Program-made: the position numbers and the translations under genes
The notes under the pieces: generated by a model
What the model was told of the DNA's origin: nothing
The model's database searches: none
The model's input: only the letters and a program-made list of their open reading frames with translations
Assembly (NCBI GenBank): GCA_963716565.1
Contig: OY970318.1
Span: forward strand, 320,830-384,829
Direction: 5' to 3'
DNA length: 64,000 nt
Origin: an uncultured Candidatus Saccharibacteria bacterium
Lineage (GTDB): Bacteria > Patescibacteriota > Saccharimonadia > Saccharimonadales > CAIOMD01
In this document: in pieces, positions 1 through 64,000 of the stretch
How positions within the stretch are numbered: the stretch's first letter is position 1
Layout of the letters: each line of letters opens with the position of its first letter

Positions 1-1164
1 CCCACCAGAAGTAGTGAAGCTCAATGTGTAGGGACTTTCGAACAGGCTATTGTCGCTGGCAACGACCGTTCCTATACGTAAGTTATACGCCTTCTGCCTA
101 ATCAGCGGTTCGCCAAGTTCTATGGTTACAATCTTATCTTTAAAAGAGGCCTCCACGGGGAACGGCTTGGCAACATTGTCTTCTGAGTATTCCAATCCAA
201 CATCTTGCAAATCTATTAACGGCTTATTAGTTTCGAACGTAATTTGGTTAGGCGAGTCATATACGACTGTCTGATTAGCAATAGAAGAATTTACAATGGC
301 AACTGCAGAAATAGTAGCGATTCTGCTGCTCCACACGGTGTCTATTTGTTGTTTGTTAAACAACCTAAGCAGTGCTATATCGTACGTTTGTTCGTAAGAT
401 AGATTCAATGGCAAAAGACTACAGCTTAAAGCTCGGCCCTGTTTATCGCACACTGCTATATTGTCATTAGCGGCTAAGCCGTAATCAAAAACCTCATCTT
501 GTTCGGCTAGCTCAAATGTAAACAAAGTTAACGGGGCAATAGGCCGACTGGCGTCTTTGTCGTAGCTAGCCGCAATTACCGATGTAAATTCTTTGGTATT
601 GACACTAATGGATTTACTAAACAAGCTATTCTTAAAAAGTTCCAGGGTTTGCCGATTATTGTACGAACTACTGGCCGTGAACCCAGAATTAGGTTCGGCA
701 CAGAGCTTGGCAGAAAGGACTGCAATACCGCTAATAGAAAAAACAGTCGGACGCGTTATTTCGAATTCACCCGAACTGTAGTTAAAAGAGCTGGGGAACA
801 AAGCCGGGCTAAAAACACAAGATTGCCTATTAGTAACAGCAAAACTTATGGTTTGTGGTATAGCGATCACTGCAATTGCAAAAAGCAGAAAGCCCAGCAA
901 ACAGGTAATCCCAACGCCAGCTAGAATTTTTTTGTGCTTGGCCAGTTCAAACTTAACAACTCGACCTTTATACCTAAAAAACTCCAAAAAATTGTGCAGT
1001 CTTACTCCACCTAGTTCGTGCAGACGGAATTCGGCCTCGTCTTTTATTAGGGTTTTTAGCTGCTCCCCGACTATTTGAGCGTAAGCCTGATTTAACCTGT
1101 TAATATCAGCGGGGTTCGCTCTTTGGGTGTTATATTCTACATTGGTTTTGTTGTTTTGAATCAT
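1..1164 (-). CDS. hypothetical membrane-anchored protein; C-terminal part runs off the window edge
   Basis: Not in the ORF track. I checked all 388 forward triplets from 1 to 1164 in this frame and found no TTA/CTA/TCA. ATG is at 1164-1162, with an in-frame stop just upstream (1170-1168). N-terminus is MIQNNKTNVEYNTQ, with one hydrophobic helix ILAGVGITCLLGFLLFAIAVIAI. Confidence 0.6.
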   Translation of the reverse strand, partial: MIQNNKTNVEYNTQRANPADINRLNQAYAQIVGEQLKTLIKDEAEFRLHELGGVRLHNFLEFFRYKGRVVKFELAKHKKILAGVGITCLLGFLLFAIAVIAIPQTISFAVTNRQSCVFSPALFPSSFNYSSGEFEITRPTVFSISGIAVLSAKLCAEPNSGFTASSSYNNRQTLELFKNSLFSKSISVNTKEFTSVIAASYDKDASRPIAPLTLFTFELAEQDEVFDYGLAANDNIAVCDKQGRALSCSLLPLNLSYEQTYDIALLRLFNKQQIDTVWSSRIATISAVAIVNSSIANQTVVYDSPNQITFETNKPLIDLQDVGLEYSEDNVAKPFPVEASFKDKIVTIELGEPLIRQKAYNLRIGTVVASDNSLFESPYTLSFTTSGG

Positions 1165-1304
1165 CGGTTATAAAACTACATAAATTTAATCGTAGAATAG
1201 CACAAAAAACATCTTTTTTGTTTCTTCACAATCTCTATATTATCTAACATCTTAATATCCTTATGCTTGCAAGGGTGGAACAGTTTTGATTAAATGAACC
1301 GGCT

Positions 1305-1757
1305 ATGGCAGAAACTTCACCAAAGCCCTATACCGAAAGATTATCACAAGCTGATGCACGAGCAGCCGAACAGCTTGAATCTGTTAGGTCAATGGTTGAG
1401 TTTGACGGCGAAGTAACCAAGCTAGACGCAACCTATTTTACGCCCAAAGACTCACGCTATGCCGCCTTTCTTGATAACGAAAGACCCATTGTATCTGCCG
1501 CTGAGGATGCTGATGACCTGGAATCCATCAAACATTACGCCGACAATCCATTTATTTTCGACGAATTCAACATTAAGCATAAATCCCTACACCAAGCAGA
1601 ACTAGAATTGCGCGATACCAAGAGCAAGCGAGCAGCAACGCTAACGGTGGGCAAGACGGCCACAAGAGGTTGGTTCGGCACTAAAAAGGTTGAAGGCATA
1701 AATGGCCTAGTATTTCGGGCTGTTGACCCAGAAGATGCGCTGCTTAATTTTTTATGA
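1305..1757 (+). CDS. hypothetical protein
   Basis: 150-aa ORF with no recognisable motif; the overlapping ORFs look like antisense shadows. Confidence 0.5.
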   Translation: MAETSPKPYTERLSQADARAAEQLESVRSMVEFDGEVTKLDATYFTPKDSRYAAFLDNERPIVSAAEDADDLESIKHYADNPFIFDEFNIKHKSLHQAELELRDTKSKRAATLTVGKTATRGWFGTKKVEGINGLVFRAVDPEDALLNFL

Positions 1758-1806
1758 ACCTACTTAAAACACTAAATACAAAAAACGAATCTGTTACTAT
1801 ACTACG

Positions 1807-2214
1807 ATGATAAAAATGCACTCCGCTGGCGGAATTATTATTAATGAGTTCAACGAAGTAGCTATTGTATTTACCAACACTAAAAGCTGGCAGTTCCCAA
1901 AGGGCGGGATTGAACCAGGCGAAACTCACGCCGAAACCGCCATTAGAGAGATCCAAGAAGAAACCGGCCTAAAAGATTTAACACTAGTAAAAAAGCTGCC
2001 GGAATATTCTAGACTCTCGACTTTAGCAAAAGACACCCAGCTACATATATATTATTTTTTGTTCCGCATTAAAAAACAAAAACTCGTACCCAGTGCCGAA
2101 ATATCCCAATGCAAATGGGTGGCAATTGATAAAGTTAAAAACGAGCTAACATACCCCGAAGACAAAAAGTTTATAGGCGATAACCTAAGCAGCATCCTAG
2201 GCACTATTAAATAA
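1807..2214 (+). CDS. NUDIX hydrolase
   Basis: Nudix box GGIEPGETHAETAIREIQEETG. Confidence 0.8.
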   Translation: MIKMHSAGGIIINEFNEVAIVFTNTKSWQFPKGGIEPGETHAETAIREIQEETGLKDLTLVKKLPEYSRLSTLAKDTQLHIYYFLFRIKKQKLVPSAEISQCKWVAIDKVKNELTYPEDKKFIGDNLSSILGTIK

Positions 2215-2329
2215 AGCACTGGCATTTACTACTTTCGGCTTTTATGTTATTATATGCCTGATTTTCGGGAGTAATTTCGAAGGTAGCAAACCGCCGAGTA
2301 TTCGGCACAACAATGAGGAGGCTACGGCT

Positions 2330-2632
2330 ATGTGGGTAAAGTTTGTTATCTACATCTCGGTCAGCGCTGAGCGCTTCAATGTAGACGACGAGGTTCGGGA
2401 CATCGAGTCCGGAACCTGCTGGCTCAAGATGATCCCTCCCAGTTCGGGAGTCGACATCGACGACCTGAAGACCCTGCTGATAGAGAAGCTGACAAGCAGG
2501 TTCCCCGGCGCAGGCCAGTACCTGTTCGGCTTCAACATCCCAGGGCAGCGCATCGAGATCATCGTTCCTGATGTCGAAGCGGCCAGCCAGATTGTCAACG
2601 AGGCCGTTGACGAGATGCTCAAGCGCGAGTAA
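2330..2632 (+). CDS. hypothetical protein encoded in a GC-rich islet
   Basis: GAGGAGG lies 8 nt upstream of the ATG. By hand count, 79 of 100 codons end in G/C, against 26 of the first 58 codons in the adjacent NUDIX gene. I treat the 172-aa antisense ORF as a GC-rich shadow. Confidence 0.65.
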   Translation: MWVKFVIYISVSAERFNVDDEVRDIESGTCWLKMIPPSSGVDIDDLKTLLIEKLTSRFPGAGQYLFGFNIPGQRIEIIVPDVEAASQIVNEAVDEMLKRE

Positions 2633-2658
2633 GGCTCGCCGAGTAGTTGGCCGCGGTT

Positions 2659-2698
2659 GGGCGGGAGCGTGAACTGCTATGCAGCTTCGCTCCCGCCC
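2659..2698 (+). terminator. GC-rich hairpin downstream of the islet ORF (no U-tract)
   Basis: GGGCGGGAGCG (2659-2669) pairs perfectly with CGCTCCCGCCC (2688-2698) across an 18-nt loop. It is followed by ACCGGCCC, not a T-run. Confidence 0.45.
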
Positions 2699-2720
2699 AC
2701 CGGCCCAAGCCTCCTTATTC

Positions 2721-2773
2721 TTCACTAACTAAGTGCGTGCTTAGTCTGACGAGTCGAAAACGACGAAAGTGGA
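2721..2773 (+). ncRNA. candidate hammerhead self-cleaving ribozyme, type III topology
   Basis: The sequence reads UUCACU-A | ACUAAG-UGCGUG-CUUAGU - CUGACGA - GUCG-AAAA-CGAC - GAAA - GUGGAA. Stem III is 2721-2726 paired with 2768-2773 (5 Watson-Crick pairs plus 1 GU). Stem I is 2728-2733/2740-2745. Core CUGANGA is 2746-2752. Stem II is 2753-2756/2761-2764, opening with a G-C pair. Core GAAA is 2765-2768. The cleavage triplet is CUA, with predicted scission after A2727. Confidence 0.75.
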
Positions 2774-2864
2774 ACTTCTTACTATTATTTGGTAGCAAAA
2801 GGCGCCCCAAAAAAGCCACTTGGCAAATCAACTTTTGCTGGTTGTGGACTACAATAGTACTATC

Positions 2865-4034
2865 ATGGCTAAAAAGGGCAGACGTATTCTTTTAGTGGTA
2901 ATAGCTATTGTTATTAGCGCCGGCGCTTTTTGTTTTTACTGGTTTAAAATACAACCTAGAAATAATTCGGCCACTAACAATACTACGATCTTGCAGCCCC
3001 CTAAAACACCTCAGCAATGCGTTGCCGAGTTGCCGTTAGATTTTTTAACTGGCCAACTGCTAATGATTGGCGTCTATGCCAACGACATGCTCGCTCAAGC
3101 CGAAATGCTTAGCCAAAATAATATAGGCGGAGCTATTTTGATGACTGCTCCAGCCAATCCTAACGACGGCAGTATCAACCAATTTAAACTAAAAGCCGCT
3201 AGCTTAGGTGTGCCACCTTTAGTATCCACCGACGAAGAAGGTAGTTACGTACAGCGTTTTGCCGTACTTGGTATCTTGCCGGCGCCAGCCGATGTTGCTG
3301 CGTCTTCATCGACTCAAAGCGCCCGACAGCTCATAACCGAACATGGCACAAAACTAAAATCGATAGGCATAGATATGGTGCTTGGGCCATTAGCCGACGT
3401 AGCACCAGCGCAGGGCAGTAGTGTTTTAGATGCCCGCATTTTTTCTAACAACCCAGCCAAGGTGAGCAATTACGCCATGGCTTACGTGCGTGGCTGGCAA
3501 ATGGCTGGCATTCTGCCAACATTAAAACACTTCCCGGGCATGGGTTCGGCATCGTCTAATACCGACGATGCGCCAGCAGCTACTCCAGAACTAAGTTACC
3601 TAAAAGTGTACGATTTTATGCCTTATCGCTGGCTGAACCGCACCGGCACCGCAGTGATGATTGGACACCAAAATGTACCCGGCTGGTTTGATGGCCCGGC
3701 CAGTTTAAGCCCCGTTGTTAATCAATATCTGCGAAATAACCTAGGCTATAAGAATAATTTAATTGTTACCGATGCTTTAAACGCCCCAGCAATTACCAGC
3801 ACGGTTGCCGAACTCCAAGCCATAGTCGCCGCTATTGTTGCCGGGAACGATATGGCGTTATTTGTGGAACCTTCTAGCGATTCAACAATCAACGAAAGCT
3901 TTATAAACGAAGTAAAATCTGCACTGCTAACAGCAATAAATAGTGGCGCCCTGCCAAAACAGCAAGTCGAAACGTCGGTACTCAGAAAATTGTCGGCCCA
4001 ACAAATCGATGTCTGTTTGATAAAACGTGAATAA
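2865..4034 (+). CDS. glycoside hydrolase family 3 (NagZ-like beta-N-acetylhexosaminidase), membrane-anchored
   Basis: KHFPGMG motif and overall GH3 N-terminal domain pattern, with an N-terminal TM helix. I prefer the ATG at 2865 over the TTG at 2820. Confidence 0.75.
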   Translation: MAKKGRRILLVVIAIVISAGAFCFYWFKIQPRNNSATNNTTILQPPKTPQQCVAELPLDFLTGQLLMIGVYANDMLAQAEMLSQNNIGGAILMTAPANPNDGSINQFKLKAASLGVPPLVSTDEEGSYVQRFAVLGILPAPADVAASSSTQSARQLITEHGTKLKSIGIDMVLGPLADVAPAQGSSVLDARIFSNNPAKVSNYAMAYVRGWQMAGILPTLKHFPGMGSASSNTDDAPAATPELSYLKVYDFMPYRWLNRTGTAVMIGHQNVPGWFDGPASLSPVVNQYLRNNLGYKNNLIVTDALNAPAITSTVAELQAIVAAIVAGNDMALFVEPSSDSTINESFINEVKSALLTAINSGALPKQQVETSVLRKLSAQQIDVCLIKRE

Positions 4035-4081
4035 AAAATATTTAAACAGTAAAGTGACCATAATAAAGTTACAATATTAGT

Positions 4082-7000
4082 ATGACTTTTGATGAGGCTT
4101 ATAAGGCGCTGAACCCCAAGCAAAAAGAGGCGGTCGATACTATAGACGGCCCATTGATGGTAGTGGCTGGGCCAGGTACTGGCAAAACTCAGTTACTAGC
4201 CACCCGTGTAGCCAATATTTTAAAGCACGATTCCACATTGCTGCCCACCAACATTTTGTGTCTAACCTTTAGCGAGAGCGGGCAAGTAGCTATGCAGCGC
4301 CGCTTAATTGAGCTAATGGGTGAGGCCGGCGCCCACATAGCCGTGCATACATTCCACAGTTTTGGTAGCGAAATCATCAATAGCTACCCCCAATATTTTT
4401 ATCAAGGCGCCAATTTTTCACCCGCCGACGAGCTAACCACTCACGAGATTATTATTGGTATTTTAGAAGATTTATCCCATAAAAATCCGCTGGCCAATAA
4501 AGCCCAAGGTGATTTTACTTACCTACAAGCAATCAAAGGCCGCTTAGAAGACTTAAAAAAGAGCGCTTTGGAGCCTATCGAATTCAGAGCCTTATGCCAA
4601 GACGGACTAAGGTTTGTAGACTTTATAGAAAAGCCCTTGGTAGAACTTTTTGACGTAGCCAGTTTTAGCAAAAAAGATGATATCGACCGAGCTGTGAAAG
4701 TTTGTGAATTTGCCAAAACTTTCATACAAGTACCTCTTAAGATAGCCGGTTTTGTGCCACTCTGTGAAATCTTTGTGAAATCTTTTGGGCAAGCTATTGA
4801 AGCTGCTCTAACAGCTGGCAAACCCAAGCCAATAAATAACTGGAAGCCCGACTGGTTCAAAAAAGACGAACGCAAACAGGGCATATGCAAACAACGTGAA
4901 GTTTTAGAAAAATTGCTAGCTTTAAGCAACGTCTACGAACTATACCAACAGGAGCTAACAAATCGTAAACTTTATGATTTTGCCGATATGATTATGCGCG
5001 TAGTTCATGCTTTAGAAGCCCGGCCCGATTTAGCCTACGAGTTGCAAGAACAATACCAATACTTTTTAGTTGACGAGTTCCAAGATACTAACGCCGGCCA
5101 GCTACGCCTACTAACCGCTCTAGCTAGCCACCCAGTTAACGAAGGTCGCCCCAACGTAATGGTTGTTGGCGATGACGACCAGGCAATTTATGCCTTTCAG
5201 GGCGCCGAATTATCCAACATCTTAGGTTTTAAAGATGCTTACCAAAACGTTATTACTATTCCGCTAAATCAAAACTATCGCAGTTCCCAAAAAATCTTGG
5301 ATTTTTCGCGCAGCATAATAAGCCAAGGAAGCGACCGCCTAGAAAATCACATATCAGACCTGAACAAAGAACTCATAGCCAGCAATAAAACTACTGCCAC
5401 CAAACTAACCAGGCAACTATTCAATTTTCAGGCTCATGAATACGAATGGGTGGCTAACGAAATAAAAAATCTGATTGCTTCTGGACACGAACCAAAAGAA
5501 ATCGCCGTTATTTGTGCCCAGCATAAATACCTAGAAGCACTGCTGCCTTATTTAAACGATTGTAGCATTCCAGTAGCCTACGAACGCCACCAAGATGCTT
5601 TAAAACAACCCCGAATTATAGAGTTGATTAGCCTAGCCAAGTTAATAGATTATTTATCTAGACAAGCCCTCGACGCCGCCAATGGTTTATTGCCCGAAGT
5701 ACTAAGTGCCGACTATTGGCAAATACCGGCTCAAGATATTTGGCATTTGAGCTTAGCCGCCAATCAAGCTTACAAAAAAGATTACCGCGAAGTCTTTTGG
5801 CTGGAGCTGATGCTTAGTGGCAAGTACGGCCAACATCTAAAAAACATCGCTGAGTTTTTACTAGAAACTAGCAAATTTAGTAAGACTCACTCACTAGAAG
5901 AAACGCTCGACAAATTAATCGGCAATGAAGAAAGCGCGTTTATTAATGACGCCAACGAAGAAGCAGATGCCGCGGCCGTTAAACCAGCCACCAAATTTAC
6001 ATCGCCCTTTAAGGGCTACTATTTTGCCAACGAGTTATTGGCCGACCGGCCCGAAGAATTCATTGACTTGCTCAGTAGTTTAACAGCTATCCGCAACCAT
6101 TTGCGCAAGTGGCGAGCCGACACTAAATTGAACTTGAACGATTTTGTATATTTTACCGGCTTATGCAGTGATGCCAAAGTTGTCATAAGCGCCTCTGGGC
6201 TACAAGGTGCAGCCGATGAAGCTGTGCGATTATTAAGCGCCCACGGCAGCAAGGGCTTAGAATTCAAAACCGTTTTTATTTTAAGCAGTGTTTCTAAAGT
6301 TTGGGACAAAAAACCAAAGGGCAGTTCGCTACCACTACCACCAAACTTGTTTAACATCGCTCGCAAAGATAATACCGACGACCGTTTGCGTTTATTTTAT
6401 GTAGCCTTAACCCGAGCAAAATCAAACTTATACATAACTGGCTTCTTAACAGACGATAGTGGCAAAGATGTTGCTAGTTTTGGGGCATTAGAAGACGACA
6501 GTACTGCCCAAATAGTAACTAGCCCAACCAAACCTACCATCATGCCAGATACTTCCGATAGTTTATTGGGCAGAGCAGAACGCCAATGGCGCGACCGACA
6601 TTACCAAATGCCAGTTCACGATATGCGCCAGTTATTAGATGAGCGATTAAAGAACTACCAGCTAAGCGTTACTCATTTGAATAATTTTATAAATCTGGTT
6701 AACGGTGGTCCATTGAGTTTTCTGTTAGGCAATTTGTTGCAATTCCCAAGTGCCATGCAGCCCAGTTCGGCTTATGGCAGTACCATGCATTCAACGTTAG
6801 ATTATATCCATCAATCTTTTAACCAAAACTCTAAACTGCCTAGCCGCCAAGATATCTATGGCTTTTTTACAAATTCCTTAAAGCTAAGACGCCTGAACGA
6901 TAAAGACGAAAAGTTGTACCTACAAAAAGGCCAAGAAGCCCTGAAGCAATTTTTGCTACAACGTCCTAAAGACATAAATGCTAATCAGCAAACCGAATTT

Positions 7001-7459
7001 AATTTTGCGCACCAAGGCGTAATGGTGGGCCCAGCACGATTAACCGGCAAGCTAGATGTGTTAGAAATCAACAAGCGCAGCGCAAAAGTAACAGATTATA
7101 AAACCGGCAAGCATCTTACCACTTGGGACCCACGCGGTAAGGATAAATACGAACGCACTAAACAGCTTTTGTACCGTCAACAACTATTGTTTTATAAACT
7201 GTTGTTAGATAAATCCCGCAGCTGGGGTGATAAAGGCGTTAAGTTAGAATCAGCCGAATTAGTATTTGTAGAGCCCAACAAAAAAGGGGAAGTGAGTAGC
7301 CTTAGCTTAGACTTAAGCGACCAAACCGAATTGCGACGTTTAGAAAAACTAATAGTTGCCGTATGGGAAAGAATTATGAACCTAGACTTCCCAGACACCA
7401 GCCGATTTGAAGCAACCGACAAGGGAATTGTTGAGTTCGAGGATTGGCTAATTGGGTAA
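4082..7459 (+). CDS. UvrD/PcrA-family helicase fused to a C-terminal RecB-type PD-(D/E)XK nuclease (AddA-like)
   Basis: Walker A GPGTGKT; helicase motifs DEFQDTN and QNYRS. The C-terminus carries LDVLE...VTDYKTGK...QLLFYKLL. Confidence 0.85.
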   Translation: MTFDEAYKALNPKQKEAVDTIDGPLMVVAGPGTGKTQLLATRVANILKHDSTLLPTNILCLTFSESGQVAMQRRLIELMGEAGAHIAVHTFHSFGSEIINSYPQYFYQGANFSPADELTTHEIIIGILEDLSHKNPLANKAQGDFTYLQAIKGRLEDLKKSALEPIEFRALCQDGLRFVDFIEKPLVELFDVASFSKKDDIDRAVKVCEFAKTFIQVPLKIAGFVPLCEIFVKSFGQAIEAALTAGKPKPINNWKPDWFKKDERKQGICKQREVLEKLLALSNVYELYQQELTNRKLYDFADMIMRVVHALEARPDLAYELQEQYQYFLVDEFQDTNAGQLRLLTALASHPVNEGRPNVMVVGDDDQAIYAFQGAELSNILGFKDAYQNVITIPLNQNYRSSQKILDFSRSIISQGSDRLENHISDLNKELIASNKTTATKLTRQLFNFQAHEYEWVANEIKNLIASGHEPKEIAVICAQHKYLEALLPYLNDCSIPVAYERHQDALKQPRIIELISLAKLIDYLSRQALDAANGLLPEVLSADYWQIPAQDIWHLSLAANQAYKKDYREVFWLELMLSGKYGQHLKNIAEFLLETSKFSKTHSLEETLDKLIGNEESAFINDANEEADAAAVKPATKFTSPFKGYYFANELLADRPEEFIDLLSSLTAIRNHLRKWRADTKLNLNDFVYFTGLCSDAKVVISASGLQGAADEAVRLLSAHGSKGLEFKTVFILSSVSKVWDKKPKGSSLPLPPNLFNIARKDNTDDRLRLFYVALTRAKSNLYITGFLTDDSGKDVASFGALEDDSTAQIVTSPTKPTIMPDTSDSLLGRAERQWRDRHYQMPVHDMRQLLDERLKNYQLSVTHLNNFINLVNGGPLSFLLGNLLQFPSAMQPSSAYGSTMHSTLDYIHQSFNQNSKLPSRQDIYGFFTNSLKLRRLNDKDEKLYLQKGQEALKQFLLQRPKDINANQQTEFNFAHQGVMVGPARLTGKLDVLEINKRSAKVTDYKTGKHLTTWDPRGKDKYERTKQLLYRQQLLFYKLLLDKSRSWGDKGVKLESAELVFVEPNKKGEVSSLSLDLSDQTELRRLEKLIVAVWERIMNLDFPDTSRFEATDKGIVEFEDWLIG

Positions 7460-7507
7460 TAGACAATGGATGATAAGCAATAGGAAGAGGCAACACCAAC
7501 AATAAAA

Positions 7508-7535
7508 ATGAGCGCTGTTAAAGCGCTCATTTTTT
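7508..7535. terminator. bidirectional intrinsic terminator between convergent genes
   Basis: ATGAGCGCT (7508-7516), loop GTTAA, AGCGCTCAT (7522-7530). An A-run lies upstream and TTTTT downstream. Confidence 0.6.
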
Positions 7536-7561
7536 GACGTCTAGCGTCTAATGTTTAACGT

Positions 7562-8269
7562 CTATTTTTTGACTTTTTTGGTAGTTTTTTTAGCAGCCTT
7601 CTGGACTCGTTTAACGGCTTTTGACTTGGTTACGGCAACCTTGGCCACAACCACTTTTTTGCGGAATGGTTCAAGTGCATAAACATACAAACTAAAACCG
7701 ACAAGAGCACCAACTATTGGACCAACTACGTAGTTCAAGTCAAAACTGCGCACGCCCAAAGCTAGGCCTGGATTTAGCAAAGCGTTAGAAGCTAAACCGG
7801 CAACTGTCATACCTACAAAATAGGCAACACCCAATGTTGAGGCTGCTTGCCAGCCTTCAATTTTTTGGCGGACAACTGCGGCCATAGCTAAGCCCAAAAT
7901 AACCATGCCAACACCTTCGGCAATCATTACTCGCCAATCAAAGGCTGTGGTTGAATTTGTTAAGGCTCTGTCTGTTAGATATTGATAGAACTGCCAACCA
8001 GCAACCGCACCTACGGCCTGGGCAGCAATGTATCCAACTGTCCGTACAAAAGTTATCTGGCGAATACTAAATAACCCAAGCGTTAAAGATGGGTTGTAAT
8101 GCCCGCCCGAAAATTTACCCACTGCACTATAAAATGTGGCGATGGCCACACCGGCGCCGATAGCTGTGAAGAACGGCAAACCGTAACGGCTGATGTTTAG
8201 CACAACCATAACAAGTACAAAAGTACCAATGGCCTCAGCCAGCAAAGCAGCAATGTGTCGCTGTTTCAT
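7562..8269 (-). CDS. MIP/aquaporin-family channel with non-canonical NPA motifs
   Basis: Six hydrophobic segments. The half-helix motifs are HYNPSLTLG and LLNPGLALG. Lys-rich C-terminal tail. AAGGAGGG RBS upstream. Confidence 0.8.
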   Translation of the reverse strand: MKQRHIAALLAEAIGTFVLVMVVLNISRYGLPFFTAIGAGVAIATFYSAVGKFSGGHYNPSLTLGLFSIRQITFVRTVGYIAAQAVGAVAGWQFYQYLTDRALTNSTTAFDWRVMIAEGVGMVILGLAMAAVVRQKIEGWQAASTLGVAYFVGMTVAGLASNALLNPGLALGVRSFDLNYVVGPIVGALVGFSLYVYALEPFRKKVVVAKVAVTKSKAVKRVQKAAKKTTKKVKK

Positions 8270-8387
8270 TTATTTTTATACCCTCCTTAAGTTATGACAC
8301 TACAATAAAAGTTATGCCCAAATAAATCAAGTCGTATTATCTATTAGTTCTTATACAAACTTTCGTAACAGCCGTATAATTAACTTT

Positions 8388-8957
8388 ATGAATACGGGAG
8401 ACTATAAAGCCAAAGACAGTTTAGTGTTAGTTTTTACTGGCGAAGGTAAGGGCAAAACTAGCGCAGCACTAGGCTTGATGGCTAGGGCTCTGGGTGCTGG
8501 TTGGCAAGTAGCTTTTATACAATTCATTAAAAAGTGGAAGGTTAACGAACACCAATTTATAAACCAGATCCAGCCAGTTTTTAAAAAACAACTAATGTTT
8601 TATCAAGGCGGCGCCGGTTTTTATAAAGCCGCTGAATTGAGTGCCAAAGATGTTAGTGAACAAGAACACAAGTTGCAAGCTTTGAACGCTTACCAAAAAG
8701 CACTCCAAGCCGCCAGCAGTGGAAATTACCAGTTGGTAATCTGCGACGAAGTTAACAATGCTGTTCACGATGGCTTAATTACTAAAAGGCAGTTAACCGA
8801 TTTAATTAAAAAACGCTCACCCAAAACTAGCCTTTGCCTAACCGGCCGCAACTTCCCGCAAGAACTCATAAAACTGGCCGATATTGCCACAGACATGCAA
8901 AAAATCAAACACCACTACGACGATGGTTTTATGGCCAATTTTGGCATAGATTACTAA
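8388..8957 (+). CDS. cobO: cob(I)yrinic acid a,c-diamide adenosyltransferase family (CobA/CobO/BtuR)
   Basis: FTGEGKGKTSAALG P-loop and C-terminal KHHYDDGFMANFGIDY, as in BtuR. Confidence 0.75.
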   Translation: MNTGDYKAKDSLVLVFTGEGKGKTSAALGLMARALGAGWQVAFIQFIKKWKVNEHQFINQIQPVFKKQLMFYQGGAGFYKAAELSAKDVSEQEHKLQALNAYQKALQAASSGNYQLVICDEVNNAVHDGLITKRQLTDLIKKRSPKTSLCLTGRNFPQELIKLADIATDMQKIKHHYDDGFMANFGIDY

Positions 8958-9058
8958 CATCTTTGGCCCGTGCAAGTAGAAAAAACAACGATGGTTGACA
9001 TAACTAGCTCAAGCTTTATAAGCTAGGTTCTAGTAACAAAAATTCATAAAAGACCGCG

Positions 9059-9703
9059 CTACTTGTGGCGCGGTTTTTTGTTTTGCTTTCTGTATGGATA
9101 GTTAAGAAAAATAAGTTTAATAACACTGCCAACCATTAATCCAATACCCGCGCCGCCAATTATATCTAACGGAAAGTGTACTCCCACTACTAGGCGCGAA
9201 ACGCCAACCAATGCTACGGCTAACAGCAACAACCAGTAAATATGGCGGTCCTCTTTAGTAAACAATGCTAAAGCAACGGCCGTAATTAGAGCGGCATGGG
9301 CAGAAGGAAACCCAGCTACCATATCCCTGGATTCCATTAGATTAACATTACTTAATAAGTCGTATGGGCGCTCCCGAATTTCGGCCATTTTTATGGCATT
9401 CGCCGTAACCCAGGCTATAGAACCTGCCAAAAAAATCTGAAGAGTCCAATAGTACTTTTTTAGAAGCGATAGGACTGCACAGATGATCAGCAGGGCGTAG
9501 ATAGTGCCTAAATAAGATATCACCGCAAAGGGCAGCCTAATAGCAAAGGGTAAATCGTTGAAAGCTCTGAATATGCTAGTTTCTGTTGCAGAAGTTTGCC
9601 CGCCGGCAACAATGTACCAACTAACTAAACATAGGACCAAACCTACACCGAACAACACGAACAAGGCCTTGATTGTTACCTTAAGTTTAAATAGCTGTAA
9701 CAC
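9059..9703 (-). CDS. PAP2-family phosphatase (membrane)
   Basis: Motifs IRERP, PSAHAA and SRLVVGVHFPLD; multiple TM helices. Confidence 0.75.
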   Translation of the reverse strand: MLQLFKLKVTIKALFVLFGVGLVLCLVSWYIVAGGQTSATETSIFRAFNDLPFAIRLPFAVISYLGTIYALLIICAVLSLLKKYYWTLQIFLAGSIAWVTANAIKMAEIRERPYDLLSNVNLMESRDMVAGFPSAHAALITAVALALFTKEDRHIYWLLLLAVALVGVSRLVVGVHFPLDIIGGAGIGLMVGSVIKLIFLNYPYRKQNKKPRHK

Positions 9704-9706
9704 TAT

Positions 9707-10336
9707 TTAATTTTCTCTTTGTTTGTATAAAAGCACAAGCGCTTTTTCGTTAAAGTAAGGCTCGACAAAAAACTGGTTGATATCCCAACGCCTAACCGCT
9801 ACACCAACGGGCAACTCTTGGGCAATGTCGCCGCCCTTTAAATAAAGCAGGCCGTTGGGCAATTGGTTCGTACTGTTATCTTTAATTAACTTAGCCACCC
9901 AGCCCCACATTACATTTAGGCGGGTAACCGCCCTTGAAACTATAAAATCATATTGGCCGGTTAAATCTTCTACCCGGCCGCACTGAGTTGTGACATTTTT
10001 TAAACCTAGAGCCTCAACCACCGCATCAACGACTCTAATCTTTTTGGCAATAGAATCAGCCAATACAAACTTAGTTTGCGGGAACATAATGGCCAATGGT
10101 ATGCCAGGGAAACCGCCGCCAGTACCGGCATCTAGCACTGAATCGGCGGCGCTAAATTGCACGGCCTTAGCAATTACTAGGCTATGCAGTACGTGGTGAA
10201 GATATAAATTGTCTATGTCTCTTTTTGATATGACATTAATTTGGCAATTTAAGTTTTTGTACAAATCAAACAAAGATGCAAATTGTTGCAGCTGTTGCTG
10301 GGTTAAGTTGGGGAAGTATTTTTTAATTGAATCCAT
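9707..10336 (-). CDS. rsmG: 16S rRNA (guanine527-N7)-methyltransferase
   Basis: GidB-like sequence with SAM motif DAGTGGGFPGIPLAI. Confidence 0.85.
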   Translation of the reverse strand: MDSIKKYFPNLTQQQLQQFASLFDLYKNLNCQINVISKRDIDNLYLHHVLHSLVIAKAVQFSAADSVLDAGTGGGFPGIPLAIMFPQTKFVLADSIAKKIRVVDAVVEALGLKNVTTQCGRVEDLTGQYDFIVSRAVTRLNVMWGWVAKLIKDNSTNQLPNGLLYLKGGDIAQELPVGVAVRRWDINQFFVEPYFNEKALVLLYKQREN

Positions 10337-10371
10337 TTGTAATTAATAGTTTAGCGCTAAAATATACAAAT

Positions 10372-10992
10372 ATGGAATCTAGCAGCAAAAAATCAAAAAT
10401 TATACTGCTAATAGCCGGGTTGATTATTTTAGCGGCGGCCATCTGGGCGTTAGTCTATTTTGTACCCAAAATCAATTTGCCCCAAAACGTCAAAGACAGC
10501 GTAGCTGCACCTGGTTACTACAAGATCACAACTGTAGTTGATGGCGACACCATTGAAGTTAATATGGATGGCACCATTGAGCGCGTTAGGCTTATTGGCA
10601 TCGACACACCCGAAACTCAAGAACCCAACGCACCGGTAGAATGTTTTGGGGTGGCAGCTAGTAACTTTGCCCATCAGCTAATGGATGGCAAATCGGTTAG
10701 GCTGGAAGCTGATCCAATTAACACCAATCGCGATCGTTACGACCGGTTGCTGCGATATGCTTATCTACCCGATGGTACTTTTTATAATTCCGAAGTTATA
10801 AAACAGGGCTACGGTTTTGCCTATTTAAATTTTCCGTTTAGCAAGTCGGATGAATTCGCCCAGTACCAAACCGAGGCCCGCGATGCCAAGCGTGGCTTAT
10901 GGGCAGGCGAGTGCCAAATTCATGACCAAAACGGCCGTCTAAAAACCAACGATTTATCTTTATTGTTTGTTCAGCCATTGTCTATCGTTTAA
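10372..10992 (+). CDS. thermonuclease (SNase) homolog with N-terminal membrane anchor
   Basis: DGDTIEV...RVRLIGIDTPE...RYDRLLRY. I chose the ATG at 10372 to avoid overlap with the divergent rsmG. Confidence 0.8.
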   Translation: MESSSKKSKIILLIAGLIILAAAIWALVYFVPKINLPQNVKDSVAAPGYYKITTVVDGDTIEVNMDGTIERVRLIGIDTPETQEPNAPVECFGVAASNFAHQLMDGKSVRLEADPINTNRDRYDRLLRYAYLPDGTFYNSEVIKQGYGFAYLNFPFSKSDEFAQYQTEARDAKRGLWAGECQIHDQNGRLKTNDLSLLFVQPLSIV

Positions 10993-11044
10993 ATGGGAGT
11001 TATTATCAATCCAATATAAAATGAGGTTTTACAAAAATAGCTTT

Positions 11045-11341
11045 ATGAATAAAACTAAATTGGTCCGTCAAAATATTTTAGTGGCATTGATCGCCACGAT
11101 GATCACATCAGCTTCTCTGCATATTGCGATTATCACGATAAAATCTATTACAAATAAAAGTATCAGTTATCTAGACCCTATGGAATTCCTTGGCATTAAT
11201 CTGGTCATTCCAGATTATAAATATTCTTTTTGGTCATTTATGCTGGGCTGGTTAGCAATCTTATTAATATTTTTTGTAAGTTTATTAGTATTGTATCGTG
11301 TAAAGAATAGCCGCTCTCAAGAAAAATCTAAGTTGGCATAG
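11045..11341 (+). CDS. small membrane protein (hypothetical)
   Basis: Two hydrophobic helices; the start is uncertain (11021 or 11045). Confidence 0.35.
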   Translation: MNKTKLVRQNILVALIATMITSASLHIAIITIKSITNKSISYLDPMEFLGINLVIPDYKYSFWSFMLGWLAILLIFFVSLLVLYRVKNSRSQEKSKLA

Positions 11342-11346
11342 ATTAT

Positions 11347-12060
11347 CTAAGGTCGGCCTTTGCCAGTCCTTGGGGGTAACGGTCTATAGCGCCAAAAGGC
11401 GATGAGCCTAAAAGACTTCTTTAATAAGCTTTTTGTAATTGTCCCAAAAAAAACACCGACTTTTAGTTCCTCCATATAATGTACTCTCCCAGCCGTAGAG
11501 AATGCCAAAGCCATATCTAGATCCTCGTGTATCTTAGCATTATCGTCTTTGCCATATTTCCATAACAGCTCTAGCAAATCAGCTCTGAAAGCCATGCTAC
11601 AACCAAAAAATGGCTCGTAACCATATATCATTTTGGCCGGCAGAAAAAAGCTTAACCTATGCATTTTGGGGTGCAGGGCTTTTAGCGGTAGCCCAACTGA
11701 ATACAACGGCCCAGTACAGCCAATCGCAGATGGATTGTCTGAAAAAAAATTGGTCACTATATCAATCCAATCTGAACCCAGTACCGAATCCCCATCAAGC
11801 CTCGCTATTATTTCGCCGCTAACAGTTTTGTAGCCAGTATTCCTAGCAAAAATGATTCCTTGATTTTTTTCCTTAACAATCTTCACAGTCTTATACTGCT
11901 TCACGATTTCTATAGTCTTGTCTGTACAATTATTATCAACAACGATAATTTCGTAAGGTTTTTGCGTTTGGGCCATAAGAGAATCAAGACAAGCCCTTAT
12001 GCCTCTTTCTTCGTTATAGACGGGGATAACAACAGATACGCGTAGTTTATTTGCAACCAT
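11347..12060 (-). CDS. glycosyltransferase family 2
   Basis: VSVVIPVYNEE, DNNCTD and LDGDS motifs. Confidence 0.8.
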   Translation of the reverse strand: MVANKLRVSVVIPVYNEERGIRACLDSLMAQTQKPYEIIVVDNNCTDKTIEIVKQYKTVKIVKEKNQGIIFARNTGYKTVSGEIIARLDGDSVLGSDWIDIVTNFFSDNPSAIGCTGPLYSVGLPLKALHPKMHRLSFFLPAKMIYGYEPFFGCSMAFRADLLELLWKYGKDDNAKIHEDLDMALAFSTAGRVHYMEELKVGVFFGTITKSLLKKSFRLIAFWRYRPLPPRTGKGRP

Positions 12061-12128
12061 TTTTACCTCTAGGGGTCATTTTACCACGAACTAATGTATA
12101 CTAGTGTTATTCAGAGCATAAGCATGAT

Positions 12129-13304
12129 ATGAAAGATTCAAAGAAACAATCTAAAATTGCGGTAAAATCGTCTGAAAAATTTGGCAGAAATATCCTAAAA
12201 AATCTAAGACCTCGCAGCAATAAGAGACAAGAAGCAAGAGAGGCTAAGAAATTCCGCCACTGGTGGCAACACCGGCGGCGCTGGCAAAAAGTTCTGCTTA
12301 TACTGGCAATCCTAACCAGTCTATTTTTTATGCAGGCCTACGCGATTGCTTATTGGTATCAGCAAAAACATAAAAATGAACCGCTGAACTACGGCGTGAC
12401 CTTTATCACAACTTACGCAGAATATTTAGGGTTAAATCCGCAAGAAACGTTTTTGGCTCTTAGGGACGACTTAGGTTTTACGCACTTTAGGCTGGTAAGT
12501 TACTGGAACAAAATAGAGACTTCTCCTGGTGTTTATGATTTTAGCGATTTAGATTGGCTTTTTGATCGAATTGAAGAAGTAAACGGCAAGGTATCGCTTT
12601 CGGTTGGCTTAAGACAGCCCCGCTGGCCAGAATGCCATGCGCCAGACTGGATGCACAATAAAAGTTTAGACGAATGGTATCCGGGGCTAAAAAATATTAT
12701 GTCGGCTGTTGTTAATCGCTACAAAGACCGCCCAGCCTTACAGAGTTACCAGCTAGAAAACGAGTATTTTTTAGGCGTATTTGGTGATTGCAAAGAGTTT
12801 GCTACTACTCGCGAGCGGTTAGTAGAAGAATTTAATTTGGTCAAGTCACTCGACCCCAGCCATCCAGTTATACTAAGCCTTGCTAACAACTACTTTGGCA
12901 TCCCAATTGGCGAACCGCGCCCCGATATATACGGTATTTCAATTTACAAACGAGTTTTTGACTACACTATTACACACCGCTATTTTGAGTATCCATTCCC
13001 AGCTTGGTATTACAGCTGGCGTTCCGGATTAATGGAAATCATCACCGGTAAAAGCTCCATGGCCCACGAGTTGCAGGCCGAACCTTGGGCGCCAACGCCA
13101 CTAGTTGATACCAGCCTAGAAGAGCAAAATAAATCGATGGACCCTAATCGGCTAGCAGACCGCATTAAATACGCCCGCGACACCGGCTATAAAGACATCT
13201 ATTTGTGGGGCGGAGAATGGTGGTATTGGCGCAAGGTTCATTTTAACGACCCTAGCCTGTGGGAAACCGTAAAATCCGAAATGACCGAAATTGGCCAACT
13301 ATAG
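12129..13304 (+). CDS. membrane-anchored TIM-barrel glycoside hydrolase (clan GH-A like)
   Basis: N-terminal TM helix. YQLENEYF is a candidate acid/base NE motif. The GH family is not resolved. Confidence 0.55.
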   Translation: MKDSKKQSKIAVKSSEKFGRNILKNLRPRSNKRQEAREAKKFRHWWQHRRRWQKVLLILAILTSLFFMQAYAIAYWYQQKHKNEPLNYGVTFITTYAEYLGLNPQETFLALRDDLGFTHFRLVSYWNKIETSPGVYDFSDLDWLFDRIEEVNGKVSLSVGLRQPRWPECHAPDWMHNKSLDEWYPGLKNIMSAVVNRYKDRPALQSYQLENEYFLGVFGDCKEFATTRERLVEEFNLVKSLDPSHPVILSLANNYFGIPIGEPRPDIYGISIYKRVFDYTITHRYFEYPFPAWYYSWRSGLMEIITGKSSMAHELQAEPWAPTPLVDTSLEEQNKSMDPNRLADRIKYARDTGYKDIYLWGGEWWYWRKVHFNDPSLWETVKSEMTEIGQL

Positions 13305-13460
13305 CCATCCCAAAACAAAATGGCCATATTTGAGACAGATAATCATGAGATCAAAATATCTGTTCTTCTGCCAAAGCATATCCGTAGATATGTTGCGAAA
13401 GAAAACAGTTATTTTGGGCCATGAGGGCGGTATCAAAACGGCCATTTTGTTTTGGGATGG
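13305..13460. repeat. 156-bp element bounded by perfect 21-bp inverted repeats (MITE-like or long-stem structured RNA)
   Basis: CCATCCCAAAACAAAATGGCC (13305-13325) is the exact reverse complement of GGCCATTTTGTTTTGGGATGG (13440-13460). Internal hairpins ACAGATA/TATCTGT and CATATC/GATATG are also present. Confidence 0.7.
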
Positions 13461-13510
13461 ATATATAACAGTGATTACCTTGTTTTGTAGAAGTAAAGTA
13501 CAATTAAACT

Positions 13511-13966
13511 ATGAAAAAGCGAGCCGTTACTGGGCAAATAGCCAATCGTAAAGCCCGGCATGATTATGCTATTAAACAAACATATGAAGCCGGTATGGTT
13601 TTGAGTGGGCCGGAAGTTAAATCACTTAGGCTAGGCAGGGGTAATTTAACTGGCGCATTTGTGACTATAAAAGACGGCGAGCTATGGCTAAACAATGCCA
13701 CCATTAATCCAGCCGTAACCAACCAAGCCAGCTTTAGCGAAGACACTAAAACTCAAGCGCGAAAGCTTTTAGTAAAAGCCAAAGAGCTAAAAGAGCTAGC
13801 CGAAGCTAAAGAACAAGGGCTCACTATAATTCCCTTAAAAATCTTAACCAAAAAACGTTTTATTAAAATCGAGATTGCTACCGCCAGAGGTCTAAAAAAG
13901 TATGACAAGCGCGAAGTTATAAAGCAGCGCGACACCACCCGCGACCTAAACCGCGAAATGCGCTGA
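13511..13966 (+). CDS. smpB: SsrA-binding protein
   Basis: Typical SmpB sequence: NRKARHDYAI, GxEVKSLR, C-terminal basic tail. Confidence 0.9.
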   Translation: MKKRAVTGQIANRKARHDYAIKQTYEAGMVLSGPEVKSLRLGRGNLTGAFVTIKDGELWLNNATINPAVTNQASFSEDTKTQARKLLVKAKELKELAEAKEQGLTIIPLKILTKKRFIKIEIATARGLKKYDKREVIKQRDTTRDLNREMR

Positions 13967-14008
13967 ATCTCTTAATATTTGTGCCGATGTCACTCTTAAA
14001 AAGTGATA

Positions 14009-14035
14009 CGCCCTGGGCTGCTAGAGCCCAGGGCG
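14009..14035. terminator. GC-rich hairpin between convergent smpB and the islet gene
   Basis: 11-bp stem, CGCCCTGGGCT / AGCCCAGGGCG, with loop GCTAG. A second hairpin, GTCTCG/CGAGAC, lies at 14042-14058. Confidence 0.45.
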
Positions 14036-14103
14036 CGTAAAGTCTCGTTTTGCGAGACAAGGGTCAAAGAAACAAAAAGCTCCAAGACCCTAAGGAACAG
14101 GTG

Positions 14104-14775
14104 CTACTGCTTGCTGGAACCTAGCCAAAGATAACCGCCAAGACTTACTTGTGTCGAGACTAGGCTCAGTGTGCGCTCGCACAAGTTGGCATAGACTGTG
14201 CACTCGCTATTGTCTGCGCCAAGAAAACGAACGCCAAGGGCATGGATAGTATCTATGCCATATCCCATCAGCTCATCTTCGTGGCCGACTACCAGGTTGT
14301 ACAGATCTTCGAGATCAAAGTCCAGCGCCGAGACACCGACACCGTCTACGATCTTGTCAACAAACCACACCTGGTCACGCAGCACAAGCCTTCGAACTTC
14401 TACCGACCGCCTGGCGTCGTCGACGACACTAGACTTGCCACGAACGGGCAGACGAGTACCTGCTCGGATGATCTCAAGGCAAGTCCAACCATCAGCCATG
14501 AAAGCGGCAATGACCTGTTCATCTGACAGGTTGTGCCCCACCGCCACAAGACCATACGAAGCGTCATCGTTCTTAGATAGGCTATAGCGGTTAGGGTTGA
14601 TTTTGCCAGATAGCAGCTTGTGACCGTAGTCTACCCACGTCGGGACGAGATTGGGCCTCTTCTTGAATCCTTCGACAAGCTCGTAAGAGTTGCCTCCACT
14701 ACGCGCTAGAATGCTCAAGAATTCGGCCAGATCTCCAAACTCAGATTTGTAGAGGCTTGCCATTGCTGACCCCAC
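14104..14775 (-). CDS. hypothetical protein in a second GC-enriched islet
   Basis: 223-aa ORF (GTG at 14775, or ATG at 14763). My hand count gives about 57% G/C at third positions, above the about 45% sampled in a neighbouring gene. The plus-strand ORFs inside it look like shadows. Confidence 0.6.
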   Translation of the reverse strand: MGSAMASLYKSEFGDLAEFLSILARSGGNSYELVEGFKKRPNLVPTWVDYGHKLLSGKINPNRYSLSKNDDASYGLVAVGHNLSDEQVIAAFMADGWTCLEIIRAGTRLPVRGKSSVVDDARRSVEVRRLVLRDQVWFVDKIVDGVGVSALDFDLEDLYNLVVGHEDELMGYGIDTIHALGVRFLGADNSECTVYANLCERTLSLVSTQVSLGGYLWLGSSKQ

Positions 14776-14790
14776 TTTCTAATCGCCGCC

Positions 14791-14837
14791 GGCTGACCTG
14801 TTGTTCCAGAAATAGTCTGGCAGGCTGACCTGTTGTT
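14791..14837. repeat. two exact 15-bp direct repeats GGCTGACCTGTTGTT, 32 bp apart
   Basis: Copies at 14791-14805 and 14823-14837, in the upstream region of the islet gene. Confidence 0.7.
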
Positions 14838-15028
14838 GAAAACGGCGCATTGCAACTAATCGTTTTAGTTACAAAGCGCCGCCTTCAATTTAAAAACACC
14901 TGTTCCAAATTAATAAGGTACTATACGCCGACTATTATACAATACCGGCTTGTTTTGTCAATTTCTGCCAATCACGTACAAATATTTTATACTCTATACG
15001 TACTACGTAGTACGTTATACTTGGATTA

Positions 15029-15826
15029 GTGAAACTCTATTCGTGGAACGTCAACGGGTTGAGGGCGGTGGTAAAAAAGGGGGCTTTTGAGGAGTTTATT
15101 AAAACCCATAAGCCCGACATTTTAGGCTTGCAAGAAACTCGTGCTGTTCAGGGCCAAGCCGAAATTGATTTGCCCGAGTACCAAGAATACTGGAATAGTG
15201 CCAGTAAAAAAGGTTATAGTGGCACGGCTATTTTTACCAAAATCAAACCGCTGTCGGTAGCTTACGATTTACCCGAAGAAATCATTAAAAAATATAGTAT
15301 TGTCGATGACGGCTATGGCGACCCAATTGCTGAAGGGCGGATAACTACTGCCGAATTTAGAGATTTCTATTACGTATCGGTTTATACACCTAACAGCAAA
15401 GAAGATCTATCCCGCCTAAAATTGCGCCACGAGGTTTGGGACCCGGCCTTTTTAGAATACTGCCAGAATTTAGAAAAACTCAAACCCGTAATTATTAGCG
15501 GCGATTTTAATGTGGCCCATACCGAAGATGACTTAGCTAACCCCAAACCCAATGTTGGCAAACATGGCTTTACCAAAGAAGAGCGGACTGGTTTTGATAA
15601 GTTTATCGACGCCGGTTTTATTGATACATTCCGCTTATTCACTAAAGGCAATGGCCATTACAGTTGGTGGAGCCACTGGGCTAATGCCAGGGAACGTAAT
15701 GTTGGTTGGCGCATAGATTACTTTTTGGCATCTAAAACTTTAAAGAATACTATTAAATCCGCCAAAATCCACTCTGAGATAATGGGCTCCGACCACTGCC
15801 CAATAAGCATCGAGGTAAAGCTATGA
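15029..15826 (+). CDS. xth: exodeoxyribonuclease III
   Basis: Begins LYSWNVNG and ends SDHCPI; GTG start. Confidence 0.85.
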   Translation: MKLYSWNVNGLRAVVKKGAFEEFIKTHKPDILGLQETRAVQGQAEIDLPEYQEYWNSASKKGYSGTAIFTKIKPLSVAYDLPEEIIKKYSIVDDGYGDPIAEGRITTAEFRDFYYVSVYTPNSKEDLSRLKLRHEVWDPAFLEYCQNLEKLKPVIISGDFNVAHTEDDLANPKPNVGKHGFTKEERTGFDKFIDAGFIDTFRLFTKGNGHYSWWSHWANARERNVGWRIDYFLASKTLKNTIKSAKIHSEIMGSDHCPISIEVKL

Positions 15827-16308
15827 ATAAAATCATTGAACAAACTTTAGTGCTTTTTAGAAGAGACAATCAGATTTTGCTTTGCATGGACAAAGGCAAA
15901 GAGCAAATGGGAGGGGGCAAATACAACGGACCCGGTGGCCATGTTGAACCGACAGATGAAAGCATAGAAGCGAGTGCTACCCGCGAATGCCAAGAAGAAG
16001 TTAACAGCACCCCCCAAGAGCTAGCCTACGTTGCAGAAGTCAACTACATCAGACCACACAGCAAAGAAATCGGCCACATAGTAATGCATGTTTTATCTTG
16101 CACAAAATGGGAAGGCGAGCCAGAAGAAACCGACACTATGGTCCCCAAGTGGTTTGATGAAAATAAAATGCCCTACAAGCAAATGTGGGAGTCTGATAAA
16201 CGCTGGATGCGAAGAACATTGGGTGGTGAAGTATTACGATGGACGATTTACTATGACAAAAACGACCACGTAACTAGCTGCGAAGCGGAGCCACTTAAAA
16301 TATCATGA
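15823..16308 (+). CDS. NUDIX hydrolase (MutT-like)
   Basis: Nudix box GPGGHVEPTDESIEASATRECQEEVN. Its start overlaps the xth stop by 4 nt. Confidence 0.8.
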   Translation: MNKIIEQTLVLFRRDNQILLCMDKGKEQMGGGKYNGPGGHVEPTDESIEASATRECQEEVNSTPQELAYVAEVNYIRPHSKEIGHIVMHVLSCTKWEGEPEETDTMVPKWFDENKMPYKQMWESDKRWMRRTLGGEVLRWTIYYDKNDHVTSCEAEPLKIS

Positions 16309-16778
16309 AAGAAATGGTTGCCAATTTAGTATTCTTAGTCAAAGACAAGCAAATTTTGCTGGCTATGAAAAAACGTGGTTTTGGCGAAGGTAAGCTTAAT
16401 GGTGTCGGCGGCAAAGTAGAGCCAGGCGAATCAATTAAAGAGTCGGCGATTCGCGAAGCCCAAGAAGAAATAGGCGTTACAATTACCGATTGCGAACAGG
16501 TAGCTGAGCTGCTTTTTGATGAGTTCTTTAAGGGTGAGCCAGCACTTGTACGAGTACATGTTTTTATCGCCAGCGAGTGGCAAGGCGAGCCGAGCGAATC
16601 TGAAGAAATGAAACCAGAATGGTTCGATATTGATAATTTGCCACTCGATAAGATGTGGAGAGACGACCCATGTTGGCTGCCAAAAGTTTTGCAGGGCAAA
16701 AAGTTGGTCGCCAAGTTCAAGTTAGACCCAAATGACGAAATAATTTCGCACGAGATAAATATAGTTAGGAGCTTCTAA
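16305..16778 (+). CDS. NUDIX hydrolase (MutT-like), tandem paralog
   Basis: Nudix box GVGGKVEPGESIKESAIREAQEEIG. Its start overlaps the previous stop by 4 nt. Confidence 0.8.
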   Translation: MKEMVANLVFLVKDKQILLAMKKRGFGEGKLNGVGGKVEPGESIKESAIREAQEEIGVTITDCEQVAELLFDEFFKGEPALVRVHVFIASEWQGEPSESEEMKPEWFDIDNLPLDKMWRDDPCWLPKVLQGKKLVAKFKLDPNDEIISHEINIVRSF

Positions 16779-16782
16779 GAAA

Positions 16783-17568
16783 ATGGATGACTACTGGCAA
16801 AAGCAAAGCAAAGACAAACCGCTATTTGAAGATTTGATCTGGTCAAAGCCTCAACAAAAAGCGCTTGGCGGCAAACTGTTAATAATTGGTGGCAACTTAC
16901 ACGCTGTTACAGCACCAGGTACGGCTTTTGATATTGCCAACAAGCAGGGAATTGGCGAAGTAAAAGTATTATTACCAGACGCCACCAAAAAGTTTTTTGG
17001 CACAAAAGCGCCAGCCGAGATTTTATTTGCCCGTTCCACGCCCAGCGGTAGTTTTAGCACCCAAGCTACAAACGAAGTGCAAAGTTATTTACAGTGGGCT
17101 GACGGCGTTTTGCTAGCTGGCAATTTTGGCAGTAATAGCGAAACCGAAGCTTTACTAGAAAAAATTGCCACTACCGACAAATTAAAAGTATTAGCTGGTG
17201 ATGCCATAGACAATTTGGTTCAGGTACCCGAAGTACTTTTGCAAAATTCTTACAGTGCTTTGGTATTAGACATCCATCAATTACAAAAACTGGTCGTAGC
17301 CATAAAGTACCCCAGAGCCGTAAAGTCAGACATGGCCTTGATGCAACTGGTAGAATTTTTGCACGACTTTGGCAAAATCTTCCCAACGCATTTAGTTCTA
17401 CAACATCAAGATGAAGTTATTATTAGCAGTAGCGGCCAAATTGTAAGCACTAAAGTTGAGGCAGGGAATGACTGGCCAACTGCCTACGCTACCACAGCCG
17501 CTATCTGGTGGTTGCAAAACCCCACCAAACCATTACAAGCCCTAGCTACAGCCATTACGCAACTTTGA
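16783..17568 (+). CDS. YjeF-C / carbohydrate-kinase-like protein; catalytic motif not evident
   Basis: The GKLLIIGG...AP..A...G.G.V.VLLP pattern, VLAGDAIDNL and LVLQHQDEVII resemble NAD(P)HX dehydratase. TAYATTAA stands where GGxGD is expected. Confidence 0.4.
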   Translation: MDDYWQKQSKDKPLFEDLIWSKPQQKALGGKLLIIGGNLHAVTAPGTAFDIANKQGIGEVKVLLPDATKKFFGTKAPAEILFARSTPSGSFSTQATNEVQSYLQWADGVLLAGNFGSNSETEALLEKIATTDKLKVLAGDAIDNLVQVPEVLLQNSYSALVLDIHQLQKLVVAIKYPRAVKSDMALMQLVEFLHDFGKIFPTHLVLQHQDEVIISSSGQIVSTKVEAGNDWPTAYATTAAIWWLQNPTKPLQALATAITQL

Positions 17569-17584
17569 CAGCACCGTTAAACCA

Positions 17585-17621
17585 AAATTTTAAACCAGTA
17601 GCTTTGCTACGTTTGAAATTT
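17585..17621 (+). terminator. long hairpin after the preceding gene
   Basis: AAATTTTAAAC/GTTTGAAATTT (one GU pair) encloses GTAGC-TTT-GCTAC. Confidence 0.45.
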
Positions 17622-17644
17622 TGAAAGGCAGAATTGCGAGAAGC

Positions 17645-17670
17645 AAAAACCTGCAGATTACATCTGCAGG
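17645..17670 (-). terminator. intrinsic terminator downstream of tRNA-Leu
   Basis: Minus strand reads CCTGCAGAT-GTA-ATCTGCAGG followed by TTTTTG. Confidence 0.6.
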
Positions 17671-17695
17671 TGATAGCTGACAGCAAATTCTGACG

Positions 17696-17781
17696 TGGTG
17701 GGCAAGGAGGGACTTGAACCCTCATGTTGTTGCCAACACTGGATTTTGAGTCCAGCGCGTCTACCATTCCGCCACTCGCCC
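17696..17781 (-). tRNA. tRNA-Leu (anticodon CAA), encoded CCA
   Basis: Hand-folded cloverleaf. Acceptor GGGCGAG/CTTGCCC, anticodon arm CTGGA-CTCAAAA-TCCAG, long variable arm, T-arm GAGGG-TTCAAGT-CCCTC. Confidence 0.9.
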
Positions 17782-17855
17782 AAATTAAAGAGTAAAGCAG
17801 GGGATATTGTACTATAATTATGCTTAGGGTTAAATAGATATCTCTGTAATATAAC

Positions 17856-19106
17856 ATGGCCGATATAAATAAAACTTTGCCCTTACCAATTGAAGATTCT
17901 GAAGAACCATCCAGTGGTGGGGAGGCGGAACCGGCTTTGAATTTAATTCGCCAAAAAGTTGCCAGCCTGTACCAAGGCGAGCCACCCGTTAGGCAAGAAG
18001 AAACCGAAATTGAGCAACTTGGCGCCCAATCTAAACACCAAAAATATATTGAACAACTTATGGAATCTGGCAAGAGCATTGCCGAAATCCAAACTGCTTG
18101 GCACAGTTACTATCAAAGCCTAGATGACACCAACAAGCGCCAAGTTTGGCAGGAGTTTTATGCTAACCACCAGCGTGGTTCAACTTATTTTGCCAAAACC
18201 GCGCCAGCCAGTGGCCTGCTTAAAAAGACCGAACCCGAAGCCCCAAAACCTAGCCGTCTTCAACTAAGGCCTACCGAAGCAATAACCGGTAATTTTAAAG
18301 CTGACAGCAGCGATAAACCCGAGCCAGCGACCATGACCACGTTAAAGAAATATCTGCTAGACACAATTATTGCTAGAGGCAAACTTAGCAAAAAACATCA
18401 CCTAAAATCCTTGCTGTTTGGTGTTGGTATGGGGGTACTAGTGATATTTATTCTAATGTTTGGTTTCTTTAACGAACGCTTTATTGCGCCTTTTATTACA
18501 CCTAGCAAAAATATTTCTAACACCTCAATCATCATCGACCCCAGCGCCGATAACACCGTTAGCGCCGACCCATTGGTAATTATTCCGAAAATCAATGTTG
18601 AGATTCCGGTGGTATATGACGTAACCAGCATAGAGCCCAGTGCTATGAGTGAAGGCTTAATGCGTGGCGTGCTCCATTATCCGCTCTCGCCAGTACCGGG
18701 CCAAAATGGCAACGTAGTGGTAGTTGGACATTCATCTAACAACATCTTTAATAAAGGAAAATACAAGTTCGCTTTTGTGTTACTCAGCCGTCTAGAAGAA
18801 GGCGACACCTTTATGTTGCACTACAACGGTAAGCGCTACATATACCGGGTTTATGCCAAGAAGATTGTTAGCCCATCGGATGTATCGGTGCTTGGACCAA
18901 CCGACCGCACTGCTACAGCTACCTTAATCACTTGTGACCCGCCGGGTACGGCCATGAATCGATTGGTTGTGCTTGGCGAGCAAATTAGCCCAACAACCGA
19001 AAGTAATGCCGTTGCCACAACTACGACCCCAGCCGAACAACCCCAGATTGTGCCCGGCAATGCCGAAAGTTTGTTCCATAGGCTATTTAGCTGGATATGG
19101 GAATAA
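17856..19106 (+). CDS. sortase-family transpeptidase with long N-terminal region and TM helix
   Basis: Catalytic motifs VVVGHS, LITCDP and NRLVV. Confidence 0.8.
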   Translation: MADINKTLPLPIEDSEEPSSGGEAEPALNLIRQKVASLYQGEPPVRQEETEIEQLGAQSKHQKYIEQLMESGKSIAEIQTAWHSYYQSLDDTNKRQVWQEFYANHQRGSTYFAKTAPASGLLKKTEPEAPKPSRLQLRPTEAITGNFKADSSDKPEPATMTTLKKYLLDTIIARGKLSKKHHLKSLLFGVGMGVLVIFILMFGFFNERFIAPFITPSKNISNTSIIIDPSADNTVSADPLVIIPKINVEIPVVYDVTSIEPSAMSEGLMRGVLHYPLSPVPGQNGNVVVVGHSSNNIFNKGKYKFAFVLLSRLEEGDTFMLHYNGKRYIYRVYAKKIVSPSDVSVLGPTDRTATATLITCDPPGTAMNRLVVLGEQISPTTESNAVATTTTPAEQPQIVPGNAESLFHRLFSWIWE

Positions 19107-19182
19107 GCTGGACGATAAGACAATAGACGTTGGGTGATAGAAGCTAAACAATAAAAGTAGTACTTGTGCTTACGCAAAAATC

Positions 19183-20661
19183 TTATTCGGCGACTAGCTG
19201 GCCACTAGTTAGGGCAACCTTGCCATCGGCCTGCATCATCAAGCTATAAACGTATCCATAATCTTCATCAAAATATGCGGTGAATCCTGGCTGGCTAGCT
19301 GCTAGCTCCTGAACATTGGCGCCGTCAAAATCAAATATGTAGACCTTACCGCCAACCTCCGCCTTCATACGATAGCTATCCATCCACTCTGTTTGTTGGG
19401 CCACCCCAATTTCTAAACTATTGGTGTATCTAAAAACTCTGTTCTGCTCAGCATCGTAAACCACGAAAGCCTTACCAGATTGCATAGCTACAAACCTAGA
19501 ATTATCAGAAAAAGATATATACTGTGGATCATTTAAATCTAAACTCATCTGCGGATTTATCGCTTCTGTGTTACCGGGCGAAGCTCTCTTTAATGGGTTC
19601 CTATACATTAATACTTGATTGGCCTCCGAACTTGCGGTTAGGTAATACCAGCTATTATCAAACTGGTCGATTTTGAGTAAATAATGCCCTTGAGAATCTT
19701 TAGGCAAGCTTTTTAGTTTAAAAGTATCCTGGCCGCTAAGTGCATACACATCGGCTGTGCCCAAAGCAGCATTTGCGTAAGTTACATATAAGATTTTATC
19801 TTCACCGTAAGACCCGTAGGCTACAACACCATGCGCCAGAGGTGCGGCAGCTAAACCGGTTTGCAAATCAAGATTGCTGAGCATTTGGCTAGCCGAATCA
19901 AGATAATAATATTTATCATATTTTTCATCTCTTAGATTGATCTGAGCAGTAGTAGGTAAATTGTGTCTGATATTCAAATTGACAGAATTATCGGCATTCT
20001 CGCGATCGAAAATCACATATGCGCTGCCACCATTACTTAAGTTTTGCTTTAGTAATAAGTGAGTGTTGTCGTTGGCCCACTGTACAGAGCTTAAGGCGCC
20101 TAGTTGGCTGCCGCGCCCAATAAGCTGGCTAGAAGGTAAAGTCCCTAACGTTGGCGGTTGGCTGGGATTAGATAAGTCATAGGTTGCCAACACTGGCGAA
20201 GCAGCATACTGCTGAATAACCAGCCAACGTTTATCTGGGCTCTGGCTCGCCCAAACCGGCGGACTATCGAATATATGGGTGGCGGCTAGATTAATATTAG
20301 TAGGAATCATCAACGGATAGGTAAAATATAAGACTCCTCCACCTTCCAGATTAAAGGTATTGGTCCAATCGCGATATTTATCTTGAGTCAACAATAAAGT
20401 GTGCTGGCCTTCGTCTAGTGTTAAACGAGCGCCAGTTTTGTCTTTGGGCTGGCCGTCTATAGAAACGTTTGCCGAAACTGGCTTGCTATCCACAAAAACT
20501 AATCCGTTACGCACCACACCGTCATCAAGATTGTAATTATAGCCTTGAGCCATATAAACCAGCAGGGTAGTTGCCAGCCCAATTAATATCGCAACTAAAC
20601 CATAGCCCAAAAATAACTTGATTGCGTGCTTGCGTTTTGCTTTGGTGTCAAAGAATTCCAT
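19183..20661 (-). CDS. PEGA-domain membrane-anchored protein
   Basis: N-terminal TM helix, then a PEGA-like segment VFVDSKPVSANVSIDGQPKDKTGARLTLDEGQHTLLL. The remainder is unassigned. Confidence 0.6.
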   Translation of the reverse strand: MEFFDTKAKRKHAIKLFLGYGLVAILIGLATTLLVYMAQGYNYNLDDGVVRNGLVFVDSKPVSANVSIDGQPKDKTGARLTLDEGQHTLLLTQDKYRDWTNTFNLEGGGVLYFTYPLMIPTNINLAATHIFDSPPVWASQSPDKRWLVIQQYAASPVLATYDLSNPSQPPTLGTLPSSQLIGRGSQLGALSSVQWANDNTHLLLKQNLSNGGSAYVIFDRENADNSVNLNIRHNLPTTAQINLRDEKYDKYYYLDSASQMLSNLDLQTGLAAAPLAHGVVAYGSYGEDKILYVTYANAALGTADVYALSGQDTFKLKSLPKDSQGHYLLKIDQFDNSWYYLTASSEANQVLMYRNPLKRASPGNTEAINPQMSLDLNDPQYISFSDNSRFVAMQSGKAFVVYDAEQNRVFRYTNSLEIGVAQQTEWMDSYRMKAEVGGKVYIFDFDGANVQELAASQPGFTAYFDEDYGYVYSLMMQADGKVALTSGQLVAE

Positions 20662-20740
20662 AGTAAGTAGCAGCTTCTATTTTGCCACGAGTAAAAATAA
20701 ATAGCTAGCACTTGCGTAGCCAGCCATTTTAAGCGTAGTA

Positions 20741-21925
20741 TTGTATTTAGCAGTCAAAAGGTTTGATAACAGTCTAAAAAGAATTTATAGAGTGAAAACA
20801 ACAGTCGAAATCAATGGGCGTAAATATGATGCTAAAACCGGTAGGGTCTTAAACCAACCGGGTGGTATTTTGGCAACTAGCGCTAAAGCAATTGGCGCAA
20901 AACTTAAGAAGCCGGTTTCTAATGGCAATAATATAGACGGAATAGCCCACCGGCCCAATCACCAAGCACACCAACCTATTAAGTCTGCAGTTGTGTCGAA
21001 TAAACCATCACATCCCAGAACGATCGCTCAGCCAGTTCATAGAACAATCGAGAAATCTAGAACACTGTTAAGAACGGCCGTTAAGAAACCCTTATCGATA
21101 GCCGGCATTCACAGTACTTCGGGTATGATTAACACCCAAAAAACAAGCACAGCTAACAGCCAGCCTGTTATTCCAACTTTTACCTCACGGGTAGGCCACT
21201 CTGTTAAGCATGTTACTCAGAGCTCAAGTATTAGCCACTTTGGAGAAGTCACTAAAAATAGTTTTACCAAGGTAGTTAGCAGTGTGGGCCTAGCTTCTCC
21301 GCCAGATAATCTAGAAGCCAGTCCACCATTAATTTTTGCCAAGCATGGCCGTGGCAAGCACGACAAACCGCAAGTTTTTAATCATCACGTACCAAAAAAT
21401 AATTATCAAACATCCGCTAAGTCGGCCAGCGAAAAAGCCGCCAAACGCTTAAGCCGCCGCATTAAGATTAAACCTAAAATGGCGGCTATTTGTATAAGCG
21501 TATTGGCCGTTTTGTGTTTTGGCGGATTTTTGGCTTACCAGAATGTACCAGAGATAGCTATTAGAGTAGCTATTCAAAGCGCCGGCTTTAATGGCCGCTT
21601 GCCAGAAAACATTCCAGCCGGTTATTCGTTTAAAGGCCCAATCGAATTCACCAAGGGTTATATTGCTTTGCATTACCACTCCAATAGCGACGCCAGAGAT
21701 TTTACCATTACTCAAAAACCAACTACCTGGACGAGCGATTCTTTATTAACCAATTACATCGAGGCTCGCGACTTAAAATATCAAACTTCGGTTAGCGATG
21801 GACTAAGAGTATTTGTGTTTAACGAAGGTAACGCCACCTGGATAGATAAAGGCGTCTGGTTTAATATCACCGGCGAAGGCAGCTTATCGTCCGACCAGAT
21901 TCTTAATATCGCCAGCAGCTTCTAA
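20741..21925 (+). CDS. hypothetical membrane-anchored protein
   Basis: 394-aa ORF with a single TM helix near residue 250. The start is uncertain (TTG at 20741). Confidence 0.5.
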   Translation: MYLAVKRFDNSLKRIYRVKTTVEINGRKYDAKTGRVLNQPGGILATSAKAIGAKLKKPVSNGNNIDGIAHRPNHQAHQPIKSAVVSNKPSHPRTIAQPVHRTIEKSRTLLRTAVKKPLSIAGIHSTSGMINTQKTSTANSQPVIPTFTSRVGHSVKHVTQSSSISHFGEVTKNSFTKVVSSVGLASPPDNLEASPPLIFAKHGRGKHDKPQVFNHHVPKNNYQTSAKSASEKAAKRLSRRIKIKPKMAAICISVLAVLCFGGFLAYQNVPEIAIRVAIQSAGFNGRLPENIPAGYSFKGPIEFTKGYIALHYHSNSDARDFTITQKPTTWTSDSLLTNYIEARDLKYQTSVSDGLRVFVFNEGNATWIDKGVWFNITGEGSLSSDQILNIASSF

Positions 21926-22026
21926 ATTAGTTGCTAGTTAGTAAGTAAACAAGTTTGCAAATAGTTATTGAAGTTATTCATTTTTTCACTCACCACTAGC
22001 CACTAGCCAACTTGTTAACTATACTT

Positions 22027-23469
22027 ATGAGAATGAGTAAAGTTCGCACCCGCTTTGCACCCAGCCCCACCGGCTACCTACACGTCGGCGGTGTACGCAC
22101 CGCCTTATTCGCATGGTTAGTAGCCCGTCAAAATAACGGTGAGTTTATTTTGCGTATAGAAGATACCGACAAGGCCAGGGAAGTCGCCGGGGCCGAACAG
22201 CATATTATTGATAGTCTAAAATGGGCAGGATTAAACTGGGACGAAGGCACCGACATTGGCGGGCCCTACGCACCCTATCTTCAATCCGAAAGATTAGACA
22301 CCTACAAAATTTGGGCCCAAAAATTGGTTGACGTCGGTAAGGCCTATGCCGACCCATATACCCAAGAGCAACTAGAAGATTTTCGCCAACAGGCCAAAGC
22401 CAAAAAACAGCCATTTTTATTCCGCGATTTTAGACCAGACAGCCCACCCCTGTGGGATGGCAGCCAACCGCTACGCCTAAAATCCGAGCCCAAAGCCTAC
22501 CAATGGACAGATTTGGTAATGGGCCAGTCGACCAGCGGACCCGAATCTATAGACGATTTAATCTTAATTAAAACCGACGGTTATCCAACTTATAATTTTG
22601 GCCATATAATCGACGACTATTTGATGGAAGTCAGCCACATTATCCGTGGGCAAGAGTTTATTTCTTCGGTTCCAAAGTTCCTTAGCATATATGAGGCCCT
22701 CGGTTTTGAACCGCCTAAAATGGCCCATTTACCATACGTGATGGCTATAGAAGGCAGCAAAAAACTGAGTAAGCGCGACGGAGCCAAAGATATCCTTGAT
22801 TATGCCAAAGAGGGTATTTTGCCCGAAGCTATGGTTAATTTTTTGGCAACCCTAGGTTGGAATGATGGCACCGAACAAGAAATATTTAGCGTTGAGGAAC
22901 TTATTAAAAAGTTTGACCTTAGCCGAGTACAGCATGCTGGCGCTAGGTTCGATGAGACCCGACTATACTGGATGAACGGCACCTGGATTAGAAAATTGGA
23001 GCTCGATGATTTATACCAACGCACTAAAGACTTCTGGCCCGAAAGCGCCAGCGCAGCTGATGATAGCTTTAAAAAACAGATTTTAAGCTTGGCCAAGGAT
23101 CGATTAAAGAATTTGAGCCAACTAAAAGATATCACCGGATTTTTCTTTGACGAACCAGAGCCCAACTTAGAGCTTATCCGCTCCAATAATTCACTTAATA
23201 AGCTAAGTGCCGAAAAGCTGGGCGAATTGCTAGCTAAGACTATCACAACTCTGGAATCTACAGATTTCACACCAGAAGTAATTACTACTAAGCTAAACGA
23301 TTTGCTAAAAGATACCGGCCAGACACCAGGTGTGCTTTTTAGCCTGCTGCGCATTACTACAACATGGGCACCATTTAGCCCGCCCCTAGCTGAATCACTG
23401 TGTTTACTAGGCAAAGAAAAGGCCATAAGGCGTCTTAACACAGCTAGCGAAACCATAAAACAGATTTAA
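22027..23469 (+). CDS. gltX: glutamate--tRNA ligase
   Basis: PSPTGYLHVGG (HIGH) and KLSKRDG (KMSKS). Confidence 0.9.
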   Translation: MRMSKVRTRFAPSPTGYLHVGGVRTALFAWLVARQNNGEFILRIEDTDKAREVAGAEQHIIDSLKWAGLNWDEGTDIGGPYAPYLQSERLDTYKIWAQKLVDVGKAYADPYTQEQLEDFRQQAKAKKQPFLFRDFRPDSPPLWDGSQPLRLKSEPKAYQWTDLVMGQSTSGPESIDDLILIKTDGYPTYNFGHIIDDYLMEVSHIIRGQEFISSVPKFLSIYEALGFEPPKMAHLPYVMAIEGSKKLSKRDGAKDILDYAKEGILPEAMVNFLATLGWNDGTEQEIFSVEELIKKFDLSRVQHAGARFDETRLYWMNGTWIRKLELDDLYQRTKDFWPESASAADDSFKKQILSLAKDRLKNLSQLKDITGFFFDEPEPNLELIRSNNSLNKLSAEKLGELLAKTITTLESTDFTPEVITTKLNDLLKDTGQTPGVLFSLLRITTTWAPFSPPLAESLCLLGKEKAIRRLNTASETIKQI

Positions 23470-23536
23470 AGAGTTAATTAATTATTCGTGATACAATTAA
23501 AGACATTAGCGTTATTAATTATTAAATAGAAAAATT

Positions 23537-24859
23537 ATGGATGAATTTGTACATCGCCCTAAGCCTTTTAAGAGCTCAGCGCCCAAAATAGACCAAATTT
23601 TGCCACCAAAACCTGACGTCACGAAGATATATCCACAGCTGGACCAGTTAAAAGATGTTCCTACTACAGAAGAGCCTAAAGCGGCTGCGTTTACGATTCC
23701 TGATGATGGCAAGAAAGAGCCTGAGCCAAGCGATGAGGCAGAGGACTCAAAAAAAGATGACGCGTTAACCGATGTTAAGCCAGAAACCAAAACTCCTAAG
23801 CCGCCCAAAAAACATATTGCTAAGAAAAAACTGATTTTAATAATTAGTGCTGCAGCCGTAGTGCTATTAGGGGCGGGGGCAGCAGCTTACTGGTTCTATT
23901 TTAAGGATAAGCCGCAATCGGTGGTAAACAATAGCGGCCCTATTGCTGAAGCTACGCCAACACCTACGCCAACTCCAATATCGCCCTTAACCGGTATGGA
24001 GGTTGCCTCGGCAGAACTAGCCGCGCGGCCAGTGACCGGTTTAATGATCGAAAATTCCTGGGCTGCCCGACCACAAAGTGGCCTGCTTGAAGCCGGCATT
24101 GTTTTTGAGGCCATCGCCGAAGGCGGTATTACTAGGTTCTTAGCACTCTACCAAGAAGCTCAACCCCAATACATTGGGCCAGTCCGTAGTATCCGCCCTT
24201 ATTATATTGATTTCGCTATGTCTTTTGACGCAGCGGTTGGCCATGCCGGCGGTAGCCCCGACGCTTTAGGCGATATTAATAGTTTAGGCATGAAGAATCT
24301 TGAAGCTTTTCAAAATGGCAGTACTTTTTTTAGAATAGACGAGCGCGAATCCCCGCATAACCTATACACCAGTTTCGCCAATCTTGACGCCTTAAATGCT
24401 GCCAAAGGCTATACGTCTAGTAATTTTACCCCCTTTGTGCGCAAACAAGACGTACCCCAAACCCCATCTGCCGCCATTATTGATTTTTCAATATCTGGCT
24501 ACGATTACAGCGCTCATTTTGAATACGATACCGTAATTAATAGTTATAAGCGTTTTCAGGCCGGCGAAGCCCATACCGACTCAGCTAGTGGCACGCAAAT
24601 TAGCCCTAAAGTTGTTATAGCCCTTGTGATGAGTCGGCATATAATGAGCGACGGCAGCCATAACGCTTACCAAGATACTGGCACTGGCACTATGTATGTT
24701 TTTCAGGATGGCATAGCCAGCGTAGGTACCTGGTCTAAGGCAGAACGCACCAGCGCGTTCATATTCACCGACAAAAACGGGCTGCCAATGGAACTAAACA
24801 CCGGCCAGACCTGGATATCCATAGTTGATTCGGACACCAGCGTAAGCTACAGGCCCTAA
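23537..24859 (+). CDS. DUF3048-like secreted/membrane-anchored protein
   Basis: TM helix, Pro/Thr linker, and IENSWAARPQSGLLEAGIVFEAIAEGGITRF, which is characteristic of DUF3048. Confidence 0.65.
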   Translation: MDEFVHRPKPFKSSAPKIDQILPPKPDVTKIYPQLDQLKDVPTTEEPKAAAFTIPDDGKKEPEPSDEAEDSKKDDALTDVKPETKTPKPPKKHIAKKKLILIISAAAVVLLGAGAAAYWFYFKDKPQSVVNNSGPIAEATPTPTPTPISPLTGMEVASAELAARPVTGLMIENSWAARPQSGLLEAGIVFEAIAEGGITRFLALYQEAQPQYIGPVRSIRPYYIDFAMSFDAAVGHAGGSPDALGDINSLGMKNLEAFQNGSTFFRIDERESPHNLYTSFANLDALNAAKGYTSSNFTPFVRKQDVPQTPSAAIIDFSISGYDYSAHFEYDTVINSYKRFQAGEAHTDSASGTQISPKVVIALVMSRHIMSDGSHNAYQDTGTGTMYVFQDGIASVGTWSKAERTSAFIFTDKNGLPMELNTGQTWISIVDSDTSVSYRP

Positions 24860-24984
24860 GCCATTATCCATTTATCAACCACCCATACAAATGTTGCCGA
24901 CCAAATAAAAAGCGAGGATAATGAGAGTGCAGCTATTAACGCCCGCTATTAGATTAAAGATTGTTCGCTGTACAGGAAGTAACC

Positions 24985-25374
24985 ATGTTAGAAGAAGTCA
25001 AAAGAGTCTTATGTATCGAAGATGAGAGCTTCGTTAGCGAGCTATATGCCCGGGCTTTGCGTAAGGCTGGCTACGATGTGACCGTATTCTTAGACAGTGA
25101 CAGCGGCTTAAGGGCTGCTCAAAGCGACAAATATGACATCATCTTACTTGATACAAGTTTTGGAGCATTAAACCAGCTGCAAAACAGACCCGATAGGTTA
25201 AAGGCCAAGATAATTATTACTACTAGCACAGACCAAGAAAACGGTCCGCAAGCCGAAATGAAAAGAATGGCCGATGGTTATATAATAAGAGCTGGGACTA
25301 CGCCCGGGCAACTAGTCCAAATCATTAATGATATTGCCAGCGGCAAACAGTCCAACGAAGGCTACTCCAAATAA
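24985..25374 (+). CDS. stand-alone response-regulator receiver domain (atypical)
   Basis: Has IED, DIILLD and IITTS. Arg replaces the conserved Lys (YIIRAG), and the region after the phospho-Asp is shortened. Confidence 0.55.
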   Translation: MLEEVKRVLCIEDESFVSELYARALRKAGYDVTVFLDSDSGLRAAQSDKYDIILLDTSFGALNQLQNRPDRLKAKIIITTSTDQENGPQAEMKRMADGYIIRAGTTPGQLVQIINDIASGKQSNEGYSK

Positions 25375-25384
25375 TTTTTATACT

Positions 25385-26131
25385 ATGCTAATCAAGAACC
25401 TAGTTAAACCAATTAAGCTACGTTACAGCGGTAAAAAGACCATAGGGCTTAATGCCTACACCTTTGCCTTTGAGCCGCAAGAACCAATTAGCTGGAAGGC
25501 CGGCCAGCACGTGCTATTAGAGATAGTGCCTAAAGAAAAGCGGCGTCTTTTTGAAGCCTTCCCAATCGTCTCAGCCCCCTCAGAAAACATTTTTAGGATC
25601 GCTACCAAAATAAAACCAGAAGACCACGACCAATTTAAGCATTTATTGCTAAAGTTAAAGATTGGTGACGAATTAAACATAAGGGGTATTTTTGGTCGAA
25701 CAATCATCAGACGCCCCTACAAAGAATATGCTTTTTTAACAAATGGCCTGGGCATAGCCACATTCAGATCAATCCTTAAACAGTTAGTTTTAGATAATCA
25801 ATTGGATACTAAGATTACTCTGTTCTTTGTTGGTAATAAAGACAGCCACTATTTTAAAGATGAGATTAGCCAATTTAAATCAGACTTGAAGAACCTGACC
25901 GTTGAATACATTTATATACCAGAACGTATAACCGGCCAGACTTTAGAAGATAAACTAGGCAATCGTTTGCACTTTATAACTTATTTTGTCGCCGGCTCAC
26001 CAACAATTGTCCGTAATTACCGCCGTATTCTGCTAGGTCTTGGCATTAAGTCAAGAATGATTAAAAGCAACCATTATCCACTGATTAAGAACCATCAACA
26101 CGAAAATCCAATTAAACCGCAAGCGCCCTAG
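25385..26131 (+). CDS. ferredoxin-NADP reductase-like FAD/NAD(P)-binding oxidoreductase
   Basis: The pattern FR-type FAD domain ... NGLGIATFRSIL ... FVAGSPTIV is typical of the FNR family. Confidence 0.55.
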   Translation: MLIKNLVKPIKLRYSGKKTIGLNAYTFAFEPQEPISWKAGQHVLLEIVPKEKRRLFEAFPIVSAPSENIFRIATKIKPEDHDQFKHLLLKLKIGDELNIRGIFGRTIIRRPYKEYAFLTNGLGIATFRSILKQLVLDNQLDTKITLFFVGNKDSHYFKDEISQFKSDLKNLTVEYIYIPERITGQTLEDKLGNRLHFITYFVAGSPTIVRNYRRILLGLGIKSRMIKSNHYPLIKNHQHENPIKPQAP

Positions 26132-26877
26132 TCGACTAATATAACCCTTTTAAGCAGCCTAGATAAACCACTCCGCGGATCTTCTCCCTGATGTGTTTTT
26201 AATATTACCCAAATAAAATAACCACCAATCAACATAATTTCGGCCGGCAAGGCAACATAGAACCAATGCAGCCATTTTGATGAGCCTAACGTTAGCCAAC
26301 CCCCAACAACAATCAATAAGAAGGCGAGCATTTTAAAAAACCTTATATGCTCAACATTTTGATCGCGCGGTGTTTTGCTTAGCAAAATGTCAAATACTAC
26401 GGTGGCAGCCGCGCTAACGCCAACTAATATCATGCCAACTAGATGAATACGGCTAGACCACGGCTGCCAGCCATTTGGAGTTAGGGCAACTATCAGCAAA
26501 CCTAGAATTGTTAAGGTCATCAAGCCTAGGATTGGCCTGGTGCGCCTTAAAGTTCTACGTAAATAGTTGCGCCAACGCCACAAACCATATGACGCCAAGA
26601 ATAATGACCCACAAAAATAGGGCGCCGTGCGCACATCCATACTAAAATTACTTATAGCCGCGGAAGCCCTTAGCATATCCGGACGAATTAAAAAGCAGAT
26701 CGCTAAACCGGCAGTCATCTCTAGAGCGGCTGCTATACCCCAAAACCGCCCGTGTAAACGGCGGAATAGCCTAAAAATAATAACCTTGTCTAAAATAACC
26801 TTAAGCCGATGATTCCTATAGTTTAAGATATACTGCCGTTGAGCTTTTTTAGTCTTGGTCTTTTTTACCATAAGCAT
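26128..26877 (-). CDS. hypothetical polytopic membrane protein
   Basis: 249-aa ORF with about 6 hydrophobic helices. Confidence 0.5.
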   Translation of the reverse strand: MLMVKKTKTKKAQRQYILNYRNHRLKVILDKVIIFRLFRRLHGRFWGIAAALEMTAGLAICFLIRPDMLRASAAISNFSMDVRTAPYFCGSLFLASYGLWRWRNYLRRTLRRTRPILGLMTLTILGLLIVALTPNGWQPWSSRIHLVGMILVGVSAAATVVFDILLSKTPRDQNVEHIRFFKMLAFLLIVVGGWLTLGSSKWLHWFYVALPAEIMLIGGYFIWVILKTHQGEDPRSGLSRLLKRVILVD

Positions 26878-26936
26878 ATTGTAACAATCTTTGGCAACTC
26901 TTCTAAACTTTTAACAATGTTATAGTAATAAGTAGT

Positions 26937-28763
26937 ATGAAACGAGTCGGCTGCGTTTTAATCTTGGTACTTGCAACTGGCATTTTATTGCTAGGTAGTT
27001 CAGCTAAGGCTTTAGACACCGAGGATTTTTCGTTTAACAGTTTTGAGGCTACCTACCGAATAGAACTAAACGGCGATAAAGCTAGCCGTATGGTTGTAGA
27101 TGAATATCTTGAGGCTGTTTTTCCGGATTACGACCAAAACCACGGCATTCTACGAACCCTGTTTAAGACTTACAATGATACCGATTCTTATTTGAAGGTT
27201 AGCGGTGTTGACCAGGCAATTGATGCTACCCAAACTACCGCCACCACTTGGCCATACAGCCAAAACACCGAAAGTGGCAACTTAGTATTAAAGATTGGCG
27301 ATAAGAACGAATACGTTCACGGTGTACAAAATTATCACATAGCCTACTCGGTGGGCAACTTCTTTAAAACCTACTCCAGCGAGACGTATGGCCAATATGA
27401 CGAAATCTACTGGGATGTTAATGGCGATGGCTGGCCTCAAACTTTCGGTACAGTCAGCGCCCAGATAATTATGCCAATAAGCCTCGGCGAAAACATTAAA
27501 GACCAAGCTTGCTATACCGGCTCTTATGGTTCTTACGAACAAGCTTGCGAAATATCTGGCAAAGCCAGCGGCAATGATTACATATTAACTGTTAAGGCTA
27601 CCCGAGCTTTAGATGCCTACGAGAACCTGAGCTTTCTATTGGCCTTGCCGCCAAATAGTTTTGTAATCCAAGAACCGAGCTTATTGCATAAAATTATAAC
27701 CGCTGCTCTTTGGGGATTATTATTCAGCTCAGCAGTTTTGATCCCGCTAATCGTATTAATAGTTATTGTTAAACGTTGGCGTAAATACGGCAACGATCCC
27801 AAGGGAAGGGGGACAATAATTGCCCAGTATCAACCACCAAAAGACACAAGCTTGATCATCAACGATTTCGCTTATAGGCAAGATTGCCACTCGCTGGCCG
27901 TTAGTGCCCAGATAGTAAATCTGGCTATTCGCAAATACATTCGAATACTAGATAACGGTAAAGACGAAAAGCACCATGAATTTTCTTTGGAACTACTAAA
28001 ATTGCCTAGCGATTTATCGGCTGAAGAAATTGAAGTAATAAACATGTTCTTTGGTGATTCACCAAGCGTAGGCAAGGTAATTAAAATTGACGATTTAAAA
28101 TACAAGCTCAGTAAAAAAATTATAGAGCTAGCTACCAAAACATCAACTGCCGCCCAAGCCGGTGGCTGGTTTGCAACTGACACCAAAAAAATTAAGGCCA
28201 AGTATGCCGGCTGGATGACTGCCTGTTTTGTAGTCGGCTTCTTTCTGCTATTTACATTTTATTTAACACCGCTAGCTATTGGCCTAGTACTAGCCGGTAT
28301 TATTTTAGCTGTGGGTGTAAAAATTATGCCCGCCCGTACCTTAAAAGGCGTCGAACTGCACGATTATATGGAAGGTCTAAAGCTATACATTGGTATGGCC
28401 GAACAAGAGCGAATTCGCTTTCATCAGAGTCCAGACAATGCTCAGCGCCAACGTATCGACCCTAAAAATAATAAGCAAATGGTAAAAATATTCGAAAGCT
28501 TGTTGCCATACGCCATGTTATTTGGAATGGAAAAAGAGTGGGGCAAACAGTTTGCTAGCCTCTACCAAGACAGCCAGCCAGATTGGTACGGCGGCAATTG
28601 GACGGCTTTCAATGCCGGTTACTTAGCTAGCAGTTTAGGTAGCTTTAACACCGCCAGTGCCGCTAGCTTTTCGGCGCCTCGCAGCAGTAGTGGCAGTGGA
28701 TTCAGCGGTGGCGGTGGTTTTTCTGGTGGTGGTGGTGGCGGTGGCGGTGGCGGCGGTTGGTAA
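26937..28763 (+). CDS. DUF2207-like membrane protein with poly-Gly tail
   Basis: Signal/TM, large ectodomain, TM cluster, and a C-terminal SGSGFSGGGGFSGGGGGGGGGGGW tail typical of DUF2207. Confidence 0.65.
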   Translation: MKRVGCVLILVLATGILLLGSSAKALDTEDFSFNSFEATYRIELNGDKASRMVVDEYLEAVFPDYDQNHGILRTLFKTYNDTDSYLKVSGVDQAIDATQTTATTWPYSQNTESGNLVLKIGDKNEYVHGVQNYHIAYSVGNFFKTYSSETYGQYDEIYWDVNGDGWPQTFGTVSAQIIMPISLGENIKDQACYTGSYGSYEQACEISGKASGNDYILTVKATRALDAYENLSFLLALPPNSFVIQEPSLLHKIITAALWGLLFSSAVLIPLIVLIVIVKRWRKYGNDPKGRGTIIAQYQPPKDTSLIINDFAYRQDCHSLAVSAQIVNLAIRKYIRILDNGKDEKHHEFSLELLKLPSDLSAEEIEVINMFFGDSPSVGKVIKIDDLKYKLSKKIIELATKTSTAAQAGGWFATDTKKIKAKYAGWMTACFVVGFFLLFTFYLTPLAIGLVLAGIILAVGVKIMPARTLKGVELHDYMEGLKLYIGMAEQERIRFHQSPDNAQRQRIDPKNNKQMVKIFESLLPYAMLFGMEKEWGKQFASLYQDSQPDWYGGNWTAFNAGYLASSLGSFNTASAASFSAPRSSSGSGFSGGGGFSGGGGGGGGGGGW

Positions 28764-28799
28764 ATTGTTGGTAATCCGCTTAAGTTATGCTTAAATATC

Positions 28800-31445
28800 G
28801 TGGAAAGAGGGAGAAAAGACAAATTGTTACGGCTTAAGCATTCTTTAGGTATATCCAGCTTCTTGTTATTATTTTTCCTTTGTTCGCAATTTTCATCGGC
28901 AGCCTACGTTTTAGACAGTGATAATGGGCTTTATACCGACGACTTCGCCGATGCCACAGGCCTATATTCAACTGCTAATGCCGGTGTTAATGGTGGACTA
29001 GTCCAGCTAAGAAATGCTGGCGGCAACTATACAGCACCCTATGTAACTGGAGGCTTTGTAGTTACTAATGTCATTATGCCAAGGTCAGTTGCAAAATGGG
29101 GAACCCTTTCGTTTACCGCCAACACACCCGCCAATACATTAGTACGCGTCCAAGTATTAGATAGTGTAGGTAACACCTACACAGATAATGATCTGCCTGG
29201 CAACGAAGACGGCTTTACCAGCTCGCCGATTGATATTAGTTCCTTGTCGCCCCTCAAAGTGGCAGACGTTAGCGGAACCACCGGCGCCAAAAAGCTAAGA
29301 CTGCAGTTTAGAATTCTTTTTGCCACCGCCGACACCTCTATCACGCCTACTTTTGACAACTTAAGCTTTAGCTGGACCCCCACCCAGGGCGATTTAACAG
29401 CTTCGGCATTTTCTAGCTCTTCGCCTTGGCCATCACCGTCTGTCACTGCACAGGGAACATATCATTCACCCTACTACAACACCAGCGTATACCCAGCCAT
29501 TAAGTGGGCAACAGATAAGCAGACCACCTATCCCAGTAGCGTTGATACGTACATTTACAACAACCAACTGATTGGCACTGCCAGCAATCTTTTCCAATCT
29601 AAAGACAGGCTATACTCAATTAATCGGGATACGGGAGCAATAGTGTGGGATGTGCCTTATTTAATTAGCACCAATGGAGCAATATCAGAAAATGGGACAT
29701 TATACACCGCCGATATTTGGTACGATATCGCCATCGCAACCGATCTTAACGACGGGTCAACTAAGTGGTCCTATCAATTCAGCAACGGTCACGGCAATAG
29801 TCATGCTAGCTTAGGCAACAACGGTATTAGTTATACGATACGCAGTGGTGCCGACCAACTGTTTACTATTTATGCCTTTGAGCCCGATGGCGATCTACTT
29901 TGGGCCCACACAGAAGATCCGCCCAATAGCCTCGGAGCAACCAAGACGTCAATTGGGCCGAATGGCAGTATCTATTTAGGAACGACTACCTGGGATGGCA
30001 GTTACCAACCACTTAATCAGGGCAAGCTATATGCTTTTAACCCAGAAGACGGCAGTCTTGATTGGTCGTACGATACCGGCGACCTCAGAACCCAGCCCCT
30101 TGTTGATGCCGATGGCACAATTTATGTAGGCACTAATGGCGATGCCGCGGCCGATATAAAACTGTATGCCATCAACCCGGATGGTTCTTTGAAATGGCAA
30201 AAAAGCATTGGCCAATGCAACTCTAATTGCGATTACTTACGCGGATACTTCTCGCTCTCTTTAAGAAGTGACGGAGTCCTTTTAGGAGTGCGATTAGAAG
30301 AAATTGATGGTAATTATAATTCTATTACCCGGATAGATGCCATCGACACGACTGACGGGTCCACCATCTGGTCTGAGCCAAGCTACTCTTGGGAGGTCGC
30401 CCTCACAGCTGGTGACAACGGATATATTTCGTCAGACACAATACCAGGAGCCACAAGCCATGATTGGTCTACCGGAGTCAACCGTTTCGATACAAACAAT
30501 GATTTAACATGGCGCCTATCCTACCCCTACAACGACTTGGATGGTACAAATAATGTGATGCAATCTTTTAACGCGCTATCTCAAGACGAGAGAGGCTGGT
30601 TATATGGTGGATTTGATATGTTCTATCGTGATAGCAACTATAACTTGATACCAAGCGAAAACTTTGTTCAATTTTTTGCATTAGCGCCCTGGACATTATC
30701 GGCAACCGTTAGCGACAGCACACCAGAAGCTGGCGATACTATAACATTTACAGCCAGAAGCTCTATGCCGCAAGCCAACCCTTTGCTGGGCGGAAATAAT
30801 GCCATGCAGGTAATGTTAGATAACAGCGATGTAGTGGCCTTAACTTACTCATCCACCGATGGCGATGACTCAGTGTGGACGGGCTCTTACACAGTGCCCA
30901 GTAACTCAGCTGAGGGCACATACTCATACGCGGTCGAAGCCGCCCAAACCTATTTGCAAACCGATATAGATACTCATTTTACCTCGGCCCCCACTGAGTC
31001 CAGCAACACTGGCATTACTACAACTGGGTCCTTCGATGTCGTTATAGATCAGCCCATTGACGATGATGACGATACCCCAATTGACGACGGCGACACCCCC
31101 CCAGATGGTACCGAAAATGTAGACGATGAGGTGAATATTGGTAGCAATGCCACCCCAACAAATAGGTCCAGCAATAATCGGAGTCGCAGATTAAGCATGG
31201 CGGCAAATAGGGACACAAGCGATGTTGCTACCAGTACTAGAGAGAGCAACGTTGACCGAACCGCAAACAATAATCAGGCCAGCGATACCGATAACCAAAG
31301 CATAACCACCGAAGTCAAAACCAAAAGCTGGTATTCATCATGGTGGTTCAAAATTGGCTTACCGGCGTTTTTATTACTACCTCTTCTGTTTTTGTTTTTT
31401 CGTCGCCACACAGATGAAAACGAAGAAAGCTCAAAAAAGACTTAA
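28800..31445 (+). CDS. large surface protein with PQQ-like beta-propeller repeats, acidic linker and C-terminal TM anchor
   Basis: N-terminal signal-like helix. Repeats such as LYAFNPEDGSLDWSY and LYAINPDGSLKWQ. A DDDDDTPIDDGDTPPDG linker and a C-terminal hydrophobic helix followed by RRH. Confidence 0.6.
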   Translation: MERGRKDKLLRLKHSLGISSFLLLFFLCSQFSSAAYVLDSDNGLYTDDFADATGLYSTANAGVNGGLVQLRNAGGNYTAPYVTGGFVVTNVIMPRSVAKWGTLSFTANTPANTLVRVQVLDSVGNTYTDNDLPGNEDGFTSSPIDISSLSPLKVADVSGTTGAKKLRLQFRILFATADTSITPTFDNLSFSWTPTQGDLTASAFSSSSPWPSPSVTAQGTYHSPYYNTSVYPAIKWATDKQTTYPSSVDTYIYNNQLIGTASNLFQSKDRLYSINRDTGAIVWDVPYLISTNGAISENGTLYTADIWYDIAIATDLNDGSTKWSYQFSNGHGNSHASLGNNGISYTIRSGADQLFTIYAFEPDGDLLWAHTEDPPNSLGATKTSIGPNGSIYLGTTTWDGSYQPLNQGKLYAFNPEDGSLDWSYDTGDLRTQPLVDADGTIYVGTNGDAAADIKLYAINPDGSLKWQKSIGQCNSNCDYLRGYFSLSLRSDGVLLGVRLEEIDGNYNSITRIDAIDTTDGSTIWSEPSYSWEVALTAGDNGYISSDTIPGATSHDWSTGVNRFDTNNDLTWRLSYPYNDLDGTNNVMQSFNALSQDERGWLYGGFDMFYRDSNYNLIPSENFVQFFALAPWTLSATVSDSTPEAGDTITFTARSSMPQANPLLGGNNAMQVMLDNSDVVALTYSSTDGDDSVWTGSYTVPSNSAEGTYSYAVEAAQTYLQTDIDTHFTSAPTESSNTGITTTGSFDVVIDQPIDDDDDTPIDDGDTPPDGTENVDDEVNIGSNATPTNRSSNNRSRRLSMAANRDTSDVATSTRESNVDRTANNNQASDTDNQSITTEVKTKSWYSSWWFKIGLPAFLLLPLLFLFFRRHTDENEESSKKT

Positions 31446-32606
31446 ATCTTTAAGTTCATCCGGCAAAAAACCTTTGGGATGTTTAAAGCCAGCTTCCCAT
31501 TTGCTGCCTTGCTGATAACCTAAATCTTTCATTAGCTTAGTTGGCGCATTGCGCAAATGTATGGGCACGGGCAGGTTAGGGTACTTTTTGGCAGCTTCTT
31601 GGGCTTTAAACATGGCATTGGCCACTACACGGGATTTTTTGGCACCAGCCAAAACGGTGGCACAATGGAACAAACTATATGAACATTCCGGCATGCCTAT
31701 GCGTTCTACGGCCATAAAGGTACTGACTGCTAAATTAAGAGCTGGGCTAGCGGCTATACCAATGTCTTCGCTAGCAAAAATGACCATCCGCCTGGCAATA
31801 AATTTAGGGTCTTCGCCAGCTTCTAGCATCCGTGCCAAATAATATAAGGCCGCATTGGCGTCAGAACCACGTAAGCTTTTTATAAAAGCACTGATGACGT
31901 TATGGTGATGTTCGCCGGCCTTGTCGTAACTGGGTAATTGGCGCTGAGCGGCTTTTTTGACCGTTTCTATATCTAGCTCTTTTTTGGTTAGTTGCAAGCC
32001 CAACTCTAGGTTATTTAAGGCAATTCGGGCATCACCGCCGGATAATTCGGCGATGTACTCTAGGGCTTTGGGGTCAATTTTAACGGTAGTACCCAGCCAT
32101 TTTATAGCTCTTTTTAAGATAGTAGTTATATCTTTTTTACTTAAAGGTTCTAAAACCAATACTCGGCTACGCGAGAGTAGTGGGGAAATGACCTCGAAGC
32201 TAGGATTTTCGGTGGTGGCGCCAATTAAAATAATCAGCCCTTTTTCGACATGGGGCAAAAAGGTATCTTGCTGGGCTTTGTTGAAGCGATGAATTTCGTC
32301 TACAAACAAAACTGTTTTAGTACCTAAGCGCTGATTTTGTTCGGCTTGTTTAATAACTTGTTTTACATCGGCAATACCAGCCGCTACGGCACTGATTTCT
32401 ATAAAATCGGCTTTGGATTCTTTGGCAATTAAGCGGGCCAGGGTAGTCTTGCCGCTACCTGGCGGACCCCATAAAATTAGACTAACCGCTTGTTTATCTT
32501 TAATAATGCTCTGCAATAAACCACCCGATTTTATTAGATGGCTTTGCCCAACAACTTCCTTTAGGCTCTTTGGCCTTAGTTTCTCTGCCAACGGCTCTGT
32601 ACTCAT
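31431..32606 (-). CDS. rarA: replication-associated recombination protein A (AAA+ ATPase)
   Basis: Walker A GPPGSGKTT, FVDEIHRFNK, and an MgsA C-terminal domain. Confidence 0.85.
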   Translation of the reverse strand: MSTEPLAEKLRPKSLKEVVGQSHLIKSGGLLQSIIKDKQAVSLILWGPPGSGKTTLARLIAKESKADFIEISAVAAGIADVKQVIKQAEQNQRLGTKTVLFVDEIHRFNKAQQDTFLPHVEKGLIILIGATTENPSFEVISPLLSRSRVLVLEPLSKKDITTILKRAIKWLGTTVKIDPKALEYIAELSGGDARIALNNLELGLQLTKKELDIETVKKAAQRQLPSYDKAGEHHHNVISAFIKSLRGSDANAALYYLARMLEAGEDPKFIARRMVIFASEDIGIAASPALNLAVSTFMAVERIGMPECSYSLFHCATVLAGAKKSRVVANAMFKAQEAAKKYPNLPVPIHLRNAPTKLMKDLGYQQGSKWEAGFKHPKGFLPDELKDLSLF

Positions 32607-32675
32607 AACATATAGTGTACAGCAACTGATGTGTACAAACTACCTCTGTTGTGCTAGTATTATGACGTTGAAAAT

Positions 32676-32750
32676 GGCCTCATCTTCTAACGGTTAGGAA
32701 ATCGGGTTCTCATCCCGGCAATAGGGGTTCGATTCCCCTTGAGGTCACCA
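32676..32750 (+). tRNA. tRNA-Glu (anticodon CTC), encoded CCA
   Basis: Hand-folded cloverleaf. Acceptor GGCCTCA/TGAGGTC, anticodon arm TCGGG-TTCTCAT-CCCGG, T-arm AGGGG-TTCGATT-CCCCT. Confidence 0.9.
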
Positions 32751-32756
32751 GTATTT

Positions 32757-33119
32757 ATGAACAAACCCCTTAAAGACACTATTTTTGAACTAGAGTGTGA
32801 GCTGCAGAAACCAGAAACTCGTAAATCGGTGGAGAAATTAGACAAGATTATTTCGGATAATCTTTACGAAATAACCAGTTCTGGCAAAATCACTCACAAG
32901 CAAGATTGCCTTATTAATCTACCAAACGCACCAGAAATAAAATTCGTAATGACTAATTTTGAAATGCGGCAATTAGCGCCGGATTTGGTCCAAACATTTT
33001 TTGAAACAGAAAAAACAGTGGTGACAACCGGAGAGATAAGTCATTCTTTGCGCAGTTCAATTTGGCAAAACGAAGCCGGCACCTGGAAGATGATATTCCA
33101 CCAAGGCACCCCCAAATAG
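32757..33119 (+). CDS. small NTF2/SnoaL-like (DUF4440-like) protein
   Basis: The length and C-terminal W..E.G.WK..FHQGT pattern fit this family. The ATG at 32757 avoids the tRNA. Confidence 0.4.
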   Translation: MNKPLKDTIFELECELQKPETRKSVEKLDKIISDNLYEITSSGKITHKQDCLINLPNAPEIKFVMTNFEMRQLAPDLVQTFFETEKTVVTTGEISHSLRSSIWQNEAGTWKMIFHQGTPK

Positions 33120-33203
33120 ATTGCATTTATCTCTTAAAAACTAGATAATAAACTACAGAAATTAACCATAAGCGGCCCGGGTGGGTCAACAAGAAGCCTC
33201 TAA

Positions 33204-34475
33204 ATGTTCGGATTTGGCAATAAAGATAAAACCAAGGGCACTAGAAACTCTTTAACAACTAGCTTGCGCGACGAGCAAGCTAAGTCTGAGATTATCTTAA
33301 ATTCCATCGACGATGGCGTAGTGTTAATCGACAATCAGCGAGTTATCCATTTATTCAACAATGCCGCCCAAAATATCACCGGCTGGCAACAAAAAGACAC
33401 ACTCGGGCTAGATTGCGCATCGGTTATGAAGTTTGTAGACGAAAAGAACCAGCCCTACGATGCCAACAAAGACCCCTTTAAGAAGGTCTTTAAAGAAAAA
33501 CTAAGCATACACGATAATAGCGCCTACCTAGTAACTGTTAGCAACAACATTGTTGCCGTATCTATTAGTGTTAGCCCCTTACTAGACGAAAATAAGAATA
33601 TCACTGGCGCAGTAGGAGTTTTTAGGGACGTTACTAATCAGCGCCAGCAAGAAAAACAGCGGGCCGAATTTATATCTACAGCTAGCCACGAAATGCGCAC
33701 TCCGGTGGCCGCCATAGAAGGCTACTTAGCCCTAGCCATGAACGAAAAGGTTGCCAAAATCGACACTAAGGCTAGGGAATATCTAGAAAAAGCCCATATG
33801 AGCACCCAACACCTGGGCGAATTGTTCCAAGATCTTTTAGCCTCAGCCAAAGCTGAAGACGGTCGCCTGCAAAGCAATCCAGAAATTGTAGAAATAGGTG
33901 AATTCTTAGAACAGTTCGTAGACAGTGTCCGTTTTAGTGCCGAAAAGAAAAATCTGCTTGTCGAATACATAATCGGCGCCAGCAACAAACAACTGGTAGA
34001 CGCTCGATTTCCGGAAAGGCAGAAACTAGTTAGGCCACTATACTACGCCTACGCCGACCCCAACCGCATAAGGGAGGTCATAACCAATATTTACGACAAC
34101 GCCATTAAATACACCGAAACCGGCAAAATAACCATTGGCCTTGCCGGCGACAATAACGTAATACAAATTAGGGTAGAAGATACCGGCGCTGGCATACCGG
34201 CCGAAGACCTCCCACACCTTTTTGAGAAGTTTTACCGGGTAGACAGCTCTAAAACCCGTACTATTGGCGGTACAGGACTAGGGCTATTTATTAGCCGTAA
34301 GATCTTGGAGCTATACGACGGACGAATTTGGGTAGAAAGCAAGTTGGGCGAAGGTAGCATTTTTTACATTAATTTACCAAGGGTAGCCAACGATAAAGCC
34401 CAAGCTATACTAAACAGCCAAACTGCCCAGCAAAACGTCGCCGAATCATCTGGGGCGGCATCAACTAACGCCTAA
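33204..34475 (+). CDS. PAS-domain sensor histidine kinase
   Basis: H-box SHEMRTPV, N-box YDNAIKYT, G1 DTGAGI, G2 GGTGLGL. Confidence 0.85.
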   Translation: MFGFGNKDKTKGTRNSLTTSLRDEQAKSEIILNSIDDGVVLIDNQRVIHLFNNAAQNITGWQQKDTLGLDCASVMKFVDEKNQPYDANKDPFKKVFKEKLSIHDNSAYLVTVSNNIVAVSISVSPLLDENKNITGAVGVFRDVTNQRQQEKQRAEFISTASHEMRTPVAAIEGYLALAMNEKVAKIDTKAREYLEKAHMSTQHLGELFQDLLASAKAEDGRLQSNPEIVEIGEFLEQFVDSVRFSAEKKNLLVEYIIGASNKQLVDARFPERQKLVRPLYYAYADPNRIREVITNIYDNAIKYTETGKITIGLAGDNNVIQIRVEDTGAGIPAEDLPHLFEKFYRVDSSKTRTIGGTGLGLFISRKILELYDGRIWVESKLGEGSIFYINLPRVANDKAQAILNSQTAQQNVAESSGAASTNA

Positions 34476-34536
34476 ATTACAATAATGTTATAATAAGCGA
34501 AGTAAGCAAAAGCACTAATAACAGGTAACAAAATCT

Positions 34537-35570
34537 ATGCCAAAAATAATGCTAGTAGAAGACGATAATAATCTGCGTGAGATTTACGGTGAGCGCTTGG
34601 TTGCCGAAGGTTATGAAATCGTTTCGGCTGCCGATGGCGAAGAAGCCTTAGCGGTTGCCGTTAAAGAAAAACCGGATCTTATCATCGCCGACGTTATGAT
34701 GCCCAAAATTAGTGGCTTTGACATGCTAGATATATTGCGGCAATCCCCCGAAACTAGAGATACCAAGGTAATTATGATGACCGCCCTGAGCCAAGCCGAA
34801 GACAAAAACCGGGCCAGTGCATTAGGCGCCGATAAATACCTAGTAAAATCGCAAGTTACCCTAGAAACGTCGCCAGAGTGGTACACGATTTGCTTTACGG
34901 TGAAGATAGCCAGCCAGATACCTCGCCAACCACAGCCACACCCCAAGTAGCAGCTGCGCCAAGCGATGCATTTAGTTCGCCATCAACAAAAATTAATATT
35001 AACAATTCCTTAGGGAATGAGGACAAAAAGATGGATTTTGACCAACCAAGTACGCCACCAGCAACTAACCCAAACAACGTATCACCGCCAATGCCACCAG
35101 CGCCTGTCTCACCGCCAACGTTCAGTATGGGGCCATCGGTACCGCCAGTTGCAAACCCAGCTCCAGTAGATGCGCCTTCAGCACCAGCCGTACCGCCAGC
35201 ACCAGCACCTATGCCGGCAACACCTCCGGTAGAAAGCGCCGAAAGCGCTGCCCAAGAGACTGACGAAGTTGATGGCCAAATTAAGCAATTCGTAGACAGC
35301 AAGCCGGCCGAAGAACCTCAGCACGTTGCACCCTTAATTGAGCCTTCGCCAACAGCTCCAGCAAGCGACTTGCCGAATAATATAGTTGGGCAAACTATTA
35401 TTCAACCACTACCAGATGACCCAGCTGCTCCCAAGAAAGACATTAACCAGTTATACCAAGAAGAAATGGCCAAAGAAACAACTCCTGTTGAGCCGGCCGA
35501 AAATACCGTTGCCGAAACTACTCCAAACGACAGCAACGAACCAACGCCAACAACACCCGGCAACCTATAA
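34537..35570 (+). pseudogene. response regulator (receiver plus long Pro/Ala-rich tail) interrupted by one apparent 1-nt deletion
   Basis: Frame 1 gives a normal receiver up to YLVKSQVTLE. Frame 3 continues NVARVVHDLLYGED... through a 230-aa tail. Adding one A to the A-run (or one C to the adjacent C-run) within 34858-34867 joins the two frames. Confidence 0.7.
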
Positions 35571-35629
35571 TTAAGCTTTTTTAGAATACCGTTTAAGTAC
35601 GAGTACTATTCTTGTACACTGTTTATGAT

Positions 35630-36292
35630 ATGCGCATAAACCGTTATTTAGCCATCAGCTTGGGCATTGGCCGCCGCAAGGCCGATGAGTTAGTACTTGG
35701 TGCCCAAGTAAAAATTAATGGCCAAATAGCCAAGGTTAGCGACACCGTTAGCGATGGCGACAAAGTTGTTTATAATGACCAAGCTCTTTTGGCAAAAAAC
35801 CAGTTTACATATTTATTATTCAACAAACCCATTGGCTATGTTTGTAGCCGACAAGGGCAGGGCAGCTCAACGATTTACCAGTTGTTACCAAGCCAGTACC
35901 AACACTTAAGAATTGCCGGCCGATTAGATAAAGACTCCAGTGGTTTATTATTCTTAACCGACGACGGACAACTAATATATGATTTAACTCACCCCAAGAC
36001 TAATAAATCAAAAATGTACGAAGTTGAACTTAGCGCGCCAATTAGCGACCAAGCCGTAACGGCAATTACTCGGGGCGGAGTTAGTCTAAAAGACGGCATT
36101 AGCCGTTTTGCAGTAGAAAAATTAAGCACTAATTCGTTGAAAATAACTATGCATGAGGGACGCAACCGCCAAATTCGACGCACCTTTGAAGCCTTAGGCT
36201 ACCAAGTAGCCAAACTCCACCGCATTAGTATTGGACCATATAAAATAGGCGATTTAGCGCCTGGCAAATTCCAACCAATAAACAGGCCTTAA
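35630..36292 (+). CDS. rRNA pseudouridine synthase (RsuA/RluB family)
   Basis: S4 domain (MRINRYLA...RRKADELV) and catalytic GRLDKDSSGLLFLTDDG. Confidence 0.85.
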   Translation: MRINRYLAISLGIGRRKADELVLGAQVKINGQIAKVSDTVSDGDKVVYNDQALLAKNQFTYLLFNKPIGYVCSRQGQGSSTIYQLLPSQYQHLRIAGRLDKDSSGLLFLTDDGQLIYDLTHPKTNKSKMYEVELSAPISDQAVTAITRGGVSLKDGISRFAVEKLSTNSLKITMHEGRNRQIRRTFEALGYQVAKLHRISIGPYKIGDLAPGKFQPINRP

Positions 36293-36486
36293 TTCCTAAA
36301 GCCTTATTCACATCTTTCTCATCTGTTAGAGGACGGGCCCCTGACATATGGGCTTTTTGCTGTAGCTGGTCCGCAGTCAGATTGGTTGCGTCCCAAAGCT
36401 ATGATCATGTTCTGCAACAATTACCTATCGTTGTCTATAGTTACCAGTGTACAATCCACCTCTGTTATGGTAGTATAAACGGTGAA

Positions 36487-37830
36487 ATGAGTAATAGAGC
36501 ACCAATTGTAGCCATTGTTGGCCGAGCCAATGTAGGTAAAAGTAGCCTGTTTAACGCCATTATTGGCTACCGTGAGGCTATTGTAGCCAACGAGCCTGGT
36601 ACCACCAGGGACAACGTTACCGCCAAGGCTAGTTTTAACGGCCACGATTTTTGGCTGGTAGATACTGCCGGTATAAAAGACCCAGCGGATGATTTTGAGC
36701 TTGGCATTCAAGACCAAATTATTCAAGCCACCGATTCGGCCGATCTTATTATGGTAGTTATCGAAGCCGGAGTAGTCATTACCGACGAGGACCGCCGAGT
36801 AGCTAAACTAGCTTTAAAGAGTAAAAAATCGGTAATTTTAGTAGTTAATAAAGCCGACAAGCAGCCTAATCTAGATTTAGATTACTATTTAAAGCTTGGC
36901 ATTAAACCAATTTTTGCCACTAGCATGACCCAGCGCCAAGGCATAGGTGATTTGCTAGCAGAAGTTGTTAAAGGCTTGCCCGTAGCCACCATTAGTCAAG
37001 ATGAAAACCGCCTGCGCATAGCCTTGCTGGGCCGCCCAAACGTTGGCAAAAGCCATCTTTTTAACACTCTAGCCAACAAGCAGCAAGCTTTGGTTAGCAG
37101 CCAAGCTGGCACCACCAGAGATATCAACAGGGTAGTAGTTAAATACAAAGGCCAAGAAATAGAATTATTAGACACGGCTGGTATCAGACGCAACGGCAAG
37201 ATCGAAGTTGGAATCGAAAAATTCAGCGTTTTAAGAAGTCTAAACGCCATTGAACAAGCCGATGTTTGTTTGTTGTTAATTGATACCAATGAAATTAGCG
37301 TTCAGCTAGACCAAAAAATTGCCGGCTTAATTAAAGAAGCAGGCAAGGGCTTGATATTGGTGGTATCTAAATGGGATAACGTAGACGATAAAGACGCCTA
37401 TACGCGTGATAAATTAGCTGGCCGAATAACTTACAATTTTGATTTTACACCTTGGGCACCATTAATTTTTACCAGCGCCGTAACCGGCCAGAACGTTACT
37501 AAAATCTTTGAGTTGGCCAGTGAAATTGTTAAAAACCGCAGTCAGCGCGTTGCTACACCAGTGCTAAACCGATGGCTAAAAGCTTGCACCGATAGCCACC
37601 CACCAGCTGGCCTTAAAAACCGCAATCCTAAGCTTAATTACATTACCCAAACAGACGACGTAACGCCCACCTTTAAAGTATTTGGTGCCCATACTAAATT
37701 TTTGCACTGGAGCTACCGACGCTATTTAGACAAACAATTACGCCAGTCGTTCGGCTTTGAAGGTGCGCCAATCAAATTTTACTTTTTAGAAAAGCACATC
37801 GACCGCAAAAAAGCCTATAATAATGAGTAG
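36487..37830 (+). CDS. der: ribosome biogenesis GTPase Der (EngA)
   Basis: Two G domains (GRANVGKSS and GRPNVGKSH) plus a KH-like C-terminus. I prefer the ATG at 36487. Confidence 0.9.
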   Translation: MSNRAPIVAIVGRANVGKSSLFNAIIGYREAIVANEPGTTRDNVTAKASFNGHDFWLVDTAGIKDPADDFELGIQDQIIQATDSADLIMVVIEAGVVITDEDRRVAKLALKSKKSVILVVNKADKQPNLDLDYYLKLGIKPIFATSMTQRQGIGDLLAEVVKGLPVATISQDENRLRIALLGRPNVGKSHLFNTLANKQQALVSSQAGTTRDINRVVVKYKGQEIELLDTAGIRRNGKIEVGIEKFSVLRSLNAIEQADVCLLLIDTNEISVQLDQKIAGLIKEAGKGLILVVSKWDNVDDKDAYTRDKLAGRITYNFDFTPWAPLIFTSAVTGQNVTKIFELASEIVKNRSQRVATPVLNRWLKACTDSHPPAGLKNRNPKLNYITQTDDVTPTFKVFGAHTKFLHWSYRRYLDKQLRQSFGFEGAPIKFYFLEKHIDRKKAYNNE

Positions 37831-37913
37831 CAACTATTATGGCCTTATTTCAAAGACGACCAGCAACTTATAACCAAGACCTGCCGTATACAATCGCTTA
37901 TTCTGGGGCAACT

Positions 37914-38486
37914 ATGCTTATAGTTGGCCTAGGTAACCCCGGTAAAAAATATGATGGCACGCGCCACAACGTGGGTTTTGAAGTATTAGATAAATTCTTA
38001 GAAGCCAACGAGTTTGAGCCCTTTAAAGAAAATAAGAAATTTAGAGGCCTTATTACCGAAAGGGTACTGGGCAGCTGTCGGGTTATCTTATTTAAACCCA
38101 CAACCTATATGAACTTAAGTGGCGAAGCAACCAGACTAGTAGCCGATTACTATAAAATCAACCCAGTTAATTTAATTGCCGTTTATGACGAATTAAGTTT
38201 AGACTTTGGCACAATCCGTAGCCGCGTAGGCGGCCAATCGGCCGGCCATAACGGTGTAAAATCGCTCATTCAGCACTTAAACACCGCCGATTTCGGCCGT
38301 TTAAGAATTGGTATTAATAACGAACTCTCCAAAACCCAAGATTCTAGTGATTTCGTTTTAAAACGCTTCACCAAAGAAGAGCAGACAAAAGTACCAGATA
38401 TTGCCAACGAAGCCTGCACCATGCTCACCGAATTCATCTTCGGCAACAAAATCACCGAAGAAACCCGTCAAATAGATGTTAGATAA
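37914..38486 (+). CDS. pth: peptidyl-tRNA hydrolase
   Basis: MLIVGLGNPGKKYDGTRHNVGF. The ORF is open from 37839, but the canonical N-terminus starts at 37914. Confidence 0.85.
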   Translation: MLIVGLGNPGKKYDGTRHNVGFEVLDKFLEANEFEPFKENKKFRGLITERVLGSCRVILFKPTTYMNLSGEATRLVADYYKINPVNLIAVYDELSLDFGTIRSRVGGQSAGHNGVKSLIQHLNTADFGRLRIGINNELSKTQDSSDFVLKRFTKEEQTKVPDIANEACTMLTEFIFGNKITEETRQIDVR

Positions 38487-38988
38487 TGGACGTTGGATGA
38501 TAGATAAAAACAAATTAAAAAGTACCATTCGGCAAATTGCCAAAGATGCGCAAGCATTAAAAGATGAGTTTGTTAACGAGCAAGAAGCTCAAATAAGTGA
38601 GTGCTGCGTATTTTGTAAGGACAACCGGGAATACAGAGAACTTATTGAGGCGATCTGCCCGACAGGGCGCATCGCCAAAGAAACACCTAGCGGACCAGTT
38701 TACATTGTGCCAGATATAGTAACTAGCGCCGGGTTGGTGCATATTGTAAAAATCCGCCTACCAGACCCAACAAGACTAGAGCGGGGCTACGCTGACTTTA
38801 CTGCTAAAGATTATCAAGCTCTAAAAGAGCATTGCAGCAACAAAGCTGAGTGCAAGGTAATACAACGTGAAGAATTCGAAATGATTGAACTGATGGCAGA
38901 TGGCCACGATGTGCGTATCTATTTTTCTAATCCTCCAGTTACACAACACACTGGCATCCGCGAAGCCCTAGCAAAATATAGTTCTTAA
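38476..38988 (+). CDS. hypothetical protein
   Basis: 170-aa ORF with no motif recognised. The start could be 38497. Confidence 0.45.
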   Translation: MLDNGRWMIDKNKLKSTIRQIAKDAQALKDEFVNEQEAQISECCVFCKDNREYRELIEAICPTGRIAKETPSGPVYIVPDIVTSAGLVHIVKIRLPDPTRLERGYADFTAKDYQALKEHCSNKAECKVIQREEFEMIELMADGHDVRIYFSNPPVTQHTGIREALAKYSS

Positions 38989-39322
38989 TTTATCCTATTA
39001 TTGAGCCCTACTAGGGACATTGTTGTTCGCCACTATCTGTACAGACGATCTACCCATCGATGCAGCTACTGGGTCTGGGCATCGGCTTTGTCCTGATGGC
39101 TCTACGTCAAACAAACAACAATTAAGCCAAGAGATGTTTGAGCCCTATTTTTGTCCTCTAGAAATTTATGGAAATAGGGCGAGTTCTCGCCGGCTGTTGC
39201 TGGGTTTGACAAGTAAGCCAATCAAGAGAAAACGCAGCCCAGCGATTTTGTTACTTTTGTTGCCAAAAGTAAAAAGAAAATCCAAAAGCGTCAGCTTTTG
39301 ATATATAAAATAAATTCCTTAT

Positions 39323-39619
39323 ACAAAAAGAGCCCACAGAGGGGGTGGGCACCGCTGTAGGCTCATTTCAGCCTTCAACTCCGGGATATATTCCCACGCT
39401 TACATGTTCCACCTCAGTATATATCGAGGAGTCGAGCTTAAGAGTTAAAGGCGTTAGTATGTTTTAGAGCGCCTGTTTGTCTGGCCATCAAAAGCGACTG
39501 AGCTGGCGCAAAGTACGTGGAGGGTAACAACGTAAAATCGCACGCTCTAAAACAATCTAACAAGTGTTAGAATTTATAGTGTAAAGTACTTAAAAACACC
39601 CTTATTAAGTGCTTACAAG
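39323..39619 (-). ncRNA. candidate non-coding transcript of unknown class (about 295 nt)
   Basis: Bounded by a consensus promoter (39654-39626) and an intrinsic terminator (39364-39325). There is no ORF of 60 aa or more on either strand. It contains a 12-bp long-range helix, GUUUUAGAGCGU (39553-39542) paired with GCGCUCUAAAAC (39472-39461), plus several local hairpins. Confidence 0.4.
39325..39364 (-). terminator. intrinsic terminator
   Basis: Minus strand reads GAGCCUACAG-(15 nt)-CUGUGGGCUC followed by UUUUUGU. The stem has one GU pair on the minus strand but a C-A mismatch on the plus strand. Confidence 0.55.
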
Positions 39620-39625
39620 CGACAC

Positions 39626-39654
39626 ATATTAGCAGATCTTAGCTTGTATGTCAA
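39626..39654 (-). promoter_or_regulatory. sigma70-type promoter TTGACA-N17-TAATAT
   Basis: On the minus strand, TTGACA is at 39654-39649 and TAATAT at 39631-39626, with an exact 17-nt spacer. Confidence 0.5.
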
Positions 39655-39674
39655 TAGTATTTTATAATATATAA

Positions 39675-40545
39675 TGCTTATGCTTCATTAACACCCTAAT
39701 AACCCCCTATTTCCAGAAAGAATTATTAAACATCCATCAGCCCCCAAGGGAGCTATTTATAGAGGGCAATTGGGCAAAATTACTGATCAACACCAAAGGT
39801 AGCCGTTATTGGTAGTCGCAAGGTATCTAACTATGGTCGGGTAGTAACCGAACGCCTAGTTCAAACCTTAGTTACTTACGGCATAACAGTAGTTAGCGGG
39901 TTAGCTTTTGGCATTGATTCTATCGCCCATCAAGCGGCCTAGACACTGGCGGCCAAACCATTGCTGTTTTACCAAACGGTTTAGATAGAATTTATCCGGC
40001 TTCGCATACTCAGTTAGCCAAACAGATTGTTAAGCAGGGTGGGGCATTAATTAGCGAATATCCACCCCGTGTCGCAGTCATTTAAAGCTAACTTTATTGC
40101 TCGTAATCGCCTAGTTGCCGGTTTATGCCAAGCAGTTATTAATAACCGAAGCCGGCGAACGTAGTGGCAGCTTACATACCGCCAATTTTGCGCTAGAACA
40201 CGGTAAAGAGGTTTTGGTAGTACCTGGGCCAATTACTAGCCCAACATCAGTTGGTTGCAACAATCTTATTAAAAGCGGTGCAACTATGATTGCCAGCCCG
40301 TCCGATTTGCTAAATGCTCTTAGGACATAAAGTCATCTGACTTAGGCAGTATCTGATATTGTCGCCGCCAACGAGGATGAATACCAAATATTAAAGCTTA
40401 TTAAAGAAGGTGTAAAAGACGGTGAGAGCTTCAACAACAATCTGGCTTATCAGCCATCAAGATTATCTTAGAAGTAATGAGCTTTTTAGAAATTAGTGGT
40501 AAAATTAAAGCCCTAGGTGGCAACCAGTGGGATATTAATAGTAAC
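39675..40545 (+). pseudogene. dprA: DNA processing protein DprA, multiple frameshifts
   Basis: Frame-hopping translation gives HQPPRELFIEGN, VAVIGSRKVSNYG, VVSGLAFGIDSIAHQAA, DTGGQTIAVLPNGLDRIYP and GERSGSLHTANFALEHGKEVLVVPG. At least 4 frame changes are needed. The 3' end is approximate. Confidence 0.75.
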
Positions 40546-40607
40546 TATAATATGCCAATAAATGATATAGTTACTCTTACGTTGTATAATAATGCAAGCT
40601 TATAACC

Positions 40608-42944
40608 ATGACCAGTAAAAAACAACTTAGTTATTGTCGAATCACCAGCCAAAGCCAAAACAATTGGCGGTTTTTTGGGTAAAGATTATATTGTTAAAAG
40701 TAGTTTTGGGCATATTCGAGATTTGCCTAAAAAGGGCTTAAATATTGATATCGAAAATAATTTTAAGCCAAACTACGAAATATCGGCCGATAAGAAAAAG
40801 AGTTGTAAGCGAGCTAAAAAAGATGCTGCTAACTAGCGACATTGTTTGGCTAGCAACTGACGAAGACCGCGAAGGTGAAGCTATTGCTTGGCATTTAAGC
40901 GAAGCTTTAAAACTAAAACCAGCCAACACTAAGCGTATTGTATTCCACGAAATTACCAAAACGGCTATAAAGCAGGCTATTAAACAATCCTCGCGCAAAT
41001 TGATATTGACTTAGTAAATGCCCAGCAGGCTAGACGAGTATTAGACCGTTTAGTGGGTTACGAATTATCGCCAATTTTATGGAAAAAAATTCAGCCTAAA
41101 TTGAGTGCTGGCCGAGTACAATCGGTTGCTGTTCGTTTAATTGTAGAGCGCGAACGCGAAATTAAAGCTTTCGCAATCTAAGAGCAGCTTTAAGGTAACT
41201 GCCTTAATGAAATTTGACAAAGAAGAGTTTAACGCCGAGCTAGATACTGCTTTTAAAGACGAAAAATCGGCCCAAATATTTTTAGAAAATTGTAAAAAAG
41301 CCCATTATCAAGTTAAGATATTACTGCCAAAACCAGGCTCCAAGAAACCCATCGCCGCCATTTACAACTTCTTCATTGCAACAAGAAGCCGCCCGTAAAC
41401 TCGGTTTTAGCGTTAAGCAAACTATGACTTTAGCCCAAAAACTATACGAAAACGGCCATATTACCTATATGCGAACCGATAGTTTAAATCTGTCAAGTTA
41501 GCTCTACAAGCGGCTGCTAAATACATAACCAACTAATTATGGCGCATAAATATCATAAAGAACGTCATTACCAAACCAAAGACAGCTAGGCGCTCAAGAG
41601 GCTCACGAAGCCATCCGACCAACTAATTTATACAATCTTAAGCTGGCGATGATAGCGGCCAGCAAAAGCTTTATAAACTTATATGGCGTCGCACTCTAGC
41701 TAGCCAGATGGCCGCCGCTCAAACCATTAAAACAATCAGTCATCAATAGATATTAGTGGCCAAAAAAATCAGTTTATCGCCAACGGCGAAGTTTTACAGT
41801 TTGATGGTTTTCTTAAAGTTTACGGTGGTGGTAAAGAAGATGCCATTTTGCCAAAATTGACTATTGGGAATAACTCGGAAGCTGTTAGAAATAAGTGCCA
41901 ATCAAACCTTTAGCCGCCCACCAGCCCGATATTCCGAAGCCTCGTTTAGTAAAAAAATTAGAAGAATTAGGTATTGGTCGCCCAAGCACCTACGCACCAA
42001 CTATTAATACTATTCAAAGCCGTGGTTATGTAGAAAAAGGTCGATCTAGAAGGCTCCGAAAGACCGGCTATCAATTCTAACCTTAAAGAATGATCAAATT
42101 ACCAGAGAAGAACTAAACGAGAACATATGGCGCCGACAAGAAAAAGCTATTGCCAACTCATTTGGCCGACATTACCACCGACTTTTTAAATAAAGTACTT
42201 TTCGACAAGATTATCGAAAACGGTTTTACGGCCGAAGTCGAAAAACAGTTAGACCAAATAGCCGAAGGCCAAATTGTTTGGCAAGATATAATTAAAAATT
42301 TTTATAAGCATTTTCACCCCTTAATTGGCAAGGCCAACAAAGCTAGCCGCCAAGAAACTTCACAGGCTAGATTGCTAGGTATTAGATCCTAATAGATGTC
42401 AACCAATTTATGCCCGTTTTGGCCGCTACGGACCAATGCTACAAAAAGGCGAAGCTATTAAAGATAGCAAAGATAAACCAATTTTTGCACCCATGCCAGC
42501 CAAGATTGCACCATAGAGAATGTTAGCTTAGACGAAGCCTTAAAGATGTTCGACTACCACCGCGATAGTAGGCAAGACGACCGACGGACAGGTAATTACT
42601 GCTAATATTGGCCGTTTTGGACCATACATCCAAATTGATAAAGAGTTTGTATCTATTAAACCACTTGATCCATTTACTATCACCGAAGAAGAAGCTAGGG
42701 AAATGTATCAAAGAAAACTCGAGTCTATTGCCGAAAGACTACATTAAACAGTTCGAAGGCAGTAAAATTCAGATACTAAAAGGACCTTATGGACCATATG
42801 TAACCGACGGGCAAAAAAAATGCGCGCATACCAAAAACATCAGATCCTGCCAAAATCACTCTTTCAGAGGCCGAAGAATTGCTAGCCAAACAGCAAACCT
42901 CGCGTAAAAAACGCTTTACTCGAAAACGCCAGTTAACTTCTTAA
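40608..42944 (+). pseudogene. topA: DNA topoisomerase I, many frameshifts
   Basis: TATAAT box at about 40585. Fragments readable across frames include [62 protein letters not shown] and QEAHEAIRPT. By my reading, 10 or more frame changes are needed. Confidence 0.85.
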
Positions 42945-43048
42945 TAAGATACTTGCCAAAACGCTTATGCTATTATTTGATAGCTTTTCAAACTTTATTT
43001 ATGCATGTGTGTCTATTTTGTGCTACAATAATCAATGAAAACATATTG

Positions 43049-43077
43049 TTGACTTACAATTTGTTTTGTTGTATTAT
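43049..43077 (+). promoter_or_regulatory. sigma70-type promoter TTGACT-N17-TATTAT
   Basis: TTGACT at 43049-43054 and TATTAT at 43072-43077. A GAAGGAG RBS and ATG (43127) lie downstream. Confidence 0.5.
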
Positions 43078-43126
43078 ATTAGCAATCTAGTTTATAAACT
43101 ACAGATACACTGCAGAAGGAGAATAG

Positions 43127-44194
43127 ATGATGGCTGAACAGCGCTAAAGCAACTAACACAACTTCGCTGTCGACTTAGATAGCACCCTTAAAAGGGTGTT
43201 TTAAATGCTATTGAACGCGAAAGAGAACGCGAAATTATTTCGCGTCGTTTTGGTTTGTACGACCGAAAAGAAACTCTTAGAACAAATTGGCGAATTGTTA
43301 AGCATTACCCGCGAACGCGTACGCCAGTTAGAAAAAGCTACTATTTTGCGTCTTAAAAGCTGCCAGCTAACAATGGCCAGTTAAGCGAAATGAAAGACTT
43401 TTGAAAAACAAGTTATTGGTATTTTATCCAAAGAATAATAACATTTAATGCGATTACCGAATTGGCCGCCATAATGACCAAGCAGGGCAATCAAGATCGA
43501 CCAATCCAGAATCTTCTTTTTAAGCGAATTATCACCAAACATTACTGTTATCGAAGAAAGCGATCATTTTTACAACGCCATCGGTGTTAGGTCTATCCAT
43601 GACGAAAAGAAAATACGGAATTAACCAATAAGATTGTTGACACTATTAAAAAAATTGGCCACCCAGCCAACATAGATACGAAGTCGCTAAAGAGGCTGGA
43701 TGAACAAAGACGCACAGCACAGATTGCCGCTTTAGCTAAAACTTCTAAGCATTAGCTGAATTAAACGGCCAATGGGGACTTAATTAAGTGGCCAATGGTC
43801 AACCCTAAGAATATCCGCGATAAAATATATGTTATTTTGCACGAAAAGGGCAGTCATATGCACTTTAACGAAATTGCCAGCGCTATCCGTAAGTCTGACT
43901 TTAAGCGCAAGGATGTTACTACTCAAGCTATACATAATGAGCTTATTAAAGATACTCGCTTTGTTCTAATTGGTCGAGGCATTTACGCTTTAGAAGAGTG
44001 GGGCTACAAGCAGGGAACTGTGGCCGATGTAATCGCCGAAGTACTTACACGAAGCTAAAGAACCATTACATCGCGATGAAATTGTTAAAATAGTTCTAAA
44101 GACCCGCCATGTTAAAGAAACGACTGTTTTACTCAACTTGCAAGGCAAAAACCGCTTTAAGCGAGTTGCCAAAGCAACTTACACGCTGGCTTAA
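43127..44194 (+). pseudogene. sigma-70 region-4 / HARE-HTH domain protein, several frameshifts
   Basis: Fragments are ISRRFGLYDRKETLEQIGELLSITRERVRQLEKATILRLK (region 4) and IYVILHEKGSHMHFNEIASAI...GRGIYALEEWGY (HARE-HTH-like). The reading is broken repeatedly. Confidence 0.6.
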
Positions 44195-44278
44195 AGTTTA
44201 ACTTCTTAAAGACACTTCTTCTATTATAACCTCTAAAAGAGCTGTATAATATAGCTATTGTTAAAGCATAACCAAAAC

Positions 44279-46809
44279 ATGACAGATAGCCCAACTAACT
44301 CGAATTCCACCCTACTGCTATTAGAAATACCTCGCACTAACGATAAAAAAGAGTTAGCAGCCGAACAGATGTTTGCTGCCTTGCATGGTATTTTAAAACC
44401 GCGCGGCGGCAGCTGGCGCACTGCTTATAATTATCAAGATCATATTAGTTTCGAGATTGCCTCTATTGGCCAACGAATTCGTTTTTATGTTTGGCTACCA
44501 AAACATCTGCAATCTTTTGTCGAGGGCCAAATTTATGCTCAATATCCAACGGCCCAGATTTCGGAAGTAGACGAAGATTATTCTAATCGATCCATGCCAC
44601 AAGCGGTTATCTGTTCGTACCGAACTAACTCTTACCGATAACGAAACAATCCCTATAAAAACCTTCGTTAGCTTCGAAGTTGACCCCTTAGCGGCCATTA
44701 CGGCTACCTTAGCCAAACTAGAACAAGCCAACGAAGAGATGTGGGTACAAGTTATTGTACGACCCATAGGCGATGATTGGCATCAAACGTAGCTCTAAGA
44801 TGATAAGTCGTATTAAACAGGGTAAGAGCAGTTGGTCTAGCCCTGGTGTTGCTTGGCTAGGTTATTTTGGTCAAGTCGCTGGCGCCTTAATTAAACCCCC
44901 CGAAGCTACAGCGCAGCTAGCGCCAGCCCACGAAATTAGTGAACGAGATAAAACTCGCATAACCGCCATAGAAGAAAAGAGTCGAAAGCTTGGCTACCAA
45001 GTTAAAGTACGTATTTTATACGCTGGTAATGACGCAACAACTGCTCGCTTAAGAATGCAAGCCATGGTTGGTACTTTTAAACAGTTTAACACTACTAATT
45101 TAAATGGCTTTCAGTCGTAAATCTTAGTTTTGATGCTTCAAAACTAGCCGATTATACCACCCGCTCATTTTTAGACAAGGGTTTATATCTTAAATATTGA
45201 AGAGCTTAGCTAGCTTATATCACTTACCACATACCAGCGTCGAAACGCCCAATATCGTTTGGGCAACCACTAAAACTTCCGAACCACCAGCTACATTACC
45301 AGCCTATGGTCAAGCATCCCGAAAACGCAATTAGTCTATTTGGTACTACTAATTTTAGGGGTACCAATACCATGTTTGGTATGCTTAGAGCCGATCGCGG
45401 ACGTCATGTTTACATTATTGGCCAAACCGGAACAGGTAAGTCTGGGTCTGTTAGAACTTCTGACTTTATCTGATATTTATTACAACCAAGGCTTTGCCGT
45501 TATTGATCCTCATGGCGATTATGCTACTCACATTTTGCAATATATACCCAGCTACGACGTATTAAAGACGTAATTTACTTTAATCCTGCCGACACCGAGC
45601 ATCCTATTGGTTTTAACCCACTAGAAAAAACCGATTCGGCCAGCAAGGGCCAGATAAGTAGCGAGTTAGTTGGAGTTTTAAAGCGAATGTTTGATAGCTG
45701 GGGGCCACGCTTAGAATATATCTTAAGATTTACCCTTTTAGCGCTAATAGATTACCCAAACTCCACCATGCTAGACATTAACCGAATGCTAACCGAAAAG
45801 AAATTTCGCGACGATGTAATTAAGTATCTTGACGACCCTATTGTAAGTAACTTCTGGACAACCGAATTTGCCAGCTGGAACGAAAAGTTCGCCTCTGAAG
45901 CCGTAGCCCCGGTATTAAATAAAGTAGGCGCCTTTACGGCCAACCCAATTATCCGCAATATAGTTGGCCAACCAAAAAGCACCTTTAATATTCGTAAAAT
46001 TATGGACGAAGGTAAAATTTTAGTCGTTAATTTGTCTAGGGGTTTAATAGGGGAAGACAACGCTGCTATTTTAGGTTCCATGATTGTTACAAAAATTCAG
46101 TTAGCGGCCATGAGCAGGGCAGATATACCCCGCCTAGAAGATCGACGACCATTTTATTTATACGTTGACGAGTTTCAAAACTTCGCCACCGAAAGTTTTG
46201 CCGTTATTTTAAGTGAAGCTCGAAAATACGGCCTTAATTTAACAGTTGCTAATCAGTATATTTCCCAAATGGAAGAACATGTGCGCGGAGCAGTGTTTGG
46301 TAATGTTGGCACTATGGTATCTTTTAGGGTTAGCCCAGATGATAGCCCATTTTTGAGTAAATATTTTGAACCACAGTTTGAAGCTGCCGATTTATCTAAT
46401 TTCCATAATCGCTTATTTGTAGCTAGTATGAGTATTAGTGGCGAAAAGGCTGTAGCTTTTTCGGGCACAACATTAAACATTCCTAAACCCCAAGTCGATT
46501 CTAATGCCGAAATTATCGAACATTCTCGCCAAAATTATCAGCGCCGATAAGTCGCTAGTTGAAGCAGCTATTAAGGCGTCAAATTCGAGCCAATCTAAGG
46601 TTGCCTCCGATATCACGGTAAAAAACAGCTCACCCTTACCGAACAGCCAGCAAAACCGTACATCTAACGACGGGCATCTCCGTAAGATACCAAAAATACC
46701 TTTATCGGCCATTACTGACGACCATGCTGACAATAGCAACAGCGGTTCTAAACTAAGCGAATCCCAAAAACGTCGCCAGCGGCGCAAACGAGCGGCATCT
46801 AAGCAGTAG
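44279..46809 (+). pseudogene. TraD/VirD4-like (type IV coupling protein family) P-loop ATPase, several frameshifts
   Basis: Walker A GQTGTGKS, Walker B-like FYLYVDEFQNF, and SEARKYGLNLTVANQY. The ORF pieces 44258-44641, 44773-45120, 45340-45573, 45687-46550 and 46504-46809 join into one protein only by changing frame. Confidence 0.7.
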
Positions 46810-46824
46810 TCCGCCAAAGCTGAT

Positions 46825-46837
46825 CAAAATACGAACA
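46825..46837 (+). repeat. 13-mer CAAAATACGAACA, copy 1
   Basis: Exact copy, 16 bp after the stop of the T4CP-like gene. Confidence 0.8.
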
Positions 46838-46887
46838 ACATAAAAAGGCATACTGTGGCTTGTGTGGGTTAATTTATATAATCTAAA

Positions 46888-46900
46888 CAAAATACGAACA
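46888..46900 (+). repeat. 13-mer CAAAATACGAACA, copy 2
   Basis: Exact copy. Its 3' end is part of the palindrome GAACA-CGCA-TGTTC. Confidence 0.8.
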
Positions 46901-46918
46901 CGCATGTTCATAAATTAT

Positions 46919-47104
46919 TTAGCCAGTAGCAAACGTGCAAAAACCCAGCATGCTTAGCCCAGCACAGCAGAGCAGTATATAAAACGCTAAACCAAAAAAT
47001 AAAAACAAACCAAAATTAATGATTGCCACATATAAAAAGCAAAAGTAGGGGCCATAGCTTTGCATAGATACCATGTCGCACAATATACCTTTTACGACTC
47101 TCAT
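46919..47104 (-). CDS. possible small hydrophobic peptide (61 aa)
   Basis: ORF with two hydrophobic helices, followed on the minus strand by GAACAUGCGUGUUC plus a U-rich tail. No Shine-Dalgarno is visible, so it may be spurious. Confidence 0.2.
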   Translation of the reverse strand: MRVVKGILCDMVSMQSYGPYFCFLYVAIINFGLFLFFGLAFYILLCCAGLSMLGFCTFATG

Positions 47105-47418
47105 ATATCTATTTAACTTGAAATGGAGTGCATCCCCACAACGGGGGATATTCTTAAGTTTATCTGTAATTGCTTAACCATCCACTGCTACTCAGGTACC
47201 TACCACAATTTAATATACTTATATGCCTAAGCCCCAGGCCAACCAATACACCCATCAATCTATATAGTTATCCACAGCCATTTGCATTTTACGTCATTGT
47301 AGTATGTGCTTATATATATCTCACCCTTCCCGACCTAAAAATGCTATATTTGCATATTTGTTAAATATGATGTGTGGTATAGTTTTTTTGATTTAGCAAC
47401 AATTAAAAACTATATGTA

Positions 47419-47431
47419 CAAAATACGAACA
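47419..47431 (+). repeat. 13-mer CAAAATACGAACA, copy 3
   Basis: Exact copy in the same orientation, 24 bp beyond the ftsQ stop codon. Confidence 0.8.
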
Positions 47432-47454
47432 TCGGGGCAATGCAGGTGACGGCT

Positions 47455-48366
47455 CTATTGGTAATAAACTTTATCGGCCAAACGAACATCAATATAGCTT
47501 GATGGGACTTGGCCAATTTCGGCTAGCTTTTTTTCGGCTGCCCTTAAGGCTCCAAATTGAGTAATAATCTGCTCGTTGAGCAGGTACCTAACCTTATATC
47601 CCCTGCCCGACTCCGACGCTAACAGTTCGTGCGGCGAAACCGTTAGGGCAAATATTGTAACCGCATTTTCTGCTTTATATTGGTTGTGCAGCTGCATAAA
47701 AGCCATCGCATCATCTGGACTCAAAAACTGCTCACCCTCAACGCCCTCTATGCCAGTATCGTTTTGTAACAGTGGCAGGGTGCTTATATCTAACCCCGGC
47801 GATTGGTCAGTCTTGAGCAATACTTTGCCCCTATCACTAATAATCCGATTAGTTTGCCCATTTTGAGCAAACACTGCCATTGGTGAATAGGTATGAATTT
47901 CCGCGACCGGCGAATGCCCTATTAAAGAACTAGTTATTTCGATTGTCTGAGCTTCGGGTAGCAATTGGTACAAAGACTGTTCCAGCTGATCACTCTTGAG
48001 TGTTAATTTAGAATGATTTTGCCAGCTCTTGCCCAGCTCTTTCTCGATAATGTCTTGATATTGAGCTATGGTGCGGTAGGCAGAACCATCAATTTTAACT
48101 ACAGGTGTTGCTCCTAGGCTAAACAGATAACCCGCCATAATTAAAGCCGCCAAAACAATTGTTAACCAAAACCACCACTTCTTAACAAACGCTAGATGCT
48201 TTGAACTTCGCTTGCTGGTATTGGATATATCTGAACGCCTAAAGTTATCCAGCTGCCGCCGGCTAGCAGTGTAATAAGAAACTACTCTGTGTTGCGGATG
48301 TGAAGCCGGTGAACGTCTAGCAATATTATTCGCAAGTCTTGGTTTACGCTTCTTTATGCCAAACAC
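47455..48366 (-). CDS. ftsQ: cell division protein FtsQ/DivIB-like
   Basis: Position after murG in the dcw cluster; basic N-terminus, one TM helix and a POTRA-like ectodomain. Intact. Confidence 0.7.
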   Translation of the reverse strand: MFGIKKRKPRLANNIARRSPASHPQHRVVSYYTASRRQLDNFRRSDISNTSKRSSKHLAFVKKWWFWLTIVLAALIMAGYLFSLGATPVVKIDGSAYRTIAQYQDIIEKELGKSWQNHSKLTLKSDQLEQSLYQLLPEAQTIEITSSLIGHSPVAEIHTYSPMAVFAQNGQTNRIISDRGKVLLKTDQSPGLDISTLPLLQNDTGIEGVEGEQFLSPDDAMAFMQLHNQYKAENAVTIFALTVSPHELLASESGRGYKVRYLLNEQIITQFGALRAAEKKLAEIGQVPSSYIDVRLADKVYYQ

Positions 48367-48369
48367 TTT

Positions 48370-49535
48370 TTACTTAACTACCCTTTCAATAACGTCAACA
48401 ATTCTTGAAGCAGAGTCAGATACGGCTAATTGATGCAAGTTTTGGCTAATTTTTTGACGATAGTTTATGTCTGCAAACATTAAATCAACCGCCCCGATTA
48501 AGGCTTCCCCACCTTCTTGTAGCTGGCTTTCTGGTATTACAATCCCCGCTTCTATCGATTCTATTAAAGCCGCATTTTTGGTTTGATGGCCACTCGTTAG
48601 AAGCGGATTAGGCACAAAGATAATTGGCTTACTCAAGGCAGCCAGTTCGGCAATAACCGTTGCCCCTGCCCTAGAAATGACTATATCACTAGTAGCCATA
48701 TAGGCCTGAACGTCAGATACAAAACTAAATACGTGCACTCTAGAATCTTTCAATTTTAAACTTTTAAGCTGTTGCTCAATCTTAGAATATTGATGCGCCC
48801 CAGTTATCCAAATTAACTGCCGACGATTGTTGCCGAGAAATTCGTTTAGGCAGCCGTTAATAGCATTATTTAATCGCATAGCCCCCAAGCTGCCGCCAAT
48901 AACTAAAACTAGCTGATCGCTGGGCTTTATGTCTAAGCGAATGCCGAATATCGGCAAGTTTTACATTAGTTTTAGTGAAAAATTCCGGCCTGAATTGGAA
49001 CACCAGTAAAATGAGTCTTTTGTACAGAATAGAAGTTTTTATACACTTCAAGGGGCATGCCGACCGCTATAGCCTTAGCAAAACGAGCCAAGACTCGATT
49101 AGTCAAGCCTGGCACAACATCGGAATCGTGAGTAACGATTTTTATACGTAATATTGCCGCTGCCAACCCCACTGGCAAGCCCACATAACCACCTTTTACA
49201 AAGACAATATTTGGGCGCCAAAAAATCATTATTGCCAGACTCTGAATAAAGCCAACTTTTAAATAAATGATATCTCGAAGATTTTTAGCAAACGTCTTTA
49301 CATCCTTAGCATGCTGCCAAAAACCTATACCATTATAACGCCGCCACTTGCCGGCAAATATTTTATAGCACTGTTCAACATAAGCATTGTCGGCCACCAA
49401 TTGATTCATGGCGTCACCACGCTGGCCAATATATCTGATTATGGCTTGGGGGTGACGCTTTTTAACCTCTTCGGCGATAGCTAGTAGCGGCGTGATGTGT
49501 CCGGCGGTGCCGCCACCGGTAATAAGTAGCTTCAT
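48370..49535 (-). pseudogene. murG: MurG glycosyltransferase, two apparent frameshifts near 48.95-49.02 kb
   Basis: The N-terminal half is MKLLITGGGTAGHITP... (in ORF 48972-49754). The linker RPEFFTKTNVKLADI is in a third frame (ORF 48866-49051). The C-terminal half is LVLVIGGSLGAMRLN... (ORF 48370-48957). Confidence 0.8.
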
Positions 49536-50725
49536 TACTCTCCCCTTTCGTTGCTTGAATTTATTAAGCTCTTCCTCATTACGGTATAGCCTGGATATTA
49601 GAAAAACTACACCCAGTGCCATCATGGCAAATATTAAGCTTGTACCACCAGCGCTTATAAATGGCAGGGTTATACCCTTTAGCGGCAATAGACCAATCAT
49701 AGCACTAACATTAACTATCAGTCTGTATTGCAAACCAGCCAAAGACACCTGCACATATTAGTTGAGTGACCCGATTCGGTGCTCTTTGCATGACATTTAA
49801 TATTCTTAACAATAAAATTCCATACAAGACTAGCAAACACTACTAACACCTATAAAACCAAATTTTTCGGCATAGATTGCAAATATTGAGTCATTGGCTG
49901 CTTTTGGCAGATAGCCATACGCCTGGACGCTGCGCCCTAGGCCCATTCCAAACAGACCGCCACTACCAACCGCAATTAAGGCCTGGCAGGCATGATAGCC
50001 GGTACTAATACAATCTCTTTCGGGTTGGAAGAAGGTAGCTAATCGATCTCGTCGATAACTTGTACTGCTAATGGCTACAAAACTATCATCAACACAACCA
50101 AGCCCAGAAAACATTAATAATTTTTTCATAGGTAGACCGGCAACATAAGCCATAATCCCAAGCATTAAACATAATACAAGGCTGAGCCTAAATCTCGTTG
50201 TAAGCCCAACTATAATTACACTAAATAATAGCCATTAAGTAATCACCAACGGCTTAAAGGCTCTTGGATTTTAGCAGCTCGACCTGTATGAACAATGTTG
50301 CTCAAAAAGAACGCTCCATAAATAACCAACACAAACTTTACTAATTCCACCGGCTGAAACGAAAAAGCTCCTATTTGAATCCATCTGTTAGAAAGACCCC
50401 CTAAAATAATAGTTAATAACACTTAGTATAAAGGCAATTGCCAACATGCGGTATTTGCAATTTTTCCCAGGTTTCTAATTTAATTCTAGAGAACACAAAA
50501 AATAGTGCTACACCTAGTATGGCGGCAATAAATTGACGACTAACATAATAATTTTCGCTCACTCCACCACCTAAACCAGCTAAGGCCGGACTGATGGCAT
50601 ACATTACAATTAGATCCAATACCCAGTAAGATGCTCGCAATTACTAAAATACCATAATCTGGTCGATGCTTACGCACCGAAATGTTAGCTAAAAGAGATT
50701 GCCGCCGCCAGGCGGGTTCATACAA
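49535..50725 (-). pseudogene. ftsW: FtsW/RodA-family (SEDS) protein, several frameshifts
   Basis: Fragments include RKHRPDYGILVIASILLGIG and GLLPLKGITLPFISAGGTSLIF. The last fragment reads through into murG in the listed ORF. The expected stop is the TAATG overlap at 49537-49533. Confidence 0.75.
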
Positions 50726-51764
50726 ACCCTCCAGTTACCGCTAACAGTAACCAATGACGGCACAAACTTGCCCAATTACCCAAAAACGCATTGTGACTTT
50801 TGTTTCTGGCCAACCTTTTGCTTCAAAATGATGATGAATTGGTGAAATTAAGAATATCTTTTTACCGTTGTCTTAATTTTTTAGAAATATTCTGCATAAT
50901 CACCGAGCCGGTATCAACTCACAAAAACTAAACCTATAATAGGCAGTAAAATTAGCGTATCTGTAATCATCGCCACCACGCCTAGAGCAGTACCTAAAGC
51001 AAAACTACCTATATCACCCATAAAGAATCTAGCTGGAAAAATATTAAACCAAATATAGGCTAACAGAGAACCAACGATTGTAAAACAAAAAGCTGCTACT
51101 CCGTATCGTTGTTGCATAATTGCAATTAGGGTATAGGCTGCAAAAGCCGTAGACAGCTAAACCACCAGCTAAACCATCTAAGCCCATCCGAAATATTAAC
51201 GGCATTGGCAGTTGCTACTACCACAAATACAAAAACGGAATAATTAGCCAGCCAATTGCAATCATTGGCCCACTGCCTGGTAAATGAAAAGAATCTACGC
51301 CTAACTTGGCATAAAACCACCAGCCACCAATTAAGGCTACACCGCTTATTAGTAAAAGTTTGATTTTTGATCTTAGCCCAGCTATACCAGTACCGTCGCC
51401 CCTAATATTAATAATGTCATCTATTAAACCAACTAATCCAGCGCCAACCATGGCGGCTAACGGTAACCAAGTTTGTTCACGACTTAAATTTAAACTAGGC
51501 AGTTACAATAGCTACGGCCATAACAATAATAATTCCAGCCATAGTTGGAATATGGCGACGATGTTTTGCAGCATGTAGTTTTTGAAGCATTACTGCCTTT
51601 TTACCTGCTACATCTGTAGTTCTAGGCCGCTTCCACCACTGTCTTTTATAGGCAATATAAGTATACAAAGGCGTAATTAAAATACTCAACGCAAAACCCA
51701 AGAATGCCAATAGTAAAATATGCTCTAAGGTTGATGTTTCTATCGACAGATTGATGTTCGACAT
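50718..51764 (-). pseudogene. mraY: phospho-N-acetylmuramoyl-pentapeptide transferase MraY, several frameshifts
   Basis: Fragments include GLIDDIINIRG, ANAVNISDGL, FMGDIGSFALGTALGVVA and [14 protein letters not shown], spread over 4 or more frames. Confidence 0.8.
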
Positions 51765-51839
51765 ATGATTTTTCTTCCTTTGACTGTTTGTTTTTTACTT
51801 ATCGTTACGTTATATTATACCATCTTTATTAAGATAAAT

Positions 51840-53657
51840 CTAGCTTGATGGGATAGCAAAATTATCAATAAATTGGCTAACTAGCTCAGCCCAAACTTTG
51901 CAGGCTTCATAGCTAGCCAAATTACCAGTTTTTGGTTCATCAAGCCTGAGCATCATAATGTATTTAATATCCCCGCTAGCTCCGGCAATATAACCAATAT
52001 AAGTACCATTATATAAATTTTGTTTATAGCCACCAAGGCCATCGGCAACTTGGGCAGTACCACTCTTACCACCCAAAATATAGCCAGCTCTAATTGCCCA
52101 AGGATAGTTGTACTCTAAGGCGTTTTTAGTCATTTCTTTTACCCAATTACTAGCTGTGGCCGAAACAATACCGCTAGCTTTTACGATCCCCTGCTGCGTA
52201 GTTAGGCCACCGCTTTCGTCAGTACTAGCAATTAAGGTCGGTTGATAATAAGTGCCACCATTTACAACAGCGTTAAATGCTCCCACGAGTTGGATTGGGG
52301 TTATGCTGAACCCCTGCCCAAAGGCCATATTGGCATAGTTAACGTTTAGACCATACCCTTCGTTGGGTGGATTAATGTAACCAGTAGTTTCACCAGTTTG
52401 TTCAATGCCGGTGATTTCGTCAAACAAATAATGATTGGTCAGGTAGTTATACCATGTAGATCTAGCCTGTTCATTAATTTCGCCACCACCAAAGGTTTTT
52501 AAGACATACACCGCACCGGTGTTTAATGAATAGTTGATTATATCCCTAGGTGTCATCATTCGAGCACCATAAGAAAACACATTTGTTATCGTACTGTCAT
52601 CCACCTGAACATAGCCCGGTTCCCAATATTGGGTATCGGGCGTAATGGTGCCTGCGGTAAAAGCTGCGCCCATTAGAAGCGGCTTTACAACCGAACCTGG
52701 CTCCCACACATTAGTGACTATTGGATTTTTAAAGATATCTATGTCACTGATTTTATCGAATTGGCTTGGATCATAACCCGGATAGTTGGCCATAGCTTTA
52801 ATAGCACCGGTTTTAGAATCCATTATTATAGCATTGCCCCTAATCGCTAGCGTTCTATCAACTCCACTTTTTAATACATCTTCTGCTAATTTTTGCATAC
52901 CCAAATCAATAGTTAAAGTAATGTCCTTACCGGAAGTTGGTTGTTGTAAGATATTGTCATTGCTTACAGCTAGCGGTATGCCCCTAACATCAGTAACAGC
53001 CTTTTCTAGGCCGGGCTTCCCAGATAATTCTTCGTTCATATAGCCCTCTATGCCGTACTGTCCTGCACCGTCATCATTCACGAACCCAAGCACTTGAGCC
53101 GCTAAGCTACCCTGCGGGTACGTCCTGATATGAGTCTCTTTTTTTCCTATGCCGCTAAGCTCTAAGGCTTCAATTTGATCAGCTTGCTCTTTTGTAAACT
53201 TTTTTGCCAAGACTTCGTAGCGGCTATCGGCTGCTGATAATTTTTCAATAAGAGCGTTTTTTTCGCCCCCAATTATGCTAATTAATTTATCAGCCGTAGC
53301 TTCGGGGTCCTTAATATAACCCGGATCGGCATAGATTGTATAGCGCTCCTCGTTCAGGACAACCGGTACCGTTTGATTGCCATCCGTCATCCTTATAATG
53401 CCCCTAGGGGCGGCAATCTCAAATTTTTTAGTATGTTCGGCTAAGGCTTGGGCCTCATAATAATCATGTCTAATAATCTGAATATAAAAAAGGCGCCCGA
53501 TTAAAATAGCGCCAAACGCCAACAATAACACTCTTAGAACCTGAATGTGGTTTACCCTAGTCTTTGGCGGGTCATAATAACGATTATTACTGTAATTCAC
53601 GGGTCCCCGTTTTAAAACATTGTTAGTCGGTGGCAAAAGCCGTAGGCTTAGTTTCAT
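51840..53657 (-). CDS. ftsI: penicillin-binding protein 3-like transpeptidase
   Basis: TM helix; SVVKP (SxxK), SLN (SxN), KSGTA (KTG-like). Intact. Confidence 0.85.
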   Translation of the reverse strand: MKLSLRLLPPTNNVLKRGPVNYSNNRYYDPPKTRVNHIQVLRVLLLAFGAILIGRLFYIQIIRHDYYEAQALAEHTKKFEIAAPRGIIRMTDGNQTVPVVLNEERYTIYADPGYIKDPEATADKLISIIGGEKNALIEKLSAADSRYEVLAKKFTKEQADQIEALELSGIGKKETHIRTYPQGSLAAQVLGFVNDDGAGQYGIEGYMNEELSGKPGLEKAVTDVRGIPLAVSNDNILQQPTSGKDITLTIDLGMQKLAEDVLKSGVDRTLAIRGNAIIMDSKTGAIKAMANYPGYDPSQFDKISDIDIFKNPIVTNVWEPGSVVKPLLMGAAFTAGTITPDTQYWEPGYVQVDDSTITNVFSYGARMMTPRDIINYSLNTGAVYVLKTFGGGEINEQARSTWYNYLTNHYLFDEITGIEQTGETTGYINPPNEGYGLNVNYANMAFGQGFSITPIQLVGAFNAVVNGGTYYQPTLIASTDESGGLTTQQGIVKASGIVSATASNWVKEMTKNALEYNYPWAIRAGYILGGKSGTAQVADGLGGYKQNLYNGTYIGYIAGASGDIKYIMMLRLDEPKTGNLASYEACKVWAELVSQFIDNFAIPSS

Positions 53658-53970
53658 TCATAGACTGCGTTACGGTTGAAGTTTGAACTCTTTCTAGACT
53701 TTGCAAACGTACCGATTCTACTTCTAAACTGGCATACTCTTCTTTAAGTTGGCTTTGTCTGGTAGTAAGCTCGCTTAATTTATAACCTAGAGCATTCGTT
53801 CTTGTTACTTGAGTCAAATACATTAAACCAAGTAAGCAGACCACTAATACCAATACAATAGCGTTAGATATTGGGCCCAGTCCCTTGCGACTGGCACTTA
53901 TTGTCACTACATTTCGATTACGTTGATATGCCGCTTGGCGGCTAATTAATACACTTTTTCCGTATGTCAT
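53623..53970 (-). CDS. FtsL-like small bitopic division protein
   Basis: Position between rsmH and ftsI; one TM helix and a coiled-coil-like segment LSELTTRQSQLKEEYASLEVE. I prefer the ATG at 53970 over the TTG at 54012. Confidence 0.5.
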   Translation of the reverse strand: MTYGKSVLISRQAAYQRNRNVVTISASRKGLGPISNAIVLVLVVCLLGLMYLTQVTRTNALGYKLSELTTRQSQLKEEYASLEVESVRLQSLERVQTSTVTQSMNETKPTAFATD

Positions 53971-54052
53971 TTTTGTTTTTCTTTGTGCTTGGTCCGGCAG
54001 TTGCCGGGCCAAGCTTTTTTATGGGTCAGTTGCAACTAACTCTTGGATGCAG

Positions 54053-54994
54053 TTATAAAACTGTTACCTGAATTTTGTAAGCTACTGACCGACCAGTGAC
54101 TTTAATTCTCATCGCTGGTCCTTTCTTTTTTTTATTTTTTACGGCGGCTCGCAGTTTGGCACTGCGGGCTCGCGGATTAAGAACAATTTCAGTTTTGCCC
54201 GCTACAATCGGGTGTTTGTTTACTAGCTCTAAGGATTTGTCATAGGTATCTTCTGATTGTTCGGCAAAAAATTGTTTAACAATGCGGTCTTCTAAACTGT
54301 GGAAGCTGATAATCGCTATCCGACCACCTGGCTTTAATAGCTTAAGCCACAGAGGCAGAGAGGCTTCTAACAGTCCGAGCTCGTTATTTACCGCTATCCT
54401 TATTGCCTGAAAGGTGCGAGTAGCCGGATGAATGGCCGACCACTTGCCCGATTGGCGAGCAATTACTTTGGCGAGTTCAGTCGTATCAGCTATTGGTCTA
54501 GCTTCTACGATCTTTTGGCTAATTAACCGAGCTTTTGGTTCTTCACCATATTCTCGAATAATGCTTTCTAGTTGTTCTTGGCTCCATTCGTTTACGATTG
54601 TTTCGGCAGTCATTGTTTGCTGCTGATCCATCCGCATATCTAGTGGCCCAGTTCTTTGAAAGCTAAAGCCTCGACTCGCCGTGTTAAGGTGCTGTGACGA
54701 TACGCCCAAGTCGGCTAAAATCAGATCAAACTTTGTGCCCCGGCTAGCTAGTAACTTCGCAGCTTCGTAAAAATCACTTTTGATGATTTCTATACCTTTG
54801 CTAGCAAATTTGGCACTTAAGTAATCTATTGCCGTTTGGTCACGATCAACCAATACGCTTCCCGTATATTCATTAGTCGCTTCTAACACTGCCTGGGCAT
54901 GGCCGCCAAACCCGGCGGTTGCGTCCAAATACAGCTCCCCCCTTTTAGGGGCAAGTAACTTTAATACTTCGGATAGTAATACTGGTTCATGCAT
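54053..54994 (-). CDS. rsmH: 16S rRNA (cytosine1402-N4)-methyltransferase
   Basis: MHEPVLL...DATAGFGGHA...ISFHSLEDR. Confidence 0.9.
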   Translation of the reverse strand: MHEPVLLSEVLKLLAPKRGELYLDATAGFGGHAQAVLEATNEYTGSVLVDRDQTAIDYLSAKFASKGIEIIKSDFYEAAKLLASRGTKFDLILADLGVSSQHLNTASRGFSFQRTGPLDMRMDQQQTMTAETIVNEWSQEQLESIIREYGEEPKARLISQKIVEARPIADTTELAKVIARQSGKWSAIHPATRTFQAIRIAVNNELGLLEASLPLWLKLLKPGGRIAIISFHSLEDRIVKQFFAEQSEDTYDKSLELVNKHPIVAGKTEIVLNPRARSAKLRAAVKNKKKKGPAMRIKVTGRSVAYKIQVTVL

Positions 54995-55299
54995 ATTTGT
55001 TTTTGTGTTTATTTTTGCAAGGTCACCGATTCAGCAGCCAACTTTTTGTTTTTTTGATAGTTTTTGTTTTTGATTTGGTAGCGTCTAATCGTTGAAATTC
55101 AAATGCGAATTTGAAAAATTTGCTTAATGTTCAACTGACTACTACCTAAGTTTTGAGAGACTTATGTGTGAGGTGGAGTTTTGGGAGGTGTTTTGTTAGA
55201 CAAAGTACGAGGATTTTTAGCGTAGATTCCTAAAGCTACGTGTTGACTGCCGAATCGCTAATCTCGAGTCGGTCTTTTTTAAGTTGTTAAAGAGCCTTC

Positions 55300-55659
55300 T
55301 TATTTAGCCATTAAGCGCCAGTAAGCGCCTGCCCTAACCGCAACGACATCTCTCTTTATACCGGCATATTTTAGATGGTGCAGCTCCAAGGTAAATCTAC
55401 CTTGCTTGCCATCTAGCTGGCCGGTAGCCTTACCTGTTCTAAACTGTACGTTTAGATCGGCTACCTTCTCGTCTAGGATGTGGCCGCTTAGTTCCGGCTC
55501 TACCTTTTTGTCCCAGACTTCTTGAGAGTATAGATGTAAATATTTGCCGAAGCCGCGGGTTACGACTATTCCGCTTTTGAACTCACTTCGAAGCTCGGCC
55601 GGTATAGTTAACCGGTGTTTCTCGTCGAGCTTTCGTTCGAAGTAGTCTACGGTGGCCAT
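55300..55659 (-). CDS. mraZ: transcriptional regulator MraZ
   Basis: First gene of the dcw cluster, with two SpoVT/AbrB-like halves (DEKHRLTIPAELR and DGKQGRFTLELHHL). Confidence 0.8.
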   Translation of the reverse strand: MATVDYFERKLDEKHRLTIPAELRSEFKSGIVVTRGFGKYLHLYSQEVWDKKVEPELSGHILDEKVADLNVQFRTGKATGQLDGKQGRFTLELHHLKYAGIKRDVVAVRAGAYWRLMAK

Positions 55660-55694
55660 TTGTTCTTACAGTGGTTTTTGTTTGTCTGTGGCGT

Positions 55695-55742
55695 TACCCA
55701 CATTTACCCACTGCATTGAGCATACTACCCACTCGTACCCAC
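55695..55742 (-). promoter_or_regulatory. four phased GTGGGTA boxes (putative MraZ operator)
   Basis: TACCCAC occurs on the plus strand at 55695, 55705, 55726 and 55736, giving spacings of 10, 21 and 10 bp. The boxes lie 36-83 bp upstream of the mraZ ATG. Boxes 2 and 4 are extended to TACCCACTGCA. Confidence 0.5.
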
Positions 55743-55816
55743 TGCAAGAAGCTTTTTTACAATCTTGACTAAACTGTCCCCCACTTATCCACAATTCGTT
55801 CGCTAATTTTTCGTAT

Positions 55817-56650
55817 TTAGTTAGTTTGATGCTCTAAAATGTAGTTATTAGCATGAAGCCAGCCTTGAACCGTTCCGCCGTCTAGATATTTACCACTGGC
55901 TTCACCCACAACCAATTTATTACCGTCTTCAACGTAAGCATTAATAGCATCGATTATCATATATTCGCCAGTATGGGGATAATTAATATCTCGTTCAATA
56001 TACTGGAACATCTTTTGGTCAAACAGATATATGCTAGCGTTATTTAGCGTACTGGGGGTGTTTTCTGGGTCGGGATGCTCAATAATACGCTTGTACCATC
56101 CGTCGCTATCTTGTTCTATAACCCCATATTTTTTAACATCTTCACGAGGTACGTTTACTCCAAGCAGCCCAGATGTAACACCTTTAGAAGCGACCGCATC
56201 GATTAAGTCGGCCAGGTTAGAACCACCATCTTCCCTATAAAAAAACTGGTCTCCCATGATTACCAGCACCGGTTCGTCTGGCGTAACGTATTCACGACAT
56301 AGCCAAACCGGTACGGTTGTCCCGTACCTGCCCTCTGGCTGGACGACATACTTAAAACTTACACCTTTGGGTGGCTGTATTAACTCAACCATATCAACTT
56401 TGCCTTTTTCTTGAAGATGTTTTTCGAGAGCTAGGTTGCGATCGTAATAGGATCTGAGTTGGCTGGATTGTTCATTAACTACAAAAATAATCTCTGTTAT
56501 GCCGGCTTTAACGCAATCAGCAACCACAAAATCAATTATTGGCCGATTACCAATGGGCACCATGCATTTTTCAATTGCCTTAGTCAGCGGTAAGCGCCTA
56601 GTTCCATACCCTGCTACAGGGATTATTGCTTTTGTAGGTCGTTTGTCCAT
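55817..56650 (-). CDS. galU: UTP--glucose-1-phosphate uridylyltransferase
   Basis: AIIPVAGYGTRRLPLTKA and the nucleotidyltransferase fold pattern. Confidence 0.8.
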   Translation of the reverse strand: MDKRPTKAIIPVAGYGTRRLPLTKAIEKCMVPIGNRPIIDFVVADCVKAGITEIIFVVNEQSSQLRSYYDRNLALEKHLQEKGKVDMVELIQPPKGVSFKYVVQPEGRYGTTVPVWLCREYVTPDEPVLVIMGDQFFYREDGGSNLADLIDAVASKGVTSGLLGVNVPREDVKKYGVIEQDSDGWYKRIIEHPDPENTPSTLNNASIYLFDQKMFQYIERDINYPHTGEYMIIDAINAYVEDGNKLVVGEASGKYLDGGTVQGWLHANNYILEHQTN

Positions 56651-56670
56651 ACGGGTATTCTCCTTACAAT

Positions 56671-57921
56671 TTATTGATTGTCTTTACGTTTTTTAAGCTC
56701 TTCAGCCCACCACAAGGCACTCGGCCGGATGGTTCGCTTCATGGTCGCTCGGTTCACATCTACTAGTCCAAACTTCGGCCACCAGCCATCGGCCCATTCA
56801 AAGTTATCTAACAAACTCCAGTGCAGATAGCCCATTACAGGGATTCCTTGCGACCTGGCGGTATCGATAGCTATCATCGTTTCTTTTAGCCACCATTGAC
56901 GATATTGGTCCTTTTCATCAGCCAAACCATTTTCGGTAATTAAAATTGGCTTATTTGGATAGTGGGCATTGGTGCGCTGAAGTATTTCTAGCAATCCGGC
57001 CGGAAATAAATATTTACCGTTATCACCTAGAGGTGAAGATAATTGGACCCGCTTAACGCCTTTGTAATAATCGGTAAAATAGTAGTTTATACCTATAAAG
57101 TCTTGGTAATGACGAAGGCGATTTAAGAACCACCAGTTCCACCAGTAGCGCATTATTTCGACTATTGTCTGGTCTGAAATATAACTAGGCCTATAAGCTT
57201 GAATATTAGCCAAGTGCTGAGCAAGGCCGACTTTTAGTTTGGGTTTAGCCTTTTTTAATACCTTCCAGGCTACTTTATGCGCTTTTAGCAGATTTAAATA
57301 TACCCAAACAGCTTTGAGCTTATTTTTCTCTTGAGGCGGCCATAACCCTTCGCTGTAGCCAAAGGCCATATAAACATTTGGCTCGTTAAGGGTAATTACG
57401 TAATCCACCTCGTCTAATAGCTCTTCGGCAATTTTTTTAACGTAGGCTTTGAAATATTTTATATTGCGCCTTTTAGCAAAACCGCCTCTTTCGGCGAACC
57501 AGACCGGGAATGTCCAGTGCCAAAGATTCAAGAATGGTTCTATGCCCTGGGCCCGCAATTCGTGAATATATTCTTTATAATGATCAATCGCTTCTTGGTT
57601 CCAAACACCTTCTTCTGGTGCAATCCTAGACCATTGGGTGCTAAACCTAAAAGCATTCAAATTAAGCTTTTTTAAGATGGCAAAGTCTTCTTTGTAATGT
57701 TCATAATGCTCCATCCCGTGACCAGAAATATAGTTTTGCGGGTTAGTGGCCTGGCCTTTTATCTCTTGCCAGTTAGGCTGCCAGCCGTAACGCTGATGGG
57801 CAGCTTTGGCTAACCTTTCAGCATTGGTTTTCTCCCAACACGTCCACTGGTTTTGAGTATGCCCTTCTACCTGGTGGCTAGCCGTACTAGCGCCCCAAAA
57901 GAATTTGTTGCTTTTCATCAC
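56671..57921 (-). CDS. glycoside hydrolase family 1 (beta-glucosidase-like)
   Basis: Acid/base TLNEPN and nucleophile ITENG. Confidence 0.85.
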   Translation of the reverse strand: MMKSNKFFWGASTASHQVEGHTQNQWTCWEKTNAERLAKAAHQRYGWQPNWQEIKGQATNPQNYISGHGMEHYEHYKEDFAILKKLNLNAFRFSTQWSRIAPEEGVWNQEAIDHYKEYIHELRAQGIEPFLNLWHWTFPVWFAERGGFAKRRNIKYFKAYVKKIAEELLDEVDYVITLNEPNVYMAFGYSEGLWPPQEKNKLKAVWVYLNLLKAHKVAWKVLKKAKPKLKVGLAQHLANIQAYRPSYISDQTIVEIMRYWWNWWFLNRLRHYQDFIGINYYFTDYYKGVKRVQLSSPLGDNGKYLFPAGLLEILQRTNAHYPNKPILITENGLADEKDQYRQWWLKETMIAIDTARSQGIPVMGYLHWSLLDNFEWADGWWPKFGLVDVNRATMKRTIRPSALWWAEELKKRKDNQ

Positions 57922-57923
57922 AA

Positions 57924-58157
57924 CTATTGTACTAGATTGTCGGCTTTTATAATGACTGTTTTAATATTGCTTGTTTTGCCGGTAGTTATTTGGACTACCG
58001 ATTTTGATACGTCAAACTTCTTGGCTAGCAGTTCAATAACGCGCTTATTTGCCTTGCCTTCAACCGCCGGCTCTTTAACTGAGACAATGTAAATACCCTC
58101 CTGCAAGATGACACTTTCGATTTTTTTGTTAGTTCTAACTTTGATTTTTATCTTCAT
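57924..58157 (-). CDS. DUF167 (YggU-like) protein
   Basis: VKEPAVEGKANKRVIELLAKKF pattern; 77 aa. Confidence 0.6.
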   Translation of the reverse strand: MKIKIKVRTNKKIESVILQEGIYIVSVKEPAVEGKANKRVIELLAKKFDVSKSVVQITTGKTSNIKTVIIKADNLVQ

Positions 58158-58869
58158 TTTTCAAATCCATATAATAACGTTTTTTGGTCTCTGGAGTTTT
58201 TTCTAGCGCATAGCGTAGAGCTGTTCGTGGCATGCTGGCAGCATATTTATCTAGAAATTGTTCTAATAAACTATCATCTAGCTTGCCCATTTCTCTTAAG
58301 GCCCAGCCGACAGCTTTTTGCAGTAAATCGTGTTTTTCGTACACCAATATCTCGGCCAAATTATATGTATCGCCAGGTTCGCCTTGGCGTAAAAACCAAA
58401 AAGTACTGATTATACTGACCCGTTTTTGCCATAAATCGCCCTTTGCCAAGTTATACAAAACATCGTGGTCTTTCTTAGACAGATAAGCGCCAACTATTCT
58501 GGGACAACTGATGTCAACTAAGTCCCAATTATTAATACCCCTGCCAATCTGCTTTAGATACAGATCAAATAGAGCCTTTTGCTGTGCAGCATCGGCTTTA
58601 GGAAATTGCGTTACCATAGCCACAAGTGCCGCCAAACGAACTTCGTGCCATCTGTTGTTTAGCAAGATATCAAGGTCTCCAATTGTTAAATCGGCGGTAA
58701 AATCTTTAACAATCGCTCGAGTTTGTGGCACTTTTAAGCCCAAAAATCTATCGCCCTCACCGTATTCCCCCGGCCCCGTTTTAAAAAACCTCTGCAAAAG
58801 TAATGCCTGGCTGGAATTGCCACCTTGCTTTAAGGAGTTTACTAATTTGTTGGCTGCTGTTAGAGACAT
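58135..58869 (-). CDS. DNA alkylation repair protein (AlkC/AlkD-like HEAT repeat)
   Basis: RFFKTGPGEYGEGDRFLGLKVPQTR and WDLVD motifs typical of the family. Confidence 0.7.
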   Translation of the reverse strand: MSLTAANKLVNSLKQGGNSSQALLLQRFFKTGPGEYGEGDRFLGLKVPQTRAIVKDFTADLTIGDLDILLNNRWHEVRLAALVAMVTQFPKADAAQQKALFDLYLKQIGRGINNWDLVDISCPRIVGAYLSKKDHDVLYNLAKGDLWQKRVSIISTFWFLRQGEPGDTYNLAEILVYEKHDLLQKAVGWALREMGKLDDSLLEQFLDKYAASMPRTALRYALEKTPETKKRYYMDLKNEDKNQS

Positions 58870-59414
58870 TACACCAAACCTTTTTTAACCATTTTACGAT
58901 ATTCACTGGCATTGATAATGGTTTTTGGGTCAGTCACCAAATCGGTAAATAGAATCCCGTTTAAATGATCTACTTCGTGTTGTATCACGTGAGCCTCTAA
59001 ACCATCAAAGTCTCTCTGGATCTCCTTGCCATGCTCATTAAAATAATTAACTTTAATCTTTTGATGCCGCATTGCTTTAGCAAACAATTTTGCGTAAACA
59101 ACGCTAAAGCAACCTTCCCACATACTAGTTTTTACACCGTACGTCTTTACAATTTTTGGATTTATTAATACAAGCTCTGTTCTGGATAAGTATGGTCTGT
59201 TGGGAGTGGGCTTTATAGCGATTACAGACAACATAATACTTTTACCAACTTGTGGAGCCGACATGCCAAGACCGTAATTCTTGTTTTCTACAGCATATTT
59301 TAGGTCTTTAATAAATTGCCTTATCTCCTCTGATTGGATTTCTGGCATACTAAGAGGTCTAGCTTTTTGGCGCAAAACTGGATCACCAGCTTGTCTAACT
59401 CTTAATGTTTTCAT
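58869..59414 (-). CDS. def: peptide deformylase
   Basis: GLGMSAPQVG, EGCFSV, HEVDHLNG. Confidence 0.9.
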   Translation of the reverse strand: MKTLRVRQAGDPVLRQKARPLSMPEIQSEEIRQFIKDLKYAVENKNYGLGMSAPQVGKSIMLSVIAIKPTPNRPYLSRTELVLINPKIVKTYGVKTSMWEGCFSVVYAKLFAKAMRHQKIKVNYFNEHGKEIQRDFDGLEAHVIQHEVDHLNGILFTDLVTDPKTIINASEYRKMVKKGLV

Positions 59415-60785
59415 TTACGACAATTTTAGCTGCAAAGCCAACTCGGAGATTTTTACTCTTTGTTGCTTGGTTGTATCACGATCGCGAATGGTTACCGTGT
59501 CGTCGTCTAAGGTATCAAAGTCGACTGTTACGCAGTACGGTGTACCGATTTCGTCTTGACGGCGATAACGCTTACCGATGTTACCGTTGTCATCCCACAT
59601 AACCGCCCCATATTGCTTCTTTAGTGTCTCATAAACCGCTTTAGCCTTTTTGATTAGCTCGGGCTTATTCTTGAGCAACGGGAAAACTGCAATTTTAACA
59701 GGGGCAAGATGGGCAGGAAGTTTAAGGAATATTCTCTTTTCGCCGTTCTGTTCATCCTCACTATATGCAGCCGTAAAGACCGCCATAAACATTCTATCTA
59801 GGCCCACCGAGCTTTCAATAACATTGGGAAGGAATCTCTCATTTTCGGATTGATCAAAATAGCTCAAGTCTTTGCCACTATGCTTAGCATGTGTTCCAAG
59901 ATCATAATCTGTGCGGTTATGCGTTCCCCATAATTCTTTGAAGCCCTGTGGGAACTCAAAGTAGATGTCATGTGCTGCGGCAGCATAAAAAGCACGCTCA
60001 TTAGCATCGTGTTCGTGCCATTTAAGCTTTTTCTCATCAATCTTTAGCTCTTTTGTTAGAAAATCCCACGCAAATTGGCGCCAATACTCATACTGCTCTT
60101 TTTGTTGTGCTGGACGTATAAAGTATTGCATTTCCATTTGCTCTAGCTCACGTAAGCGAAATATAAAGTCACGCGGAGCAATTTCATTACGAAACGCTTT
60201 ACCAATTTGAGCTATTCCAAATGGAATTTTGGGACTAAAACTATCTACGACATTTTTATAATTAACATAAATACCTTGCGCCGTCTCGCCGCGTAGATAT
60301 GCTAAAGAAGATTCATCTTGGACTGCGCCCAAATGTACCGGCAGTAACATGTTAAACATCTGCACCTTGCCAAATTCGTTTCCATCTGGGCTTTTGATGT
60401 TTTTGTCTCTAATAATCTGCTCCATCTTTTCGGCATCTAGGCCATCAGTTTCTATGCCCCTATCTTCAAGCAGGTGATCTAAACGATAACGTTTTTTAGT
60501 CTTTACATCTTCTATCATTGGGTCAGCAAAACCGGCCACGTGTCCACTGGCTACCCAAACCTCTTTTGGCATAAGGATCGCCGCATCCAGACCATATATG
60601 TCCTCACGTTCCTCTACAAATTTCTTCCACCATAGAGCGTTGATATTACGCTTTAGTTGTACGCCAAGCGGACCATAGTCATATATACCAGATAGGCCAC
60701 CGTATATTTCGGAGCCTTGGTAAATAAAGCCTCGCCTTTTCGCTAAGCTCACTAAATCATCTAGTTTTGGAGTGTCTTTTGTCAT
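59415..60785 (-). CDS. glyQS: glycine--tRNA ligase (dimeric class II type)
   Basis: RGFIYQGSEIYGGLSGIYDYGPLG and class II motifs. Confidence 0.9.
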   Translation of the reverse strand: MTKDTPKLDDLVSLAKRRGFIYQGSEIYGGLSGIYDYGPLGVQLKRNINALWWKKFVEEREDIYGLDAAILMPKEVWVASGHVAGFADPMIEDVKTKKRYRLDHLLEDRGIETDGLDAEKMEQIIRDKNIKSPDGNEFGKVQMFNMLLPVHLGAVQDESSLAYLRGETAQGIYVNYKNVVDSFSPKIPFGIAQIGKAFRNEIAPRDFIFRLRELEQMEMQYFIRPAQQKEQYEYWRQFAWDFLTKELKIDEKKLKWHEHDANERAFYAAAAHDIYFEFPQGFKELWGTHNRTDYDLGTHAKHSGKDLSYFDQSENERFLPNVIESSVGLDRMFMAVFTAAYSEDEQNGEKRIFLKLPAHLAPVKIAVFPLLKNKPELIKKAKAVYETLKKQYGAVMWDDNGNIGKRYRRQDEIGTPYCVTVDFDTLDDDTVTIRDRDTTKQQRVKISELALQLKLS

Positions 60786-60830
60786 ATTGGTAACATTATA
60801 TCTGTTTTTATTAGCCTATTACAGCTTAAT

Positions 60831-61520
60831 CTAATAATGATATTCGCTGAACTGCGCTAGCTGGTTAACTAACTGGCTAGCAACCCTTTCGGCTTCTTTA
60901 ACTCTCATCAAAGTCTTTGGGGTATGGCCAAGGGTTAATCTTAACAACTTAATGTGTTCGGAGTTAAACTTACCCCGTTCGCCCTCTACAAAACTACCTC
61001 TTTTTTGATCAAAAACATACCTCGCGTTCTCTTTTAGGGTTTGGCCATTTACAGATTGCTGCAAATTTAGCCCGTGTCCGGTAAGTTGAGCTAGATTAAC
61101 ATGCCACCACAAAATTATTACTTCTAGGCTGATTTCACTATCATCTAAAGCTATAAGCAACTGCTCAGCCAAATCAAAATACTGGCCATCAACAGCCTCG
61201 GCGGTAATTTTATTAAGTTTTTTTAAGCTATCAAAACCAAAGTTTACTCTGTTCAAATCATTTAAAAAGCAATGATAGCTCTTCTTTAGTTTAGCGCTGA
61301 CTAAAGTTGCTAGCTCGCTCTTACCCTCAATAAAGCCAATTTCGCTAATAACAAACAGCTCTACGCCGGCAGTTAGTTTAGCGCGCTCTTTTCTTACGCC
61401 TTTGGCAATGGCTCGGACTTTTCCATAATTTCTGGTTAAAAAAGTAGCTATTCTGTCACTCTCGGCATAATTCGTTCTAGATAAGACTAGGCCCAGAGTA
61501 TGCCGTGGTTGATAATTCAA
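60831..61520 (-). CDS. recO: DNA repair protein RecO
   Basis: N-terminal OB-fold pattern (LVLSRTNYAESDRIATFLTRNYGKVRAIAKG); 229 aa. Confidence 0.75.
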   Translation of the reverse strand: MNYQPRHTLGLVLSRTNYAESDRIATFLTRNYGKVRAIAKGVRKERAKLTAGVELFVISEIGFIEGKSELATLVSAKLKKSYHCFLNDLNRVNFGFDSLKKLNKITAEAVDGQYFDLAEQLLIALDDSEISLEVIILWWHVNLAQLTGHGLNLQQSVNGQTLKENARYVFDQKRGSFVEGERGKFNSEHIKLLRLTLGHTPKTLMRVKEAERVASQLVNQLAQFSEYHY

Positions 61521-61888
61521 CTTAAAGCCCCCTTAACCGCCCCAATTAACCGAGCCAGACTAGTATGGGGCTTATAAAAATAACGCTCCACCCCAAACGA
61601 ACGCCAAATTTTTGGGTCGGTCCCTAACGCGTACTCTGGTATACAGCTATAAATAAAAATAGGGATATTCGACCAGTTTTCGTAACTTCTAAATTCGTGC
61701 AAAAACTCCACTCCGCTATGTGCCGAAAGCTGTATTTCCATAACAACCGCCTTAGGCGGCTGCTTGTCGATGATTAGAACGGCCTCTTGGGCATCACTAC
61801 AAACTTTAACTTTATATCCGGCTTTTTCAAAAGCTTTTTGATATTGGCTGGCTAAAATCCTATCCGGCTCGATAATAAGAATGTCCAT
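61517..61888 (-). CDS. receiver-like domain with Glu at the phospho-acceptor position
   Basis: MDILIIEPD...AVVMEIQL...IFIYS...YFYKP. The receiver layout is present, but the canonical Asp is replaced by Glu. I prefer the ATG at 61888. Confidence 0.55.
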   Translation of the reverse strand: MDILIIEPDRILASQYQKAFEKAGYKVKVCSDAQEAVLIIDKQPPKAVVMEIQLSAHSGVEFLHEFRSYENWSNIPIFIYSCIPEYALGTDPKIWRSFGVERYFYKPHTSLARLIGAVKGALS

Positions 61889-61896
61889 AAAAACCC

Positions 61897-62598
61897 TTAA
61901 AGAAGACCAAGTTGGCCAGACATTGGTATATAAAAACCAATACCCTTCTGCCCACGATGCGTAAACCATTTTAACCGGCTACCAATAGCCAAGGTTAGTT
62001 GATCTGAGACAACTAAGCCCAAGCCGGTGTGATGCAGATTTTTTGGTGCTACAAATCTGGCTTGGCCAGCCAGTTTTCTGGCTTGCTTAATTGCTGATGG
62101 GTCCATGAATACGTTAGGCGAATATACGCCCAGTCGTTGCAACTGCGGTGTAGTCCCTTGCGCAGCAATAACTATTTTTGGCTTTTTAACGGCAGGGTTA
62201 CTAGCCGTAATTAAGCTGGTGGCTAAACCGAACAAAGCACCCTTTAGAGCTGCTTCGTTAGCATAAACCGGCTCCAGCCTACTGCTTATATCAATCTTTA
62301 AATCAACACCGTAGGCCTTAGCCAACTGTCTTAGATCTTCGGCTACGTCACTGGCGGCCGCAGCAGCCGAAACGGAAGTTAAAGCTAGCTGATTCTGCAT
62401 GGCATCGACCGCAAACAAAGCATAATCTAGAGCGATTAAGGCATGCTTGCTGATTAATTCAATATCTTTTAAGGCAGATGGGTCGTCTAAAGAGTTCTCG
62501 GCCAGCGCCCTAACTTGCAAAAAATGGTTCTGCAAATCAAAAAGTAGCGGCGAAATTTGTTGGAGTCGGTTTGAGCTCCAGTCTACCAGATTATCCAA
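61897..62598 (-). CDS. degenerate histidine-kinase-like protein (soluble)
   Basis: C-terminal HTGLGLVVSDQL...GIGFYIPM resembles the HATPase G2 region. No clear H-box and no TM helix. Confidence 0.4.
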   Translation of the reverse strand: MDNLVDWSSNRLQQISPLLFDLQNHFLQVRALAENSLDDPSALKDIELISKHALIALDYALFAVDAMQNQLALTSVSAAAAASDVAEDLRQLAKAYGVDLKIDISSRLEPVYANEAALKGALFGLATSLITASNPAVKKPKIVIAAQGTTPQLQRLGVYSPNVFMDPSAIKQARKLAGQARFVAPKNLHHTGLGLVVSDQLTLAIGSRLKWFTHRGQKGIGFYIPMSGQLGLL

Positions 62599-62664
62599 AA
62601 CTTCCCTCTGTTTCTTTAGACTTTTAACTATCTAAAAGTATAGCACACCGAGCTATTGCTAAAG

Positions 62665-63396
62665 TTATGGCGAGAAGGTCAAATTGGCAATTACGTAATT
62701 ATCAAGATCAGCTATGCCGGCTTCGGTTTCGGTCCAGATTTTCAATACTTTATCCCTTAACGGGATAATTATTGCTGCTCCCTTTTTTGAGACACTCAAT
62801 TGACCGGTTAATCTAACACCGATAGAAGCCCCCGTAACATTGGATGTATAAGGTACGGCCGTGATCTTACCCTGCTTTATCTGGCTCTGATATTGATCAA
62901 CCGCCGACTGATATGAGCCATCAATTATTTGTACGCGTAAGTTAAAATTCGTTGTTTCGTTAGGGTTAACACTTGGCAGATAGTCCTGGTAAAAATAGCC
63001 ATCTACTACATTGGTGCCAGATGATTTTTCGCTGATATAAGCGCTCCAAGTTTTAGGGTAAACAATAGTCACGCTGCCATAAGCAGCTTGGCTTGTATAA
63101 GACTTTAAGGGTGACTTTTCTTCCTCGGCAAATTGAGCCTCTAGGGTGGTCTTTTGTTCGGCCTTAGCTTGCTCTACTGCTTGGTTAGATTTTTGATCGC
63201 TATTATTTTTATAATCTTTCATCTGTGAGTATGCCCATAGCCCGAATACTCCAAGCCCTACTGCCAAAACAACCGACACCACTAAAGATATTAAAAGACC
63301 CACGTGCTTTTCTTTTGGCAATGATGCCATAATCGGCCCGCTAGATCCAGACAGCCCAGAAATCTGATTAACATCCCTGTTTTTATTCCACCACAT
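62665..63396 (-). CDS. hypothetical membrane-anchored protein
   Basis: 243-aa ORF with one TM helix and an ectodomain. Confidence 0.5.
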   Translation of the reverse strand: MWWNKNRDVNQISGLSGSSGPIMASLPKEKHVGLLISLVVSVVLAVGLGVFGLWAYSQMKDYKNNSDQKSNQAVEQAKAEQKTTLEAQFAEEEKSPLKSYTSQAAYGSVTIVYPKTWSAYISEKSSGTNVVDGYFYQDYLPSVNPNETTNFNLRVQIIDGSYQSAVDQYQSQIKQGKITAVPYTSNVTGASIGVRLTGQLSVSKKGAAIIIPLRDKVLKIWTETEAGIADLDNYVIANLTFSP

Positions 63397-63442
63397 GATT
63401 ACTCTTATGTTAAACGACTAAGCACATTCTTGCAACAGTAGT

Positions 63443-63925
63443 TTAGTACTCATACAGGTACATCGGCCCAACGGTTTTAACTATTTTTTGATCGGGCATT
63501 TTTGCAGCATACGACACAACCTTGACATTTTTGCATCCTGATTGAATAATCTTTTTATTCAATTTAGTCATGAACTTTGCTAACAAAAATACGTAAATAC
63601 CATCTGTTTTTGGTAGCTTTGCTAGCCAGAAACTGGTTAGACGGATCTTAATTAAACGACGATATTTAAAAGTTACTACCAGTGATATTAGGTACATTAT
63701 TGGATTAAGTTCATAGCCAATTCCCTTTATCCCCCGCTTAGCTGCGGCTAATAGAAACCGGCCATCACCAGAACCTAGTTCGAGGACCGTCTGGCCCGGT
63801 TTTAAATCCAACAATTCTAAGGCCTGCACCTGCTGTTCTTGCATAGTGGGCACATATGGCGCTCCAAACAACAGAATAAAGCTAAAGCAAAACAGCAAAA
63901 CCAATAAAATTATCACAAAAGTCAT
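63443..63925 (-). CDS. class I SAM-dependent methyltransferase with N-terminal TM helix
   Basis: Motif I VLELGSGDGRFLL. Confidence 0.7.
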   Translation of the reverse strand: MTFVIILLVLLFCFSFILLFGAPYVPTMQEQQVQALELLDLKPGQTVLELGSGDGRFLLAAAKRGIKGIGYELNPIMYLISLVVTFKYRRLIKIRLTSFWLAKLPKTDGIYVFLLAKFMTKLNKKIIQSGCKNVKVVSYAAKMPDQKIVKTVGPMYLYEY

Positions 63926-64000
63926 TATTTTTTAGAAACTTTATCTTGAATTGATAGTTTTATTTTAGCCTTGGTATCACCCAAATAAGCCTCAAGGTCT
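63925..64000 (-). CDS. 3' end of an upstream ORF entering from the window edge
   Basis: Open frame ...DLEAYLGDTKAKIKLSIQDKVSKK, ending in a TAATG stop/start overlap with the methyltransferase gene. Confidence 0.3.
   Translation of the reverse strand, partial: DLEAYLGDTKAKIKLSIQDKVSKK

Follow-up and report, generated by a model that had tools for sequence, protein, structure and literature searches.

A block of conserved genes broken by small indels, located within a stretch of 64,000 nucleotides analysed as a whole (the window), is very probably a sequence-quality artefact of the deposited 799,209-bp Saccharibacteria contig and not an outcome of gene decay, as judged from the pattern of the indels. 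Frameshift-aware protein-to-DNA alignment against intact orthologues from syntenic Saccharibacteria contigs (L003, L004, L007, and L012) retrieved approximately 70 frame-breaking events between positions 39,680 and 51,497, all of 1 - 2 nt. Conserved genes broken by single-base indels had been described in a sequence-only reading of this DNA, which was confirmed but had understated their extent; its shift counts per gene are correct lower bounds, since the total reaches approximately 70. The event density (approximately 70 in 11.8 kb versus one in the checkable parts of the remaining 52 kb) represents a clustering far beyond chance. Stop-free stretches of at least 100 amino acids covered 0 - 31% of each kb at 39 - 44 kb and 16 - 23% at 50 - 52 kb, versus 90 - 100% of nearly every kb in the rest of the window. 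Flanking genes were aligned to orthologues from approximately 33 to 56 kb; farther out, the assessment comprised the continuity of ORFs and a small number of suspicious adjacent pairs. The flanking der, pth, PBP, ftsL, rsmH, and mraZ genes were intact. The sole event detected outside the block was the isolated shift already noticed at 34.86 kb, namely a 1-nt deletion (34,868, forward strand; GAA-ACG where relatives show GAAGAC, reading TLE[D]VARVVHDL), which divides a response-regulator gene into ORFs 34,537 - 34,950 and 34,878 - 35,570. The ORF pairs at 10.3 - 11.3, 25.0 - 26.1, and 61.5 - 62.6 kb were rejected as further split genes, because no single domain spans both members of a pair.

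On the forward strand, dprA (39,680 - 40,605; six to eight small indels) aligned to residues 11 - 278 of the 285 residues of L003 DprA with 57.6% identity and five shifts, located at 39,786 (+1), 39,938 (-1), 40,071 (+1), 40,138 (+1), and 40,425 (-1). Its conserved ATG at 39,680 is out of frame with the gene body, which adds one event at the start, and two apparent stops (40,330 and 40,345) are compatible with a close, probable pair of compensating indels. The topA gene, coding for a type IA topoisomerase (40,608 - 42,944; approximately 22 small indels), aligned over its full length (residues 3 - 763) to three relatives with 20 - 21 shifts, in addition to one more within the A6 run following the ATG, and, once frame-corrected, shared 83.5% identity with L007/P0001. 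Two hand reconstructions made from the letters alone held upon alignment, namely the -1 event of dprA at approximately 39,938 (AA[L]DTGG) and the topA start, where the A6 run puts the ATG at 40,608 out of frame with the codons that follow. The sigma-70 region 4/HARE-HTH gene (43,131 - 44,194; 11 - 12 small indels), the Pfam families of which were taken from its orthologues, was 73% identical to the 351-aa orthologues of L003 and L004, with 11 - 12 shifts. The gene for a DUF8128/DUF87/TrwB-type ATPase ('T4CP-like'; 44,279 - 46,809; nine small indels) displayed 78 - 83% identity to the orthologues of L003, L004, and L012, with eight shifts within 44,618 - 45,554 and one at 46,539; its Pfam matches to TraG-D_C and TrwB_AAD_bind were found on a 287-aa fragment.

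On the reverse strand, the ftsQ-like gene (47,455 - 48,366) is intact in the middle of the block, as had been claimed, with zero shifts relative to L003, L004, and L012 (42 - 60% identity, near full length). The murG gene (48,370 - 49,535) is broken by two one-base insertions (at approximately 48,919 - 48,937 and 48,989 - 48,992 according to three references), its N-terminal and C-terminal Glyco_transf_28 Pfam domains being encoded by separate ORFs. For ftsW (49,462 - 50,721; 13 - 15 small indels), 10 - 13 shifts were found across references, besides a probable compensating pair with which a single apparent stop (50,235) is compatible; the alignment to its closest relative, L012, comprised residues 1 - 412 of 414, with 75.8% identity and 13 shifts. 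Similarly, mraY (50,718 - 51,764; seven small indels) displayed seven shifts, the positions of which were the same or within 3 nt across L003, L004, and L012, and the corrected MraY was 85.5% identical to that of L012.

Apart from these indels, the genes of the block are full length and conserved. The alignments span 94 - 100% of each orthologue, no gene lacks a segment, and the orthologue alignments revealed no deletions larger than 1 - 2 nt in the block genes. No unambiguous nonsense codons were found either, as each of the three in-frame stops lies within 18 - 30 nt that are readable in a neighbouring frame; the earlier statement that clear in-frame nonsense mutations and large deletions are lacking was upheld accordingly. 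The corrected TopA mismatched at one of 260 columns with a conservation of at least 97% among 120 homologues, with three more mismatches beside a shift, whereas intact TopA homologues displayed a median of one and a maximum of 10 mismatches at the same near-invariant columns. The corrected MraY mismatched at none of 134 such columns (118 homologues; median of intact homologues 0). Identities to the closest relative were 85.5% (MraY), 83% (ATPase), and 76% (FtsW) inside the block, and 84% (MraZ), 83% (FtsL), 74% (RsmH), and 73% (PBP) outside. Frame-corrected block proteins are shown by these alignments to be as conserved as intact ones, with purifying selection undiminished. In addition, the gene order der-pth-(conserved element)-(dprA)-topA-HARE-HTH-ATPase, converging on ftsQ-murG-ftsW-mraY-PBP, is common to L003, L004, and L012, in which all genes of this order are intact; dprA is present in L003 and missing from L004. 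Overwhelmingly 1 - 2-nt indels with few substitutions, in genes that are otherwise full length, conserved, and in their native synteny, are a picture expected of long-read errors. The gene-poor region at 39.0 - 39.7 kb was considered as a damaged gene and rejected, since it largely consists of a conserved non-coding element.

Insertions dominated the indel spectrum. Approximately 47 events are +1, 8 - 10 are +2, and 10 - 12 are -1, corresponding to approximately 55 - 57 insertions versus 10 - 12 deletions (roughly 5:1). In the 6 nt around an event, the longest run averaged 2.97 nt, versus 3.2 nt at random positions, indicating no homopolymer enrichment. Indeed, for 29 of the 65 mapped events, all runs within this distance are at most 2 nt long, and long runs in the block are limited to one A8 and one C6. 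A specific base or run could be assigned to 15 of the +1 events, of which 10 consist of a singleton base and five fall in 2-nt runs; the extra bases are mixed (seven T, four C, and four A). Homopolymer-driven errors or slippage were rejected on these context statistics, and the A6 run at the topA start, from which homopolymer-type errors might be presumed, is an exception. The homopolymer-concentrated spectrum of nanopore, 454, or Ion-type data was not found. The block differs from the usual nanopore homopolymer problem by its insertion bias and its lack of a homopolymer link, which therefore points to a PacBio-CLR-like or consensus-building origin. A spectrum of the PacBio CLR type, with insertions exceeding deletions, deletions exceeding substitutions, and random positions, was indeed recovered. 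Published PacBio CLR errors comprise approximately 8% insertions, 3% deletions, and 1 - 2% substitutions, uniform along reads, and a residual error of 0.5 - 1.6% after consensus correction, with insertions dominant (PMC7671305); the block profile agrees with these values. The error profile resembles that of corrected PacBio CLR reads, the insertion bias alone pointing to this platform.

The events are confined to two dense patches with sharp borders, patch A (39,680 - 45,554; approximately one event per 125 bp), the left border of which lies between 38,988 and 39,690, and patch B (48,919 - 51,497; approximately one event per 115 - 135 bp), directly past which the PBP gene (51,840 - 53,657) is intact. 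Together, they total approximately 8.5 kb with a residual error of approximately 0.8% per base. Their G+C content is only slightly lower, and no repeats or inverted repeats that could have caused a mis-assembly were found at the block borders. The 3.4-kb stretch in between (45,555 - 48,918), which holds the convergent strand switch, is cleaner than any other part of the block, with a single event at 46,539; at the rate of the flanking patches, at most one event in its approximately 2.7 kb of checkable coding sequence would have a probability of approximately 2e-8 (own calculation). A replication terminus at approximately 47 kb, with the lowest coverage at the strand switch, had been raised as a possibility for this region. 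However, the cumulative GC skew decreases monotonically over the whole window without inflection, and the clean strand-switch stretch contradicts the idea of lowest coverage at the terminus, so that the proposal was rejected.

According to the explanation favoured here, the regions at 39.68 - 45.55 kb and 48.92 - 51.50 kb would carry leftover single-molecule errors, mostly random one-base insertions, breaking each gene that they cross, and the consensus of the intervening 3.4 kb and the flanks would be of normal quality. Most probably, the two regions would derive from a long-read consensus that had low depth or was left unpolished; sequence used to bridge or fill a gap, or a region out of reach of the polishing reads, may have been its source. 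The sequence-only reading had likewise favoured uncorrected long-read indel errors over decay, and this part of its interpretation stands, given the occurrence of small indels only, the insertion bias, the lack of unambiguous nonsense, the retained invariant residues, and the sharp borders; the homopolymer type of the errors, the link with the terminus, and a second copy are not supported. A comparable pattern could result from an artefact of polishing or of a mixed-strain consensus. That the artefact was made differently, through mixed-strain polishing or consensus, mis-mapped reads, or a nanopore-only stretch missed by short-read polishing, is possible but rather unlikely. Strain mixtures are frequent in metagenome-derived genomes, non-homopolymer and insertion-biased events confined to patches would agree with such an origin, and the isolated event at 34,868 might represent a low background of the same kind. 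However, the affected genes belong to the conserved core and are not obviously strain-variable, and no mixed alleles are identifiable from the sequence. A nanopore origin would furthermore bring homopolymer errors and near-balanced indels and substitutions, as described in PMC7671305 and PMC9262707, unlike the block.

It is very unlikely that the genes are true pseudogenes or that their frames are rescued. In natural pseudogene decay, as in Mycobacterium leprae, Sodalis, and Rickettsia, the targets are scattered, nonsense as well as missense substitutions occur, and indels are biased towards deletions, with larger ones among them. The block shares with these cases the frameshifted conserved genes in a small-genome symbiont lineage, but none of the hallmarks of decay (nonsense, missense, deletion bias, larger deletions, or scatter) was seen. 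A very recent pseudogene cluster, the functions of which would be provided by the host, another replicon, or intact paralogues, is highly improbable, although Saccharibacteria are reduced epibionts and the deposited sequence does carry the indels. Indeed, approximately 70 indels are accompanied by essentially no substitutions or nonsense codons; their insertion bias runs contrary to bacterial mutation, which is deletion-biased; they are associated with neither homopolymers nor repeats; and they form sharp patches in a conserved syntenic core, with ftsQ and the flanks intact and with all seven genes intact and conserved in relatives. Relaxed selection was not apparent (one of 260 conserved columns in TopA, none of 134 in MraY, and no unambiguous nonsense), nor was a deletion-biased spectrum with larger deletions at repeats or homopolymers, an intact copy elsewhere, or a dispensable function. 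In a collection that includes the proteins of the deposited genome, no protein of the 799,209-bp contig occurred among the best 120 TopA or MraY matches, which argues against intact paralogues and makes the second intact copy that had been envisaged elsewhere unlikely; within the window, no second copy was found.

Real indels with reading frames restored during expression, whether through slippage in transcription or translation or through RNA editing of the insertion/deletion type, are hardly conceivable. Transcriptional slippage in Buchnera and Blochmannia acts at long A/T homopolymers, at one site per gene. The block recalls this poly(A) slippage rescue in its apparent frameshifts in essential genes of a reduced genome, but differs from it in that most sites lie in non-repetitive sequence, with up to 22 per gene. 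The perfectly conserved corrected frames would fit a restoration, yet they are equally expected of an artefact. Slippage requires long homopolymers or slippery tracts, of which the block has only the A8 and the C6 mentioned, and the events far from any run and the singleton insertions argue against it as well; the slippage rescue suggested earlier is excluded by these sequence contexts. Neither was a slippery site found at each shift, with few shifts per gene, as programmed frameshifting would demand: as many as 22 corrections in a single gene would be required for proteins that are uninterrupted in relatives. RNA editing would act on one kind of base by rule, whereas the extra bases mix T, C, and A without a uniform rule, and deletions and 2-nt insertions occur too. 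That the approximately 70 indels are truly in the population DNA, in a cell without its own topoisomerase I, MraY, FtsW, MurG, and DprA or with an unknown RNA- or protein-level frame correction, is accordingly extremely improbable. If the indels were real, it would be remarkable for these essential genes to be jointly lost or rescued, but the evidence gives this only a very slight chance.

The genes of the block are almost certainly intact in the organism, and the block then has no biological importance. Its relevance is that of a data-quality flag, as approximately 8.5 kb of a publicly deposited, apparently closed Saccharibacteria genome of 799 kb carry approximately 0.8% indel error, which would falsely make topA, mraY, ftsW, murG, dprA, the sigma-4/HARE-HTH gene, and a conserved ATPase gene look like pseudogenes or fragment proteins. 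Fragment ORFs such as 45,687 - 46,550, 48,370 - 48,957, and 51,495 - 51,764 are present as exact proteins on the 799,209-bp NCBI/ENA contig, alongside intact flanking proteins, and the indels therefore stand in the public record. Such fragments, already in protein databases, could lead to wrong conclusions on gene loss, metabolic capacity, or completeness in CPR bacteria. No DNA of the same species was found in the collections searched (best amino acid identities of 83.5% for TopA and 85.5% for MraY), and a scan of genome and metagenome contigs for FtsQ retrieved only relatives at 45 - 46% identity. The cluster mates of the window proteins (L008, L009, L010, and L011) were only 66 - 89% identical at the DNA level; the closest usable relatives, L007 and L012, displayed 76 - 86% amino acid identity for the genes with better conservation, namely those for TopA, MraY, FtsW, and the ATPase.

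Indel errors that fragment genes in assemblies of long reads were reportedly described by Watson and Warr in 2019. As in the block, small indels in long-read assemblies cut conserved genes into short ORFs, indels dominate with few substitutions, and the proteins can be restored via relatives (Kastor paper, PMC12007338; Dohm et al. 2020, PMC7671305). Such errors are, however, spread genome-wide, whereas those of the block occur only in the two patches of an otherwise clean contig. A related Saccharibacteria contig (L010; ENA ERZ25039503 contig_89277) has the same gene order, and its topA, HARE-HTH, ATPase, ftsW, and PBP genes were also called as fragments. In this case, fragmentation extends along the whole 20 kb fetched, including the histidine kinase, pth, and PBP genes that are intact in the window, indicating a uniformly low consensus quality rather than a patch. 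This contig documents that such a failure also occurs in a public assembly of the long-read style.

Frameshift-aware alignment of the block at 39675-51764 revealed approximately 70 frame-breaking events between 39,680 and 51,497. A custom protein-to-DNA alignment permitting +1, +2, and -1 frame changes was used, with the orthologues on four Saccharibacteria contigs (L003, L004, L007, and L012) as references, between which the event counts agreed closely. Five events were found in dprA, 20-21 in topA, 11-12 in the HARE-HTH gene, nine in the ATPase gene, two in murG, ten in ftsW (13 with the closest reference), and seven in mraY. The sequence-only reading had described these genes as shredded, which is right, its numbers of shifts being lower bounds. 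In addition, the conserved start codons of dprA (ATG at 39680) and topA (ATG at 40608, followed by an A6 run that had been noticed before) are out of frame with the gene bodies, representing one extra event each. For three apparent in-frame stops (40330, 40345, and 50235), each within a short stretch readable in an adjacent frame, closely spaced indel pairs that compensate each other are the best explanation. Stretches of 100 or more amino acids without a stop covered 0-31% of each kb at 39-44 kb and 16-23% at 50-52 kb, compared with 90-100% per kb almost everywhere else in the window. As had been claimed, ftsQ contained no events and the flanks were intact (der, pth, the PBP gene, ftsL, rsmH, and mraZ), except for one shift near 34.86 kb. 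Indeed, the only event among the flanking genes with a reference was the loss of 1 nt at 34,868 from a response-regulator gene (34537-35570; GAA-ACG versus GAAGAC in relatives), which separates the receiver domain of a 430-aa-class response regulator from the remainder. This deletion is of the same type as the block events but solitary, and is probably a background consensus error.

The window originates from a Saccharibacteria (TM7, Patescibacteria) chromosome. A search with a hand-stitched TopA retrieved hundreds of intact Saccharibacteria TopA proteins, and the contigs of the best matches (L003, L004-L006, and L007) share the gene order of the window, namely der, pth, a conserved non-coding element, dprA (present in L003, missing from L004-L006), topA, a sigma-70-region-4/HARE-HTH gene, and a DUF8128/DUF87/TrwB ATPase gene. 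In the window and these relatives, the rightward genes converge on an ftsQ-like gene, murG, ftsW, mraY, and a PBP gene. All block genes are uninterrupted in these relatives. The closest one (JGI sample 3300064063; L007 and the 17-kb contig L012) also carries unbroken mraZ, rsmH, ftsL, PBP, mraY, ftsW, murG, ftsQ, and convergent ATPase genes. The shared order and the intact genes in relatives indicate that the block occupies its native, conserved position. Exact matches in a public protein collection were found for eight of the ten intact window proteins tested and for six of the ten block fragment ORFs tested (for example 45687-46550, 48370-48957, and 51495-51764), all of them mapping to one NCBI/ENA contig of 799,209 bp. 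Thus, the frameshifts are part of the deposited record.

The events were concentrated in two dense patches, at 39,680-45,554 (approximately one event per 125 bp) and 48,919-51,497 (approximately one per 115-135 bp), separated by a clean 3.4-kb stretch, in which the sole event (46,539) is backed by a conserved C-terminal LSESQKRR.RRKRAA motif. If events were as frequent there as in the flanking patches, the approximately 2.7 kb of checkable coding sequence in this stretch would hold no more than one event with a probability of about 2e-8, as we calculated. Borders are sharply defined, with 1.8 kb of clean PBP gene starting 340 bp past the last event, and no repeats were found at them. It had been suggested that errors would peak at a low-coverage replication terminus near the strand switch at about 47 kb. 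This is unsupported, since cumulative GC skew has no turning point at the switch and the switch itself sits inside the clean stretch.

All events measured 1-2 nt and comprised approximately 47 one-base insertions, 8-10 events acting as two-base insertions, and 10-12 one-base deletions. Each alignment spanned 94-100% of the orthologue, indicating that no gene had lost a segment. Comparison of run lengths with random block positions revealed no association of the events with homopolymers; within 6 nt of an event, the longest run averaged 2.97 nt, versus 3.2 nt at random positions, and for 29 of the 65 mapped events nearby runs were no longer than a dinucleotide. When each candidate base was deleted in turn and the result scored against the references, 15 of the +1 events could be assigned to one particular base or run, encompassing ten singleton bases and five 2-nt runs, with T (7), C (4), or A (4) as the extra base. 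Long runs in the block were limited to one A8 and one C6.

Natural bacterial pseudogenes carry more substitutions than indels and more deletions than insertions. With such a spectrum, 70 indels should be accompanied by hundreds of substitutions, many replacements of invariant residues, and several nonsense codons; none of the kind expected from decay were found in the frame-corrected block genes, so real decay is rejected, whatever its duration. Indeed, TopA after frame correction shares 83.5% identity with its closest relative and differs at one of the 260 columns with at least 97% conservation across 120 homologues, plus three residues directly beside an imprecisely placed shift, intact homologues differing at a median of one and a maximum of ten. 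Similarly, no difference was found at 134 such columns of MraY after frame correction (median 0 and maximum 7 for 118 intact homologues). Block genes are as similar to the closest relative (MraY 85.5%, ATPase 83%, FtsW 76%) as genes outside the block (MraZ 84%, FtsL 83%, RsmH 74%, PBP 73%). Recent pseudogenisation would need an insertion-biased, indel-only, non-slippage mutational burst limited to two patches of core genes, besides an intact second copy. Such a copy, a search for which had been proposed, was not encountered, as no protein of the 799,209-bp contig was among the best 120 TopA or MraY matches, although the proteins of this genome are in the collection. Non-repetitive contexts and the number of sites, up to 22 per gene, exclude the rescue of real indels by slippage, which had been considered in the sequence-only reading. 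Restoration of the frames by editing is ruled out because the extra bases are of mixed identity. That the indels are present in the DNA of the organism is very improbable.

The block is very probably not a real biological feature but an assembly or polishing artefact, in line with the indel errors favoured initially, given small, position-random, insertion-biased indels in two patches without a detectable excess of substitutions. Two stretches of an otherwise good contig, with approximately 0.8% indels per base, would be uncorrected single-molecule consensus. Their source may be PacBio-like bridging sequence of low depth, a region that polishing skipped, or a consensus built from mixed strains. 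Raw PacBio CLR reads contain approximately 8% insertions, 3% deletions, and 1-2% substitutions, uniformly distributed, and consensus correction leaves 0.5-1.6% of mainly insertion errors (PMC7671305). Nanopore errors are described as more balanced and prone to homopolymers (PMC7671305; PMC9262707). Such errors are known to split genes (PMC12007338). Similar fragmentation occurs in the public related contig L010 (ENA ERZ25039503 contig_89277), but along its full 20.5-kb locus. Gene calling split nearly every gene of L010 into several pieces (histidine kinase, pth, topA, ATPase, ftsW, and PBP), and the contig looks like an unpolished long-read assembly. The finding serves as a warning on the public genome record and on the fragment proteins passed to databases.

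The conserved non-coding element of approximately 365 nt (39323-39687, + strand) lies between pth, or the ORF that follows it, and dprA, with counterparts in L004 (6350-6694), L010 (6377-6740), and L003 (7953-8350). It is 82-85% identical to those of L004-L006 and L010 and approximately 73% to that of L003, while the adjoining coding DNA is only 65-72% identical in L010, the sole relative compared at the DNA level. An Rfam search yielded nothing, even with the cutoff relaxed to E<=1, nor was a tmRNA called. RNAalifold on four sequences predicted 71 pairs, seven of them with compensatory changes, as in the GAGCCUACAG...CUGUAGGCUC hairpin, and G-U pairs favour the + strand. The element, possibly a so far undescribed structured RNA of Saccharibacteria, ends with a promoter-like TTGTCA...TATAAT immediately before the start of dprA/topA. 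Between pth and the element, a 170-aa ORF (38476-38988, + strand) without a Pfam match has no gene called at the matching position in the syntenic L003 and L004, and may represent an insertion specific to the lineage. The sigma-70-region-4/HARE-HTH gene and the 850-aa DUF8128/DUF87/TrwB-type ATPase gene (43131-46809) form an adjacent pair kept 3' of topA in all Saccharibacteria loci fetched, L003, L004, L005, and L006 included. Finally, the DNA 5' of mraZ and rsmH (55660-55790 and 54995-55040, - strand) is conserved with L012 at a level mimicking coding sequence; the gene calls of L012 run into it, where the window carries a stop. Rather than marking N-terminal truncations, this DNA is probably a conserved leader or regulatory part of the dcw cluster.
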